This document shows, in pieces, positions 1 through 64,000 of a stretch of DNA of 64,000 nucleotides. Below the pieces are notes generated by a model, which was not told the origin of the DNA, did not search any database, and worked only from the letters and a program-made list of their open reading frames with translations. The stretch comes from an uncultured Pseudomonadota bacterium (lineage in GTDB: Bacteria; Pseudomonadota; Alphaproteobacteria; RF32; CAG-239): NCBI GenBank assembly GCA_949295935.1, contig CASFMW010000002.1, positions 290 through 64,289 of the forward strand. Direction: 5' to 3'. Every line of letters starts with the position of its first letter. Position 1 is the stretch's first letter. Both the position numbers and the translations under genes were made by a program.

Positions 1-5
1 TTTCT

Positions 6-515
6 ATGCAAACAGGCAAAACGCCAATCGGCGTTGTGGTATATACCGGTGGCCAAGGCCATGGACAAGTAATGGCCTTAAAGTCGATAGGAAGTTACTA
101 TTGGTCAACGGAGAATGTAGATATTCCAACATTAACAAGCTTTAGCAGTGATCAAAGTGCAAGTTATGACTTAAATAGCTGTCTTAATACAGAGAAAATA
201 ATCGCAGCGGGCAATAAGAGTACATATCCGGCAGCCTGGGCGGCACATGAGTATAAAACAGAAGGAACAAACGCGGGAGATTGGTGTTTACCGGCAGCAG
301 GAATATTTACCTCATATTATAACAATAGACAGCTAGTAAATATAGGCATGACGAATGCGGGTGGGACACAATTCACAACCGGCACCTACGCTTGGTCGTC
401 GTCCGAGTACAATAGCTACTACGCGTGGATCTCAGACTTTAGCTACAGTTACGGTTTGGGCTACGTCCGCAATAAGGATAGCAGCAACGAGGTCCGCCCC
501 GTCCTCGAGTTTTAA
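6..515 (+). CDS. DUF1566 (Lcl C-terminal-like) domain protein; the frame is open to the window edge, so it may be the 3' part of a longer gene
   Basis: 169-aa ORF with no stop between position 1 and the ATG. The pattern 'GDWCLPAAG..(27 aa)..YAWSSSEY...AWISDF..G......K....VRPV' fits the DUF1566 signature (W-x-LP..., yWSS, aw.v.f..G, vR.V). Match made by eye only. Confidence 0.55.
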   Translation: MQTGKTPIGVVVYTGGQGHGQVMALKSIGSYYWSTENVDIPTLTSFSSDQSASYDLNSCLNTEKIIAAGNKSTYPAAWAAHEYKTEGTNAGDWCLPAAGIFTSYYNNRQLVNIGMTNAGGTQFTTGTYAWSSSEYNSYYAWISDFSYSYGLGYVRNKDSSNEVRPVLEF

Positions 516-527
516 TTAAACACAGCA

Positions 528-839
528 CGAGCTTTTCAAAAAGCTCGGAGAATGAGTCGAGTAGTAGGCGTCAAGGGCAAAAGTACCGGAGCGTACACAA
601 ACAGTACGTGAGGAAACTTTTGCCCCGCAGACAACGCACTAATCAACCGCAGAGCGAGCTTAAAACTGGGGATAGTAGTACAGATAGAGGCATTTCTAGC
701 TGCGAGAAAAATTTTAGTGTGCCGAACACCCAAAAGCTCGGAGAACACGGCAAATAATAAGATTTTAGGGCGACGACACCGCAGCGTACAGAGTAGTACG
801 TGAGGATGGCGGAGACCCGCTAAATCTGTATTAGTTGCC
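528..839. repeat. Structured intergenic repeat array, locus 1 (units A'-B-A)
   Basis: 'aaaagctcggagaa' occurs at 539-552 and 732-745. Hairpin cores are cgtac-N7-gtacg (592-608) and cgtac-N6-gtacg (785-800). The B module (650-719) is near-identical to 40232-40303. The A units fold into long imperfect hairpins. Confidence 0.75.
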
Positions 840-3176
840 CGTTATACGAGCTTTTTTGCGGAACGCTATCTTCAACACTTCAGATACTTCCTCCACCGGA
901 ATAATTTTCATCCCCTCTGTAACGATTGAAGGAATTTCAGCTAAGTCCTTCTCGTTGTCTTTCGGAATGATAACGGTTTTAATTCCGGCACGCAGAGCAG
1001 AAAGAAGCTTTTCTTTGAGCCCACCAATTGGCAGAACACGTCCTTGCAAGGTGATTTCACCCGTCATTGCCACATCTTTACGCACAGGAGTTTTGGTAAA
1101 GACCGAAACCAAAGTCGTATACATTGCAATTCCGGCAGAAGGACCATCTTTCGGCGTTGCACCTTCCGGCACATGAACATGAACATCAGTCTTTTCAAAA
1201 ACCTCAGGATCAATACCCAAATCTTTTGAATGAGCCCGCACAACAGAAAACGCCGTTTCGATAGATTCTTTCATCACATCGCCAAGCTTACCGGTCTGAA
1301 TAACTTTTCCTTTACCGGGCATATCCACCGCTTCGATAAAGAGAATATCGCCACCGACTTCCGTCCAAGCCAAACCGGTTGTAACACCGATATGATCTTT
1401 TTCCTCAGCCTCCCCATAACGGAAACGTATCACACCAAGATAATCCGACAGATTTTTCGGTGTTACTTCAAGTGCTTTTTTCTTAGCAGACTTCTTCTTT
1501 TCCTGAGTCAAAATAATGTCTTTAACCGCCTTGCGCGCAACTTTAGAAAGTTCGCGTTCAAGATTACGCACACCAGCCTCTCGTGTATAATAACGAATAA
1601 TATCACGAATAGCGGCATCAGTAATTTTGAGTTCGCCTTTTTTCAAAGCGTTTTCTTCAAAAATTTTTGGCACAAGATGTTGCTTAGCGATTTCGATTTT
1701 TTCTTCTTCGGTATAACCCGACAGACGAATAATCTCCATACGATCGAGCAGCGGCCGAGGCATATCCAACGAGTTTGCGGTTGTAATAAACATCACATCC
1801 GACAAATCATAATCAACTTCCAGATAATGGTCATTGAAACTTGAATTCTGCTCCGGATCCAACACTTCGAGCAAAGCCGAGCTTGGATCACCGCGCCAGT
1901 CATTACCGAGCTTGTCGATTTCATCAAGCAAAAACAGCGGATTTGATGTTCCGACTTTTTTCATACCTTTGATAATTTTACCAGGCATAGACCCGATATA
2001 AGTACGACGATGCCCTCTGATTTCGGCTTCATCACGCATACCGCCCAAAGAGGCACGCACAAACTTACGTCCTGTTGCCTCGGCAATCGAGCGTCCTAAA
2101 GAGGTTTTACCAACCCCCGGAGGTCCAACCAAGCACAGAATAGGACCTTTAACCTTATCCGCACGAGATTGCACAGCCAAATATTCCAAAATGCGCTCTT
2201 TAACTTTATCCAAACCATAGTGATCTTTATCCAAAATCTCCTTGGCTTTTTCCAAGTCTTTATTAACCTTAGACGGTGCCTTCCAAGGAATATCCAACAA
2301 CCAGTCAAGATAATTGCGCACTACCGTTGCCTCGCTGGACATCACACTCATGGTCTTGAGCTTTTTTGCCTCAGCAACAGCTTTTTCTTTGGCTTCTTTC
2401 GAGAGTTTTACCTTCTCAATTTTTTTCATATAAGTAGCATATTCTTCTTGCTCATCATCTCCGAGCTCTTTCTGAATAGCCTTCATCTGTTCATTCAGAT
2501 AATATTCTTTTTGGCTTTTTTCCATTTGCTTTTTAACGCGTGACTTGATTTTATTTTCAACCTCAAGCACAGTCATTTCAGCATTCATAAAGCCCAAAAT
2601 TTTTTCAAAACGAGTTTTAAGCGTTTGCGCCTCAAGCAGCTCTTGCTTTTCCGAAACCTTCAAAGACAAATGAGATGCTATGGTGTCTGCTAACTTACCA
2701 TAATCTTCAATCTGATTAATCGAAACCAGTACCTCAGGCGGAGTCTTACGAGAAAGCTTAACATATTCTTCAAACTGAGAAACAACTGCACGCGCCAAAG
2801 CCTCTTGTTCCATAGACTTAATATCGCTTTCAGGCAAAAGCTCGACTGCAGCCTCCATATAGGCTTCATTATCAACAAAGTTGCTGACCTTAACCCGACG
2901 AATTCCCTCAATCAAAACCTTAAGCGTTCCATCCGGCAGCTTTAACATCTGCAAAACCGTGGCCAGTGTTCCCACATGATAAACATCATCGCTTTTAGGA
3001 TCCTCCACCGAAGCATCTTTCTGTGTGAGCAAGATGATATTATCGTCAGTATCGACCACTTCCTGCAACGCACTAATTGACTTTCCTCTTCCGACAAACA
3101 AAGGAACAATCATTTTCGGATAAACGACAATATCGCGTAACGGAAGCACCGGATGAATTTCTTTTTTAGCAGCCAT
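831..3176 (-). CDS. lon: ATP-dependent protease Lon (La)
   Basis: 781 aa. Lon N-terminal domain, Walker A 'GPPGVGKTS', Walker B 'LFLLDEIDK', and the C-terminal protease motif 'PKDGPSAG' holding the catalytic Ser. Confidence 0.97.
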   Translation of the reverse strand: MAAKKEIHPVLPLRDIVVYPKMIVPLFVGRGKSISALQEVVDTDDNIILLTQKDASVEDPKSDDVYHVGTLATVLQMLKLPDGTLKVLIEGIRRVKVSNFVDNEAYMEAAVELLPESDIKSMEQEALARAVVSQFEEYVKLSRKTPPEVLVSINQIEDYGKLADTIASHLSLKVSEKQELLEAQTLKTRFEKILGFMNAEMTVLEVENKIKSRVKKQMEKSQKEYYLNEQMKAIQKELGDDEQEEYATYMKKIEKVKLSKEAKEKAVAEAKKLKTMSVMSSEATVVRNYLDWLLDIPWKAPSKVNKDLEKAKEILDKDHYGLDKVKERILEYLAVQSRADKVKGPILCLVGPPGVGKTSLGRSIAEATGRKFVRASLGGMRDEAEIRGHRRTYIGSMPGKIIKGMKKVGTSNPLFLLDEIDKLGNDWRGDPSSALLEVLDPEQNSSFNDHYLEVDYDLSDVMFITTANSLDMPRPLLDRMEIIRLSGYTEEEKIEIAKQHLVPKIFEENALKKGELKITDAAIRDIIRYYTREAGVRNLERELSKVARKAVKDIILTQEKKKSAKKKALEVTPKNLSDYLGVIRFRYGEAEEKDHIGVTTGLAWTEVGGDILFIEAVDMPGKGKVIQTGKLGDVMKESIETAFSVVRAHSKDLGIDPEVFEKTDVHVHVPEGATPKDGPSAGIAMYTTLVSVFTKTPVRKDVAMTGEITLQGRVLPIGGLKEKLLSALRAGIKTVIIPKDNEKDLAEIPSIVTEGMKIIPVEEVSEVLKIAFRKKARITGN

Positions 3177-3215
3177 AATACCCTCGATTCTGAGATGAAA
3201 CGAACCATAATGATT

Positions 3216-3244
3216 ATATAAGCCCTCCTCTCATATGATGCAAG
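3216..3244 (-). promoter_or_regulatory. Candidate RpoH (sigma-32) type heat-shock promoter upstream of lon
   Basis: The minus strand reads CTTG-N18-CTTATAT about 40 nt upstream of the lon ATG. This resembles the alphaproteobacterial heat-shock consensus CTTG-N17/18-CYTATNT. Confidence 0.3.
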
Positions 3245-3322
3245 AGGGCAAGACACAGAATGGCACAGAAGAAAGATTCGGGCAAACGCCAAAACCGTTT
3301 AATCCACAGTCATAAAAAAAGA

Positions 3323-3694
3323 TTAAGTTTTATTGACAAAAGACTGCATTTTTAACAAAGCCTGTTGATATCTTTGATACAAAGTTGAACGATGATGTTT
3401 AAACCTAACGCACAATAACTTCCAAGAAACATTGCACGAGCGCTTCCACACCAACTTGGTTTCAAAAGCATTAAGGCACTGATACCAATCCAAAATTTTT
3501 TCCATACGAGAAATCTCTTCCGGCGTCGGACGGTAATAATAAGATTGCAGCTTTTGCGCCGAAACTTCTTCCGCCGTATAGATTAATCGCGGCCAAGAAG
3601 ATCGACACTTCTGCACCCGAACCGGCGGTAAAAAACGCATAACAAATGCCGCAAAGGCTAAGTCCCTTTTCAAAACTTCCAAACTTTTACGCAT
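3323..3694 (-). CDS. Hypothetical protein with a possible C-terminal HTH
   Basis: 123-aa ORF, 12 nt downstream of ORF 3707-4138 on the same strand. The C-terminal segment 'WKLLCVRFKHHRSTLYQRYQQALLKM' resembles a sigma-r4/LuxR-like HTH. No family recognised with confidence. Confidence 0.45.
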   Translation of the reverse strand: MRKSLEVLKRDLAFAAFVMRFLPPVRVQKCRSSWPRLIYTAEEVSAQKLQSYYYRPTPEEISRMEKILDWYQCLNAFETKLVWKRSCNVSWKLLCVRFKHHRSTLYQRYQQALLKMQSFVNKT

Positions 3695-3706
3695 AACAAA
3701 AAATCC

Positions 3707-4138
3707 TTAGCTTAAAACATTTAACTTTGAAACTTTTGCCACTATTTTATCTATCCGGCGCAAGATGTCTGAGCTCAAATTCCGCTTTAACACCGCAGAA
3801 TAAAAATGCGGTGTCTGAAGCACTTTCAGAGCCACCGCAATCAAAGCCTTTCGCTGCCAAAAGCGATAATCAAATCCGGTCAAATCACACCACCGCATAA
3901 AATCTCTGTAGTTTTTGCTCTTTTTATCAAAAAAGAAATGATAAGCTCCCAACCGACAATATTTATAATAAATATCGTTCTTAGTTTTTTCCCACGGAAA
4001 AACATCCATCACAATGTCTAAAGTCAAATCATCGATTAAACGTTCAAAAATCGCATGAACCAAATTCAAATACGGACAAGTATAAACCATCAAATTGCGG
4101 TTATCTTCATCATCCGGTTCTTTTTTCTTTCTACCCAT
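3707..4138 (-). CDS. Hypothetical protein, divergent from the cI-like repressor
   Basis: 143-aa ORF with a basic N-terminus (MGRKKKEPDDED). It is transcribed divergently from the 4410 repressor across a 271-nt AT-rich spacer. No recognisable domain. Confidence 0.45.
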   Translation of the reverse strand: MGRKKKEPDDEDNRNLMVYTCPYLNLVHAIFERLIDDLTLDIVMDVFPWEKTKNDIYYKYCRLGAYHFFFDKKSKNYRDFMRWCDLTGFDYRFWQRKALIAVALKVLQTPHFYSAVLKRNLSSDILRRIDKIVAKVSKLNVLS

Positions 4139-4264
4139 AGCAACTCACCTAAACAAATCAGTTAAGATTTAAAGTCCAAGTCGAAAAAAAAGTCCGTGAT
4201 AGTCAAAAAAATTATCTGATAGCTCTTTAAAATTCAAAAAGAAGAAATAAATAAGAAGAATAAA

Positions 4265-4299
4265 AAATTCAGATAATGAATAAATAATATTCTGAATTT
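4265..4299. promoter_or_regulatory. Candidate operator (9-bp perfect inverted repeat)
   Basis: aaattcaga (4265-4273) and tctgaattt (4291-4299) are separated by 17 nt. The repeat lies in the divergent promoter region between 3707-4138 (-) and 4410-5012 (+). Confidence 0.3.
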
Positions 4300-4409
4300 A
4301 AATTTAAGTCAACACCACAATATGAGTTATCCTCAAGAAAAATTATTATTTGACAAGAAGATATCTCTAAAATAACTTAAAACAAACAACAAACTGTCGA
4401 GAAAAAAAT

Positions 4410-5012
4410 ATGAATAATATTCGTCGCCTAAGAGAAAAAAAACACCTCACTGCCAAAGAGCTTGGCCAAGCAATCGGAAAATCACAACCCACCATCTGCA
4501 AATGGGAAAAAGCCCCATCATTGCGCTACGAACACGCAAAGCTAATTGCAGATTATTTTAAGGTTCCGGTCTATGAAGTCATCGGCGAAAAGCCGGAACA
4601 ATACCTTGAAGACATAAGACAAGACATGGTCTCTATTGACATCATAAATCTTCAAAAAGACAGCTCAAAAATTCTCGGCAGACAGCTCATGCCGGTCACA
4701 GTCTTAAAAGAATACACCAGCACTGCCCCCGAAAGCATTAAAATCATAAAAATAGACAGCGAAGCCATGAAACCCACCATCAGCCCCAATGATATGGTTT
4801 GGGTTGACACCGCCTGCAAATCACCTGACAGTGACGGCATTTACCTGTTGAATATCGGTGATAAACCTACACTTAAAAGAATACAAATAAAACCTCTGGA
4901 AAATTCTGCCATCATAAAATCTGACAACCCGCAATACGGCAGTTTTGACTATGATGACTACCGTCGCATAAAAGTATTAGGCAAAGTTATTTTTCATATT
5001 CAAAAACTCTAA
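4410..5012 (+). CDS. XRE-family HTH / S24 (LexA/cI-like) peptidase-fold repressor
   Basis: N-terminal HTH_3-like 'IRRLREKKHLTAKELGQAIGKSQPTICKWEK'. The C-terminal S24 fold has 'SEAMKPTISPNDMVWVD' and '...LKRIQ'. Ala sits where the G-x-S-M nucleophile Ser is expected. Confidence 0.85.
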   Translation: MNNIRRLREKKHLTAKELGQAIGKSQPTICKWEKAPSLRYEHAKLIADYFKVPVYEVIGEKPEQYLEDIRQDMVSIDIINLQKDSSKILGRQLMPVTVLKEYTSTAPESIKIIKIDSEAMKPTISPNDMVWVDTACKSPDSDGIYLLNIGDKPTLKRIQIKPLENSAIIKSDNPQYGSFDYDDYRRIKVLGKVIFHIQKL

Positions 5013-5094
5013 TCCTGTGGATAAGGGAATTGATTTTAATTCCTAAAATTGGTACGATTTATTCGTTTTCTGAATATTTGAAAAGGACGCGAAT

Positions 5095-5406
5095 ATGAAT
5101 AAGATTTCGACGGACTATTTTGCTTTTCCGGCAGTAAGCAGCCTAAAAAAAGCTTATAAAGAATATATCAATAAAAACAACAACCCCTATCTCCAACATT
5201 TTATGCCTGAAGACGAAGAATTACTCATTGACGAAGAACGAAAAATTGTTATTCCGCTAAGCAAAGAAGACCAACACCGCGAAGCCGAAATGGAACTATT
5301 ATATGATAACGACGGCTGGTTTGATGAACTCGTGCATGACAGCCCGCTAAGAGAAGACGTTACAGAAGTCATCCGAACAATATTAAAAGATTTTAGCTGT
5401 CACTAA
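5095..5406 (+). CDS. Hypothetical acidic protein
   Basis: 103-aa ORF downstream of the repressor on the same strand, followed by a hairpin terminator. No recognisable domain. Confidence 0.45.
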   Translation: MNKISTDYFAFPAVSSLKKAYKEYINKNNNPYLQHFMPEDEELLIDEERKIVIPLSKEDQHREAEMELLYDNDGWFDELVHDSPLREDVTEVIRTILKDFSCH

Positions 5407-5432
5407 AAAAATCGGCTCTGAGAGCCGATTTT
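5405..5432. terminator. Bidirectional rho-independent terminator (convergent 5095 ORF / atpC)
   Basis: Stem atcggct (5411-5417) / agccgat (5423-5429), with an A-run on one side and a T-run on the other. Confidence 0.6.
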
Positions 5433-5444
5433 CCTTTGATACTC

Positions 5445-5813
5445 TTACTTGGAAGAAAGAGTGAACTCATCAATAATAACTTTGTAATAATCTTTAATTT
5501 CATCCGTCGTTGCTTTTTCATAACGCAGTTTAGCCTCTTCAAGTGTCATATCGTCATAAGCATGAACAATCTCTGATTCGATACGGCAAACATCTTGTGC
5601 AATATCAGCTACACCACCATGAACAAAAAAACGATGTACTATACGATTATCCTCATCCAGAGCTTTCACCTGACCATTACGCAACAAAAGATACGTCGGC
5701 GCTCTATCAGGCAAAACCGTCAAATCGCCAGCCACTGCAGGAACAATAATCTTCGCAACCTTAGATTCCGAAAACTCTGACATCGGACGCAAAATCTTCA
5801 ACATAACAGTCAT
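5445..5813 (-). CDS. atpC: F0F1 ATP synthase subunit epsilon
   Basis: 122 aa and last gene of atpHAGDC. The motif 'VPAVAGDLTVLPDRAP' matches the epsilon beta-sandwich (vP...Ge.gvL..H.p). Confidence 0.9.
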   Translation of the reverse strand: MTVMLKILRPMSEFSESKVAKIIVPAVAGDLTVLPDRAPTYLLLRNGQVKALDEDNRIVHRFFVHGGVADIAQDVCRIESEIVHAYDDMTLEEAKLRYEKATTDEIKDYYKVIIDEFTLSSK

Positions 5814-5886
5814 AAGTAAAACTCCTACAAAACCGGCGCATCTCAGTCTTGTTATCTCCCCCGAGACACGCCGATAAAATCTTAGA

Positions 5887-7467
<1,581 letters not shown>

Positions 7468-7486
7468 TTATAATAATTCACTAAAA

Positions 7487-8407
7487 CTAAATCGCTTCCG
7501 CACCGGAAATAATCTCGGTCAATTCGGTAGTAATCGCCGATTGACGAATACCATTGTAGCGAAGCGTTAATTTTGAAATCATATCCGTCGCATTGCGAGT
7601 TGCATTATCCATCGAAGCCATACGCGCGCCCTGCTCTGAAGCCTGTGCCTGAACAAAAGTATTGAACATTTGTGCTTTAACCATCATGATTAACAGCCCG
7701 TCAAGTAAAACTTCTTTTTCAGGTTCATAATCATAGAAAGCGTCACCGGCCATATTAATTGGCATCGTTTGTTCATCGCTTACAACTTCAGGAAAAGACG
7801 CCGGCAAAAACGGACGAGATTTTGTTTCGCGACTAATTGCGGAGATAAAAGAGCTGCTGACGATTTCAATTTTATCATACTCTCCGGCCTCAAAAGCTTT
7901 AAGAATAGGATGCAAAATTTCTACTGCTTCATCAAAATCAGCACCTTTACGAGCAATTCCTTCATAAGATTGTACGATAAGCTCAGCATAACGACTTTTA
8001 AGAATATCGCGTGCTTTTTTACCGATACAAATAAGCTTAACAGCTTTTCCCTCAGCCTCAAGCTCCTTAATGCGCTGACCGGCAGCACGTGCAACATGAG
8101 CATTATAGCTGCCGCACAACCCTTTATCTGAAGAAATAACGATTAACAAATAGTTCTTATCTTTTCCTGTTCCGGTCAACAAAGCCGGAACATCAAAAGT
8201 AATTCCTTTTGTCAGTTCGTCTTGCTTCAAATCAAAGGCAACGCGCTGCGCACCACGAAGCAAAGATTCGTAGTACGCAGAACTTTTACCGATAAGACCT
8301 TGGGCACGACGCAAACCGGCAGCAGCCACCATCTTCATTGCTGAAGTAATTTTTTTAGTAGACTTAATCGCCTCAATGCGTGTCCTTAATTCTTTCAAGC
8401 CGGCCAT
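7487..8407 (-). CDS. atpG: F0F1 ATP synthase subunit gamma
   Basis: 306 aa. 'LKELRTRIEAIKSTKKITSAMKMVAAA' at the N-terminus and '...LTLRYNGIRQSAITTELTEIISGAEA' at the C-terminus. Confidence 0.95.
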   Translation of the reverse strand: MAGLKELRTRIEAIKSTKKITSAMKMVAAAGLRRAQGLIGKSSAYYESLLRGAQRVAFDLKQDELTKGITFDVPALLTGTGKDKNYLLIVISSDKGLCGSYNAHVARAAGQRIKELEAEGKAVKLICIGKKARDILKSRYAELIVQSYEGIARKGADFDEAVEILHPILKAFEAGEYDKIEIVSSSFISAISRETKSRPFLPASFPEVVSDEQTMPINMAGDAFYDYEPEKEVLLDGLLIMMVKAQMFNTFVQAQASEQGARMASMDNATRNATDMISKLTLRYNGIRQSAITTELTEIISGAEAI

Positions 8408-8416
8408 GATTATTCC

Positions 8417-9967
8417 TTACGCTGCTTGTTTTTGGTTAGCAAATTCCTGAGTAAACTTTTCAAAGTAAGCTGTCAGCTTCTTGTCAAGCTCATCAGAAAT
8501 CACCTTGGTGTTGCGAATTTCTTCCAAAAACTCCGGATAGTTAGCTTTGATGTCAGCCAAAGCCTGAGCTTCAAAAGCTTTAACATCAGCCACAGCTATC
8601 GAATCAAGGAAGCCGCGCACACCGGCAAAAATCGAAACGACCTGATCTTCAACACTCATCGGGTGATAAACAGGTTGCTTCAACAACTCAGTCAAACGCT
8701 CACCACGAGCCAAGAGCTGCTTTGTTGCCGGATCCAAATCGGAAGCAAATTGAGCAAAGGCAGCCATTTCACGATATTGAGCCAAGTCAAGTTTGATTTT
8801 ACCGGCAACCTGCTTCATTGCTTTAATCTGAGCGGCAGAACCCACACGGCTAACAGAAATACCAACATTAACCGCCGGACGCACACCTTGATAAAACAGC
8901 GAGCTCTCCAAAAAGATCTGACCATCCGTGATTGAAATAACATTTGTCGGAATATAGGCCGAAACGTCACCGGCTTGAGTTTCAATAACCGGCAAAGCGG
9001 TCAAAGAACCAGCCCCGAGCTCATCACTCATCTTAGCGGCACGTTCCAACAAACGAGAGTGCAGATAGAACACATCTCCCGGATAAGCCTCACGCCCTGG
9101 CGGACGACGAAGAAGCAAAGACATCTGACGATAAGCCGTAGCTTGCTTCGATAAGTCATCATAAAAGATAGTTGCATGCATTCCGTTATCGCGGAAATAC
9201 TCACCCATTGCACAACCTGAATAAGGCGCAATATACTGCATCGGTGCAGGATCAGAAGCAGTTGCGGCAACCACAATGGTATAATCCATTGCACCATAGT
9301 CTTTCAAGGTTTGAACAACGCGAGCCACGGTTGAGCGCTTTTGCCCAACGGCAACATAGATGCAATACATTTTATCTTTTTCAGACTTTGCGGCATCATT
9401 AATTTTTTTCTGATTAATAATGGTGTCTACGATAATAGAGGTTTTACCTGTCTGACGGTCACCAATGATTAACTCACGCTGTCCTCTTCCGATAGGGATA
9501 AGAGAGTCAACGATTTTCAAACCGGTCTGAACAGGTTCATGAACACTACGGCGAGCAACAATACCCGGAGCTTTAATTTCAGAGTTGCTATACTCTTTTG
9601 CTTTAATGGCACCTTTGCCGTCTATGGGCTCACCCAAAGCATCGACCACACGCCCCAAAAGCTCTTTTCCGACCGGAACGCTCACGATTTTATCAGTACG
9701 TCTGACCGTATCGCCCTCTTTAATATCCTCATCGGAACCAAAGATAACGACACCGACATTATCCTCTTCCAAGTTAAGAGCCATACCTTTAACACCGGAT
9801 TCAAATTCAACCAATTCATTTGCCTGAACTTTATCCAAGCCATAGACATGGGCAATTCCGTCACCAACGGACAAAACCTTACCAACCTCAGCCACGTCAA
9901 GCGTCACTTTGGCATTAGTGATTCTATCCTTAATGATGGAAGAAATTTCGCTGGCAACTACAGACAT
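8417..9967 (-). CDS. atpA: F0F1 ATP synthase subunit alpha
   Basis: 516 aa. Walker A 'GDRQTGKTS', plus '[42 protein letters not shown]'. Confidence 0.97.
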
Positions 9968-10521
9968 TATTGTCCACCTTTCATTATTGATTCCAAACGA
10001 TTTAATTTTCCTTTGAGTGAATCATCGATCATATCCGAACCGAAAGACACGGTCAGACCACCCAAAATTTCGGGCTTAATGACATAATTCACAAGGACAT
10101 CTTTTTTAAGAAAAGCCTTAAGATTCTCTCTCAAAGCTTTATCCTGAGCAACAGAAAGCTCTTTTACGGTTTCAACCGCAACTTCCACAATATTATGCTT
10201 TTGCAAATAAAGACTGCGATAAGCTTTCAAAATGAGTTCAAACTCAGAAAAACGATTATTTTCGGCCATAACATTAAGGCAACGCAATGTCTCGGGCGCC
10301 AATTTCAGCTTTCCGGCAACTTCTTTAAGAGCCGCCTTTTTATCATCGATTTCCCATAACGGATTCGCAAGCATCACAATAGCCTGACGATACCCTGTAG
10401 CCTGATCCAGCAACAAATCAATGTCGCGAATAACGGCCTTTGCATCACCATCTTGCAAAGCTCCTTGAAAAAGAGATTCAGCATAAGTTGTAGCAATTTT
10501 AATTTTAGATTCTTTTTTCAC
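9967..10521 (-). CDS. atpH: F0F1 ATP synthase subunit delta (OSCP)
   Basis: It sits upstream of atpA with a 1-nt overlap. The ORF is open to 10599 (210 aa), but the conserved region starts near the GTG at 10521 ([18 protein letters not shown]), giving a typical ~184 aa. The start is uncertain. Confidence 0.85.
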
Positions 10522-10705
10522 GAGCAAACTCTGAATACTGATTAGGTTAAATCTGCAAAGACTATAACCTGAAATTATTTCTATTTTATTAAGATTCATA
10601 AAATCGAAAATCGAAATTTCAACTTACGCACAAGAAAACACCAAGTTTTTTTATAAAAATCATAGCATTAGAGCAAAAAGAAAAGAATAAGATTTAACTT
10701 TTATA

Positions 10706-12892
10706 CTACATAAAGGAGTAAGGATCAATATCCACCTCAACCCGCACCCGAGGAGAATGAGACACGCGCGAAAGCCATGTCCGAATAACTTCTTGGATAT
10801 TAATGGTTCGCGCTGTTTTGAGCAGCAAGCGAAAACGATATTTTCCGCGCAGCATAAAGATTGGCGCCGGAGCCGGACCAAGCGTAGTAATCATATCGGT
10901 ATTTGGCGCACATTTTCCAAGAGAAACGGCTGTTTTTTCAACCATATCCTGATTATCACCGGAAACAATCAGCGCCGCTAATTTTCCAAAAGGCGGCAAC
11001 TTAAGCAACCGCCGACTTTGCTTTTCAAGCTCAATAAAAGAAGCACGATTATTGTCTAATAAGGCTTTCAAGACCGCATTTTCAGGATAAAGCGTTTGCA
11101 AATAGACCACACCTTTTTTAGCACCGCGACCGGCACGACCAGAAACCTGAGAAAGCAGCTGATAAGTCCGCTCTGAAGCGCGCAAGTCACTTCCCATCAA
11201 CCCCAAATCCGCATCAACGATTCCCACCACGGTCAAACTCGGAAAATTATGCCCTTTGGCTAGAATTTGCGTTCCGATAAGAATGTCAATTTCATGATTT
11301 TCCATCTTGCGAATAACTTCCGAAACCTCGGAAAGAGTTGAGGTAATATCGCTGGACAAGATACCTATTCGGGCCATTGGGAAGCGCTTTGAAACTTCTT
11401 CGGCAATCCGCTCTACCCCAGGGCCGCAAGCCGTAAGCCCTTCTTCGGCCCCACAAGACGGACAGCGAGGTGGAATAGAAGTCGTATAACCGCAGTGATG
11501 ACAAATCAACGACTTTGTTTTACGATGCTCGGTCAGCCAAGAAGTGCAGTTTGGACATTGGATTCGGTGGCCGCAATCACGACAGATTGTTAAAGGTGCA
11601 TACCCTCGCCGATTCAAAAACAGCATAGACTGCCCGCCGATTTCAAGATTATCGGCTAATGCTTTAACCAAGCTCGGCGACAACCAAGCTACAGACATTT
11701 GCCCTTTATCATTCGGAAATTTCTGCGGTTTATCTTTTTTAAGGTCGATAATTTTTACTGTCGGCAAAACCGCTTCGGCAAAACGAGAGTTCAATTTAAC
11801 ACTATCATATTTTCCCGATTCGACATTACAAATTGTTTCCAAATCCGGTGTCGCGGTAGATAAAATCAGCGGAATTTGCTCCATCTTGGCACGTACCACC
11901 GCCATATCGCGCCCTTGATAGTTCACCACATCTTCTTGTTTGAACGATGCATCATGACTTTCATCAATCACAATCAAACCCAAATCGGCATAAGGCAAAA
12001 ACAAAGACGAGCGCGCTCCGACCACAACCTTAGCCCGATTCTCAATAATTCCTTTCCACGTATCGATTCTCTCGCGTGTTCCCAAGGCCGAATGCCAGCA
12101 AGCCGGCTTAACACCAAACCTCTTTTCAAAACGACCAAGCCATTGCGTGGTTAAAGAAATTTCAGGCACCATGATTAAAACCTGCTTACCTTGCGCCAAA
12201 GCATCGGCCACGGCTTCAAAATAAACCTCGGTCTTACCCGAACCGGTCACCCCGTCAAGTAAAGTAACCGAAAACCCCTGCCCGACTTTTGAACAAAGCA
12301 AATCAGCAGCATCTTGCTGCTCAGATGTCAAATTCACTTTTGAAAAATCAGGATTCGGAGTACCAAAATCGCGTTTCAGAGCCACCACCTCCGGCACCAA
12401 CACACCGGCATCAATCATGGTTTTAATCACCGCCTGCCCAACACCGGCACCTTTGGCAATTTCCGCACGCGTGTAAGGATAATGCCGCAACAAATCCATC
12501 ACTCTCCAACGCGCATCAGAGTTTTTAAGCTTCGCCTCGGCTAAAGTTTTGCCCGAAAGTTTGTAAAGCGTTGTTGTTTTCTCATCATCAAACACTGCTT
12601 TAACACTCAGCACCATTTTTAGCACCAAGCCCAAATAAGCCATATTATAGCTTGCCACAAAGGCCACAAATTTCATTAACTCGGCAGACAATGGCGGCAT
12701 ATCAATCTTAGAGATAATCGGCTTGATTTTAGCCAGCGGCAAATCCGAATTTTTACCAAGCTTCCAGACCACACCGACCAAAACCTCACGCCCAAACGAC
12801 ACACGCACCATCTCGCCGAGAACCACATCACCCTCGACTTGATAGTCAAACACATCATTAAACGGCAGCGGAAGCAAAACGCCGACAATCAT
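10706..12892 (-). CDS. priA: Primosomal replication-restart helicase PriA (protein N')
   Basis: 728 aa. Walker A 'GVTGSGKTE', motif II 'VIDESHD', and a Cys-rich zinc region 'CRDCGHRIQCPNCTSWLTEH...CHHCGY...CPSCG'. Confidence 0.95.
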   Translation of the reverse strand: MIVGVLLPLPFNDVFDYQVEGDVVLGEMVRVSFGREVLVGVVWKLGKNSDLPLAKIKPIISKIDMPPLSAELMKFVAFVASYNMAYLGLVLKMVLSVKAVFDDEKTTTLYKLSGKTLAEAKLKNSDARWRVMDLLRHYPYTRAEIAKGAGVGQAVIKTMIDAGVLVPEVVALKRDFGTPNPDFSKVNLTSEQQDAADLLCSKVGQGFSVTLLDGVTGSGKTEVYFEAVADALAQGKQVLIMVPEISLTTQWLGRFEKRFGVKPACWHSALGTRERIDTWKGIIENRAKVVVGARSSLFLPYADLGLIVIDESHDASFKQEDVVNYQGRDMAVVRAKMEQIPLILSTATPDLETICNVESGKYDSVKLNSRFAEAVLPTVKIIDLKKDKPQKFPNDKGQMSVAWLSPSLVKALADNLEIGGQSMLFLNRRGYAPLTICRDCGHRIQCPNCTSWLTEHRKTKSLICHHCGYTTSIPPRCPSCGAEEGLTACGPGVERIAEEVSKRFPMARIGILSSDITSTLSEVSEVIRKMENHEIDILIGTQILAKGHNFPSLTVVGIVDADLGLMGSDLRASERTYQLLSQVSGRAGRGAKKGVVYLQTLYPENAVLKALLDNNRASFIELEKQSRRLLKLPPFGKLAALIVSGDNQDMVEKTAVSLGKCAPNTDMITTLGPAPAPIFMLRGKYRFRLLLKTARTINIQEVIRTWLSRVSHSPRVRVEVDIDPYSFM

Positions 12893-13005
12893 AAAAAAAC
12901 CTCACAAAAAATTTATCAAAGTATAAAACAAAAGAACCAAAGAACCAAGTGTAATCTCACTTTTCCGCAAACACTTTTTTAACCAAAACGAGATAGAATA
13001 AACTC

Positions 13006-13938
13006 ATGAAACAGGAAATAAAATATAATACCGACAATGAGTTAAAAGCCAAGATTGAGAAATGGCTTGAAGAATTGAGCTCAGAACGCCGCTATTCACC
13101 GCACACGATAGATGCCTACGCGCGCGATTTGTCATTCTTTACCGAATTTTTTGAAACACCGCTAAGCTTAAAAAAACTAAGCCGACTTGATGTCAAAGAC
13201 TTCAGGGCTTATATCAGCCGTCGTGCGGCCAAACATTTAAGCAAAAGCTCTCTAGCGCGAGAAATCTCAACTCTAAGAAGTTTTTTTCGTTGGCTGGATA
13301 AAAATGATATTGTTAAAAACACCGCCATTGATGTGATTAACTCCCCAAGGCAAGACAAGATACTTCCGCGTTCATTAGATGTTTCACAAGCTTTTGAACT
13401 ATTGAATGAATCCCCCAACTTTTCAAAAAAGAGCTGGACAGGCCTCCGTGACCGCGCCATTTTCACATTACTTTACGGCTGCGGCCTACGAATATCAGAA
13501 GCCCTGTCCCTAAATTTTGGTGATATTGAGCCCAACACTCAGCTTTTAAGAATTACCGGTAAAGGCAATAAAACAAGATTAGTTCCGATACTTTCTGAGG
13601 TTATTGACACTATCACCGCCTATATCAACGAATGCCCTTATAATTTTAACCAAGGAGATGCTTTATTTTTGGGCACGCGCGGCGAACGTCTAAGCCCACG
13701 CATAATACAGCGCCAAATGCAAAAGATAAGAGCTTATCTCGGTTTACCGGATAATTTGACGCCCCATGCCCTAAGGCATTCCTTTGCCACACATTTACTG
13801 GCCGAAGGCACTGACCTGCGCTCAATTCAAGAGCTTTTGGGCCATGCCTCATTAACCACCACCCAGCGCTATACAGATGTTGAAATTGAAACCTTACAAA
13901 AAGAATATCGCAAAGCACGGCTTCTTGATGACAAATAA
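13006..13938 (+). CDS. Tyrosine recombinase, XerC/XerD family
   Basis: 310 aa. It has an N-terminal SAM-like core-binding domain, the catalytic region 'HALRHSFATHLLAEGTDLRSIQELLGHASLTTTQRYTDV', and the R..HxxR..Y signature. I cannot separate XerC from XerD by eye. Confidence 0.9.
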   Translation: MKQEIKYNTDNELKAKIEKWLEELSSERRYSPHTIDAYARDLSFFTEFFETPLSLKKLSRLDVKDFRAYISRRAAKHLSKSSLAREISTLRSFFRWLDKNDIVKNTAIDVINSPRQDKILPRSLDVSQAFELLNESPNFSKKSWTGLRDRAIFTLLYGCGLRISEALSLNFGDIEPNTQLLRITGKGNKTRLVPILSEVIDTITAYINECPYNFNQGDALFLGTRGERLSPRIIQRQMQKIRAYLGLPDNLTPHALRHSFATHLLAEGTDLRSIQELLGHASLTTTQRYTDVEIETLQKEYRKARLLDDK

Positions 13939-13992
13939 CCTTCTTTATAAAAAATCCTAACCGGACAGCTAAGGTATAAAAACAAAAAAAAA

Positions 13993-14019
13993 GCCGGCGG
14001 AAAACATTTTCTCCACCGA
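13993..14019. terminator. Possible bidirectional terminator (xer / rpmG convergent)
   Basis: Imperfect hairpin cggcggaaaa...ttttctccaccg, flanked by an A-run upstream and T-rich sequence downstream. Confidence 0.4.
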
Positions 14020-14050
14020 CACTTTTCTTCACGAAAAAACAAACGAGAAA

Positions 14051-14218
14051 TTACTTTAACTTTTTCTCAACGAACTCTTCATGCTTTTTAGACTTCTTGT
14101 CATATTTTTTCAAAGTCAGTTTTTCAGGATGAGTTCTTGGATTTTTTTCAGCCAGATAAAAAGTGCCTGTACCGGCGGTGCTTTCCAATTTAACTTTAAC
14201 TTTAACTGCTTTAGCCAT
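14051..14218 (-). CDS. rpmG: 50S ribosomal protein L33
   Basis: Not in the ORF track because it is under 60 aa. The minus strand translates to MAKAVKVKVKLESTAGTGTFYLAEKNPRTHPEKLTLKKYDKKSKKHEEFVEKKLK (55 aa), a typical L33. Confidence 0.9.
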   Translation of the reverse strand: MAKAVKVKVKLESTAGTGTFYLAEKNPRTHPEKLTLKKYDKKSKKHEEFVEKKLK

Positions 14219-14312
14219 TTTCAATACTCTTTTCTAAAAGATTACAAAACAAACATTTGAGCGTAATATACATAAAATTAGATGAATGTCAACCCTAATT
14301 TTGCAAAAAAGG

Positions 14313-15434
14313 CTATTTTACGTTCAGATTCGCCAAAAGAAAGCTTTTGGCAAGGTCAATATCAATACGCCTGTCACCGCGAACCTCTTTCGGGCAAACC
14401 GAAAACTCTTGCATTACATCATCAAGCTTGGCCGAGTCTTTAGCGCGATACAAACAAACATCGGGCAAAATGCCAACACCATTTATCTCCTTTCCCGAGG
14501 GCGAATAAACATAAGCATTGGTCAAAAGCATTTTGTTATCATCGGGCAAAGAAACAATATTTTGCACAGTGCCTTTACCATAGGTCTGCGTTCCCCAAAC
14601 GGTTGCCAAAGCATTTTCCTGCATGGCTGAGGCAAACACCTCGGCAGAAGAAGCCGTTGCGGCATCAACCAAAATCACCATCGGCACACCGGCAATCACA
14701 CCGCTTTCATCTGCCATAAAGACGGCTTTATCGGACTGATTTTTCCCTTTTGTAACCGCAATCACACCATAATTCATAAACAACTTAGCCGTATCAATAG
14801 CTGCGGCTAAAGCCCCACCCTTGCAGTCGCGCAAATCAATAATAATTGCTTTAAGCAAAAACTGATTCTGCATAAGAGCATTTTTAACATTCTGCGGCGT
14901 AATTTTGGTAAATGCTTTAATTTTTATATAGAGGACATCACCATCCAACATTCTCGCGGCAAAATCGCGAGAAAAGCGCAATTTCTCATCATCGGGAAAA
15001 AGCGCAGACAAATATTTTGAATTTCCATCAAGGGAAGAAACCGCTTTTTTGAGCATAACATCCATAAGCTCAAAGTCTTTGCTTTTAATCACGGGAGAAG
15101 CTACTTTCGCTGCATCAACTGACTTCAATACCAAACGCACCCAAGCGTTGACATCATATTGCTTCTGTCCGGAAGGTTTTTGAATACTGCGAAAAACTTT
15201 AGAGTTATAATAAAGTGTTACGCGAGATTTATCATCTGCCACTATAAGATTGGGATCAATCTGGGTCAACCCCTGCAAGGCAGCAATTGAAAAAGAATCA
15301 TATCCTGTCTGCCCCAAAAAAGAATCATGCACTTCTTGCATAACCTCTGTCAGCAACGCGCGATTGTCCGCCCTCGCTTCAGCGGAAAAAAATAAAGAAC
15401 CCAAACTCAAAACTAAGAAACAGAGCAGTCGCAT
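14313..15434 (-). CDS. S41-family peptidase (C-terminal processing protease-like), secreted
   Basis: 373 aa with signal peptide 'MRLLCFLVLSLGSLFFSAEA'. The S41 core reads 'IIDLRDCKGG' ... 'VILVDAATASSAEVFASAMQ...GTQTYGKGTVQ'. Confidence 0.8.
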   Translation of the reverse strand: MRLLCFLVLSLGSLFFSAEARADNRALLTEVMQEVHDSFLGQTGYDSFSIAALQGLTQIDPNLIVADDKSRVTLYYNSKVFRSIQKPSGQKQYDVNAWVRLVLKSVDAAKVASPVIKSKDFELMDVMLKKAVSSLDGNSKYLSALFPDDEKLRFSRDFAARMLDGDVLYIKIKAFTKITPQNVKNALMQNQFLLKAIIIDLRDCKGGALAAAIDTAKLFMNYGVIAVTKGKNQSDKAVFMADESGVIAGVPMVILVDAATASSAEVFASAMQENALATVWGTQTYGKGTVQNIVSLPDDNKMLLTNAYVYSPSGKEINGVGILPDVCLYRAKDSAKLDDVMQEFSVCPKEVRGDRRIDIDLAKSFLLANLNVK

Positions 15435-15519
15435 ATTGCCTCAACAAACAGATATATCTTTATCTTATGTAGCGGATAAGCACCAAAGACGCAAGCACGG
15501 AAAGCAAACAATCCACCGC

Positions 15520-16311
15520 TCATTTAAAAACGGCAACCAACGGCGCATGATCAGAAGGTTTGTCACCACTGCGGGTCTGTCGGTCAACATAACAAGCATC
15601 CAGAGCATCAACCGCCTTAGCAGACAGGAGCAAATAATCGATTCTCATCCCCTGATCCATTGCTAAAGCACTTCCGGCATAATCCCAATAAGTATAGCCG
15701 ACCTCCGTCGGATGAAGGCTACGATATGCATCATAATATCCAAGATATTCAATAGCTTTGAGCCGCTGCTTAACTTCTTCTCTAAACAAAGCATTATTGC
15801 GAAACATCTCGGGATTATAAACATCAAAATCAGTCAAAATCACATTATAATCCCCACCCAGAATAACTTTTTTGCCGCTTTCTAACAACTGTGCCGCCCG
15901 CGCATAAAAAGCATTCATCCAATTAAGCTTATACACAAACTTTGATTCGTCATCAGGATTATTATAAGGCGGATTACCATTCGGCAAATAAAGCGATGCC
16001 ACCCGAACCACATCGCCCTCAACTATAACATCTGCTTCAATATAGCGCGCGTTTTCATCATCAAACTTCGGCAATCCTTCAATCACGTTCAAAATCTTGT
16101 GCGGACTGAGTATCGCCACGCCGTTATAGCTTTTCTGGCCGATAAATTTAACATTATATCCGGCTGAGTTCAGCTCAAACAACGGAAAATCATTAAAACT
16201 ACATTTAATTTCCTGCAACATAAGGATATCCGGCTTTTCTCGCGCTAAAAACGCAAGCAAATTCGGCAACCGCGCATTGATAGAATTAACGTTATACGTA
16301 GCAACTTTCAT
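15520..16311 (-). CDS. xthA: Exodeoxyribonuclease III
   Basis: 263 aa. 'MKVATYNVNSINARL...PDILMLQEIK' and the C-terminal 'SDHAPLVAVF' are typical of the EEP-family Xth/APE nucleases. Confidence 0.92.
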   Translation of the reverse strand: MKVATYNVNSINARLPNLLAFLAREKPDILMLQEIKCSFNDFPLFELNSAGYNVKFIGQKSYNGVAILSPHKILNVIEGLPKFDDENARYIEADVIVEGDVVRVASLYLPNGNPPYNNPDDESKFVYKLNWMNAFYARAAQLLESGKKVILGGDYNVILTDFDVYNPEMFRNNALFREEVKQRLKAIEYLGYYDAYRSLHPTEVGYTYWDYAGSALAMDQGMRIDYLLLSAKAVDALDACYVDRQTRSGDKPSDHAPLVAVFK

Positions 16312-16378
16312 ATCTTAACCTTTAATAAATGATAATTGAGTATAAAACAAATAAAGCAAAAGGAAAGGAAAAAAAGCG

Positions 16379-17536
16379 ATGAAGTTAGCAACTTATGCCA
16401 CCAAGGCCGAAAACAGCAAAGGAAGAATGTATCCGGACTTCCCGATTGTCAACCGCTCTCCTTTTCAAAGAGATCGAGACCGACTAATTCACTCAGCTTC
16501 TTTCAGAAGACTTGACGGTAAGACTCAAGTATTTGCCTACCACGAAGGCCGAAACTATCGCACACGACTGACTCACAGCATCGAGGTATCGCAAATCACT
16601 CGCACCTTATGCAAAAGCCTTAATTTAAATGAAGAATTAGGCGAAGCCATTGCTCTGGCTCATGATTTGGGACACTCTCCTTTTGGCCATGCCGGCGAAA
16701 GAGCACTGCAAAATGCCATGAAAAACTTCGGCGGTTTTGATCATAATATCAATTCGCTTAAAATTATCACCAAGCTTGAAGAACGCTATCCCGAATTTCC
16801 GGGACTGAATCTGACCTGGGAAACCATCGAAGCTACAGTTAAGCACCACGGACCGATGAAAAAAATAGAGTCTCAATACTTAAAAGACTTCAACAAAAAA
16901 TTTGATTTGGATTTAAAGAATTATCCGTCGCTTGAAGGCCAGGTCGGTGCCATAGCCGATGACATTGCTTACAACAATCATGACATTGATGACGGTTTCC
17001 GCGCCGGATTTTTCACTCTGGAACAATTAAGAGAGCTTCCGTTTATTGATAAAATCGTTACTACATTTAACAAAAAATATCCTAACGTTACCAACCCTGA
17101 AATAAAAATCTACGGCATCACCCGCAGCCTCATCGCTCAAATGATATTTGACGTTATGGACAATGCCAAAAACAACATAAAAACTTATAAAATCGAAACA
17201 CCGGAAGATGCGCGCAAACAAAAGCTTTTTATCATTGACTTTTCAGATTCGATGAAACAAAACATCAAAAAACTCAGAAGTTTTCTTAAAGAAAATTTCT
17301 ACACCACCACACCGATTGCCCGCATGGACATGAAATCTCAGCGCTTGGTCGAAGAACTATTCGGATTATTTATGGAAAATCCCAAACTTCTGCCCATGGA
17401 TATCAGAAAAAAACTTTCTGCCAAGAGCAAAGATAAAGAACTGGCAGAAACCATTTGCGATTACATTGCCAACATGACCGACATCATGGCAATTGAAGAA
17501 CACACGCGCCTTTTTGATCCAAACACACGATTTTAA
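16379..17536 (+). CDS. dgt: dGTPase-like deoxyguanosinetriphosphate triphosphohydrolase (HD domain)
   Basis: 385 aa. 'RDRDRLIHSASFRRLDGKTQVF', 'RTRLTHSIEVSQITR' and 'AHDLGHSPFGHAGE'. Confidence 0.9.
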   Translation: MKLATYATKAENSKGRMYPDFPIVNRSPFQRDRDRLIHSASFRRLDGKTQVFAYHEGRNYRTRLTHSIEVSQITRTLCKSLNLNEELGEAIALAHDLGHSPFGHAGERALQNAMKNFGGFDHNINSLKIITKLEERYPEFPGLNLTWETIEATVKHHGPMKKIESQYLKDFNKKFDLDLKNYPSLEGQVGAIADDIAYNNHDIDDGFRAGFFTLEQLRELPFIDKIVTTFNKKYPNVTNPEIKIYGITRSLIAQMIFDVMDNAKNNIKTYKIETPEDARKQKLFIIDFSDSMKQNIKKLRSFLKENFYTTTPIARMDMKSQRLVEELFGLFMENPKLLPMDIRKKLSAKSKDKELAETICDYIANMTDIMAIEEHTRLFDPNTRF

Positions 17537-17613
17537 GCCGCGTTAAGGTATTATAAATGATTCGGAAATATACTGTAAAAAATTAAATTTAATTCTAAAG
17601 AGGAATAGCAACA

Positions 17614-18615
17614 ATGTTTCAAGAGTTTCCTGAAGATAACACAACAGATAATTATCTAAACGAACGCCGTCAAAAAATTGCGGAAGAAGGCTTCATGAGC
17701 TACGAAGAACATCGCAATGACTTAAAACGCTCACGTAGTGTATTTATCGGAGCAGTTTCAGGCTTGGCTCTTGCAGCAGTTGTCGGATGGTTTGCCCTTT
17801 CACCACGTTATGCTGTTGAAAACGCCACCCAGATTCCAACCATACGTCGTCCGCAAACAGCCGTAAAAGTAAAACCGGAAAACCCCGGCGGCATGGAAAT
17901 TTTAAACCAAGACAAAACTGTCTATGATATTATAGAAAAAGAACCACAAAAAGCAGAGGTTGAGAGTGTTCTTCCGCCTCCGGAACAACCGATTCTCCCA
18001 ACTATAAATGCTGAAACGATTCAAGCTCAGGCAGAAGCCACTGCAGAGCAAGTAAACACAACGGCCGAACTTCCGCCTGTTGCAGAAAGCAAAACCGTCG
18101 CAACCGCTGAAGTCAAAACAGTTGTAGCCCCCAAAGCCGTTGTAAACGAAGTTGCTGAACAAAAATTACCAACCATTAAAGAAGCCTCGGTCGCCCAAAA
18201 TGAGCCAAAAGAAATTAAAGCTCCGACAGCACCCAAAGAAATAAAAGCAGCTGCACAACCGATTGCAGCCAAACCAACAGAAGCTGTTTCAAAATCAACC
18301 GCCAGCATCTTAGAAAATATTGCACAAAACAAAACAGCAGAACCAACTTCTCAGGCAGCAGCCAAAGGCGGTGACTGGCAAGTACAGCTAATGTCTTCGC
18401 CGAATCAAAAAGCTGTTAACAGCGCATGGAGCGGCTTAGTCAAAAAGCATCCGCAGTTGGCTTCAGAACCTCACGAGGTTGAAACCGCAGACTTAGGCTC
18501 TAAAGGAATTTACTATCGCCTCAAAGCCGGTGCATTCTCAAGCCGTGACGGCGCAGATAAATTGTGCAATTCAATCAAAGCTCAAGGCGGCAGCTGCATT
18601 GTAAAGAAAAAATAA
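17614..18615 (+). CDS. SPOR domain-containing membrane protein
   Basis: 333 aa. One TM segment (VFIGAVSGLALAAVVGWFAL), an Ala/Pro/Lys/Glu-rich linker, and a C-terminal SPOR-like 'WQVQLMSSPNQKAV...YYRLKAGAFSSRDGADKLCNSIKAQGGSCIV'. Confidence 0.8.
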   Translation: MFQEFPEDNTTDNYLNERRQKIAEEGFMSYEEHRNDLKRSRSVFIGAVSGLALAAVVGWFALSPRYAVENATQIPTIRRPQTAVKVKPENPGGMEILNQDKTVYDIIEKEPQKAEVESVLPPPEQPILPTINAETIQAQAEATAEQVNTTAELPPVAESKTVATAEVKTVVAPKAVVNEVAEQKLPTIKEASVAQNEPKEIKAPTAPKEIKAAAQPIAAKPTEAVSKSTASILENIAQNKTAEPTSQAAAKGGDWQVQLMSSPNQKAVNSAWSGLVKKHPQLASEPHEVETADLGSKGIYYRLKAGAFSSRDGADKLCNSIKAQGGSCIVKKK

Positions 18616-18616
18616 A

Positions 18617-19279
18617 ATGAACTTACTGATACAAACAGGCGTTACTTTCATTCCCGCACTTATTGCCATCATTGCTCATGAAGTTGCTCATGGCTGGATG
18701 GCAGTCAAGCTTGGGGATGATACCGCCCAAAGAGCCGGAAGATTATCATTAAATCCGATAAATCACATAGATGCTGTCGGCACTATCATTCTCCCAGCTC
18801 TTCTGATAATGGCACATACCGGATTAATTTTCGGTTGGGCACGTCCGGTTCCGATTGATTATCGCAACTTTTCAAAACCCAAAAGAGACATCATTTTGGT
18901 TGCCTCTGCCGGAATTATGATGAACATATATTTGGCCGTTATCGGAGCACTGATGAGTTATCTTTGCTCATTTATTCCATCACCGAATATCCAACTTTTC
19001 TGCACAATATTTTTCATCAACTTTATGATATTTAACATCATTTTGGCAGTATTTAATGCCCTTCCGATTCCTCCGTTAGACGGCTCAAAAATTCTTTTTG
19101 GCTGGAACAACAAAGAATGGGCACAGAAATATGTTAATGCAGAAAAAGAAGGCATGATAGCAATCATCGCACTGGCATTTGTTATTCCTCTTTTGCTGCA
19201 AAGCTTTGGTATAAATTTTGACTTATTCGGCTGGTACATCAGAAACATGACAAGAATCATAAGCTCAATTTTGATGTAA
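18617..19279 (+). CDS. Site-2 protease family (M50) membrane metalloprotease
   Basis: 220 aa, polytopic. Has the 'HEVAHG' zinc motif and 'NALPIPPLDGSK'. Confidence 0.85.
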   Translation: MNLLIQTGVTFIPALIAIIAHEVAHGWMAVKLGDDTAQRAGRLSLNPINHIDAVGTIILPALLIMAHTGLIFGWARPVPIDYRNFSKPKRDIILVASAGIMMNIYLAVIGALMSYLCSFIPSPNIQLFCTIFFINFMIFNIILAVFNALPIPPLDGSKILFGWNNKEWAQKYVNAEKEGMIAIIALAFVIPLLLQSFGINFDLFGWYIRNMTRIISSILM

Positions 19280-19287
19280 GGATAATC

Positions 19288-20361
19288 ATGACAAAAGAAA
19301 TCGGAGCTGCTTTATTATCACTTTCCGGCTTTGAGCTAACTTTGCAGGAAAAAGAGCTCATAAAAGCAGCTAATCCGCTCGGATTTTGCTTTTTTGGCAG
19401 AAACATCAAAGACCGAAAGCAGCTCCGCCATTTCACTACAGAAATTTCCGACCTTTTACAAAGAGACGATATCATCTTTGCCATAGATCAAGAAGGCGGC
19501 CGCGTTAGACGCCTCCATGAGCCCGAATTTAACGCTTATGCTAGCCAACAAACCATCGGCCGACTTTATACGGAAACCTCCCCCGAAACAGCTAAAAAAG
19601 CAGCTCAACTTCATGCTGAGCTGATTAGCCAAGATCTAAAAGATTGCGGCATAAACATGAACTTAGCACCGATTTTAGATATCGGACATAAAGAAACCAC
19701 GGCTGCCGTTGCCAGTCGTTGCTTTTCATCTTCGGCAACGATTGTTTCCGAACTTGGAAAAATAATAGTAGACGAATACATCAAAAACGGCATAATCCCT
19801 TGCATCAAACATCTCCCCGGGCATGGGCGTGCCGCCGTTGATCCACATTTAGCGCTTCCGCTTATATCGCAACCTCTTGAAAAATTAGAAGAAGACTTCA
19901 CCCCATTCAAAAAACTAAATGATTGTCCTTGTGGGATGACAGCCCATGTTATCGTAAAAGAAATCGATTCTGAAAATCCAATAACCTTAAGTCCTTCCGG
20001 AATAAAAGAATTGATTAGAAAGCATATTGGATTTAATGGATTTCTATTTTCAGATGCCATTGAAATGCACGCCTTAAGCGGCAGCTTAAGCAGCCGCGGA
20101 CAAAAAAGCTTAGACTCAGGCTGTGACGCATATTGCTATAGCCGCGGAGACATAAATGAACTCAAAGAACTTTGTGCCAAACTCCCTCCGTTAAGACAAG
20201 ACAGCAAAGCACGATTTGATTCCATGAAAAAAATCCTAAAAAACAAAACCTCAAGCACCAATAAAGATGCCCGTCACGACTATGAAAGCCTGCTAAACAA
20301 CATTACTCCTTATGAAGAAAGCTACGATTCAACACTGGTATTGATGCAAATGAACAAATAA
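19288..20361 (+). CDS. nagZ: Beta-N-acetylhexosaminidase (GH3, NagZ-like)
   Basis: 357 aa. 'IDQEGGRVRRL', 'KHLPGHGRAAVDPHL' and 'FSDAIEMHAL' are typical GH3 NagZ motifs. Confidence 0.88.
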   Translation: MTKEIGAALLSLSGFELTLQEKELIKAANPLGFCFFGRNIKDRKQLRHFTTEISDLLQRDDIIFAIDQEGGRVRRLHEPEFNAYASQQTIGRLYTETSPETAKKAAQLHAELISQDLKDCGINMNLAPILDIGHKETTAAVASRCFSSSATIVSELGKIIVDEYIKNGIIPCIKHLPGHGRAAVDPHLALPLISQPLEKLEEDFTPFKKLNDCPCGMTAHVIVKEIDSENPITLSPSGIKELIRKHIGFNGFLFSDAIEMHALSGSLSSRGQKSLDSGCDAYCYSRGDINELKELCAKLPPLRQDSKARFDSMKKILKNKTSSTNKDARHDYESLLNNITPYEESYDSTLVLMQMNK

Positions 20362-20455
20362 TAAATTATTTCAATAATATATACCATTTTTTTATAGCAT
20401 TTTATAAAAAAACGTGATAAGATGATAAAAGAAAATCAGAAACACGGAGAGTGCT

Positions 20456-20914
20456 ATGAATATATCCGCTACCAGAAGAGTATCCGGTTCATCAAGCACC
20501 AGAAAGGCCTCAAGCTCCCGTGCAAGTAAGAGTACAGGCTCTTTCAATGCTAATGAACAGAATGTTGAAATGATAGACGTCTCAAACAAAGTGCAGGTTA
20601 ATGCTGACACTTATAATGATGAGCGAGGTCAAAAAAATAAAGAAAAATCTTCTAAAGAAAAAACTGATAAAAACTTAATCAGTCAAAACACCTATGTCCC
20701 CGGTGCGGTTGAAGCCTTAACCGCAAACGGAGTCTATGACGGTTCAAGCGCAGCCGGCCGCAGTCAAAACCAAAAAGTCGGCGTTTATAATACCAATCAA
20801 AATATCTACGACCGAGAAGAAAACGCCGAACTCGACCGCTATTATAACGAAAATTACGTTAAACACCTTTACGAAAAAAACGAACCCTTGGAAGAAATTG
20901 ACGAGCTTGTATAA
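20456..20914 (+). CDS. Hypothetical protein (Ser-rich N-terminus)
   Basis: 152-aa ORF followed by a hairpin terminator. No recognisable domain. Confidence 0.45.
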   Translation: MNISATRRVSGSSSTRKASSSRASKSTGSFNANEQNVEMIDVSNKVQVNADTYNDERGQKNKEKSSKEKTDKNLISQNTYVPGAVEALTANGVYDGSSAAGRSQNQKVGVYNTNQNIYDREENAELDRYYNENYVKHLYEKNEPLEEIDELV

Positions 20915-20916
20915 AG

Positions 20917-20940
20917 AAAGCGCCTCAAATGAGGCGCTTT
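20917..20940. terminator. Hairpin terminator shared by the 20456 ORF (+) and tRNA-His (-)
   Basis: aaagcgcctc-aaat-gaggcgcttt, a perfect 10-bp stem. Confidence 0.55.
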
Positions 20941-20944
20941 AATC

Positions 20945-21021
20945 TGGGGCGAACGATCGGGCTCGAACCGACGACAACCGGTACCACAAACCGGGGCTCT
21001 ACCAACTGAGCTACGTTCGCC
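20945..21021 (-). tRNA. tRNA-His (anticodon GTG)
   Basis: 77 nt, folded by hand. G-1 lies opposite C73. Acceptor GCGAACG/CGTTCGC, D-stem GCTC/GAGC, anticodon stem CCGGT/ACCGG with loop TTGTGGT, T-arm GTCGG-TTCGAGC-CCGAT, and an encoded CCA. Confidence 0.93.
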
Positions 21022-21172
21022 ATAACAACAAAACTTATTTACAAATAAAAGAAAAAAAAGTCAAGCATAAAAAATCACAAAACATTATTTTTTATTGTCC
21101 CGTTATTAACACTTTATTTTATATTTCAGAATTACAATAGCTCAAATCATAAAATACGGGAAATAAAAATTT

Positions 21173-22474
21173 ATGATAAGCTCATGGAAGACACTTTATA
21201 AGCAAGTAAGTCTCGCACTGGTTGGTGCGATGTTTTTTGTTGCCGGCACCACCACAGCCAAAGCCGATGTCTCATCAATTATGATAAATGCCGAAACTGG
21301 TGAAGTTTTATCGGCTCAACGTGCAGACAAATTAAGATACCCTGCTTCGTTAACAAAATTGATGACCTTATACATTGCCTTCGATGCGCTTGAAAGAGGA
21401 ATCATAAAAATGGATGACGAGCTTCCCGTCTCCAGAAAAGCGGCCAACCGCTCTCCTTCCCGTCTGGGCTTAAAACCGGGCAGCAAAATCAGCGTAAGAA
21501 AAATCATTGAAGCCTTGATTGTAAAATCAGCCAACGACTGTGCCACTGTTTTAGCAGAAGGTCTTGGATATTCAGAAGAAAACTTTGCTAAAACCATGAC
21601 CCTTGTTGCCAAAGAACTCGGCATGAAAAATACAACATTCAAAAATGCCTCAGGACTTCCCAACCGCCAACAAAAAACAACCGCTCGTGATATGGCCATG
21701 CTGGCAGCCGCCATGTATCACCACTTTCCGCAATACTATGACCTTTTTTCTCTAAGAAAATTTTCTTATCAAGGCAAAACTTATTATACTCATAATCATA
21801 TTTTGAAAAATTTTGAAGGCGCAGATGGCATGAAAACCGGTTTTACAAATGCTGCCGGCTTTAACATTGTCACCTCAGCCCAAAGAAACGGACAAAGAGT
21901 AATCGCAGTCACCATGGGGCATAACACCATCAAATCCAGAGATAAAAAAGTTGCTCAAATGATGGATCAAGGCCTGACCAAACTTGCTTTAAACAGCAAG
22001 ATGAAAGACGCCAACCTCTATGCTGAAATCTTAAAAGAAGAAAACAAGCCGAACGACATCGAAAAACAGCTTGCAGATAACAGCATTTCAACAACAGACA
22101 ATACGGAAGAAGAAGAAAACGCTAATCCTCAAATTGAACAAGGCAGTGCCGATACGGAACAAACCATTGCAGCCATAGAAAAAGAACTAGAAGCCACAGC
22201 AAGCTGGGACATCCAGGTCGGCGCCTTCTCAAACTACGCTAAAGCGCGTCAATATGCACAAAAAATTCAAAACAAACAATTCAAAAACTGTAATGATTGT
22301 GAGATAAAAGTTGAGGCCGCCGAAAGCGCTTCCGCCATTGTCTACAGAGCCAAAATCGTTGGATTCGAAAAAAATGATGCTGATAAAGCATGTAAGCGTT
22401 TGAAAAACGCGAGCATATCTTGTATAGTTGTTAAGAACGATTCGGAAACAACTGTAACTATGGCATCAAGGTAA
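21173..22474 (+). CDS. D-alanyl-D-alanine carboxypeptidase (PBP5/6-type, S11) with a C-terminal SPOR domain
   Basis: 433 aa with a signal peptide. SxxK 'PASLTKLMT', 'SANDCA' (SxN) and 'KTGFT' (KTG). The C-terminal SPOR-like region reads 'WDIQVGAFSNYAKARQYAQ...VYRAKIVGFEKNDADKACKRLK'. Confidence 0.88.
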   Translation: MISSWKTLYKQVSLALVGAMFFVAGTTTAKADVSSIMINAETGEVLSAQRADKLRYPASLTKLMTLYIAFDALERGIIKMDDELPVSRKAANRSPSRLGLKPGSKISVRKIIEALIVKSANDCATVLAEGLGYSEENFAKTMTLVAKELGMKNTTFKNASGLPNRQQKTTARDMAMLAAAMYHHFPQYYDLFSLRKFSYQGKTYYTHNHILKNFEGADGMKTGFTNAAGFNIVTSAQRNGQRVIAVTMGHNTIKSRDKKVAQMMDQGLTKLALNSKMKDANLYAEILKEENKPNDIEKQLADNSISTTDNTEEEENANPQIEQGSADTEQTIAAIEKELEATASWDIQVGAFSNYAKARQYAQKIQNKQFKNCNDCEIKVEAAESASAIVYRAKIVGFEKNDADKACKRLKNASISCIVVKNDSETTVTMASR

Positions 22475-23286
22475 TGACACTAAAAACCCCCACCCACAAA
22501 GGGCATGTAATCGTCGTCAGCAACGAAAAAGGCGGCACCGGAAAATCAACAATCTCCATGCATCTGGCAATCACACTTCTGCAAGAAGGCTATAGTGTTG
22601 CTACTGTTGATTTAGATGGACGCCAAGGTACACTAAGCAAATATATTGAAAACCGCAAAAAATATTGCCGAACCAAAAACATTGACCTGCCGACACCGGC
22701 CTCTTTCACTTATGCTCCGCAGGAAGACCTGAGCCTACTCAATGCCAGCAAAGAAAATATTAACAATCGCATAGAAGAATTAAGCCGCGAATACGATGCT
22801 GTTATTATAGACACCCCCGGCACCAAAAATTATCTGTTTGAAGAAGCTCATAAACATGCAGATACACTCATAACACCAATGAGCGACAGCCTAATCGATC
22901 TAAACGTTATGGCAGACATTGATTTTGCCTCCTCTACCATTGGCAAACCCGGCCATTACGCAAACTTCATCTGGGAAGTTAAAAAGAAAATGGCAATCGA
23001 AAATCGTGGCTACCTAAACTGGATTGTTGTTGGCAATAAGACCTCAACTTATAATTCTAAAAACAAAAATCTTGTTTTTGAATACCTCGAAAAACTTGGA
23101 AAACTTTTCGGCTTCCGCTTCACCCCCGGATTAAAAGATCGTATTATTTATAAAGAACTCTTTTTAATGGGGCTAACGGTTTTGGATATGCAACACCCCA
23201 AACTTCAGATGAAAATGACTATGTCGCATCTGGCAGCCAAAAGAGAAGTCAAATCCATCGCCGAATTTATCTGTCCGGAAGAATAA
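22474..23286 (+). CDS. mipZ: ParA-like division-plane positioning ATPase MipZ
   Basis: 270 aa. The deviant Walker A 'NEKGGTGKST' and 'VDLDGRQGTLSKYIENR' are typical of alphaproteobacterial MipZ. The start overlaps the upstream stop (TAATG). Confidence 0.82.
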   Translation: MTLKTPTHKGHVIVVSNEKGGTGKSTISMHLAITLLQEGYSVATVDLDGRQGTLSKYIENRKKYCRTKNIDLPTPASFTYAPQEDLSLLNASKENINNRIEELSREYDAVIIDTPGTKNYLFEEAHKHADTLITPMSDSLIDLNVMADIDFASSTIGKPGHYANFIWEVKKKMAIENRGYLNWIVVGNKTSTYNSKNKNLVFEYLEKLGKLFGFRFTPGLKDRIIYKELFLMGLTVLDMQHPKLQMKMTMSHLAAKREVKSIAEFICPEE

Positions 23287-23304
23287 TATCATAAAGGAAA
23301 AATA

Positions 23305-23841
23305 ATGAAAGAATTAAGCTTTTTAATGTTTATGGTCGGCTTGTTTTTTGGCCTGACCGTTTTATGCCGCCGTATAACCAACCCCAACCATCCGGACAGA
23401 GCAGCATTTTTCATTCCCTCACGCATGATGTTTAACTTGCTCTGGGGCAGTATTTTTTATATCGGCTACGGCATTCTGATGTTTCCGGATTTTTGGCTCC
23501 GCCTCTGCCTCAGCTTATTGGCTGCAATTTTACTCGGCTACACATTGATAATGAACAACTTAAAGAAAAAATTATTATCCACTGACGCTAATATTTCACA
23601 AAGAGCTAAAAAAATTTTTGACCACGCTATCGAAAAACAAAAATTGCTCGATAAAAATACCAAAAATTATTCTCGGCGCAAAGCTGCAAAAATATTAGGA
23701 CTTGCCGCTTATGATTTGGAAACACATGAGCTGATTAACAAAAGATTGACCTCTCTGGAAAATGCAAAAAAACACGGGCAAATCAGTAACGATTATCTGA
23801 ACGAAATCATAAAGCACACCAAGCAAGCGCTGCAAAATTAA
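23305..23841 (+). CDS. Hypothetical membrane protein
   Basis: 178 aa with about three predicted TM segments. The soluble C-terminus 'KAAKILGLAAYDLETHELINKRL' is faintly J-domain-like but has no HPD motif. Confidence 0.5.
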   Translation: MKELSFLMFMVGLFFGLTVLCRRITNPNHPDRAAFFIPSRMMFNLLWGSIFYIGYGILMFPDFWLRLCLSLLAAILLGYTLIMNNLKKKLLSTDANISQRAKKIFDHAIEKQKLLDKNTKNYSRRKAAKILGLAAYDLETHELINKRLTSLENAKKHGQISNDYLNEIIKHTKQALQN

Positions 23842-23937
23842 GTAACAGTCAATAAAACAAACTTTTATCTTGTTTTTCGGCCGCAAACTGCTAACTTATA
23901 AAAAATAAATATCGAGAAAGATAAAAGGAGTCCCGAG

Positions 23938-25557
23938 ATGATAAACATTGTCAAAACCCAGCCTTATTCTGATCAAAAAATGGGCACCGGCGGCTTACGC
24001 AAAAAGACTAAAGTCATGATGCAGCCCAACTATTTTGAAAACTTTATCCAAAGTGTGTTCAACGCCATCGGCGGAGTAAAAGGCAAGACCTATGTTGTCG
24101 GCGGTGACGGCAGATTTTTCAATGCCGAAGCGATCCAAAGATTCATTAAAATGGCAGCCGCTAACGGCGTAAAAAAATTAATCATCGGGCAAAACGGCTT
24201 CATGTCAACACCGGCAGGCTCTAATGTTATGCTAAAAAATCACACCGACGGTGGCTTCATCTTTTCGGCTTCGCATAACCCCGGAGGCGAAAACGGCGAC
24301 TTTGGTGTAAAATATGCCAACGAAACAGCCGGACAAGTCCCTACCGCTGTCACAGATAGAATATTCGAAGAATCAAAAAAAATCAGCGAATATAAAATCT
24401 GCGATTCTAAAGACATTGATTTAAAAAATTTAGGATTGCAAAAACTTGAAGACATGGAAATTGAAGTAATAGACCCTGTTGCAGATTATGTTGAAATGAT
24501 GCAAAGGATTTTTGACTTTGATGCTCTAAAACAATTATTCAAAAGCGGCTTTACGATTCGCTTTGATGCAATGAACGCCGTTACCGGCCCCTATGCGATT
24601 CGTATTTTTGAAGAAATTTTAGGCGCAGCCAAAGGCTCGGTTATCCGCGCCACCCCACTTCCTGATTTTGGTGGCCTTCACCCTGACCCGAACCTAATTT
24701 ATGCCAAAGATTTGGTTGACTTTATGTATTCGGATAAAGCCACCGATTTTGCCGCTGCAAATGATGGCGACGGCGACCGTAATATGATATTGGGACGCAA
24801 GTTTTTTGTAACACCGAGCGATAGTCTGGCAATTTTAACCGATAATTGCAAACTCATCCCTGCTTACAAAAACGGAATATACGGCGTTGCAAAGTCAGCA
24901 GCCACCTCAACGGCTGTCTGCCGCGTTGCCGAAAAGAACAACATTCCTTATTATGTTGTTCCGACCGGTTGGAAATACTTTGTAAACCTGATGGATTCTA
25001 ACAGAATTACACTTTGCGGAGAAGAAAGCTTCGGTACCGGCTCCTCCCACATCCGAGAAAAAGACGGCATTTGGGCGATCCTGTTTTGGTTAAGCATCAT
25101 TGCCAAGACAGGAAAAACCGTTGAAGAGATCACACGTGAAAACTGGAAAAAATACGGCCGCAGCTATTATATGCGTTTTGACTACGAAGGACTTGACACC
25201 ACAGTTGCCGACAAGTTAATGGCCGACTTAGAAGCCAAACTTCCGTCACTCAAAGGCAAAAAATTTGGCAGTTACGAAGTCAAAGAAGCCGCACCTTTCG
25301 TATACAATGATCCAGTTGATGGCTCCGTCACCAAAAACGGTTTGGTAATTGATTTCACCAATCAGGCCAAAATCACTTACCGCCTATCAGGCACTGGCTC
25401 CAGCGGCGCAACCTTACGCGTTTATCTGGAACTGCCAGAATACAACGACTTTGACCAAGATACATTAGAGACATTGCAGCCTCTTCTGAAAATTGCGTCA
25501 GACGTTGCAGAAATTCAACAAAGAACAGGTAAGACCAAAGCGGATGTTAATACCTAA
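23938..25557 (+). CDS. pgm: Phosphoglucomutase (alpha-D-glucose phosphate-specific)
   Basis: 539 aa. Active-site loop 'FSASHNPGG', Mg site 'NDGDGDRN' and sugar-binding 'CGEESFG'. Confidence 0.93.
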   Translation: MINIVKTQPYSDQKMGTGGLRKKTKVMMQPNYFENFIQSVFNAIGGVKGKTYVVGGDGRFFNAEAIQRFIKMAAANGVKKLIIGQNGFMSTPAGSNVMLKNHTDGGFIFSASHNPGGENGDFGVKYANETAGQVPTAVTDRIFEESKKISEYKICDSKDIDLKNLGLQKLEDMEIEVIDPVADYVEMMQRIFDFDALKQLFKSGFTIRFDAMNAVTGPYAIRIFEEILGAAKGSVIRATPLPDFGGLHPDPNLIYAKDLVDFMYSDKATDFAAANDGDGDRNMILGRKFFVTPSDSLAILTDNCKLIPAYKNGIYGVAKSAATSTAVCRVAEKNNIPYYVVPTGWKYFVNLMDSNRITLCGEESFGTGSSHIREKDGIWAILFWLSIIAKTGKTVEEITRENWKKYGRSYYMRFDYEGLDTTVADKLMADLEAKLPSLKGKKFGSYEVKEAAPFVYNDPVDGSVTKNGLVIDFTNQAKITYRLSGTGSSGATLRVYLELPEYNDFDQDTLETLQPLLKIASDVAEIQQRTGKTKADVNT

Positions 25558-26659
25558 AATACTATATGGCGTTTTACTTGGGCTGTTCATTTCCGTACCG
25601 GCAAGTCAATCACTTGCCGGACTATACGGTTTTACGGAAGGAACGCCACTCTCGCCTGACGAAAAAATCTTAAATATGCCCTCCCCTCCGGCAAATATTC
25701 CAAATTATCGCAGTTTAATGCGTGATAATATCGAAATGCTGATTGGCTATGCTCAGGCCAGAAAACCAGATTTTCAAATCATTCTTCACGAAGGCGTCGA
25801 CATTTTATATAAAGGCTTGTGGGAATACCATTTAAGCGGTTATCAAAACGCCCGCGGAAATGGTGACGATAAATCCGATCCCAGCTTTTTAAGCGGTAAA
25901 GATTTAACACTGCCCAAAGAATATCAATTAGACAGCCATTTGGACAACCCGTTTTTCAAAAAAATAAATGCCATAATTTTTAACGACTTATATTGCTCTC
26001 CGCGAAAATTAGATAAAGACCTATTAAAAACAAACATACGCCTCGGAGCAATCAGCCACTGCCCTTCTATAGAGGCTTATGACCAAGCCGCCGCTCTTTC
26101 AGTAAAAGAAAATCTGTTATTTTACGGATTTTTGAATTTATCAACTGCCTTTGGCTATATTGCCAACCAACCGATAATCAACGAAAATGCACGCAATATT
26201 TTCAACGTAAAAGATGCATCGAATATATCTTTCTTATTAGATAACAGACGTTACAAAAACAGAGACGAACTTATCAGTGACGTACGCAAATCAAACTATG
26301 ATATTGTTGTTATTGATCCGATTTTTCATGACGGCAGCATTTTCACCCAAGAAGAAGTTGATCTAATGAAATTCAAAAAAAGCGGTCCTAAACGACTCAT
26401 AATTGCCCGACAAAACATTACCGAAGCCTTCACCAAAGACTACTATTGGCAAGATGACTGGAACAAACATCTTCCCTCTTGGATAAAAAGAGCTTCTTTA
26501 AGCAGCAAAAACGGCTTCATCACCGAATACTGGCAAGAAGAATGGAAAAAGATTATATCACAATATTTCCGTGGTATTGTATTAAGCCGTTATGATGGTG
26601 TTTTCCTAACCGGCATAAACAACCACCAATATTTTGAATCATTAACCCCGCTGGAGTAA
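25544..26659 (+). CDS. Secreted TIM-barrel glycoside-hydrolase-like protein (GH114 / TM1410 / COG2342-like)
   Basis: The ORF is open from 25493, but the Met at 25544 gives a signal peptide (MLIPKILYGVLLGLFISVPASQSLA). 'IIARQNITEAFTKDYYWQDDW' and 'YDGVFLTG' resemble GH114-like motifs (siGeaE..r.YW / GfDGvfLD). Match made by eye only. Confidence 0.5.
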   Translation: MLIPKILYGVLLGLFISVPASQSLAGLYGFTEGTPLSPDEKILNMPSPPANIPNYRSLMRDNIEMLIGYAQARKPDFQIILHEGVDILYKGLWEYHLSGYQNARGNGDDKSDPSFLSGKDLTLPKEYQLDSHLDNPFFKKINAIIFNDLYCSPRKLDKDLLKTNIRLGAISHCPSIEAYDQAAALSVKENLLFYGFLNLSTAFGYIANQPIINENARNIFNVKDASNISFLLDNRRYKNRDELISDVRKSNYDIVVIDPIFHDGSIFTQEEVDLMKFKKSGPKRLIIARQNITEAFTKDYYWQDDWNKHLPSWIKRASLSSKNGFITEYWQEEWKKIISQYFRGIVLSRYDGVFLTGINNHQYFESLTPLE

Positions 26660-26663
26660 AAGC

Positions 26664-26930
26664 ATGAACGAAGTAGAAATATTAGACATCTCTCGTGAGG
26701 CCGTATTTACCTTGCTTAAGGTCGTAACACCGGTCCTTCTGGTTGCTTTGTTTGTGGGTTTAATTATTGGTATTTTTCAGGCCTTGACACAAATCCAAGA
26801 AATGACTTTGGCTTTTGTACCTAAAATAATCTGCGTATTTTTAACAATCATTCTCCTCTTTCCGTTTATGGTAAACCAAATGAGAATGTTATCAGAAACC
26901 CTGTTTGATAAAATAACCAGTGGCGGTTAA
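26664..26930 (+). CDS. fliQ: Flagellar type III export apparatus protein FliQ
   Basis: 88 aa with two TM segments. 'LLVALFVGLIIGIFQALTQIQEMTLAFVPKI' is the FliQ/SctS signature. Confidence 0.92.
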   Translation: MNEVEILDISREAVFTLLKVVTPVLLVALFVGLIIGIFQALTQIQEMTLAFVPKIICVFLTIILLFPFMVNQMRMLSETLFDKITSGG

Positions 26931-26940
26931 AGAAAAATAA

Positions 26941-27696
26941 ATGCAGCAGCTTTTACACATAGAAGTCTATAAATACCTGCTGATATTTCTGCGTATCGGC
27001 TCGGCTATTATGCTCATGCCGGGCTTTATGACGACCTATATCAACATGAGATATCGCCTAAGCATTGCTCTAGGGATAAGTGTTGTGCTGTATCCATTTT
27101 TAGCTGATATTCTGCCGCCGCCGCCAACAGATTACCTTGACCATGTCAAAATGTATATGCTTGAAATCACTTACGGTGTTTTCTTTGGGTTAATGATGCA
27201 AGTCACTTTCACCGCCTTGAGTCTGGCAGGCAATTTTGCCGGTACGGCAATCGGCTTTTCAAACGCTCAACTCTTTGACCCCAGCACACAAACCCAATCC
27301 ATCGTACTGGAAAGCTTTTTCAGCATAACCGCACTGACAGTAATATTTGTAACAGACTTGCACCACACAATGCTGTCAGCCGTTATATCCAGTTATGAAC
27401 TGTTTCCGGCCGGCTCATCTCTACCCGACGGAGACATGGCCAACTACATGGGCCAAGCGCTTGGAGAAAGCTTTGCCACGGGCTTCCGCTTAGCCTCTCC
27501 ATTTATTGCTTTCACAATAATATTTTACTCCGGCATGGGATTAATATCACGATTAATGCCACAACTAAACATTTTCTTTTTATCATTGCCCTTGCAATTA
27601 TATTTAGGCATCGGCTTGTTGTTTATCACCCTTCCGGCCATAATATTCTGGTTTGTGGAATATTATGAGCGAAGCCTTATGGCCTTTCAAAATTAG
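26941..27696 (+). CDS. fliR: Flagellar type III export apparatus protein FliR
   Basis: 251 aa, polytopic, between fliQ and flhB. 'FLRIGSAIMLMPGF' is a typical FliR N-terminus. Confidence 0.9.
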   Translation: MQQLLHIEVYKYLLIFLRIGSAIMLMPGFMTTYINMRYRLSIALGISVVLYPFLADILPPPPTDYLDHVKMYMLEITYGVFFGLMMQVTFTALSLAGNFAGTAIGFSNAQLFDPSTQTQSIVLESFFSITALTVIFVTDLHHTMLSAVISSYELFPAGSSLPDGDMANYMGQALGESFATGFRLASPFIAFTIIFYSGMGLISRLMPQLNIFFLSLPLQLYLGIGLLFITLPAIIFWFVEYYERSLMAFQN

Positions 27697-27705
27697 GAGC
27701 GTTTC

Positions 27706-28782
27706 ATGGTAGCCGAAGACGAAGATGAAGCCTCCAAGACGGAAGAACCGTCGGAACGAAAAATCAGCAAAGCCAAAGAAGAAGGCGACATTGCCATTTC
27801 GCAAGACGCCAAAAGCTTTATCATGCTAACCGGTATGCTGTTTGTCGTATGGCTAATAATCCCGCTCATGGGCAAAATGTTCTATGACTACTTTGGCAAA
27901 TTCATCTTGGTACCGGAAACCATTCCTACCGATTCGCGCCATTTAAGACTGCTTTTTTTCAACTGTTTTGTAGATTTAATAAAGATATTGGGAATACCTC
28001 TGGCAATTTTTATGGTTTTAGGCATAGCCGCCAGCTTGATGCAAACCGGTTTCATTTATGCTCCAAAAAAATTAATGCCTGATTGGAATAGACTAAACAT
28101 TTTTGCAGCTTTGACTAAATTCATTAATATGAAAAAGATTGTCGAAAGCTTAAAAGGTATTATTAAAATAACCATCATCAGCTGGATAGCTGTTGTTGTC
28201 TTAACACCTTATTTGAGCAAAAGCGAACTCATGCCTGACATGGCAACGCAAAATATCTTAAAATTAATTCACCATATTGTAATATTACTGATATTCACAG
28301 TCGTCATCGCCGTATTGGTTATCGCAGTCGCCGACTATGCCTACCAAAAATACACTCATTTGAAAAAACTGCGCATGACCAAACAAGAGGTCAAAGAAGA
28401 ATACAAACAAACCGAAGGTGATCCTTTGGTAAAATCGCGTATCAGACAAATACGTAACGAAAGAGCCCGCCGCCGCATGATGGACAATGTTCCCAAAGCA
28501 GATGTTGTCATCGTCAACCCGACGCATTATGCCGTTGCTCTTGAATATAAAATGGAAAAAATGGATGCACCTGTTGTTGTTGCCAAAGGTCTTGACAACA
28601 TAGCATTAAGAATTCGTGAGATTGCAGAAGAACACGATATTCCGATTGTCGAAAATCCACCTTTAGCAAGAGCACTTTTCGCATCTGTTGAATTAGATCA
28701 CACCATACCGGAAGAACATTTTAAAGCCGTAGCCGAGGTAATAGGATATGTTATGCAGCTTAAAAACCAAACGACCCGATAA
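27706..28782 (+). CDS. flhB: Flagellar type III export switch protein FlhB
   Basis: 358 aa. 'KTEEPSERKISKAKEEGDIAISQD', 'MTKQEVKEEYKQTEGDPLVKSRIRQ', and the autocleavage site 'NPTHYAVAL'. Confidence 0.93.
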   Translation: MVAEDEDEASKTEEPSERKISKAKEEGDIAISQDAKSFIMLTGMLFVVWLIIPLMGKMFYDYFGKFILVPETIPTDSRHLRLLFFNCFVDLIKILGIPLAIFMVLGIAASLMQTGFIYAPKKLMPDWNRLNIFAALTKFINMKKIVESLKGIIKITIISWIAVVVLTPYLSKSELMPDMATQNILKLIHHIVILLIFTVVIAVLVIAVADYAYQKYTHLKKLRMTKQEVKEEYKQTEGDPLVKSRIRQIRNERARRRMMDNVPKADVVIVNPTHYAVALEYKMEKMDAPVVVAKGLDNIALRIREIAEEHDIPIVENPPLARALFASVELDHTIPEEHFKAVAEVIGYVMQLKNQTTR

Positions 28783-31402
28783 ATATCTTGAAAAGCGCCT
28801 GCTTTTCTTGTCATACGCTCTTGTCGGACTAATGACCACCGTGATAATGTTCATGCTTTATCCGCAATACTCGGTATATTTATTGCTGTTAACATTGTTT
28901 ATCAGCTCTTTCTGCCTATGGTCAACCATAAAAACTTTACAAGCCGGAGAAGAAGCCATCAGCTACGGCGGCTTTGCCAATGAGCTGTTAAAAGAAGAAC
29001 ATCAAGGCGAAAGAATTGACAATTCTTCCGGAGAGGCCGTTTTAGAAAACGATTACGCCCGAGACTTTTTTAAAGGAGAAACAGTGCTAAACACACTGCG
29101 CCGCCGCATGAGTGAAAACCGCCAAAACAAAACGGCTTGCGAATTGCTTGAAAGAGCCCTTGAAAATTTAAGCAAAGAAAAAGTAAACATCGCACTTTAC
29201 AGAAACGACGGCAACGCCAGAGGCTATGTTCCTGAAGAATGGTACGAAATCACTCTCCGCCCGATGTATCTGAAAAAAACAGATATATTCTCCGGCGCTT
29301 ATTCCATAAAAAAAATAAAAAAAGATACCTACTTTTATTGGACAATAAAAGATATCACAGCACAAAAAAACATGGAGCAAATCTTTCAAAGTGAAAGCCG
29401 GGGGCTGCACGATTTTCTGGACTACTTGCCTGCCGGATTATATATATGCAATAAAGATTATAAAATAGAATACGTCAATCATGCATTGGCCAAACTTCTG
29501 CAAAGCAGCCGCGAAGATTTAACCGGAAAAAATCTGAAAGACTATTTAGCCACCAACTCCCCTCTTCCTCCTGCCCACACGGCGTCTTGGCAAGGCAACC
29601 TCTACCTTCTGAGCGGAAACGAGGTAAAAGAATGCTATGCCGCCCAAGAAAACTTCCGCGAAAACTCTGAAATAAAGACCAGAGGTGTCATTATAAACGG
29701 GCTCATCAGCAGCAAAGAATTGAGCGAACAACATAAAGAAGACGTTGACCGCATCAGCTGGTTGTTTGACTTTGCACCGATAAGTATCATTCATTGCAAT
29801 AAAGAAGGAACAATAATAGAGCTCAATGATGCTTCATCAAAATTTTTAGGACAAGACAGCGCAAAACTTAATGGCAAAAACATTTTAGAGATTATAAAAG
29901 ACGAAGAAAAAGAAAGCCTGAGAGAAGAACTGAGCAAACTCCAGAGCAAAGAAAAATCATCTTCATGCATTGATGTTCACCTAAACATCACCCGTGACGA
30001 AAAAGTTGCCACTTTTTACATTTCTCCGATTCGCGGCCTTCATGAGGGACCTGAAGCAGAACCTTGCGGTTTCAGCATATACTTTTTAGACGCAACCTCC
30101 AGAAAAAATCTTGAGCTCCAATATGCCCAAGCCCAAAAGATGCAAGCTTTGGGACAAATGGCCGGCGGCGTTGCCCATGACTTTAACAACCTCTTGACCG
30201 CAATGATAGGATTTTGCGACTTGCTCATGCAGCGTCATGGCGTCGGAGACCCATCATTCAGTGATATTATACAAATCAAAAACAACGCCAACCGCGCAGC
30301 CGGATTAGTCCGACAGCTTTTAGCTTTTTCGCGCAAACAACCCTTAAAACCAAAACTGATTGACGTAACCGAAAACTTTGTTGAACTAAATCACATGCTC
30401 AAGCGAGTTATTGGAGAACAAGTCACTCTGAAATTTTATCATGGAAGCGACTTAGGCTATATAAGAGTTGACCCCGTACAGTTTTCTCAAGTTATAATCA
30501 ATTTAGCAGTCAATGCCAAAGATGCAATGAACAACCGCGGCACTTTAACCATCTCCACCCATACGGAAACCTTGCTGGAGCCCTACCAATTCGGAGCAGA
30601 CACAATCGCTCCCGGAGACTTTGTCGTTATTGAGGTTAAAGACACCGGCTGCGGTATTCCGATAGAAAATCTGAGCCGTATTTTTGAACCATTCTTCTCA
30701 ACCAAGCAAAATGTTGTTGGCTCCGGAACCGGACTGGGGCTGGCAATGGTTTATGGTATTGTACGCCAAACCGAAGGCTTTATAAAAGTTCAAAGCATCA
30801 TCGGCAAGGGAACAACTTTTTCAATATATCTTCCTCGCTTTGAAAATAATGAAGAAGAAACCAAGACCATTCAGAACGAAACCAAAGAGATAATAAAAGC
30901 CAGCAACGGCTCTCCGATTCTTACTGTTCAAGAAAAAATTGTCCCAACACAAGGCTCAAATGCAAAATTGATTTTTGGGCTAAATGTTTCCGCAATTGAC
31001 CGCAACCACGAAAACAGCCTTTCCGAAAACGAAAATATAAGAATACTTTTTGTTGAAGACGAAGATTCTGTTCGTACTTTTGCCGTCCGAGCACTAAAGA
31101 AAAAAGGCTATGAAGTAATCGGCTGCAATTCGGCAGAAAACGCACTTGACTTTATCAAAGATGACAAAGATTTTCAAATGATGATAACAGATATGGTTAT
31201 GCCGGGAATGAACGGCGCCGAGCTTGCAAAAACAGTCAAAGAGCAGATTCCCAACATAAAAATAATCTTAGCCTCAGGCTATTCAGAAGAAATCGCCCGC
31301 AGAGAGCTTGCTGGCTCAGACGAATTTGCCTTTATCGCCAAACCATTCAGCTTAGGAGACTTGACTAAAAAAGTATTTGATGTCTTAAATAGTAAAGACT
31401 AA
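28748..31402 (+). CDS. Hybrid sensor histidine kinase/response regulator, CckA-like (2 TM, PAS, HisKA, HATPase, REC)
   Basis: 884 aa. H-box '[19 protein letters not shown]' (CckA-type), N/G boxes '[10 protein letters not shown]' and 'DTGCGI...[11 protein letters not shown]', and a C-terminal receiver '[11 protein letters not shown]...[12 protein letters not shown]'. It overlaps the flhB 3' end by 35 nt, so the start is uncertain. Confidence 0.85.
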
Positions 31403-31426
31403 AACCCAAACAGGACATCAAACCAC

Positions 31427-32143
31427 ATGAGCACAACACAGCTTCCGTTGGAATTTTACCATCGCCCATATATGAGCAAAGACGACTTTATGCCAGCCGC
31501 CTGCAATTTTGAAGCATACCGGCTTATCGATTCGTGGCCGGTCTGGACTTATTTTGCGGCTTGTATATACGGACCTGAAGGCTGTGGCAAAACCCATTTG
31601 GCCAATATATTTTCAGAAAAAGTATCTATTATTGAACATTATCCATACAAGATTCCATACATCAAAGCCCAAGAATTAACCTTAGAGATGCCGCGACAGC
31701 TTCTGAGCAAACACTTCTGCCTGATAGTCGAAGACCTAAACAACAACATCAATCAAGAAGCGCTGTTTAATCTATATAACATATATCGTGATGAAGGCGG
31801 CTGTATTTTATTCACCAGCAACGAGGCCCCTGCCAGAATAAACTTCAGCTTACCGGACCTGCGTTCGCGAATGAATATTGTTCCAAGCATTGAAATTAAA
31901 GAACCTGATGATGACTTGCTGTCCGCTTTGTTGGTAAAATTATTCATGGACAGACAGATAACAATTACTCCGGATTTAATAAAATATATTCTAGCCAACA
32001 TGCAACGATCATTTTCCTACGCGCGAAAATTAGTAGCCGAGACAGATCGTGTCTCACTGGCAAACAAACGTGCCGTTAGCCTTCAGATTATAAAGGAAGC
32101 AATGAGCAATCTTGCGGACAAACGTCAAGGCGAACTTTTCTGA
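31427..32143 (+). CDS. hdaA: DnaA-related regulatory inactivator HdaA
   Basis: 238 aa. 'QLPLEF...DDFMPAACNFEAYRLIDSWPVW' followed by Walker A 'GPEGCGKTHLANIF'. This is the typical alphaproteobacterial Hda layout. Confidence 0.8.
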   Translation: MSTTQLPLEFYHRPYMSKDDFMPAACNFEAYRLIDSWPVWTYFAACIYGPEGCGKTHLANIFSEKVSIIEHYPYKIPYIKAQELTLEMPRQLLSKHFCLIVEDLNNNINQEALFNLYNIYRDEGGCILFTSNEAPARINFSLPDLRSRMNIVPSIEIKEPDDDLLSALLVKLFMDRQITITPDLIKYILANMQRSFSYARKLVAETDRVSLANKRAVSLQIIKEAMSNLADKRQGELF

Positions 32144-32202
32144 TAAATAAAAATTTTTTTGAGGTTAAGAAAAAAAATTAACTTGATTTTTAATATTTTT
32201 AC

Positions 32203-32230
32203 TATATACATACGAACGTGAATGTATATA
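32203..32230. promoter_or_regulatory. Candidate TetR operator (perfect 9-bp inverted repeat)
   Basis: tatatacat (32203-32211) and atgtatata (32222-32230) are separated by 10 nt. The repeat ends 13 nt upstream of the TetR start codon. Confidence 0.45.
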
Positions 32231-32242
32231 TAAGGAATTGAA

Positions 32243-32866
32243 ATGGCACGCAGAACGAAAGAAGAAGCAGAGCAAACCCGCAAAGACATTGCACTGGCAG
32301 CTCTCGAAGTATTTTGTGAAAAAGGCTATTCCAAAACAACTTTTGATGAAATAGCTAAGAGAATAAATCTAACCAAAGGCGCCGTCTATTGGCATTTTCG
32401 CAACAAAGCTGATATTTTAACAGCCATAATCAGAAAAGCCTTTGAAATTACCAGAAAAGAAATAGAACAGCGAATACCCAATAAAGTTGATTCGCTTCGC
32501 GTCATCCAACAATATCTGAAAGAAGAAATTGCGCTGATAAAAAAAAGCAAAATTTTTCACCAATTTTTATTTTTTGTGATATACCAAATGGAGTGGTCCG
32601 AAGCGATTCTCAATAAAGTAAGCTCCGAAATAAAAGACATAGAAAATTTCAACGGAGACTTTATAAAACAGGCACTGATAAACGCAAAAGAAAGCGGAGA
32701 AATCAGCGCCGATATTGATATAGAAGAAACCAGAATTATGATAACCTGTCTGTGGCAGGGAATAATTAAACAAGCCGTCGACCCTAAAGCCGATAGCTCA
32801 CAAATTGAAAAATTAATTGACACCAGCTTTGATATTTTAATCAAAGGCATGCAAGAAGGAAGGTAA
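32243..32866 (+). CDS. TetR/AcrR-family transcriptional regulator
   Basis: 207 aa. N-terminal TetR HTH 'ALEVFCEKGYSKTTFDEIAKRINLTKGAVYWHFRNK'. It is the first gene of the efflux operon. Confidence 0.9.
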   Translation: MARRTKEEAEQTRKDIALAALEVFCEKGYSKTTFDEIAKRINLTKGAVYWHFRNKADILTAIIRKAFEITRKEIEQRIPNKVDSLRVIQQYLKEEIALIKKSKIFHQFLFFVIYQMEWSEAILNKVSSEIKDIENFNGDFIKQALINAKESGEISADIDIEETRIMITCLWQGIIKQAVDPKADSSQIEKLIDTSFDILIKGMQEGR

Positions 32867-32870
32867 GACG

Positions 32871-34184
32871 ATGAAAGTAGGAAAAGTAAGCAACAGAAGA
32901 ATCTTAAAACAAACAGCAGTCCTGCTGCTGTGCGTCGGTGCTGGCTGGTACCTCAAAGGAAAAATGACGCCCTCCATGGGAGGCATGTCCGGCATGAACC
33001 GTGAAGCTTTTGTTTTAATCCAAGGACTAGAAGAAGCAGACATCAGCGCCAAGCAAAGCTACATCGGACACGTAGAAGCCATTAAAAGCGTCAATGTTAT
33101 TCCGCAAGTCAGCGGCTATGTTGAAAAAGTTTTGTTCCAAGAAGGTAGCTTCGTTGAAGAAGGTGACATTCTGTTCATAATTGAACAAAAAAAATATCAA
33201 GCAACCGTAGAGCTCAGAAAAGCAGAACTTGAAAGCGCAAAAGCAAATTTAGTCCGTGCAGAAAGAGACTTCAAACGTCAGGCCCAACTTTCTAAGCAAA
33301 ACTACGCTTCAAAAGCAACCTTTGATACGGCAGAAAGCAATTATTTACAAGCCAAAGCAGCCGTTGCACAAGCTGAAGCAAACTTAGATCTGGCCGAAAT
33401 TGACTTAGGCTATACCGTCATTAAAGCCCCGATTAGTGGCTATATCGGAAAAGCCTTGGTTACAGAAGGAAACTACGTCAGCTCCTCTGCTCAAAACTTG
33501 GCCCGTATTGTTCAAACCAATCCGATTCGAGTTGCTTTCTCAGTATCAGATAAAGAATATTTGGCAAGCAAAATCCTCAGACAACAAAACGGCGAAGAAA
33601 GCATCCGTAGTGAAATTATTCTACCAAACGGTCAAACAATTGAAAATCACTTCAAATCACGTTTTACGGATAATGAAATCAACACAGATACAGCAACAAT
33701 CGCTGTCTATGCTGAATACAAAAATGACGAAGGGTTGTTAATCCCCGGAAACTACGTTGATATAAAGATTGGCCCCAAAAAAACCCAAACCAGCTTGCTC
33801 GTTCCGCAATCTGCTGTAGCACAAGACGAGCACGGCAACTATGTTATGGTCGTCAAAGATGGCATAGCCGAAGAACGTCGTGTTACTTTGGGCGAAACAA
33901 TCGGAACGAAACAAGTTGTTAAAAGCGGCTTAAACAAAGATGACAAAGTTATCATTCAAGGTCTGCAAAAAGCCAGCAACGGTGCTAAAGTTAAGGCTCA
34001 ACTGATTGTTGAAGAAAAACTTCCGACCATCAGCAACACGGATGAGCCCACCAAAGTTGAAAAAAACCATCCGGTAGCAACCGCCATACAGGCCCAAGAA
34101 GTTGATGTTAATTCACCGATAATTAACAATCAAGTCAGTTTCGAGCAAGAAACCCAAGAAGAACAATCGGAAGTGGAGGAATAA
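32871..34184 (+). CDS. RND efflux periplasmic adaptor (membrane fusion protein, AcrA-like)
   Basis: 437 aa. Has a lipoyl/hairpin region ('VSGYVEKVLFQEGSFVEEGDILFIIE', coiled-coil 'LESAKANLVRAERDFKR...AEANLDLAEIDLGYTVIKAPISGYIG'). Located between the TetR and the RND pump. Confidence 0.9.
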   Translation: MKVGKVSNRRILKQTAVLLLCVGAGWYLKGKMTPSMGGMSGMNREAFVLIQGLEEADISAKQSYIGHVEAIKSVNVIPQVSGYVEKVLFQEGSFVEEGDILFIIEQKKYQATVELRKAELESAKANLVRAERDFKRQAQLSKQNYASKATFDTAESNYLQAKAAVAQAEANLDLAEIDLGYTVIKAPISGYIGKALVTEGNYVSSSAQNLARIVQTNPIRVAFSVSDKEYLASKILRQQNGEESIRSEIILPNGQTIENHFKSRFTDNEINTDTATIAVYAEYKNDEGLLIPGNYVDIKIGPKKTQTSLLVPQSAVAQDEHGNYVMVVKDGIAEERRVTLGETIGTKQVVKSGLNKDDKVIIQGLQKASNGAKVKAQLIVEEKLPTISNTDEPTKVEKNHPVATAIQAQEVDVNSPIINNQVSFEQETQEEQSEVEE

Positions 34185-34190
34185 GAATAA

Positions 34191-37100
34191 ATGTTTTCAA
34201 GAATATTCATTGAACGCCCACGTCTGGCAATGGTTATTTCCATTGTCTTGACACTGGCGGGAGCAATCTCTGTATTCTCACTCCCAATTTCATTATATCC
34301 GGAAATCACCCCGCCGATGGTAACGGTATCCGCCAATTATCCCGGAGCCAGTGCCGATGTTTTGGCTAAAACGGTAGGTATTCCGATTGAACAAGAAATC
34401 AATGGTGTTGAAGACATGTTATACATGGATTCTTCATCACAAAACGATGGCTCATATTCCTTATCTGTTACATTTGAAGTTGGTACAGATCCGGATATGG
34501 CACAAGTTAAGGTGCAAAACCGTGTTCAACAGGCCACACCGAAACTTCCGAGCGAGGTTCAAAGACAAGGTATCAGCGTAACTCGTCGTTCGTCTGATAT
34601 TTTAGGCTTTTTGAGCGCACGCTCACCTAAAGGAACACATGATACCAAGTTCATCAGTAACTATGTTGAAAATAACATCAAAAACAACTTGGCTCGTATT
34701 AACGGTGTCGGTGAAGTTAGCGTACACGCCTCTCCTCTGAGTATGCGTGTTTGGTTAAATGCAAACAAACTCAGCGCCTTAAACTTGCCGGTTGCAAATG
34801 TTATTGCCGCCATTGAAGGACAAAACTATCAACCCTCATTAGGTAGCATTGGCGCCATGCCGGGTGACGGCGACCAACAAATGGTCTATACCCTGCAAAC
34901 ACAAGGCCGTATTAACGAGGCCGAAGAATTCGGAAACATCATTGTCCGTACGGCCGAAGACGGAGGCTTGGTCAAACTAAAAGACGTTGCCAAAGTTGAA
35001 ATCGGAACAGAAAGCTATAGTGTTGAATCAACCCTTGACGGCGGCCCGTCCGTTTCAATTTCCTTAAACCTGTCATCAGGCGCTAACGCGTTGGAAACCA
35101 TGGAAGCCGTAAAACAAGAACTGAAGAGAATGGAACAACTCTATCCTGAAGACTTCCAAGTTGATATCACTTATGATGCAACTCTGTACATTATCTCATC
35201 AATCGAAGAAGTTATCTTCACCTTGGTTTTGACCTTTGCATTGGTTATCGGCGTATGCTACCTGTTTTTACAAGACTGGCGCGCAACTTTAGTTCCATCA
35301 TTAACCATTCCGGTATCTTTGTTTGCCACCTTTGCCGTCATGATGGCCTTAGGCTACAGCATCAACTTGTTGACCTTGTTCGGCTTGGTATTGGCAATCG
35401 GTTTGGTGGTTGATGACGCGATTGTGGTTGTTGAACGTGTTTTGTATTTAATGGAAACAGAAAACTTAACCCCGAAAGAAGCAACAATTAAAGCGATGGA
35501 ACAAGTTTCCAGCGCGGTTGTCGCTACAACCTTAGTGTTGTTAGCAATTTTCGTTCCGGTCGGATTCATGGGTGGTATTACCGGTAAGATTTATCAACAA
35601 TTTGCAATTACGATTTCAACATCTGTTGCTTTCTCAGCATTAAATGCGTTGACCTTATCTCCAGCACTATGCGCCACCATACTCCGCCCGATAAAAGAAG
35701 TAAAATCAGGCCCCTTGCACATATTCAACATGATTTTGAATAAAGCCCGCAACCGTTATGTTGGCGTTATAGCGATTATAGCACGAAAAGTCAGCGTTAT
35801 TGCGCTTATTCTCGGCATGTTGATTCTTGGCAACTTCGCCTTTTTGAAAACCAGCCAAACCTCATTCATTCCGAATGAAGACCAAGGCGTTATCTTGGCC
35901 AACTTCCAATTGCCGGAAGGTGCTTCATTTGAAAGAACGAGAGAATTGATAAAGAAACTCTATCCAACCATTAAAGCAGAACCAGGCGTCAGCAATGTCA
36001 TGTCGATTATCGGCTTCAGCTTGATTGGTGGTAGTGGTGAAAACGTAGCTTTCTCAGTCATTACGCTGGATCCATGGAACATGCGTAAAGATGAAGAACT
36101 CTATTCTACCAACATTTTGAACCGTATTAAGGCTAAGATAGCCAACACACCGGAAGCAGAAATCAACATGTTTGAATTTCCGGCCATTCCGGGCTTGGGT
36201 ACAAGTGGCGGTATGGATTATCGTTTACAGTCTTTGGACAGCTCTGATGCAAATGAGTTATACAGCACGATGCAAGGCTTTTTAGGACGGTTAAATTCAT
36301 CACCGGCCATCAACTACGCCTACTCGACTTATACCTCACAAACGCCGCACATAAACATTGAAATCGAGAAAGAAAAAGCCGAAAGTATGGGGATTTCTAT
36401 CGGAGATATTTATACCATTTTGCAAAACTACCTTGGTTCAACTTATGTAAACGACGTAAACTTCGGAACACAGGTTAATAAGGTTATTATTCAATCAGAT
36501 TGGCCGTTCCGTAAGGATGTTGATTCAATTAAGAACTTATATGTTCAAAACAAAAACGGCGACATGGTTCCTCTTGGAACGGTTATAAAACTGAATAAAG
36601 TTTTAGCTCCGAGAACAATCGAACGCTATAATCAATATCCGGCAGCAACAATCACCGCCGTTCAAAGCCAAGACATGAGTACCGGTCAAGCCATGGCCGA
36701 GGTTGAAGAGTTATCAAAACTCTTACCGAAAGGCTACAGCTACCAGTGGTCTGGCATGAGCTTCCAAGAAAAAGGAACAGAAGGACAAATCGGCGCATTG
36801 ATTATTCTGGCGATCACCTTTGGTTACTTGTTCTTGGTTGCACAGTATGAAAGCTGGGCAATGCCTTTGCCGGTGTTGACATCAATTACCGTCGCGATGT
36901 TGGGTGCCTTTGCCGGATTGTTCATCACCGGATTACCATTGAGTATTTACGCTCAATTAGGCTTAATCTTGTTGGTCGGTTTAGCTAGTAAGAACGCTAT
37001 TTTGATTGTTGAGTTCTCTAAAGAAGAACGTGAAAGAGGCTCCTCAATCGTCAAAGCGGCCACCACCGGCACAAAAGAACGTTTCCGTGCGGTCTTGATG

Positions 37101-37292
37101 ACAGCCTTCACCTTCATTTTGGGTGTATGGCCGATGATTGTCGCCACAGGCGCTGGTGCATCAAGCCGTATTGCGATCGGTGTTCCGGTATTCTACGGCA
37201 TGTTGCTGGGAACCGCCGGCGGCTTGCTCGTCATTCCGTTGCTTTACGTATTGTTTGAAACAATCCGTGAAAAAGTAAGCGGCAAGAAATAA
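34191..37292 (+). CDS. RND multidrug efflux permease (AcrB/HAE1 family)
   Basis: 1033 aa with 12-TM architecture. '[24 protein letters not shown]' at the N-terminus and '[17 protein letters not shown]' (proton-relay DD). Confidence 0.95.
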
Positions 37293-37310
37293 AAAAAACA
37301 CAATCAACAA

Positions 37311-37340
37311 AAATACCTCACAGAACGTGAGGTATTTTTT
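37311..37340 (+). terminator. Rho-independent terminator of the efflux operon
   Basis: atacctcac (37313-37321) / gtgaggtat (37327-37335), followed by T5. Confidence 0.75.
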
Positions 37341-37437
37341 ATACAAAATAAAGAAATTTGTGTTATAATTAAAAAAAAGGAAAAAAAGATGAATGACACA
37401 ATACTAAAAAAAAGAATATCAAGACCAAAAACAAAAA

Positions 37438-37848
37438 GTGCAATATTGCACAATTGGAAAAGAAACCATCATCATCCCTAGCAGTTATAAGGGAGACAAA
37501 GACCTATTTGCCGATGACCTTTTCAGCTATGAAGAAGAAGCTGAAAAATATAGAAAACATAATCAAACCTGCGCACAGGGAGAAGAACTTGATGCCGCCA
37601 TGATACAAACGGGCGATATATCGTTTCTTCCTCCATTTGACTTGGTCAAGTCCGGAAAGTCAAAGTCAGAGATAATAAAAAAAGCGACTAAAAGAGCCTT
37701 AAGACACTATCGCACCGCCCTCAAAAAAACCGAACGCCACAATAAAGAATATCCAGATACACATCTTCCGGTAAAAATGGATAAAGAAACTTTAGAAAAA
37801 TTAGATAAAAAGCACCAACCCAATGTGCTGCCAAAATTATGGATTTAA
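37438..37848 (+). CDS. Hypothetical protein; the true start is probably the ATG at 37389, separated by an A8 frameshift
   Basis: 136-aa ORF from a GTG with no SD. A good SD plus ATG lies at 37389 in the -1 neighbouring frame. The two frames are linked through an A8 run at 37406-37413. Confidence 0.45.
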   Translation: MQYCTIGKETIIIPSSYKGDKDLFADDLFSYEEEAEKYRKHNQTCAQGEELDAAMIQTGDISFLPPFDLVKSGKSKSEIIKKATKRALRHYRTALKKTERHNKEYPDTHLPVKMDKETLEKLDKKHQPNVLPKLWI

Positions 37849-38609
37849 AACCACAAAATTCACGTTTTAATGACGGCATTCTCAAGCGCCATGCCCATGA
37901 AGCACTCATCTACTTAAATTGCAACAACTATGCCGAAAAAATTCCTTATTTTGTTATCAAAAAAGGAAAAACATCTAAAGGAAAAACCTATTATGTAACA
38001 TCCGTAACTCAGCTAGCTCCTCAAGACTGTCACCCCATGATCCACGGACTAAAAAACGGCAGCACCAAAGAAGCAGAACAATTAGCTCAAAAGATTGAAA
38101 ACTATCGCTGCAAAGGCGGAAAAACCGTTTATAAAATTGCAGACCAAAACAACATAAGCCATCTTTATAGCTATACTGGAAAAGACGTAAAATTTTATGA
38201 AATGTCACGCATAAATCTTGCTGAAAGCAGCTATAAACAAGCATTAGATTATTATAAAAATAAAGATTACGAACAAGCCCTATCTTGTTTTAATGAAATG
38301 AGAAAAAACGGTTTTGACGGCGCAGACATTCGTAATGACATGGCCATTACTTACTACAATTTGGGTGAATACGAAAACTGCATAAAAGAATGCCAAGAGG
38401 TTTTAAAAACTGGAGAAAAAGAGCTTTACGCCGCCGCAAATTACAATGCCGGAAAAGCCTACGAAAAACTTGGCAATAAAGACAAAGCCTTAAAAAATTA
38501 TCAACTTGCCCAGCAAAGAGATCCCGATGAAAAAGCCTACCAAAGCGCCATTCAACGATTGTCAAACCATGCTCATACTTTTTCAAATAACAGCAAATCA
38601 AGAAGTTAA
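37839..38609 (+). CDS. Tetratricopeptide-repeat (TPR) protein
   Basis: 256 aa. The C-terminal half holds about three TPR units ('YKQALDYYKNKDYEQALSCFNEM', 'AITYYNLGEYENCIKECQEVL', 'NAGKAYEKLGNKDKALKNYQLAQQRDP'). The ATG overlaps the upstream stop (ATGGATTTAA). Confidence 0.7.
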   Translation: MDLKPQNSRFNDGILKRHAHEALIYLNCNNYAEKIPYFVIKKGKTSKGKTYYVTSVTQLAPQDCHPMIHGLKNGSTKEAEQLAQKIENYRCKGGKTVYKIADQNNISHLYSYTGKDVKFYEMSRINLAESSYKQALDYYKNKDYEQALSCFNEMRKNGFDGADIRNDMAITYYNLGEYENCIKECQEVLKTGEKELYAAANYNAGKAYEKLGNKDKALKNYQLAQQRDPDEKAYQSAIQRLSNHAHTFSNNSKSRS

Positions 38610-38688
38610 GCAAAAACATCTTGACAATCTTCTCCTGCGTGATACAAACACTATGTAAACTATATTATTAATTTTAAACAATATCATT

Positions 38689-39246
38689 ATGGAAAAAAAA
38701 GATGTTATATCAGCCATAGAACAGCTGATGAAGGAAAATGGACTTAGTCAAGAAGAACTTATCGCTTATTGGAACACCCCTCAGGAGGCACCAAAAAAAC
38801 AAGAAAACGAATGCCAGAAATACCCGTTTGGGGTTATGTATGATGACGGAACATGCTCTTGGGAACCTCAAAAAGAAAAAGAAATTTGGGGAATCATCTT
38901 TTATGGACACGTTATCAGTTTAAAAAAATCAAAAGAAAAATTAACCTGGAACAAAGCTATCGAATATTGCCAACAAATAAAAATAGGTAAAATGAAAGGC
39001 TCTGCCGGCTCCAAAACTTTTTGGGAAACTCTTCAAATGCAAGAACAAAAAATAATAGAGCTCAATAAATTTATTCATCAACTTGGCGGAGACGAAATTT
39101 CTGGAGTTTTTTGGACAAATAAACAATATGACCATAACTGGGCTTATTTTGCCTTCTTTACAGATAGAAACCATAAAAAAAACGGAATATCTGAATACTT
39201 CAAAAGCATAAAAATATTTGTCCGTCCGATTTTATCCTTAATATAA
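38689..39246 (+). CDS. DUF1566-like domain protein (paralog of ORF 6-515)
   Basis: 185 aa. 'WGIIFYGHVISLKKS..LTWNKAIEYC', 'GVFWTNKQYDHNWAYFAFF' and the C-terminal 'IFVRPI' parallel the DUF1566 pattern and the first ORF of the window. Confidence 0.5.
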   Translation: MEKKDVISAIEQLMKENGLSQEELIAYWNTPQEAPKKQENECQKYPFGVMYDDGTCSWEPQKEKEIWGIIFYGHVISLKKSKEKLTWNKAIEYCQQIKIGKMKGSAGSKTFWETLQMQEQKIIELNKFIHQLGGDEISGVFWTNKQYDHNWAYFAFFTDRNHKKNGISEYFKSIKIFVRPILSLI

Positions 39247-39284
39247 AAATTCTATCATTATGAACGAAAAGATCTAAAATCTAA

Positions 39285-39354
39285 AAATAAATATCCCCTG
39301 TCCATGAACTGTCCAATTTTTGGGGGACAGTTCACCAATGGGGGATATTTATTT
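39285..39354. terminator. Compound bidirectional terminator hairpin
   Basis: Outer stem aaataaatatcccc (39285-39298) / ggggatatttattt (39341-39354). Inner stem gaactgtcc (39306-39314) / ggacagttc (39325-39333). An A-run lies 5' and a T-run 3', between convergent genes. Confidence 0.6.
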
Positions 39355-39371
39355 TTTAAAGACTTAATTTG

Positions 39372-39950
39372 TCAACGTTTCAAAATCAACAAATAATTAT
39401 CATGATAATCCAAACCAGAAGGATATTGGCAGGTCATATCTTCAACATTGCAAAGAATCAACAAACCACGATCTGTTGCATAAAAAAACTTACCCGTTAG
39501 AGGTTCAACTCCTGCTGCAACGCATAATTCCGAAACTTTTTTTAACTCAGCAACCAATGTCTTGAAATCAGAAAATTCCAACAAATTTTCGCCCAACCGA
39601 TCACTATAAAGTGCAACCGATAACGGTTTAACCCTTTGCGTACGAGAGTGAATAACAAGACTTGGTGAAATTCGGTAACCGATAATCCGCCCGTTTTCAG
39701 GAAGATACTCCGTAGATTCAACCAAATTTTCATAAACATAGCGCGGCTCGGTATAGTCATCTACTTTATCAGGCAATTTTCCATTCCAAATCGGCTCACC
39801 TGCCGGACCATCATAAACACCAGCCTTACCGGAAAGTTCATCTTGAATCCGTCTACGTTGTTTAGAAACATTACGCAAACAAATAATAAAAAAAGCAACA
39901 AAAATAACAGCAGAAACAATAATAGTCCCTAACAAAAGGTTTTGATCCAT
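39372..39950 (-). CDS. Hypothetical membrane-anchored protein
   Basis: 192 aa with a single N-terminal TM (LLLGTIIVSAVIFVAFFIICL). No recognisable domain. Confidence 0.5.
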   Translation of the reverse strand: MDQNLLLGTIIVSAVIFVAFFIICLRNVSKQRRRIQDELSGKAGVYDGPAGEPIWNGKLPDKVDDYTEPRYVYENLVESTEYLPENGRIIGYRISPSLVIHSRTQRVKPLSVALYSDRLGENLLEFSDFKTLVAELKKVSELCVAAGVEPLTGKFFYATDRGLLILCNVEDMTCQYPSGLDYHDNYLLILKR

Positions 39951-40094
39951 AATTATACCGGAATATTTATTGAGGCTTATATGACCGGATCCTCATAATT
40001 ATACATAATGATATTTAACTCAATTTTTAACCTACCATCTCCCCTAAAATTGTCAACTCAAAACACCAGAGAATTTTGCATGAATAATAAAGAG

Positions 40095-40362
40095 CAAAAA
40101 ATTTTAGTATACTAAATGTCAAAAAGCTCGGAGAACGAGACGAATAATAAGATTTAAGGAAGGAAAAAGCGCAGCGTACAGAGTAGTACGTGAGCATTTT
40201 TCCTATCCGCAAAATCTGTATTAGTCGACCACAGAGCGAACTTGTAAAACTGGGTAGAATAGTACAGATAGAGGCATTTCTAGCTGCGAGAAAAATTTTA
40301 GTGGGTACATGAATTTTTCGAGACAGCGTAAAATGCCTCTAGATGTGCTGTTATGCACAGTT
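40095..40362. repeat. Structured intergenic repeat array, locus 2 (partial B - A - B + extra hairpin)
   Basis: 'aaaagctcggagaa' at 40122-40135, hairpin core cgtacagagtagtacg at 40175-40190, and B module at 40232-40303 (near-identical to 650-719). An extra 10-bp stem joins agaggcattt (40270-40279) and aaatgcctct (40331-40340). Confidence 0.75.
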
Positions 40363-40369
40363 TAACTTT

Positions 40370-40819
40370 TTATTTGGCGATCATAGCCGTAAACTCAGCC
40401 TCCGACACCACCTTGCCATCAACAAGGGATTGTCCACGGAAAACATAAACACGACCATGCTCTTTGATTTTTTCAACATGCATTCTGAGCTGATCTCCGG
40501 GTTTCACTGGTTTGCGGAATTTTACACCGTCAATCGACATAAAGAAAACGCCTTTTTTGTTTTCTTTATAGTTTTCAAAACTTGAGATAACCAAGGCACC
40601 GGCTGTTTGAGCCATTGCTTCAATTTGCAAAACACCAGGCATTACCGGATTTCCGGGGAAATGTCCTTGGAAAAATTCTTCATTCATGGTAACATTTTTA
40701 AGACCAACACCTTTTTCACCGGGAATTTCAACCTCAAGACGGTCAACCAACAAAAACGGATAGCGGTGCGGAAGCATATCCATAATTTCTTCAACGGTAT
40801 AAATTTTATTTTCAGCCAT
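40370..40819 (-). CDS. fabZ: 3-hydroxyacyl-ACP dehydratase FabZ
   Basis: 149 aa. 'LPHRYPFLLVDR' and 'FFQGHFPGNPVMPGVLQIEAMAQ' are the canonical FabZ hot-dog motifs. Confidence 0.95.
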   Translation of the reverse strand: MAENKIYTVEEIMDMLPHRYPFLLVDRLEVEIPGEKGVGLKNVTMNEEFFQGHFPGNPVMPGVLQIEAMAQTAGALVISSFENYKENKKGVFFMSIDGVKFRKPVKPGDQLRMHVEKIKEHGRVYVFRGQSLVDGKVVSEAEFTAMIAK

Positions 40820-40849
40820 TTTCTTTCCTTTACTATATCAAAATAAAAA

Positions 40850-41863
40850 CTATTTTTTACCAACCTTTTGCAAATATGCAACTTGACGCATAAAATCTTT
40901 AAACTTAACGGCGGGAGACCCCATCATAATCTCCCCGGGAGCAATATCGCGCATAATACCGGATTGAGCTGCAATCTGAGCTCCACTACCAATATTCAGA
41001 TGATCAGCAAAACCGGTCTGACCACCACAAACCACATAATCGCCAAAGGTGCAACTTCCGGCAATTCCGGTCTGCGAGACAACAACACAACAATTCCCCA
41101 AACGGTCATTATGAGCAATTTGTACTAAATTATCAATCTTGGTACCGTCTCCGATAACCGTATCATCAAGAGCGCCGCGGTCGATACAAGTATTTGCCCC
41201 GACCTCAACATTGTTGCCAATAATCACACGCCCGACTTGCGGAATTCTCTTATGCTGGCCTTCCACCATCATAAAACCAAAACCATCTTGTCCAATACGT
41301 GCCCCGCAATAAATATAACAATTGTCACCAATAATCGAATAAGAAATTGAGGCATTGGCGCCGATTCTGGTATTATTACCGATTTGGCAATGATGCCCGA
41401 TAACAACATTTGGCTCAATACAACAATTTTCACCAATACAAACACCTTCACCAATAACCACGCCGTCCGATACAATCGAACCTTGTCCAATGATTGCCGT
41501 CGGATGAATTTTTGCGGTCGAGGCAATATTTGAAAATTGCTGTTGCTCAGCATATAATTCCTGATTTAATTTCAAGAAAGCCAGCTTCGGGTTAGCTGCC
41601 ACTAAAACGGCAACATTCTCCGGCACAAAAGGAGCAAGCTCTTCTGTGGTAACACAAGCCGAAGCCTTTATTTCTGCAGCTTTTTCTTTGGCCTTTTTAT
41701 CATAGAAAAAGCAGATCTCGGCCTCTTGCGCTTTTTCCATCGGCGCAATATTTTCAATCATTATCTGGGCCTTGGAGGGCTGCTTAAGTTCTGCCCCGCA
41801 AATCTCAGCAACCTTTGCCAAAGCAAAAGGACCATTATTAATATAAAAGCGAGTATCAACCAT
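40850..41863 (-). CDS. lpxD: UDP-3-O-acylglucosamine N-acyltransferase LpxD
   Basis: 337 aa with left-handed beta-helix hexapeptide repeats. The C-terminal '[28 protein letters not shown]' is typical. Located between bamA and fabZ. Confidence 0.93.
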
Positions 41864-41872
41864 AACGTTCTC

Positions 41873-44137
41873 CTACAGTCTTGCACCAAAGTTCAAGCGG
41901 AAAATTTCTGTTTCATCATAGCTCTTCTTAACAACCGGAATAGCAAAGTCAATATCGATATTACCCATCGGAGACTGCCAGGTCAAACCGACACCGGTAG
42001 CCACACGCGGTGAAGAAGAATAGTAAACATCTTCGGTATTAATACCGTCCGGCTTACCGATCATACCGACATCAACAAAGGTACGGCCACGAATTCCGAG
42101 CTCATCCAATCCCATCGGGAACGAAAGCTCGGTTCCGCCATAGAACATCCAGTTTCCGCCCAAAGCATCATCTGTCTTCTTATCTCTTGCGCCAACGCCA
42201 CCATATTCAAAACCACGCATATTATAGCCACCCAAGAAATAACGATTCATCAAACGAACATCTTTTCCGTTATAACCGGTAATATAACCACCGTTAGCAA
42301 AGAACTTTAAGGTGTAATAATCGGCAAAAGTATAATACTTATAAGCCTTAGCATCAAATCTCAAGAATTTTTCGTCACCACCGGCGCCGGCAATATCATT
42401 ACCGAATGACAGATAATAACCTTCTTTTGGATTAATTGCGCTATCACGTTTATCATAAACCGTGGTCTGACCAAAGATAGAACCGGTATATTCACCTTCT
42501 TCGTCTTTAATGTATTGAGAAGCATCAGAGTCAACATTGCTGATTTTATCCTGACGCAAAGTATAGCGAACATACTGAGACAAATCATCGGTATAATTCC
42601 ATCCCAGACGCAAACGACCACCGGTTGATTCGGTATCATAAGAACCTTCATCTTGATAATCTTCTTCCGTACGGAACAAATCAATACCGGCACTTAAAGG
42701 ACGTCCCATAAAATAAGGCTCGGTAAAGCTGAGATTATAATCCTGAGCACGTTGAGAAACACCAAGATCAAGAGCAAGTTGCTGTCCCTTACCCAAGAAG
42801 TTATTTTCAGTAATACCGGTTCTGATTAACGCACCATTAACGGTAGAATAACCAACACCGACATTAAAATATCCGGTAGATTTTTCTTCAACATTAACAT
42901 CAACATCAGCGCTATTGCCGTTTGCCTTTGGCACAGTCTTAATATCAACTTTGCTGAAATAATCCAGATTTTCAACATTACGACGAGAAGCTCTGATTTT
43001 AGCCGCATTAAAGGCATCACCTTCGGCAATGCGGAACTCACGACGAATAACCTCGTCTTCGGTACGTGTATTTCCGGTAATATTAATACGGTCAACAAAC
43101 ACACGCTCGCCTTCTTTTACTCTGAAGGTCAGATTAACTTTTGACTGAGCCGCATCACGAGAAAGCTCCGGCACCACATCAACAAAAGCAAAACCATGCT
43201 TACCAAGCGCATCCGTAATAGCATAAACGGATTTTTCAACCTTGTCGGCATTATACCAATCGCCCTGCTCAAGCAAAACCTCTTCTTGCAAATAAGAGCC
43301 ATCAACATCTCTCAGCTCAGAAACAACGGCAATATCTCCGATTTCATAGCGAGGACCTTCATCAACAACATAAGTCAAAACAAAAGACTTTTTATCCGGA
43401 CTAAGTTCTGCGATAGCTGATACAACACGAAAATCAGCATAACCGTTTTTCAAATAAAAACGACGCAACAACTCTTTGTCATAGTTCACACGATCGGCAT
43501 CATAATTTTCCGAACTTGAAAAAATGCGATACCAACGGCTTTCTTTACTCATAATCTCGCTCTGGAGTTCACTTCCGGTATAATGGGTGTTGCCGATAAA
43601 ATTAACTTTATCAATAGTGGCCAAAGGACCTTCATCAATTTCATAAACAAGGTCAACACTGTTGTTTTCGCGCTTAATAATCTTCGGCTCAACCACAACG
43701 GCATAACGCCCCGTGCGTTTATAAACTTCAAGAATACGTTGAACATCATCTTGGGCCTTGGCTTTGCTGAAAGTAGAGCGTGGAGCCAACTGAACCTCAG
43801 AAGCCAACATATCGCTGTCCACATTATCATTGCCGTCAAAATAGCGTTCGTTGATAATCGGACTTTCAACCACAGAGATAACCAACTCGCCGCTTGGTGT
43901 AACATTAAAAGCCACATCATCAAACAAACCGGTAGCATAAAGCTGTTTCAAAGAATCGTTAAGTTTTTCTTCTGAAACACTTTGCCCCGACTGAATGTTC
44001 AAATAAGACATCACCGTTTCGTTCTCAACGCGATCAAGCCCCGAAACAGAAATATCCCGAACATAAACATCAGCTGCCGCAACTTGCGATGCCAACAGCA
44101 AACTGAACAATGAAGCCCCTAAATATAATTTTTTCAT
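41873..44137 (-). CDS. bamA: Outer membrane protein assembly factor BamA
   Basis: 754 aa. A signal peptide, five POTRA-like repeats ('I..I.v.G...v....v'), and a C-terminal beta-barrel ending '...FRLNFGARL'. Confidence 0.95.
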   Translation of the reverse strand: MKKLYLGASLFSLLLASQVAAADVYVRDISVSGLDRVENETVMSYLNIQSGQSVSEEKLNDSLKQLYATGLFDDVAFNVTPSGELVISVVESPIINERYFDGNDNVDSDMLASEVQLAPRSTFSKAKAQDDVQRILEVYKRTGRYAVVVEPKIIKRENNSVDLVYEIDEGPLATIDKVNFIGNTHYTGSELQSEIMSKESRWYRIFSSSENYDADRVNYDKELLRRFYLKNGYADFRVVSAIAELSPDKKSFVLTYVVDEGPRYEIGDIAVVSELRDVDGSYLQEEVLLEQGDWYNADKVEKSVYAITDALGKHGFAFVDVVPELSRDAAQSKVNLTFRVKEGERVFVDRINITGNTRTEDEVIRREFRIAEGDAFNAAKIRASRRNVENLDYFSKVDIKTVPKANGNSADVDVNVEEKSTGYFNVGVGYSTVNGALIRTGITENNFLGKGQQLALDLGVSQRAQDYNLSFTEPYFMGRPLSAGIDLFRTEEDYQDEGSYDTESTGGRLRLGWNYTDDLSQYVRYTLRQDKISNVDSDASQYIKDEEGEYTGSIFGQTTVYDKRDSAINPKEGYYLSFGNDIAGAGGDEKFLRFDAKAYKYYTFADYYTLKFFANGGYITGYNGKDVRLMNRYFLGGYNMRGFEYGGVGARDKKTDDALGGNWMFYGGTELSFPMGLDELGIRGRTFVDVGMIGKPDGINTEDVYYSSSPRVATGVGLTWQSPMGNIDIDFAIPVVKKSYDETEIFRLNFGARL

Positions 44138-44172
44138 ATTTCAGTATCCTTTTAATTCAAAATTACACCACA

Positions 44173-45306
44173 TTAAGCGAACCAACGATTAATAAGTCTG
44201 GCAACATCATTCCATGTTGCATAAATCATCAATGCCATAATCAAAACAAAGCCTGAGCGAAACAGTGCTTCTTTAAAAGACGGACTGAGTTCTCTTCTAG
44301 TTACCATTTCTAAAAAGCAGATAACAATATGTCCACCATCCAACAACGGAATTGGAAACAGGTTAATAAGCCCAAGATTAATAGAAAGCAAAGCCATAAA
44401 GACCACAAAGTCGATCCACCCGCTCTGCTTAGAAATATCACCGGACAACTCAGCAATACGAATAATACCGCCCACATCTTCACCGCCGCGTTTTCCGGTC
44501 AACATCTGACCAACGCCGCGAAGTGTCGCAACCGTAATATCCCAAGTTTCAACCGAAGCATCACGAACAGCCTCCGCCAAAGACAACGGCTCTTGGTCAA
44601 GTTCAACCACATTAACCGACTTAATCCCCAGCATCGGACGCACATTTTCAGAATTTTCACCTTCTGAAGCATCAATTTTTTCCAAAACAAAGTTCAGTGT
44701 TTTAACCGCATCACCGCGTTGAACCACAACCTCAACTTTACCATCAACAGCCAAATCAACTTCATAGCGAATGTCATTAAAGTCATTTATCTTTTTGCCA
44801 TTAATCTCAAGAATTCTATCATCTTTAAGAATACCGGCTTTTTCTGCTGCACCACCTGAAATAACTTCACCGACAACCGGCGGAAACGTCATTTTGCCAA
44901 AGCTCCAAAAGATAGCGGCAAAAACCAAAATAGCAAACAAATAGTTAGCAGCCGGACCTGCCAGCGCAATCAAAATTCGACGAGACGGCGGCATAAGCTG
45001 AAAAACATGCTTTTTCTCTTCGTCAGATAAACTGTTCAGCTTTTCCGATTCGGAAACAGAAGAAGCATCTTCATCCCCAAAAAACTTGCAATATCCGCCC
45101 AAAGGAACAGCACAAACTTTCCATCTTGTTCCCTTCTTATCATTACGCCCCCACAACTCTTTACCAAAACCAAGGGAAAACTCATCAACCTTCACACCCA
45201 AGGCTCTTGCCACAAGAAAATGCCCAAGCTCATGAACAAAAACAAGCACACCGAGCAGAACAACAAACGGAACAATATAGTAAAGAATATTGCTGATAAT
45301 TTCCAT
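44173..45306 (-). CDS. rseP: RIP zinc metalloprotease RseP (M50 with PDZ)
   Basis: 377 aa. 'VFVHELGHFLVAR' (HExxH), a PDZ region 'GGAAEKAGILKDDRILEINGKKI', and 'NLFPIPLLDGGH'. Confidence 0.92.
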   Translation of the reverse strand: MEIISNILYYIVPFVVLLGVLVFVHELGHFLVARALGVKVDEFSLGFGKELWGRNDKKGTRWKVCAVPLGGYCKFFGDEDASSVSESEKLNSLSDEEKKHVFQLMPPSRRILIALAGPAANYLFAILVFAAIFWSFGKMTFPPVVGEVISGGAAEKAGILKDDRILEINGKKINDFNDIRYEVDLAVDGKVEVVVQRGDAVKTLNFVLEKIDASEGENSENVRPMLGIKSVNVVELDQEPLSLAEAVRDASVETWDITVATLRGVGQMLTGKRGGEDVGGIIRIAELSGDISKQSGWIDFVVFMALLSINLGLINLFPIPLLDGGHIVICFLEMVTRRELSPSFKEALFRSGFVLIMALMIYATWNDVARLINRWFA

Positions 45307-45313
45307 AACCTAA

Positions 45314-46108
45314 CTATCCTACCATAACAAAGAATACAACAAAACCGATAATAGCAAAAGGAGCAGCAAAAATAAGCCCATCAACACGATCAAAAATCCC
45401 ACCATGTCCGGGGATTAAATTGCTAGAATCTTTCAAATTCAGGTGACGCTTAATTTTTGATTCAATTAAATCACCACATTGAGCAATAACAGCCAACAAA
45501 CCTGCAAATGCAGCAAAGTAAGGAGCAAAATTAATTCCTAATGCCACAAAATAAACATAAGAAACAATTGCAGACACACATACACCGCCAATTAAACCGG
45601 ACCAAGTCTTGTTCGGACTGATTGAAGGCGCAAGCTTTGGCCCTTTAACAGTTGTACCCACAATGAAGGCACCGACATCAACGCCCCAAACAATAAGCAC
45701 AAACCAAATAAGCAACAAACTGTTTGTTAAAGCATAAAACCAAACCAAAGAACCGATACCCAAGGAAATATAGGGAACCCCCAAAACCAATAAAGCTCGA
45801 TGCTCTTCACCTTTTGATTTAATTGCAACAATAACTGTCGCAATTGCCATGACAGCCAAAGTCAAGAAAATAAACTCAGCCGGCATCATACAAATCACAA
45901 CCACAGAAGATGTATAAGCTGCGGCATACAAAGCATTTTTCTTATTTGGCACCATTGTAGCCCATTCCCAAGAAAGAAGCGTTCCGCACAAAATAGCAAA
46001 CAGATTTACAAACGGAGCTCCAAGAAAAAGCAAAAACAGCGTCACTGGCGCCAATATAACCGAAGAAACGGCACGTTTAATCAAAGAGCTTTTTTTAGAC
46101 TTTTCCAT
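45314..46108 (-). CDS. cdsA: Phosphatidate cytidylyltransferase
   Basis: Polytopic, with the CTP-transferase signature 'SKIKRHLNLKDSSNLIPGHGGIFDRVDGLIF'. The ORF is open to 46129. The Met at 46108 is preferred and overlaps uppS by 14 nt. Confidence 0.88.
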   Translation of the reverse strand: MEKSKKSSLIKRAVSSVILAPVTLFLLFLGAPFVNLFAILCGTLLSWEWATMVPNKKNALYAAAYTSSVVVICMMPAEFIFLTLAVMAIATVIVAIKSKGEEHRALLVLGVPYISLGIGSLVWFYALTNSLLLIWFVLIVWGVDVGAFIVGTTVKGPKLAPSISPNKTWSGLIGGVCVSAIVSYVYFVALGINFAPYFAAFAGLLAVIAQCGDLIESKIKRHLNLKDSSNLIPGHGGIFDRVDGLIFAAPFAIIGFVVFFVMVG

Positions 46109-46805
46109 ATCTTCTCTCCCGAGAACCAAAATTCTCTATAATTTCATCAAGTTCTTGCGCAGTAAAATCAGGCCATAAAGTCGAGCTGAAAAACAATTCG
46201 GCATAAGCCACCTGCCACAACAAAAAATTACTGATTCGTTGCTCACCGCTGGTTCTGATGAGCAAATCCGGATCAGGCATATCTTGCGTATAGAGCATAT
46301 CAGAAAACAATTTAATATCAACATCACTTTCTGACATATCACCTTTTTTTACTAAAGCTGCAATTTTTTTAGCTGCATTAACTATTTCGTGACGTCCGCC
46401 ATAACTGATAGCCAAACACAAAACCATTCCGGTATTTTGCTCGGTATCATTCTCAAGCTTAGCAATCTGAGCCACAATATCCTTATCAAGCATATTTCGC
46501 TCACCGATAACACGAATTCGAATATTATTTTTTTGCAGCTCAGAAAAATCAGATTTCAAATACTGACGCAACAACCCCATAAGAGTATCAACTTCATCTT
46601 TAGGACGATTCCAATTTTCGGTCGAAAAAGCATAAAGCGTCAAAAACTTAATGCCGCGTTTATTCGCTTCCTGAGCAATCTCTTTAACAACTTCCGCACC
46701 TTTTTTATGTCCGGCAGCACGAGGAAGATTACGCTTCTGCGCCCAACGTCCATTACCGTCCATAATAATGGCAATATGTTCTAAACTATTTTTTTTCTCA
46801 GACAT
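46095..46805 (-). CDS. uppS: Di-trans,poly-cis-undecaprenyl-diphosphate synthase
   Basis: 236 aa. 'HIAIIMDGNGRWA', 'LTLYAFSTENWNRP' and 'LIRTSGEQRISNFLLWQVAYAELFF'. Confidence 0.95.
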   Translation of the reverse strand: MSEKKNSLEHIAIIMDGNGRWAQKRNLPRAAGHKKGAEVVKEIAQEANKRGIKFLTLYAFSTENWNRPKDEVDTLMGLLRQYLKSDFSELQKNNIRIRVIGERNMLDKDIVAQIAKLENDTEQNTGMVLCLAISYGGRHEIVNAAKKIAALVKKGDMSESDVDIKLFSDMLYTQDMPDPDLLIRTSGEQRISNFLLWQVAYAELFFSSTLWPDFTAQELDEIIENFGSRERRYGKV

Positions 46806-46886
46806 TAATCAATAATAAAAAATTTTTTTCAGGTTACAACAAAAGCGGCAAAGACCCAAAGGCCTACCGCCATCAATCCAAAAGAA

Positions 46887-47450
46887 CTACACTTGCAAAA
46901 TATCTTTTTCTTTCTGAGCCAAAAGCTCTTCAATTTTCTTAACGGCTTCATCCGTAAGCTTTTGGATTTCACCTTCATAACGCTTTTCATCATCTTCAGA
47001 AATAGCGTTATCTTTTTTAAGTTTTTTAATTTCATCAAGCGCTTCACGACGCAAATTACGAACAGCAACTTTGTTGTTTTCAGCATATTTACCAGCCACC
47101 TTTGTAAGCTCTTTACGACGCTCTTCACTAAGTGGCGGAATAGGAATACGAATAAGTTGTCCATCAGATGCCGGATTAAGCCCCAAGTCCGATTCCATAA
47201 TGGCTTTTTCCACAGCCTTAGCCAAACCTCTGTCCCAAACTGAAATTGATAAAGTTCTTGCATCGGGCACACTGATTGTACCAACCTGAGAAAGCGGCGT
47301 CATGCTGCCATAAGCTTCGACCATAATTCCATCTAACAGACTAACATGAGCCCTTCCGGCACGCAGCCCGCCAAAATCAGACTTCAAAGAGTCGATTGTT
47401 TTATCCATTTTTGCTTTTGTTTCAGACTTAATTTGATTAAAATCAGACAT
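46887..47450 (-). CDS. frr: Ribosome recycling factor
   Basis: 187 aa. 'LRAGRAHVSLLDGIMVEAYGS' and 'IRIPIPPLSEERRKELTKV' are canonical RRF. Confidence 0.95.
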   Translation of the reverse strand: MSDFNQIKSETKAKMDKTIDSLKSDFGGLRAGRAHVSLLDGIMVEAYGSMTPLSQVGTISVPDARTLSISVWDRGLAKAVEKAIMESDLGLNPASDGQLIRIPIPPLSEERRKELTKVAGKYAENNKVAVRNLRREALDEIKKLKKDNAISEDDEKRYEGEIQKLTDEAVKKIEELLAQKEKDILQV

Positions 47451-47544
47451 GAGGTTAACACCCTATAAAAAAGTTTACGTTGATTACAATAATATTTATT
47501 TTAGCGCCTTTGGCAAGAAGTTTTTAAACCACGCAGAAAAAAGC

Positions 47545-48255
47545 CTATTTAATGATTGTAAAATTACCCTTTCCCGCCAACACTTTTTGCAAAGCATTTT
47601 TTTCATGCTGAGAAAACACGATGATTGGGAGTTTATTTTCACGAGCCATGGCAATAGCGGTCAAATCCATCACGCCGAGACGCTTTTCAATAACCTCATT
47701 ATAAGAGATTTCATCAAACTTTTTAGCTTTTGGATTTTTCAACGGATCGGAATCATACACCCCGTCAACCTGCGTTGATTTAAGCAATGCATCACAGTCC
47801 ATCTCCGAAGCTCTGAGCACAGCGCCGGTATCTGTCGTAAAAAACGGATTACCTGTACCACCGGCAAAAATCACGATTCGCTTTTTCTCCAGATGACGCT
47901 TTGCGCGGCGATAACGATAGCTTTCGCACACTTGCGGAATTTCCAACCCCGAAAGCACTCTGACATCAAGCCCCATATCTTCCATAACATTTTGCAAATA
48001 AACAGCATTCATAACCGTTGCCATCATGCCGATATAATCGCCGACCGTGCGCTTTATTCCCTTAGAAGCCTCTTTCACGCCGCGAAAGATATTTCCGCCG
48101 CCAACCACAATACAAACCTCAACACCGGCCTCATAAACTTCTTTAATCTGCGCCGCCACTTTTTTAACCGCATCTACCGAAATTCCATAGGCGCCATCAC
48201 CCATAAGCCCTTCGCCGGAAACCTTAATCAACACGCGTTTATAAATTGATTTCAT
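47545..48255 (-). CDS. pyrH: UMP kinase
   Basis: The 368-aa ORF is over-extended. The conserved protein starts at the Met at 48255 ('[19 protein letters not shown]...[10 protein letters not shown]...[14 protein letters not shown]'), giving 236 aa. Confidence 0.95.
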
Positions 48256-48424
48256 GAACCTTCTCCTTGCATTCTGCCCCAAAACTTTTGCTAATAATAA
48301 AATAAAATTTTCTAAAGTCAAAATCATTATCGGCACCATACACAAACCCGCAAAGAGATTCTTGCAAAAGAAAATAAATTGTGCAATAACAAACAAAAGT
48401 TTAATTATCTTCAAGGAAAATATC

Positions 48425-49069
48425 ATGAGCATATCAGTTATATTCGGTTTATCGGCACTCGGCGGATATTTATTGGGTTCGATTCCGTTCGGACTGGTTT
48501 TAACCAAAATGTGCGGTCTTGACGACATCCGCAAAATCGGCTCCGGCAACATCGGTGCCACCAATGTTCTGCGCACTGGCCGCAAAGACCTTGCCCTGTT
48601 AACCGTATTGCTTGATGCCTTCAAAGCCGGTATTGCCGCTTGGATTGCCACAACCTTTGCGCCGGATTCTTTTTACAGCTTTTTCGGTTACATCACCACA
48701 ACCAATATCGTAGCCGGATTAATCGCCGGTATCTGCGGTTTTCTCGGACACAACTTCCCGATTTGGCTAAAGTTCAAAGGTGGCAAAGGCGTCTCTTCTG
48801 CTTTTGGTTTTATCTTGTTCACTTATTGGCCTTTGGCTTTAGTTGCACTTGGCGTTTGGTTGATTGTTGCCTTCACCAGTCGCTACTCATCTTTATCAGC
48901 CTTAACCGCTTGCGCCTGCGTTCCGTTTTTTTCTTTCTTTATGACCGATCCGGTACATACCGGCTTTTACACCATTATGGCACTGATAATCATTCTCAGA
49001 CATCACGCAAATATCTATCGCCTCCTGCATGGTGAAGAAAGCAAAATTTCATTTAAGAAAAAAGCCTAA
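48425..49069 (+). CDS. plsY: Glycerol-3-phosphate acyltransferase PlsY
   Basis: The conserved protein starts at the Met at 48425 ('[14 protein letters not shown]...[14 protein letters not shown]...[16 protein letters not shown]'), giving 214 aa. The upstream part of the 271-aa ORF is non-homologous. Confidence 0.92.
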
Positions 49070-50184
49070 TGATTACGGATAAGGAACGCATCGCCCAACT
49101 TCGCTTAATCAACACCGAAAACATCGGTGCAGTAACTTATCACAAATTAATAAAGCATTTCGGCAGCGCGGAAAAAGCCCTTGAAAACCTTCCTCCGCGC
49201 TTTACCCCTTTTGCCAAAGACAAAGCCGAAGCCGAGATTAAAAAAGCGCATAAAATCGGCGGCCACCTCATCAGCTATGACGATGAAACCTATCCCCAAA
49301 TGCTGAAACACATTGCCGACGCCCCACCGATTATTTATGCCTTGGGCAATATTGAGCTGCTTAATCACACACCTTCCATAGCAATAGTCGGCTCCAGAAA
49401 CGCAACCGTAAACGGCCGCAAAATGGCCTCCAGAATTGCCTATGAGCTAACCGAAGAAAATGTCATCGTTGTTTCAGGCATGGCGCGAGGTATCGATTCG
49501 TCTGCCCACAAAGGCGCATTATATGCCAAAGGCCAGCAAGGAGCGACCATCGCGGTTTTAGGCACCGGCGTTGATATTGTTTATCCTGAAGAAAATTCAG
49601 ACCTTTACCAACAAATCATCAAACAAGGGTTGATTATTTCCGAATTTCCGCTGGGAACCTCCCCTCAAGCCCCAAACTTTCCGCGCCGCAACCGCATTGT
49701 CGCCGGCATAAGCTCGGGCACTTTAGTGGTTGAAGCAAACTTGCAGTCAGGATCACTGATTACCGCTCGCTTAGCCTTAGAACAAAATCGCGATGTTTTT
49801 GCCGTCCCAGGGTCTCCGCTGGAATCTCGCTCAAGCGGCACTAATAAACTGATTAAAGAAGGCGCAATTTTGGTTGACAGTGCCGAAGATATCTTGCCTC
49901 ACTTATCCAAACCCCTTCGCCCTCTGCCGCAAAAACAAACACCCCCGGAACAAGAATTATTTGATAATCTCCTTGACAAAGACAAAAATAATGTCGATAT
50001 TCCTCAAGAGCAAGAAGACGAAAATCTTCTGGATTATCTGAGTCGAGATGGAACATATATAGATGACCTCCTCCGCCAAAGCGGCTTAGATTCGGGCACG
50101 CTATCGGCAAAATTGCTTGATTTAGAGCTTGAAGGTAAGATAGAGCGTCTTCCGGGCAACAAAGTAGCATTATTAAAGAAATAA
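49069..50184 (+). CDS. dprA: DNA-processing protein DprA (Smf)
   Basis: 371 aa. Rossmann-like core 'IAIVGSRNATVNGRKMA...VVSGMARGIDSSAHKGAL...GTGVDIVYPEEN...FPRRNRIVAG...VVEANLQSGSLITAR' and a C-terminal winged-helix region. Confidence 0.9.
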   Translation: MITDKERIAQLRLINTENIGAVTYHKLIKHFGSAEKALENLPPRFTPFAKDKAEAEIKKAHKIGGHLISYDDETYPQMLKHIADAPPIIYALGNIELLNHTPSIAIVGSRNATVNGRKMASRIAYELTEENVIVVSGMARGIDSSAHKGALYAKGQQGATIAVLGTGVDIVYPEENSDLYQQIIKQGLIISEFPLGTSPQAPNFPRRNRIVAGISSGTLVVEANLQSGSLITARLALEQNRDVFAVPGSPLESRSSGTNKLIKEGAILVDSAEDILPHLSKPLRPLPQKQTPPEQELFDNLLDKDKNNVDIPQEQEDENLLDYLSRDGTYIDDLLRQSGLDSGTLSAKLLDLELEGKIERLPGNKVALLKK

Positions 50185-50198
50185 GTGGAAAAAGAGCC

Positions 50199-52661
50199 AT
50201 GAAATTAGTTATCGTAGAGTCTCCTGCCAAAGCCAAAACCATTAACAAATACCTTGGTTCAGACTATAAGGTTCTGGCAAGCTTCGGCCATATCAGAGAT
50301 TTGCCGAGCAAAGACGGCTCGGTTGATCCGGATCATGACTTTGCCATGAAATGGGAACTAAGCCCCGGAGGAAAAAAGCGCCTTGCAGACATCATTAAAG
50401 CGGTAAAAGAATGTGACACGATTGTACTGGCATCAGACCCGGATAGAGAGGGAGAAGCAATCGCATGGCATATTTTAGAAGAACTGCACGCACATAAGGT
50501 TTTGAAAGATAAAAAAATAGAGCGCGTTGTCTTCCACGAAATCACCAAACATGCTGTCACTGACGCAATTAAAAACCCAAGAAGCATTGACGATAATTTA
50601 GTATCGGCTTACATGGCACGCCGCGCACTTGATTATCTGGTAGGATTTACCTTATCACCGGTTTTGTGGCGCAAGTTGCCAGGCTCAAAATCGGCCGGCC
50701 GCGTCCAGTCAGTTGCCTTGAGACTGATTTGCGACCGCGAAACTGAAATTGAAAAATTCAAACCCGAAGAATATTGGAGCATTGACGTTGATTTATTAAC
50801 CGCCAAACAAGCTCTGATAACTTCGCATTTAATTCAGCTTGATGGCAAAAAGCTCGAGAAATTTGACATTCCGAACAAAACCTCGGCCGAAGAAGCCAAG
50901 GCTAAGATTGAGGCACAAGAGTTCAGCGTTGCCTCGATTGAAAGAAAAAAGGCCAACCGCTATCCGGCACCGCCGTTCACCACCTCAACCCTTCAGCAAG
51001 AAGCCGCGCGCAAGCTCCGTTTCTCGGCCAAGAAGACCATGCAGATTGCCCAAAAGCTTTATGAAGCCGGTTTGATTACATATATGAGAACCGACGCAGT
51101 CAATCTGTCTGAAGAAGCGATTGCCGCCTGCCGTGAAGCGATTACCAAATACTTTGGCCCTGATTATCTTCCAAAACAAGCCAAAGAATATAAAACCAAG
51201 AGCAAAAACGCTCAAGAAGCTCACGAGGCGATTCGTCCGTCTGATGTCATGAATACGCCCAAAAAGATGGAAGGAAAACTTGACCCAGACGGCTACAAAC
51301 TTTATGAACTGATTTGGAAGCGTACGATCGCTTGCCAAATGAATCCGGCCATCTTGGATAAAGTCAGCATTGACTTTAATTCTGATGACAAACAAATTGT
51401 CTTAAGAGCCAGCGGACAAGTCATTGCCTTTGACGGATTCTTGCGTTTGTACCAAGAAAGCAAAGATGACGATAACGAAGATGAAGAAAACCGCATTTTG
51501 CCAAAGGTTGATGAAGGCGAACGCATGACCAAAGGCGAAATTCGCACCGACCAACACTTCACCACCCCGCCACCGAGATTTACCGAAGCTAGTCTGGTTA
51601 AAAAGCTTGAAGAATTAGGCATCGGCCGTCCGTCAACTTATGCGACGATTATTTCGGTTCTGCAAGAGCGCAAATACGTCCGTGTTGAAAAATTGAGATT
51701 TATACCGGAAGACCGCGGCCGTATCGTGACCGTATTCTTAGAAAACTTCTTCCGCAAATATGTTGAATATGACTTCACCGCACAGCTGGAAGAATTTTTA
51801 GATGACATCTCCGCCGGTGAAATGGAATGGAAAAAGCTTTTGAACGGTTTCTGGGTCAAGTTCATCAAAAACATTGACGCAGTAAAACCATTACAAATCA
51901 CCGAGGTTATTGACCGCATTGATGAGGCATTGTCTCATCACCTGTTCCCGCCGCGAGAAGACGGCAGCGACCCACGCTCCTGCCCAATGTGCGGACAAGG
52001 CAAATTGAGCGTTAAGTTTGGTAAATTTGGCGCCTTTATCGGCTGCTCAAATTATCCGGAATGCAAATACACCAAACCTTTGACCGATGTCAAAGACGAG
52101 GAAGAAAAAGACACGCCGCGTCCAACCTCTGCCGAAGACAAAGAATTGGGCGAAATGAATGGCTTAAAGATATATCTTAAAAAAGGCCCTTACGGTTTTT
52201 ACGTCCAGTTAGGTGAAGACGCCACGGCCACAACCGAAAAACCCAAACGTGCGTCACTGCCTAAAAACATCACGGCAGAAGAAATCACCTTGGAACAAGC
52301 CCAAAGATTATTGAGCATGCCCTTTGATTTAGGCGAAGGAATAATCGTCAGCAGCGGCAAATTTGGCCCTTACATCAAACAGGGAAACAAATCAAAATCT
52401 CTAACCGGAACAGATACAATATTTAATATCACACTAGAACGTGCCAAAGAAATTTTATCCGGCGCAGTCGAGCGTCCGGCCGGCGTTGCCCTTGGCACTC
52501 ACCCAAAGTTAAAGGCTGAAATCACATTGAATAACGGCCGCTACGGCCCTTACCTCAAATGCGGCAAGAACAACTTTGCAATTCCGAAAGATATGCAGGG
52601 CAAACCCTTGAGCTTGGAAGACGCTCTCAAAATCATTGACGCCAAACAAGCTGCAAAATAA
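50199..52661 (+). CDS. topA: DNA topoisomerase I
   Basis: 820 aa. TOPRIM 'MKLVIVESPAKAKTINKYLG...ASDPDREGEAIAWH', active-site region 'ITYMRTD', and a C-terminal zinc ribbon 'CPMCGQGKL...CSNYPECKY'. Confidence 0.96.
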   Translation: MKLVIVESPAKAKTINKYLGSDYKVLASFGHIRDLPSKDGSVDPDHDFAMKWELSPGGKKRLADIIKAVKECDTIVLASDPDREGEAIAWHILEELHAHKVLKDKKIERVVFHEITKHAVTDAIKNPRSIDDNLVSAYMARRALDYLVGFTLSPVLWRKLPGSKSAGRVQSVALRLICDRETEIEKFKPEEYWSIDVDLLTAKQALITSHLIQLDGKKLEKFDIPNKTSAEEAKAKIEAQEFSVASIERKKANRYPAPPFTTSTLQQEAARKLRFSAKKTMQIAQKLYEAGLITYMRTDAVNLSEEAIAACREAITKYFGPDYLPKQAKEYKTKSKNAQEAHEAIRPSDVMNTPKKMEGKLDPDGYKLYELIWKRTIACQMNPAILDKVSIDFNSDDKQIVLRASGQVIAFDGFLRLYQESKDDDNEDEENRILPKVDEGERMTKGEIRTDQHFTTPPPRFTEASLVKKLEELGIGRPSTYATIISVLQERKYVRVEKLRFIPEDRGRIVTVFLENFFRKYVEYDFTAQLEEFLDDISAGEMEWKKLLNGFWVKFIKNIDAVKPLQITEVIDRIDEALSHHLFPPREDGSDPRSCPMCGQGKLSVKFGKFGAFIGCSNYPECKYTKPLTDVKDEEEKDTPRPTSAEDKELGEMNGLKIYLKKGPYGFYVQLGEDATATTEKPKRASLPKNITAEEITLEQAQRLLSMPFDLGEGIIVSSGKFGPYIKQGNKSKSLTGTDTIFNITLERAKEILSGAVERPAGVALGTHPKLKAEITLNNGRYGPYLKCGKNNFAIPKDMQGKPLSLEDALKIIDAKQAAK

Positions 52662-52680
52662 CCCATATTTTCAACAAAAC

Positions 52681-52714
52681 CCTTCTGCTTTTCCTTCTAG
52701 GAAAAGCAGAAAGG
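52681..52714 (+). terminator. Hairpin terminator downstream of topA
   Basis: ccttctgcttttcc (52681-52694) / ggaaaagcagaaagg (52700-52714). The stem is 14 bp with one bulge. Confidence 0.6.
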
Positions 52715-52759
52715 TTATCTCCTTGCAGAGCGATCCACTTTATAAATAAAGACCTACTC

Positions 52760-53262
52760 AATATAACATATAGAAGGATCTTAATAATAGAGACATTCTC
52801 CACCACTCCAAATATAATCACTATCACATTCACAACTAGAGTACAAGTCATTACAATCCTACCCTACTGAACCTATAATATGTTCTCCACTGCAGGTGTA
52901 TCTATAGACGAAATTACTGCACTAACAGAATGAACCGTTTCACACCTCATCAGGACGACAGCTCACCTCACAACTACGACCATTCTAATAATGGTCATAT
53001 GAGCAAGTACAAGCAGTATATTTTCCTCCACAAGCAGCTCCGCTAACACCAGAATAATCTGTTCCTGTACAGGTGTACTTATATTCACTGCCACACTGAA
53101 GCATACAATTTTTAGGCTTTGCATCCCAATCATAACCAGATGTACACCCAGATTTATAATAACGGTTTGAACTCTCTTTATATGTACAAGTAAATAGGAT
53201 TGGACGCGAGGCTAATGTCCTCAGATTTGGACAAGGTTTTATGATTTTTGTTTTAAGATAAA
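52760..53262 (-). pseudogene. Decayed Cys-rich repeat protein gene (no start codon, five in-frame stops)
   Basis: One minus-strand frame reads ...FTCTYKESSNRYYKSGCTSGYDWDAKPKNCMLQCGSEYKYTCTGTDYSGVSGAACGGKYTACTCSYDHY*NGRSCEVSCRPDEV*NGSFC*CSNFVYRYTCSGEHIIGSVG*DCNDLYSSCECDSDYIWSGGECLYY*. The periodic C-x-C...Y-x-W...C motif continues across the stops. Confidence 0.4.
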
Positions 53263-53270
53263 ATTATTGC

Positions 53271-53305
53271 AAAAAAGAGCATTCTTTTTCAAGAATGCTC
53301 TTTTA
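53271..53305 (-). terminator. Rho-independent terminator downstream of mlaC
   Basis: agagcattct (53277-53286) / agaatgctct (53293-53302). The A6 on the plus strand gives a T-run on the minus strand. Confidence 0.65.
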
Positions 53306-53326
53306 TCTAATCACCATCTAGAATAA

Positions 53327-53956
53327 CTAAGAAACCTTTTTATCTACAGCTTTTGTTTTTTCTTGCAGATTTTTAATCAAACCTGCAACACCATCCGGAG
53401 ACTGCTTAATAAATGCGGTATATTCATTACGCGCCGTTATCGCAAGGCTAACATTTTCAATAATGATATCAACGATTTTGAACTCATTACCGATTTGCTT
53501 AACACGCCAAACAACTTTTGCCGGCTCACCTTGTTCCATCGGTACTGTAGAATTTACAAAAATCTGATTAGCAGAGTTTGACGCATCAGTTCCTTTGAAA
53601 ATAAAATTACGTCCTTTAAATTCATCAAAGCGCTTTGACCAAGTCTGAACATTCAGCTCGCGATAAGCATCAATAAATTCTTGACGTTGCTCAGCTGTAG
53701 CCGTACGCCAATAACGCCCCAAAACAAACTGCCCAATAAATTGAATATCCAACGCGCTGTTAAACAACTTTGCAAAGCGTTTATCTTTTTCTGCCTGCGG
53801 AATATTTGCATTGATAATATTTTCAATACCGTCTTCGGTCACACCTTTAACAAAAGCCTCTGCCTTTGCCGCATCAACGGCAGCCTGCGCTCCCAAAGCC
53901 CAAACGCAAGACAACGCAGCAACCAAAGATAATAAAAACTTATTCATAAAGTCCAA
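53327..53956 (-). CDS. mlaC: MlaC/Ttg2D-family phospholipid-binding periplasmic protein
   Basis: 209 aa with a signal peptide. 'FAKLFNSALDIQFIGQFVLGRYWRTATAEQRQEFIDAY' matches the toluene-tolerance Ttg2D family pattern. It lies next to mlaA. Confidence 0.8.
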   Translation of the reverse strand: MDFMNKFLLSLVAALSCVWALGAQAAVDAAKAEAFVKGVTEDGIENIINANIPQAEKDKRFAKLFNSALDIQFIGQFVLGRYWRTATAEQRQEFIDAYRELNVQTWSKRFDEFKGRNFIFKGTDASNSANQIFVNSTVPMEQGEPAKVVWRVKQIGNEFKIVDIIIENVSLAITARNEYTAFIKQSPDGVAGLIKNLQEKTKAVDKKVS

Positions 53957-53968
53957 CTCCTAAAAAAA

Positions 53969-54769
53969 TTATTCAATATCAAAATCAAAATCATAACTAG
54001 CTGTCGCGTTTACAACATCTTCAGAACTCCGGCAGCCCATATTTTTACGATTTTGCAAATATGCAGAACGAACGGCCGTATAATAATCAACAGAGTTTCT
54101 TTCCAGATCATTCAAGAAATCCATATTAGCTTCCATAATGGTAATAGCCTGCAAAGCAGCATAAGCATAAGTTGCTTTATCACTAACATTTGCGTCATGA
54201 CGTGTTCCCCAATATACCGGATCAAACACAAAGCCTAAACCCATACCTACAGTCGAGCGAGGTGTTGCAGAACCAATAAACGGCAAGACCAAATACGGTC
54301 CGTCAGGAATGCACCATTTAGCAAAAGTCTCATCAAAACCGGTTGTTTTCTTTTTCAAGCCCCAGCCTTCGGCAACATCAAACAAGCCAAATAAACCGAG
54401 CGTAGAGTTAATAGCAAAACGAGCAAGTGTTATTCCCGATTCTTTCAGATTTCCTTGTAACAAGAAATTTCCGGTAGAAATAGGCTCACGAATATTATCC
54501 AATGAGTTCCGCACGCTACGACGAACAGATGGCGTTGTAACATAGCGATAACCACGAGCAACAGGCATCAACAAATAATGATAAAAATAATTGTTAAAAC
54601 CAAACATTGCCCGATTATAACTTTCCAACACACTATTCTCGCGCGTTTGATCAAAAGCGTCACTATCCGGCTCAGACGCATAAGATTGTCCGGCAATTAA
54701 ACCAAAAACCAAAAACAGTCCAAGCAGCAGCTTTTTATTCACGGTGATATCCTTTCCTCTGTACAACAA
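53969..54769 (-). CDS. mlaA: MlaA/VacJ-family outer membrane lipoprotein
   Basis: 266 aa. 'YNRAMFGFNNYFYHYLLMPVARGYRYVTTPSVRRSVRNSLDNIREP...NSTLGLFGLFDVA' is the VacJ signature. Confidence 0.85.
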   Translation of the reverse strand: MLYRGKDITVNKKLLLGLFLVFGLIAGQSYASEPDSDAFDQTRENSVLESYNRAMFGFNNYFYHYLLMPVARGYRYVTTPSVRRSVRNSLDNIREPISTGNFLLQGNLKESGITLARFAINSTLGLFGLFDVAEGWGLKKKTTGFDETFAKWCIPDGPYLVLPFIGSATPRSTVGMGLGFVFDPVYWGTRHDANVSDKATYAYAALQAITIMEANMDFLNDLERNSVDYYTAVRSAYLQNRKNMGCRSSEDVVNATASYDFDFDIE

Positions 54770-54843
54770 GCAACTCTTACATTACATATAACGTATAAAG
54801 TTTGTTTTATCAACCATAAAAAAAGATTCTTAAGGAAAAAAAC

Positions 54844-55611
54844 ATGAATATTTTTCACATATCGGACATTCACTACGATACACAAAATCCCGAAGGCATA
54901 AAAAAATTACAAAAAATCATTCAAAACATAAACGACCAAACAACCAAACCGGATGTTGTCGCCATCACCGGAGACTTAATCTGGAAATGCAATAAAGAAC
55001 TTTACGAACCTTGCTTCCAAGAACTAAACAAATTGCAAGCTCCCTACCTCGTCATCACCGGAAATCACGACAAATCACAAGATTTGCAAGAAGCACTGAA
55101 ACAATTTTCCCCCACTCATCCTCAATCAGAAGATAATCACAAACTGCAATATGTCTGCGACAAATTTCCCGTTCGTATTATCGGGCTTGATACATTTAAA
55201 GCAAACATCGGCGGCGGAGATTTAAGCGAGGAAAGCCGTCTCTGGCTGGAACAAAAACTTGAGGATAACTCCGAAGGTAAACCAACCATAATCTTAATTC
55301 ATCAATACACACTACCCACAGGGTCAGGATTTTTTGACCGCAACGCTGCCCCTTGGTATAAGGAATTTAATAAAATAATTGAAAAACACAAAGATACGGT
55401 AAAACTCGTCCTCTGCGGCCATCTGCATAATTCACTGAGCTCTCAAATATCCACCGTTCCGATAATCTCAGGCTTTAGCACCAACTGGGGCGAAGAATTG
55501 CTTAATCCGTCCAATCCCGAACCCAAAAGAGATTTCAAGCGCCCGCTGTCTTACTTAATTCACCACTGGGAAAATGAACGCTTTACAACTTATGTCGCCG
55601 AACTTAGCTAA
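54844..55611 (+). CDS. Metallophosphoesterase (CpdA-like calcineurin-fold phosphodiesterase)
   Basis: 255 aa. Motifs 'HISDIHYD', 'ITGDL', 'GNHD' and 'CGHLH'. Confidence 0.8.
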   Translation: MNIFHISDIHYDTQNPEGIKKLQKIIQNINDQTTKPDVVAITGDLIWKCNKELYEPCFQELNKLQAPYLVITGNHDKSQDLQEALKQFSPTHPQSEDNHKLQYVCDKFPVRIIGLDTFKANIGGGDLSEESRLWLEQKLEDNSEGKPTIILIHQYTLPTGSGFFDRNAAPWYKEFNKIIEKHKDTVKLVLCGHLHNSLSSQISTVPIISGFSTNWGEELLNPSNPEPKRDFKRPLSYLIHHWENERFTTYVAELS

Positions 55612-55704
55612 ATTTGTTACAATGTCGAAATCTTTTGTGTTTTGCCAAGCAAAATTTTTTGCTCTAATATCCGAAACAGTTAAAACATTTGTGAGGAAAA
55701 TAAA

Positions 55705-56865
55705 ATGACCAATAAACCTGCAAAACCGATTATGCTTTTTGACTGCAAAACATCTCAAAATGTTTTTGGCAGAGAAAACTTGATGAAAGCCTTTGAAAAA
55801 ATTTTGGATCACGGCGGCTATTGCCAAGGACCGGAAACCAAAGAGCTCGATGAAAAATTGGCTGCTTACTGCGGCGCTAAATATTGCTCAACCTGCGGCT
55901 CAGGAACAGATGCCTTGACTTTGGCTTTAATGGCTTGGAACGTAAAACCTGGAGACGCCGTATTTGTATCTTCTTTCACCTTTGTTGCCTCAGCTGAAGC
56001 TCCGGTTTTGCTCGGTGCTACACCGATATTCGTTGACTCTGATCCCAATACCTACAACATGGATCCGGAAGATTTGCAACGTGCAATTGATGAAGTCAAA
56101 AAAGAAGGCAAGCTGAACTTAAAAGCTGTTGTTGCTGTTGATATTTTCGGTTCTCCTTGCGACTATGACAAGATTATCAAAATCGCTCATGACAACGGCA
56201 TGAAAGTTTTGGCCGATTCTTGCCAATCATTTGGTTCTGTTTACAAAGGCAAACACGCTGGTAACATTGCTGATATGACCGCCACATCTTTCTACCCGAC
56301 CAAACCGCTCGGCGGCTATGGCGACGGTGGAGCAACCTTCTCTAATACGAACGAAGAAAACGAGCTAATAAAATCTTGCCGCGTTCACGGTATGAGCCCA
56401 GAAGACCACTATGACAATGTTCGTTTGGGCATGACTGGCCGTATGAACACTTTCCAGGCCGCAGTTTTGTTGCAAAAATTAACTGTTTTTGATCAAGAAT
56501 TAAAAGATCGTTTCAGAGTAGCTTCTCGCTATGACAACGAACTCGATTCTTATTTTGGCAAACAAAAGATTTTGGATGGTTGCAAATCTGCTTATGCACT
56601 TTACACCATCACCTGCCCTGACAGAGATGAGTTAATGGCTTATCTGAAAGACAACGGCATTCCTTGCGGTGCATATTATCCTCGTCCGGTCAACACTCAA
56701 ACCGCTTATGCAAAATGGAACACCCGCAGCGTTCCTGTTTGTGAAAAATTATCCAAGACCGCATTGTCTATCCCGATGACTCCGTATTTGGATAACGAAG
56801 ATCTTGACTACATCATCAAGACCATGAACGAGTTTGCCGCTCAGAAAAAAGCCAAAGCCGCATAA
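55705..56865 (+). CDS. DegT/DnrJ/EryC1/StrS-family PLP-dependent sugar aminotransferase
   Basis: 386 aa. 'GPETKELDEKLAAYCGAKYCSTCGSGTDALTLAL' and 'SFYPTKPLGGYGDGGA' (PLP lysine region). Confidence 0.9.
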   Translation: MTNKPAKPIMLFDCKTSQNVFGRENLMKAFEKILDHGGYCQGPETKELDEKLAAYCGAKYCSTCGSGTDALTLALMAWNVKPGDAVFVSSFTFVASAEAPVLLGATPIFVDSDPNTYNMDPEDLQRAIDEVKKEGKLNLKAVVAVDIFGSPCDYDKIIKIAHDNGMKVLADSCQSFGSVYKGKHAGNIADMTATSFYPTKPLGGYGDGGATFSNTNEENELIKSCRVHGMSPEDHYDNVRLGMTGRMNTFQAAVLLQKLTVFDQELKDRFRVASRYDNELDSYFGKQKILDGCKSAYALYTITCPDRDELMAYLKDNGIPCGAYYPRPVNTQTAYAKWNTRSVPVCEKLSKTALSIPMTPYLDNEDLDYIIKTMNEFAAQKKAKAA

Positions 56866-56885
56866 AAAGCAGCTTGGAAAACATC

Positions 56886-56923
56886 AAATCCCTCTTTGAA
56901 AAATTTCAAAGAGGGATTTTTTT
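56886..56923 (+). terminator. Rho-independent terminator of the aminotransferase gene
   Basis: aaatccctctttgaa (56886-56900) / ttcaaagagggattt (56905-56919), followed by a T-run. Confidence 0.85.
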
Positions 56924-56956
56924 ACCCGTTTACAGCAACATTATTCCCAGAAAAAT

Positions 56957-57099
56957 TTTGCTAAGGTAAGATAAAAATTAGTTTCAGCCCCAAAAACACC
57001 TATCTAAGCAACGCGACTTCTTGTCCCAATCAGAAAACAGCCAAGCGATGCCCGCGGGGGCCCCCCGCTCCTCAATATGGTACTAATTTCTGGGGTAAT
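56957..57099 (+). repeat. Cassette leader repeat, copy 1 (99-nt core 57001-57099 identical to 58345-58443)
   Basis: Direct comparison gives 99/99 identity for the core, which contains the GC palindrome gcgggggccccccgc. The 44 nt upstream are roughly three-quarters identical to 58302-58344. Confidence 0.9.
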
Positions 57100-57643
57100 T
57101 GAGAATAGAGAGAACCAAACTGAACAGAGTTATGGGTTAGGACAAAGTGATAATAACCAAGTATCTTTTTTACAACAGCGTTACGGATTGGGAAATGAAA
57201 ATCAGCAACAAGCCAAAGCCAATAACATCCCCAGATATTGGGATACGGCAGCTGATGGTGAAAAAGTTTGGAACTACGTTCAGCAGCAAGAAGGTAATGT
57301 CAGTCCTCAGAGCCAAAATATGTTTAGTTATGGAGCGTCTGGCATAATTGGCGGGGTTAAAACTCTTTATAATTATTTAACAATGCAGCCAAAATCTTAT
57401 ACAGACAAATATAAGCACGCCGTAATTAATTGTAGTGCATCACAATCTGGTGAAGGTGGTTACGATTTAGCAAATGCTTTTTCTAATTTTAAAGAAGATA
57501 GAGATATTTCATCAGGTGGGAATACTATTGACAGTAGTCATGCAGACCAGTATGCTAACAAAATAGGTAGATTACTTGGGACAAAATATCCTAATGGAGA
57601 ATGTGATGAGCTTGTACAAAGATATATTAACAAAAGGTGGTAA
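57077..57643 (+). CDS. Serum amyloid A (SAA)-like domain protein; possibly the frame-shifted continuation of repeat copy 1
   Basis: 188 aa. 'DKYKHAVINCSASQSGEGGYDLANAFSNFKEDRD..GGNTIDSSHADQYANKIGRLLG' aligns by eye with vertebrate SAA '[54 protein letters not shown]' (recalled from memory). The ATG lies inside the repeat and has no SD. Confidence 0.5.
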   Translation: MVLISGVIENRENQTEQSYGLGQSDNNQVSFLQQRYGLGNENQQQAKANNIPRYWDTAADGEKVWNYVQQQEGNVSPQSQNMFSYGASGIIGGVKTLYNYLTMQPKSYTDKYKHAVINCSASQSGEGGYDLANAFSNFKEDRDISSGGNTIDSSHADQYANKIGRLLGTKYPNGECDELVQRYINKRW

Positions 57644-57647
57644 CGCA

Positions 57648-57809
57648 TTGAAAAAAGCCATAATTTTAATTGGTATAATATTTGCGATTTTTTTTCTTTA
57701 CTTAATAGTTTCTTTTTTGAAATATGAGTATATTGACAAGCCTAAACTTATCAACCAATGTGTGCAAACAGGAAACTCTTTAGAAATTTGTAAAGGAAGA
57801 TTTGATTAG
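57648..57809 (+). CDS. Small single-pass membrane protein
   Basis: TTG start 7 nt after the SD aaggtgg (57634-57640) and 5 nt after the upstream stop. 53 aa: LKKAIILIGIIFAIFFLYLIVSFLKYEYIDKPKLINQCVQTGNSLEICKGRFD. The ORF track extends it to 57576. Confidence 0.4.
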   Translation: MKKAIILIGIIFAIFFLYLIVSFLKYEYIDKPKLINQCVQTGNSLEICKGRFD

Positions 57810-57826
57810 TAGTATGTCAATTGAAT

Positions 57827-57857
57827 AGAGGGCTGTATTTCAGCCCTTCTGAATTTT
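57827..57857 (+). terminator. Hairpin terminator
   Basis: agagggctg (57827-57835) / cagcccttct (57841-57850), followed by gaatttt. Confidence 0.5.
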
Positions 57858-58148
57858 ATGACTAGAAAAAATATTCATAGCTTAGAAAAGAATAGTCAGA
57901 ATCAAAATCAAACCTTGAGACAGCAAACAAATAACAATCATATATCTAATAAAAAAGGATTTATTGACAAATTTAATGAATTAGAATATATGACAGATAT
58001 TCCACATTCAATATCGACTGGCAATAAATTTATAGATAAAAATATTGCAAAATATGGAGCTAAAGCCCTTGGAGTATTAGCGAAAAGTCCTCAAGCAAAA
58101 TTTGTTGTAAAATATGCTAATATAATCTCTGCGACTACTGGACTATGA
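57858..58148 (+). CDS. Hypothetical Q/N-rich small protein sharing a C-terminal motif with ORF 58303-58656
   Basis: 96 aa. 'MTDIPHSISTGNKFIDKNIAK' compared with 'MSNISNPVKTGNNAVDFALGK' in the next gene gives 8 identities plus conservative changes over 21 residues. Confidence 0.45.
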   Translation: MTRKNIHSLEKNSQNQNQTLRQQTNNNHISNKKGFIDKFNELEYMTDIPHSISTGNKFIDKNIAKYGAKALGVLAKSPQAKFVVKYANIISATTGL

Positions 58149-58184
58149 CTTTAATTTTGTAATTTTTTCATAGAGGTGCAGTCA

Positions 58185-58325
58185 ATGGATATGTATAATA
58201 AATTTCAGTCGCCGCTTGGTTATCAGACCGGTGAAGGTCAGATTGACAGCTATGGCGTCGATCACAGCGGCTTTTCTACCCGTGATAAGTTAGAATATCA
58301 ATTTGCAAGACAAGATAAAATTTAA
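58185..58325 (+). CDS. Short ORF with a strong SD; likely the N-terminal part of a gene continued in the +1 frame (58303-58656)
   Basis: The SD gaggtg lies 7 nt upstream of the ATG. 46 aa: MDMYNKFQSPLGYQTGEGQIDSYGVDHSGFSTRDKLEYQFARQDKI. It overlaps the next ORF by 23 nt in a different frame. Confidence 0.35.
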   Translation: MDMYNKFQSPLGYQTGEGQIDSYGVDHSGFSTRDKLEYQFARQDKI

Positions 58326-58443
58326 TTCAAGTTCCGAAAACACATATCTAAGCAACGCGACTTCTTGTCCCAATCAGAAAACAGCCAAGCGATGCCCGCG
58401 GGGGCCCCCCGCTCCTCAATATGGTACTAATTTCTGGGGTAAT
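58302..58443 (+). repeat. Cassette leader repeat, copy 2
   Basis: 58345-58443 is 100% identical to 57001-57099. Here it is in frame with ORF 58303-58656 and encodes YLSNATSCPNQKTAKRCPRGPPAPQYGTNFWGN. Confidence 0.9.
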
Positions 58444-58656
58444 GGAAATTGCACTCCTTTTGGTATTGCCAAAAGAGCTTTTGAAGTGTATAAAATGTCT
58501 AATATCTCAAATCCTGTTAAAACCGGAAATAATGCAGTTGATTTTGCATTAGGAAAAATTCCAGCCATAAAAAAATGGAATACTGGTTTTAATATAGGTA
58601 AATTGGGATTTGTAGCACAACAAACATATAATGATACTTGTAAGCACAAAAATTAA
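58303..58656 (+). CDS. Hypothetical small Cys-containing protein carrying the conserved leader
   Basis: 117-aa ORF from a TTG with no SD. The N-terminal 47 aa are encoded by repeat copy 2. The C-terminal part is paralogous to ORF 57858-58148. Confidence 0.45.
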   Translation: MQDKIKFNSSSENTYLSNATSCPNQKTAKRCPRGPPAPQYGTNFWGNGNCTPFGIAKRAFEVYKMSNISNPVKTGNNAVDFALGKIPAIKKWNTGFNIGKLGFVAQQTYNDTCKHKN

Positions 58657-58735
58657 TAACCAGATTTTTTTGCAAAAGCTATTATAAAGGAGATAATATT
58701 TATGAAAACGTTCGCTTGGCATGTTTTAATTTTAG

Positions 58736-59125
58736 GTGGATTTTACTTTATTATCTCCTTGCTCTCTTTTTTTTCCGGAAAATTCCATTTTAAATACCAT
58801 AAACATAGCGGCATTTATTATTTTTGCCTTAATGTTTTTCATATTATGCTTTAAGAAAAAATATAATTTCATCAGCAGATTTAAAAACAAATTTACTAAA
58901 ACAAGTATTTATTTGGCCGCTCTCGGTATTGGTGAATATTTTAGTATTATATTCATCACTATTCCCGGAACAATTTATGGATACAAAATCGCTATGGCAC
59001 AGTATATCGGAGAGGAAATACCTTTAGCACCAATAAGCTATTTAAATAACATCTATTACATATATCTTATTATTTCATGCATTTCCCTTATCTGGGCAAC
59101 CTACAAAAGCTTTATAAAAAAATAG
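58736..59125 (+). CDS. Hypothetical polytopic membrane protein; the probable true start at ATG 58702 is separated by a T8 frameshift
   Basis: 129-aa ORF from a GTG, with about three TM segments. SD aaaggag (58686-58692) plus ATG 58702 open a 50-aa ORF in the neighbouring frame. A T8 run at 58767-58774 links the two frames. Confidence 0.45.
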   Translation: MDFTLLSPCSLFFPENSILNTINIAAFIIFALMFFILCFKKKYNFISRFKNKFTKTSIYLAALGIGEYFSIIFITIPGTIYGYKIAMAQYIGEEIPLAPISYLNNIYYIYLIISCISLIWATYKSFIKK

Positions 59126-59217
59126 ATTTTTATCATCATAAATATACGACGCCCCAACTTTCTAAACATCTTTATTGAATTTTGCGCCGGCAAATGCTCT
59201 GCCTATCTCAAGAAAAA

Positions 59218-59970
59218 TTAGCCGCCGCCCTTTCGGCTTAATTTTTTGAAGAGTTTTTTCTTAGATTTTGATTTTACTTTTGCCGCAAGCTTTTCCGGCT
59301 CAACAATTCCGCATGAAACAACAAACTTCAGCCCTTCTTCAACCGACATATCTAATTCAATCACATCTTTCTTCGGCACAAAGATTAAAAAACCGGAGGT
59401 TGGATTTGGCGTTGTCGGCACAAACACATTGAGCATTTCGTCTTGCAGTTTTTTCTTCACTTCACCTTTTGTTTCCGCTCCGAGAAAACCGATAACCCAT
59501 AGCCCCTTGCGCGGATATTCAAGCAAAACACATTTTGAAAAAGCTCTGTCCTGATTAGAAAAAATCGTCTCAAAAACTTTTTTCAATAATGAATAGACAC
59601 TGGACACAACCGGCAACCGCCGCACCATCCAATCGCCGAGATGCACAAAAAACCGTCCGACAAATCCGGCTGCAAACATACCGACAACAATCAAAAACAG
59701 CACCAGCAAAATAATTCCGATCCCCGGAACCGTCATCGGAATATGATACCGCTCCATAATCTCGGGAGGGATCAACCTATGAACCGAGTTATCAATCCAC
59801 AAAAAGATTTCATAGGCCATATAAAAAGTAATAGCTACCGGTGCCGTCACCAAAATTCCGGTAAAGAAATAGGCTCTTATTTTTTCACCCAGCTTCATAA
59901 AAACCGCGCGCTCACGTTCCAAACGAATACGTTTAATATTTTTAGCACGTTCCTTCACAACATCACTCAT
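59218..59970 (-). CDS. DUF502 domain-containing membrane protein
   Basis: 250 aa. 'IRAYFFTGILVTAPVAITFYMAYEIFLWID' and 'VFVPTTPNPTSGFLIFVPKKDVIELDMSVEEGLKFVVSCG' match the DUF502 pattern. The start directly abuts the recJ stop. Confidence 0.8.
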   Translation of the reverse strand: MSDVVKERAKNIKRIRLERERAVFMKLGEKIRAYFFTGILVTAPVAITFYMAYEIFLWIDNSVHRLIPPEIMERYHIPMTVPGIGIILLVLFLIVVGMFAAGFVGRFFVHLGDWMVRRLPVVSSVYSLLKKVFETIFSNQDRAFSKCVLLEYPRKGLWVIGFLGAETKGEVKKKLQDEMLNVFVPTTPNPTSGFLIFVPKKDVIELDMSVEEGLKFVVSCGIVEPEKLAAKVKSKSKKKLFKKLSRKGGG

Positions 59971-61746
59971 TTATTGCCCACCTTTCCGTGCATCTTCAAT
60001 AATAAACTGAAGAGAATTCCGTCCCTGCCACGTATCACGACGCAAAACGCCGACCACATCATAAAGAGAAACACTTGGCGCCAATAACTCTTTGCCAAGT
60101 TCAGTATCCGCCACCCGAAAAGCCATTGCCTTTAAGGAAGCGACGTTATCACCGGATAAAAAGCAGCGCACATGCCCGCTACCAAACAACACCGGCTTTT
60201 TAATATGCACATTTTTTAACATCAAGCGCGGCTCGGCATTTCCGGCCCCAAATGGTTCAAGTTTTTCCAGCTGTTCCACCAAAGACAAGGATGCCCCACC
60301 AACATCAAGACAAGCATCAACTTCTAAAACCGGAACAATTTCCTCATCACCGAGCTTTTCTTTCACATAAGACCCGACAAACGCACGAAACTCTTCAACT
60401 TTATCTTCATTAAGAGAGAAACCTGCTGCCATAATATGCCCGCCGCCTTTAGTTAAAAGACCGCGCTCTTTAGCTGCAATAATCAACGCCCCCAAATCGA
60501 CATTCGGAATCGAGCGAGCAGATCCCTTGACTTCATCAGCCTCAATCGACATCACAAATGCCGGTAGATTATAGCGCTCTTTCAGCTTTCCGGCCACAAT
60601 TCCGATAACTCCTTGATGCCAGTCTTTTCCAATAGCAAAAGCAATCGGATAAGATTGCGGCTTTCCTTCCAGCTGCTCAATAGCCTCCAGCAAAACATAG
60701 GCCTCGATTTCTTTGCGTTGGTCATTAAATTGATTAAGCTTATCCGCCAACAGATTCGCCTCAACCTCTGTCTTTGCGCACAAAAGCTTATTACCGAGAG
60801 CCGCCTCGCCCACACGCCCGCAAGCATTAATTCTTGGCCCAAGCACAAAGCCAAGATGATAAGCCCGCGGCGCTTCCGACACATTCGACTTATCAAACAA
60901 AGCTTTCAACCCCAGATTACGACGCTGCGTCATAACCTTCAGCCCTTGTCGCACAAAAGCCCGATTAAGCCCAAGCAGAGGAACCACATCACAAACCGTC
61001 CCCAGAGCCACCAAATCAAGCCAGTTCATCAAAGACGGCTCTTTATGCGTCTGATAAAAACCTCTTTGCCGCAAAACCCGATTAACCGCCACCACGGTCA
61101 TAAAAACAACACCAACTGCCGCCATATATTTAAGATACGGATAGTCTGAATCTTCCTCATCAAGTCGCTTGGGGTTAACCAGCGCCAACACATTCGGCAG
61201 CTTAACTTCGGCCTCGTGATGATCAAGCACCACTACATCAAAACCCTTTTCACGAGCATAATCAAAAACCTCAAAAGCAGTTGTGCCGCAGTCCACTGTC
61301 ACCACAAACTTTATCCCCAGCGCGGCAAATTCATCAAAAGCCATCACGCTCGGGCCATAACCTTCCTCTCGCTCGGGAATATGAATAAAAGGCTCAATCT
61401 CGTTTGCCTCCAAAAACGAACGCAAAACCGAAGTTGACGTCGCACCGTCAACATCATAATCGCCGATAATACCGATTTTCTCGTTATTCTGAATAGCCTC
61501 TGCGATTCTCTCTGCCGCAATCTGCATTCCCTTAAGACAATAAGGATCAGGCATAAGCCTCTGTAGCTTTGGCTCAATAAAATCTTCAACCTCGTCGGAA
61601 GCAATCCCCTTTGCGGCCAAGATCGCACTCACAATATAAGACAGCCCGTACCTTTGAGCAATAAGCTCCGCATTGCGCTCTGAAAATGAGCACATCTTCC
61701 ACAAATTTCCGGCAAGAGATTTTTCGCTATCCGATACAGGCGTCAA
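59971..61746 (-). CDS. recJ: Single-stranded-DNA-specific exonuclease RecJ
   Basis: 591 aa. DHH motifs 'IGIIGDYDVDGATS', 'VTVDCG' and 'VVVLDHH', plus DHHA1 'GGGHIMAAG'. Confidence 0.95.
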   Translation of the reverse strand: MTPVSDSEKSLAGNLWKMCSFSERNAELIAQRYGLSYIVSAILAAKGIASDEVEDFIEPKLQRLMPDPYCLKGMQIAAERIAEAIQNNEKIGIIGDYDVDGATSTSVLRSFLEANEIEPFIHIPEREEGYGPSVMAFDEFAALGIKFVVTVDCGTTAFEVFDYAREKGFDVVVLDHHEAEVKLPNVLALVNPKRLDEEDSDYPYLKYMAAVGVVFMTVVAVNRVLRQRGFYQTHKEPSLMNWLDLVALGTVCDVVPLLGLNRAFVRQGLKVMTQRRNLGLKALFDKSNVSEAPRAYHLGFVLGPRINACGRVGEAALGNKLLCAKTEVEANLLADKLNQFNDQRKEIEAYVLLEAIEQLEGKPQSYPIAFAIGKDWHQGVIGIVAGKLKERYNLPAFVMSIEADEVKGSARSIPNVDLGALIIAAKERGLLTKGGGHIMAAGFSLNEDKVEEFRAFVGSYVKEKLGDEEIVPVLEVDACLDVGGASLSLVEQLEKLEPFGAGNAEPRLMLKNVHIKKPVLFGSGHVRCFLSGDNVASLKAMAFRVADTELGKELLAPSVSLYDVVGVLRRDTWQGRNSLQFIIEDARKGGQ

Positions 61747-61764
61747 TGAATCACCTCAATCTTC

Positions 61765-62676
61765 TTAGTAGCTAAGAAAGACTTCAACACGACGGTTAAG
61801 ACGTTCCCCCTCAGGCATAACTTCCAGATAAGCCGGCGCACTATCTGATAATGCTTCTACCGAGATCAGCTCAGCCGGCATACCGGCACGACGCAGTTCT
61901 TCAGCTACAGCCTCAGCACGCTTTTGCGAAACCTTAAAGTTTGCAAGTTTATGAGAAACGATGTCGGTATCATTTGTGCGGCTTGATGCATGACCGACAA
62001 CCCGAACGTGAGCATTGTCTTTCTTTGCGGCTCTCACGATTTTTCTGATTCTTTCACGATAATCGGCATCAAGGAATGAGCTTCCGTTTTCAAAATAAAA
62101 TGTATCAAGCTGATAAGTAACACTCGGCACAAAAGCCTTTTCGGACAAAACCTCGGCGGCAACAACTTCTTCCTCTGTCACAACCGACAGCTCTTCTGTT
62201 TTAACGGGAGTCGTTTTAGCAGAACCGACCCGCTCCATTGAGGCAATAAACTCCTCATCGGACAGATATTTTATATCCGGCATTTTGCTGGTTTCTTCAG
62301 GTGTTTCTTCGGCAATTTTATCAACCAACGGCTTTTCTTCTTCAGGCTCAGACACAACTTGTTCTTCTTTTGGCTCTGGCTTTACATCATCAGCTTTTTC
62401 CTGAGGATTCTCTTCTTTAGCCACAACTTTTTTTTCCGATTCTTTCTTTGCAGGCTGAGCTTTTTCTTTAGGTTCTTCTTTAGCCTCCGAAGCCGAAACT
62501 TTTTCCTCTGCCACGGCCACTTTTGCATCTTCATCAAATTCATGCACCGCAGAAGGCAACCCCTCGCCCGCTACGATTTTATTTTCATCAGTTGCCGTAT
62601 TTTTATCAAAAAACACCGCACAGCCCGAGACCATAAACACACTCGACAAAAGCGCAATAGCATAAAAATTTTTCAT
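61765..62676 (-). CDS. OmpA-family lipoprotein with a Glu/Lys-rich linker
   Basis: 303 aa with lipobox 'FMVSGC'. The C-terminal OmpA-like domain reads 'FENGSSFLDADYRERIRKIV...VVGHASSRT...NFKVSQKRAEAVAEELRRAG...NRRVEVFL'. Confidence 0.85.
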   Translation of the reverse strand: MKNFYAIALLSSVFMVSGCAVFFDKNTATDENKIVAGEGLPSAVHEFDEDAKVAVAEEKVSASEAKEEPKEKAQPAKKESEKKVVAKEENPQEKADDVKPEPKEEQVVSEPEEEKPLVDKIAEETPEETSKMPDIKYLSDEEFIASMERVGSAKTTPVKTEELSVVTEEEVVAAEVLSEKAFVPSVTYQLDTFYFENGSSFLDADYRERIRKIVRAAKKDNAHVRVVGHASSRTNDTDIVSHKLANFKVSQKRAEAVAEELRRAGMPAELISVEALSDSAPAYLEVMPEGERLNRRVEVFLSY

Positions 62677-62780
62677 ATACGAAACCCTATACTTTATCCA
62701 TAACTAAAGATATAGATATAATATAATCTTCCGTTAGACAAGCACAAATCGCAATAAAAAAACAAAAAAAACAATAAAGA

Positions 62781-62808
62781 TTGTATTTTAAAGAGAAGTC
62801 GCTATAAT
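62781..62808 (+). promoter_or_regulatory. Candidate sigma-70 promoter for the Panacea-domain gene
   Basis: TTGTAT (62781-62786), a 16-nt spacer, then TATAAT (62803-62808), about 36 nt upstream of the ATG. Confidence 0.35.
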
Positions 62809-62844
62809 TTCAAAAAAAAGACCTCAACCATAAAGGAGCAACCA

Positions 62845-63372
62845 ATGAACGCAAGCGCAGTCGATTCAGCAATAGATGTGGCCTATTGGTTTTTTGACCG
62901 AGCAGAAGCCGATAAACAACTTATTGAGGAAGAAAAACTTCAACCGCTTCTTTATTTATCCCAAGTATATTATGCGCGCACCTATAACGGCGCCACCCTG
63001 ATGCCGTCTCTGTTTATCTGTGACGAAAACGGATTCTACGAACCCAACATCAAAAAAATATTAACACTCGGTCGCCCGTTTATGCCGCGTGCAAAGTTTG
63101 ATAAAACCGTAAACAATTTTCTTGAAGAAATATGGGATAAATACGGCACCAGCAGCATTTCCTCGCTTGAAAAAACGGTCAAAGACAGTCTTCTTTATCG
63201 CAACAAATATAAAAAGAACACAAAAACCTTGGTTGAAAATAAAACAATAGTTGAATTTTTAAATAAGGATAGTAGAATATTTGAGAGCGAGGGAGAAAAA
63301 AACACTACCAAGGTTTTGCTCTCCCAAAACGGACCTGTCGTTGTCTCACGGTGGCAACCGAGAAAGATATAG
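62845..63372 (+). CDS. Panacea (DUF4065, SocA-like antitoxin) domain protein
   Basis: 175 aa. 'AIDVAYWFFDRAE....IEEEKLQPLLYLSQVYYARTYNGATLMPSLFICDENGFYEPNI' follows the DUF4065 pattern (vA.yfl...it..kLqKLlYyaq...l...g.plf...feaw..GPv.p.vy). Match made by eye only. Confidence 0.55.
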   Translation: MNASAVDSAIDVAYWFFDRAEADKQLIEEEKLQPLLYLSQVYYARTYNGATLMPSLFICDENGFYEPNIKKILTLGRPFMPRAKFDKTVNNFLEEIWDKYGTSSISSLEKTVKDSLLYRNKYKKNTKTLVENKTIVEFLNKDSRIFESEGEKNTTKVLLSQNGPVVVSRWQPRKI

Positions 63373-63402
63373 ACTTTGGTCTCAGAACTAAGGAGAAACA
63401 CG

Positions 63403-63993
63403 ATGTCAAAATTCTTAAAATTATTTGTAGCAATTCTTTTGGTTGTCAGCTGCTCTAAAAAAGAAGAAACTCCGGCAACAGAAGATTACAACTTGACCAT
63501 AACATCACAAGACGGCAATAAATCTGAATTTATGGTTGAAGACGCCTTAACACCGCAAGAACTTGAACATGGCCTGATGGGCAGAGAGTCTTTGGCGCCA
63601 AAATCCGGCATGATATTTGACTTGCATAATTATAAAAACGCCGCCATGTGGATGAAAGACACAAAAATCCCGCTTGATATGATTTTTATAAAAAACAACA
63701 AAATTGTCTGGATTTACGAAAACGCTCAACCCATGTCAACTGAAACCATTACCAGCCCGGAAGAATTTGACTCTGTAATTGAGATTAACGCTGGCGAAGT
63801 TAAAGAATACAACATCAAAATTGGTGACACAGTCGAGCATGACTTTTTCTCAAACGGCACAACAGCCGAAACCGCTGAACAACCGATAGAAGGCCCTGTT
63901 CCGGAAGAATTTGTTGAAGACGGAGAAGAAATTGACATCGAAGAGGCTGAAATGCCTTCTGATGAAGAAGCCGCTCCGGTTCCAACAGAATAA
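63403..63993 (+). CDS. DUF192 domain-containing lipoprotein
   Basis: SD aaggag plus ATG at 63403 gives lipobox 'LLVVSCS'. 'ALTPQELEHGLMGRESLAPKSGMIFDL...AAMWMKDTKIPLDMIFI' matches the DUF192/COG1430 pattern. Acidic C-terminal tail. Confidence 0.75.
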   Translation: MSKFLKLFVAILLVVSCSKKEETPATEDYNLTITSQDGNKSEFMVEDALTPQELEHGLMGRESLAPKSGMIFDLHNYKNAAMWMKDTKIPLDMIFIKNNKIVWIYENAQPMSTETITSPEEFDSVIEINAGEVKEYNIKIGDTVEHDFFSNGTTAETAEQPIEGPVPEEFVEDGEEIDIEEAEMPSDEEAAPVPTE

Positions 63994-64000
63994 ACAATCA

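Follow-up and report, generated by a model that had tools for sequence, protein, structure and literature searches.

What is a GC-rich tract of 99 nt doing in two identical copies, each directly in front of a different coding sequence? The window that we analysed (the whole 64,000-nt stretch of DNA) contains this tract at 57001-57099 and again at 58345-58443. The two copies are 100% identical, as the initial annotation of this DNA had claimed, and the exact match cannot be extended by one base on either side. Directly 3′ of the tract the sequences diverge, as also reported, with an identity of 13/60 that corresponds to chance level. The 44 nt upstream, described as about 75% identical, gave a lower value of 68% (30/44), or 74% over the 38 nt that are truly homologous. 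A 44-nt core of the tract was found twice in the 64-kb window when up to three mismatches were allowed, compared with 0 occurrences expected from shuffles. The wider repeat (56963-57102 versus 58307-58446) is 92% identical, and its 10 mismatches all fall within the first 38 of 137 aligned positions (P about 1e-6), indicating that the identical tract is a distinct block. Its GC content is 52.5%, and 63.6% in a 66-nt core, compared with 33.6% in the surrounding island and 41% in the window, which bears out the reported GC-richness. All of the sequences compared below are metagenome assemblies.

We found that the tract sits in a conserved N-terminal region of about 95 aa (N-dom) of small toxin-like proteins from uncultured gut Alphaproteobacteria. 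Alignment with the homologues P0002 and P0015 showed that a single gene is split into the window ORFs 58176-58325 and 58303-58656; the small first ORF, just upstream of copy 2, is its N-terminal half and had been overlooked. The P0015 alignment also showed that the SAA ORF of the window is the tip of a 281-aa protein. At least 174 proteins have the N-terminal 90-95 residues or so in common and differ after NIEN, and a profile search gave a family of 324 clusters at 50% identity. Intact members consist of N-dom, a G/N-rich linker and one of many unrelated tips, and are very small, about 120-420 aa. This supports the main reading of the initial annotation, a constant 5′ module joined to variable 3′ modules, since the same N-terminal region occurs on many tips in full-length homologues. 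Pfam searches of the tips of 28 members detected SAA in five, Tlde1 (Tlde1_dom/YkuD) in three and GH108 (Glyco_hydro_108 with PG_binding) in two, and numerous other tips of the family had no Pfam or NCBIfam match. The N-dom had no Pfam, NCBIfam or PDB sequence match, and its AF2 model, of low confidence, consists of one helix and a disordered linker. None of the secretion markers PAAR, LXG, VENN and RHS was recognisable in it, and neither the window nor the surroundings of distant family members revealed linked secretion genes. We infer that N-dom is the trafficking signal of these proteins, which by their sequences appear to be small polymorphic toxins with predicted toxicity and export. A phage origin of the family was also considered and was rejected, as no relatives were found in viral contigs.

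Both copies of the tract lie in a predicted toxin/immunity island of about 56920-59217, flanked by a degT-like gene and a DUF502 gene. Its features and borders are as follows.

55705-56865, + strand: degT-like aminotransferase gene, conserved left border (Pfam DegT_DnrJ_EryC1, E 7.8e-96)
56886-56919, unstranded: terminator-like hairpin after degT (15-bp stem, then a T run)
56963-56974, + strand: remnant of the N-dom 5′ half in cassette 1, its final 12 nt (alignment with full-length L006)
56963-57809 and 57858-58118, + strand: orphan 5′-truncated modules keeping a piece of the constant region or linker (alignment)
56975-57072, + strand: GC-rich 98-nt replacement block, copy 1, 5′ subtype A (alignment with the intact L007 allele)
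57001-57099, + strand: identical tract, copy 1, comprising the last 72 nt of the GC-rich block and 27 nt of native N-dom coding sequence (QYGTNFWGN)
57077-57643, + strand: 188-aa ORF, linker remnant (IENRENQTE) and predicted prok-SAA (Lipocone) toxin tip (Pfam SAA, Foldseek)
57606-57809, + strand: 67-aa single-pass membrane protein, candidate immunity protein for the SAA tip (position after that tip)
57858-58118, + strand: orphan toxin-tip fragment (QNQTLRQQTNNNHISNKKGF...), 3′ end cut by cassette 2 (homology to the complete tip)
58108-58184, + strand: presumed promoter and RBS, in the stretch that precedes full-length N-dom genes (sequence conservation)
58185-58325, + strand: N-dom 5′ half, 46 aa, ended by a TAA inside the block (93% identical to P0015 residues 1-45)
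58319-58416, + strand: second copy of the 98-nt GC-rich replacement block, 5′ subtype B (90/98 positions as in copy 1)
58345-58443, + strand: identical tract, copy 2 (exact match to copy 1)
58444-58656, + strand: C-terminal tip of 70 aa flanked by Cys (CTPFGIAKR...TCKHKN; shares 94% identity with the tip of P0002, an intact 168-aa protein)
58702-59125, + strand: 140-aa multi-pass membrane protein, candidate immunity protein for the small tip (position after that tip)
59218-59970, - strand: DUF502 gene, conserved right border (Pfam DUF502, E 7.4e-33)

The island thus runs from a 5′-truncated N-dom/prok-SAA tip and a 67-aa membrane protein, through a truncated orphan tip, to an N-dom gene with a 70-aa tip and a 140-aa membrane protein. 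The degT-like gene also borders the island in the related loci L001, L005, L006, L007 and L008, and the DUF502 gene is syntenic in L001, L005, L006 and L008. A tRNA or attachment site as a cause was rejected, the sole tRNA of the window being remote (20945-21020).

Cassette 1 has lost its 5′ end. A deletion of about 250 nt just upstream of 56963 removed the upstream region and codons 1 to about 43, and the same junction recurs identically in L001 and L005. The reading frame used in copy 2 was described as lacking a start in copy 1, and we found no ATG, GTG or TTG in that frame after the TAA at 56962-56964; the predicted TGA was located at 57100-57102, and the long SAA-like ORF, 57077-57643, does lie in the +1 frame. 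A 47-nt linker deletion relative to L001 and L005 brings the ATG at 57077 into frame with the SAA tip. This tip is 99% identical to that of the intact P0015 and matches Pfam PF00277 (SAA) with an E value of 5.5e-10, at 40 bits against a gathering cut-off of 30.8 bits. Its best Foldseek matches are SAA1 and SAA3 (probability 1.0, TM 0.66-0.72), and it contains the sNxxGR motif as ANKIGR. The 67-aa membrane protein stands behind the SAA tip in the window, L007 and L008, with 98-100% identity. The orphan fragment that follows corresponds to residues 1-73 of a 102-aa tip that is complete in L008, P0012, P0007, P0020 and P0021.

Cassette 2 is a gene with its own 5′ part. The region 58108-58184 is near-identical in front of the start codon in L004, L006, L007 and L008, and intact N-dom genes continue without a break where the window copy meets the TAA of the block. 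The 70-aa tip, which had no Pfam or NCBIfam match, is joined to WGN by an in-frame 78-nt linker deletion relative to L001 and L002. Behind it lies the gene of the 140-aa membrane protein, which occupies the same position in L002, L003, L005 and L006; in the window a T8 run (58767-58774), which is T7 in relatives, splits it.

The tract owes its GC-richness to a segment of 98 nt that, in this lineage only, replaced 55 nt (17 conserved codons) of N-dom, with flanks near-identical to the intact L007 allele. Only the last 27 nt of the 99 are native coding sequence, and the other 72 nt are part of the replacement. The initial annotation had copy 2 encode YLSNATSCPNQKTAKRCPRGPPA as a constant coding module. 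The frame stood, but the module did not: only PQYGTNFWGN is native, and YLSNATSCPNQKTAKRCPRGPPA is not a family sequence because 72/99 nt belong to a gene-disrupting, lineage-specific replacement. The eight differences between the two block copies all lie in the first 26 nt. The block has no significant similarity to the 55 nt that it replaced (local alignment P 0.34 forward and 0.90 reverse). It shifts the frame by +1 and brings stop codons, so that the fusion of N-dom to tip cannot be made by normal translation.

This change is confined to one lineage. The two halves of N-dom are 94 nt apart in the block copies. Of 110 copies surveyed, 88 have a spacing of 51 nt and nine more one of 45, 48 or 54 nt, and no lineage other than this one showed an insertion at the site. 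Among 185,579 species-representative genomes, a 26-mer of the block occurred four times, in two MAGs and always inside N-dom genes. The block was absent from JGI metagenomes, IMG/VR, phages and plasmids, and no donor was detected in the window or any fetched locus. A peptide read through it had no homologue among 5.8 billion proteins except P0001 of a sister strain. Within the lineage, conservation of the block's 66-nt core exceeds that of the surrounding coding sequence, and the core is kept in every N-dom copy seen in at least five independent assemblies, at two chromosomal loci. A functional element or recent homogenisation could equally produce this conservation. Without one of its nucleotides the block would be an in-frame replacement of 31 codons. 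An ORF across a tip was opened by each of three separate changes, namely the 47-nt linker deletion, CGA in place of TGA in the window and loss of a G in L001, and these secondary changes could be compensatory.

Comparison of the modules among relatives showed that each tip type has a constant downstream gene. The pairing is strict: SAA with TM67, Tlde1a with TM120, Tlde1b with TM118, the small tip with TM140 and QNQTL with TM131; the tip of L004 is paired with a downstream gene for a 199-aa protein. These small membrane or secreted proteins are candidate immunity proteins. The pairing agrees with the earlier description of a promoter-less, 5′-truncated copy followed by membrane-protein genes. 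Orphan 5′-truncated modules like the two in the window were also found in relatives (L005 5487-6260, L006 3156-4257, L007 2833-3604 and L008 5183-5974), and orphan tips stand behind full-length genes in related strains, in line with the proposed polymorphic-toxin or orphan-cassette architecture.

The same degT-DUF502 site carries other module combinations in L001 and L005-L009. Recombinant junctions, which the initial annotation had suggested looking for, were present: one and the same 5′ deletion junction leads into the SAA tip in the window, the small tip in L001 and a Tlde1 tip in L005. One truncation junction with three different tips indicates that tips were swapped by recombination in the constant region. 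Moreover, each block 5′ subtype occurs with each 3′ flank type, giving all four combinations, and L006 has an exact tract of 292 nt between its two copies. Signs of decay accumulate in the block-bearing cassettes. Besides the two linker deletions (47 nt and 78 nt), they include the frameshift that the T8 run causes in the candidate immunity gene, another in the N-dom of L004 and an internal tip deletion in L006b. The linker deletions, which are independent, begin within 0-3 nt of the same position, a coincidence that is unexplained.

Taken together, we consider it likely that the two tracts are the middles of N-dom regions in swappable toxin cassettes, which recombined and carry a lineage-specific lesion block. 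As both copies contain the frame-breaking GC-rich replacement, they point to a decaying toxin/immunity island and not to an RNA leader. The degT-DUF502 island would be a hot spot in which modules of tip and immunity gene are stacked, displaced and swapped, through homologous recombination within constant region and linker. In the window strain three remnants would be left: (i) the 5′-deleted N-dom with the SAA tip, (ii) the truncated orphan tip and (iii) the N-dom gene with its own upstream region and the small tip. The perfect identity would then represent a recent gene-conversion or recombination tract between remnants (i) and (iii), whose 5′ end lies inside the block. On the 3′ side identity ends where homology stops, because the linker deletions differ (47 nt versus 78 nt); the coincidence of the boundary with two different deletions had escaped notice. 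The earlier analogy to silent-cassette gene conversion is apt insofar as paralogous copies have evolved in concert. The block itself is most likely an inactivating lesion that was carried along and spread by gene conversion or recombination, leaving the lineage with disarmed toxins, or perhaps with tips made from internal starts, and with retained immunity genes.

Several other explanations of the block and the repeat were weighed against this one. A structured RNA leader was the alternative offered earlier, and it, or a riboswitch or sRNA preceding the two genes, might appear to suit a repeat that lies 5′ of two ORFs, contains a GC hairpin and has a weak promoter-like site (56929-56956) upstream of copy 1. 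The repeat, however, folds no better than shuffled sequence (z-scores +0.19 and +0.16, about 0.2 on both strands) and has no Rfam match at the gathering score or even at E<=5; the weak Rfam matches in the region fall only on the hairpin after degT. gcgggggccccccgc, described as a palindrome, is a near-palindrome (G5C6) and not a perfect one, and the stem proposed to enclose it is absent from the minimum-free-energy fold. Sequence variants break the hairpin with no compensatory changes, and the same region is plain coding sequence of one gene in relatives. We therefore give the leader hardly any credence. The same holds for an assembly artefact, chimeric or collapsed, in spite of the fact that repeats are error-prone in a metagenome-assembled contig and that the T8 run could be a homopolymer error: the block and/or the 5′ junction recur in the independent assemblies L001, L004/L006, L005, L014 and L017, which stem from different samples, and the flanking modules match intact alleles elsewhere. 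A mobile origin has more in its favour. Small GC-rich or palindromic insertions occur in coding genes of AT-rich genomes, as with Rickettsia palindromic elements, which are a precedent in alphaproteobacterial genes, and the GC clusters ('byps') of yeast mitochondria. The block resembles them in being a short, GC-rich, near-palindromic foreign segment in an AT-rich coding sequence, with clean borders against intact alleles. It differs in that it replaces 55 nt and is not a simple insertion, is restricted to one gene family, lies out of frame and gives no sign of being translated or bypassed. Inspection by eye revealed no terminal inverted repeats or target duplication, the window holds no further copy, and the rarity of the 26-mer and the absence of the block from the metagenome, viral, phage and plasmid collections also speak against mobility. 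No dispersed copies in unrelated contexts were seen in exact-match scans, which diverged copies would escape. A MITE-like, RPE/GC-cluster-like or IS-derived insertion in N-dom is thus improbable.

If the block were functional, it could act in several ways. As a recoding or attenuation element it would permit a low, controlled synthesis of full toxin, by a +1 frameshift at the conserved stop (AAA AUU UAA / AAA AAU UAG) or by bypassing, together with read-through of the TGA. Consistent with this, the stop is at the same codon position in both block 5′ subtypes, all copies with a 5′ half have their downstream part in the +1 frame, the TGA precedes a GC hairpin and the core is highly conserved. 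On the other hand, there is no conserved slippery motif, as the codon before the stop is ATT, AAT or ACT. A bypass product would lack 17 residues, some of them invariant across the family, and a frameshift product would carry 31 unrelated ones. The hairpin is lost in L001 and L006b with no compensating changes, its fold is no more stable than shuffled sequence, L004 has an extra frameshift in N-dom and, among 110 copies, no other lineage has an insertion at this site. Long housekeeping ORFs are uninterrupted by TGA, as under the standard code. We regard such an element as decidedly unlikely. Reading of TGA as selenocysteine was rejected in its own right, TGA being a stop in this genome and the hairpin being too close to it and not conserved. 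A phase-variation switch, in which the G/C run (G5C6, G5CTC4 or G4CTC4) moves the ATG of GATGCCC in and out of the tip frame, could draw on L001, where one G fewer gives an ATG-initiated ORF (P0001) across the tip. Yet at 4-6 nt the runs are short for slipped-strand switching, about 10 copies yielded a single length variant, and the product would have no N-dom 5′ half, all of which makes the switch highly unlikely. Finally, the block might be a selected 'safety catch' that parts the trafficking region from the tip barring rare recoding or recombination, or a hot spot for tip-swapping recombination. Either would explain a core that is near-invariant in all copies, at two loci and in several strains; we hold this to be quite improbable, and the inactivating lesion remains the preferred interpretation.

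Judged against known systems, the island is closest to the polymorphic toxins CdiA-CT/CdiI, Rhs-CT and Neisseria MafB-CT/MafI, in the description of Zhang et al. 2012 as relayed in PMC12419801. The N-dom genes likewise have a constant N-terminus and variable tips, a tip-specific gene directly downstream, 5′-truncated orphan tips that keep a piece of constant region or linker behind the full gene, and module swapping among strains at one chromosomal site. Compared with the systems as relayed there, N-dom proteins stand apart by their small size (about 120-420 aa) and by a constant region of only about 95 aa, mostly helix and disorder, with neither a recognisable secretion marker nor linked secretion genes. 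In the window lineage, moreover, all constant regions seen are broken. Prok-SAA has been described as a polymorphic-toxin tip with an sNxxGR motif in helix 4, and its immunity proteins are membrane proteins or lipoproteins (PMC12419801). The tip at 57077-57643 resembles these prok-SAA/Lipocone tips (Burroughs et al., eLife 2025, PMC12419801) in its SAA fold, its ANKIGR motif and the adjacent small membrane protein. Unlike intact prok-SAA toxins, the window copy is without its N-terminal region and has the 47-nt linker deletion, and the 67-aa candidate immunity protein, with one TM and two Cys, does not obviously belong to any immunity type listed in that paper. The island also recalls Neisseria pilE/pilS, with promoter-less partial copies that share short identical tracts with an expression-type copy and form mosaic alleles. 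In contrast to pilE/pilS, the island gives no sign that conversion has a dedicated initiation element or is programmed to occur at high frequency, its exchanged units are toxin tips and immunity genes and not variants of one antigen, and its expression-type copy is itself disrupted.

Our results define a sizeable family of very small predicted polymorphic toxins from Alphaproteobacteria that live in the gut of humans and other hosts. Their N-dom presumably specifies their export route, and their tips, which are predicted to attack the cell envelope, include bacterial relatives of serum amyloid A. The degT-DUF502 island documents module swaps, orphan cassettes and decay in a clean natural series. 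A frame-breaking block in all copies seen in one lineage suggests that this population disarmed its toxins and kept its presumed immunity genes. If the block were functional, it would represent a new way of gating toxin expression.

The 100% identity between 57001-57099 and 58345-58443 is real, and on neither side does the exact match continue for even one more base. It lies within a wider repeat of 92% identity (56963-57102 versus 58307-58446), in which all 10 mismatches among 137 aligned positions fall within the first 38 (P about 1e-6); identity 3' of the repeat is 13/60. With up to three mismatches permitted, its 44-nt core occurs at two sites only in the window, where chance would give none. 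The GC content is 52.5% for the 99-nt tract and 63.6% for its 66-nt core, compared with 33.6% for the surrounding island and 41% for the window. We found that the initial annotation had read the frames correctly and that its SAA call holds (Pfam SAA, E 5.5e-10). Its figure of about 75% identity for the 44 nt upstream becomes 68%, and its palindrome, being G5C6, is imperfect.

A homologue search with the copy-2 ORF returned five proteins, among them P0002 (168 aa), which reads MKMFNKFQSPLGYQ...EYQFARQNK-ENQLIQNYNNQGISDNY-PQYGPNFWGN-...NIENRENQTEYVG-NCTPFGIAKR... Because P0002 reads across both, window ORFs 58176-58325 and 58303-58656 are halves of one ancestral gene; its sequence also shows that PQYGTNFWGN and IENRENQTE belong to the native gene and that the GC-rich part occupies the place of 17 other codons in relatives. 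Searching with P0002 gave no fewer than 174 proteins, about 120-290 aa in length, which have their first ~95 residues in common (N-dom) and diverge completely thereafter (the variable C-terminal tip). Pfam matches in 28 family members were to SAA, Tlde1, GH108 with peptidoglycan-binding domains and an IQUB-like domain. The system in the window very probably belongs to a known kind, that of polymorphic toxins; its N-dom matches no Pfam model (28 members scanned) and yielded nothing in NCBIfam or PDB sequence searches. A profile search of 1.84 billion representatives found 324 clusters at E<=1e-3, with N-dom N-terminal in the matched proteins (60-740 aa). The family has no relatives among viral contigs and is present at 156 loci in metagenome contigs, human gut included; the sources list its carriers as uncultured Alphaproteobacteria. 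A distant relative (L012 7719-12891) has four full-length N-dom toxins arrayed among housekeeping genes: two are SAA genes, with a 141-aa gene after each, and two are GH108 genes; no secretion genes lie nearby.

In the window, these sequences form a low-GC stretch (about 56920-59217), with a degT-like gene on one side and a DUF502 gene and then recJ on the other.

Features of the island in the window
56963-56974, cassette 1, 12-nt remnant of the N-dom 5' half
56975-57072, cassette 1, 98-nt block copy 1, then 27 nt of native sequence and a linker missing 47 nt
57077-57643, cassette 1, SAA tip ORF
57606-57809, cassette 1, 67-aa membrane protein
57858-58118, orphan tip fragment
58108-58184, cassette 2, conserved upstream region
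58185-58318, cassette 2, N-dom 5' half, its ORF ended by a TAA within the block
58319-58416, cassette 2, 98-nt block copy 2, then 27 nt of native sequence and a linker missing 78 nt in frame
To 58656, cassette 2, 70-aa Cys-flanked tip
58702-59125, cassette 2, 140-aa membrane protein (immunity candidate), split by a T8 run

The upstream region of ~77 nt is almost identical before all full-length N-dom genes of L004, L006, L007 and L008, and probably represents a shared promoter and RBS. The T8 run (58767-58774; T7 in L002, L005 and L006) divides the 140-aa gene into two ORFs and could be real decay or a homopolymer assembly error. The remaining window is ordinary alphaproteobacterial chromosome (lon, ATP synthase genes, priA, mipZ, fliR/flhB, bamA, lpxD, topA), and its gene content includes no secretion apparatus beside the island. 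A 388-aa ORF (25493-26659) lacking any Pfam match at E<=1e-5 lies directly upstream of the flagellar export genes fliR and flhB (26941-28782). A LexA-like repressor (HTH_3 + Peptidase_S24; 4410-5012) and a XerC/D-type tyrosine recombinase (13006-13938) are also present; nothing found ties either to the island.

An intact version of the window SAA ORF is P0015 (281 aa), whose tip is 99% identical. In its AlphaFold model N-dom is of low confidence, comprising a single helix (residues 32-55) together with a G/N-rich linker that is disordered; the tip is helical, with SAA1 and SAA3 as best PDB matches (prob 1.0, TM 0.66-0.72). The window protein contains ANKIGR (compare the sNxxGR motif of prok-SAA/Lipocone tips, PMC12419801).

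The extent of the block was set against the near-identical intact allele of L007. We found that 98 nt replace 55 nt, from K46 (third base) to P63 (residues ENKLIQNYNNQGITKNY), with the flanks almost unaltered; local alignment gave no similarity between old and new sequence, whether forward (P 0.34) or reverse (P 0.90). The 43 nt gained shift the downstream part to the +1 frame. Read in the N-dom frame, both block subtypes have a stop (TAA or TAG), and at the same codon; the downstream frame has TGA in every copy but the window's two, which have CGA. In the 110 N-dom copies counted over all loci compared, the two halves are spaced by 51 nt in 88 and by 45, 48 or 54 nt in 9, while the 94-nt spacing is confined to this lineage. 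A 26-mer from the block core occurs four times in 185,579 species-representative genomes, always within N-dom genes of two MAGs, and was absent from JGI metagenomes, IMG/VR, phages and plasmids.

The degT...DUF502 site was found with differing content in seven other assemblies.

Cassettes between degT and DUF502 in related loci (TM, downstream membrane protein with its length in residues)
L008, L009: between degT and DUF502, intact N-dom-SAA, TM67, orphan QNQTL tip, TM131
L007: between degT and DUF502, intact N-dom-Tlde1a, TM120, orphan SAA tip, TM67
L006, first part: block-bearing N-dom-Tlde1a, TM120, orphan Tlde1b, TM118
L006, remainder: block-bearing N-dom with truncated small tip, TM140
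L005: 5'-deleted block-bearing copy with Tlde1a, TM120, orphan small tip, TM140
L001: 5'-deleted block-bearing copy with small tip

L006, L015 and L016 are one MAG contig, and L017 is the same array start in another sample. In the loci compared, each tip type is always followed by one and the same gene, and orphan tips keep ~80 nt of linker. Recombinant junctions, which the initial annotation had proposed to look for, were found. Cassette 1 owes its truncation to a deletion of ~250 nt, whose junction is identical in the window, L001 and L005 and leads into a different tip in each; and all four combinations of block subtype (A or B, in its 5' part) with the two types of native sequence after it exist. 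These junctions show that sequence has been exchanged repeatedly inside the constant region, and this accounts for the perfect 99-nt tract between otherwise different cassettes. Furthermore, the two N-dom copies of L006 have a 292-nt exact tract in common, and at a second chromosomal locus, beside murI, L004 and L014 differ in block subtype and share a tip. At this locus (L004 2136-3312, L014 4317-5493) the tip has 195 aa and no Pfam match, and after it comes a Cys-rich protein of 199 aa bearing a hydrophobic segment at its N terminus; L004, unlike L014, is frameshifted by 1 nt in the 5' half of N-dom. In L001, a sister strain (1556-1579 and 1683-1720), the small tip contains a 24-nt tandem duplication (GFNIGKLGFGFNIGKLGF), and most of the 140-aa membrane gene is lost.

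Taken together, these data make it very probable that the island has a polymorphic-toxin cassette architecture. The initial annotation was right in kind; its readings of the repeat as a leader or structured RNA were wrong, as the block has no Rfam match and its fold stability is not unusual. As to the block itself, we lean towards a lesion rather than a functional element. Block-bearing cassettes carry further damage, including linker deletions of 47 and 78 nt, a frameshift of the immunity candidate at the T8 run, the L004 N-dom frameshift and an internal tip deletion in L006b. Decay is common in the family, since a cassette of a more distant, unrelated lineage (the N-dom/SAA gene at L031 2586-3193) is likewise broken through a linker deletion. 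An intact paralogue adjoins that gene, with a 133-aa Cys-rich gene downstream of the paralogue. The block might instead serve in recoding or as a 'safety catch', as each of three distinct secondary changes creates an open frame through a tip: ATG 57077 is brought into frame by the 47-nt deletion, the window has CGA for TGA, and one G is missing from L001. However, no slippery motif is conserved, and the resulting product would miss invariant residues. The near-invariance of the 66-nt block core would fit a functional element as well as recent homogenisation.

The identical tract stops on its 3' side because both linker deletions begin there, directly after GGGGTAAT and within 0-3 nt of each other (57097-57102 in cassette 1, 58441-58446 in cassette 2), a striking coincidence. 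The 3' end of the tract is thus the end of homology, and its 5' end falls within the block, where the two subtypes meet. We propose that toxin/immunity modules are exchanged through homologous recombination in N-dom and the linker, and that in this lineage a 98-nt replacement that breaks the frame of N-dom may have travelled with them, this recombination copying it to all paralogues. The toxins would thereby have been detached from their presumed trafficking region, with the immunity candidates mostly retained.
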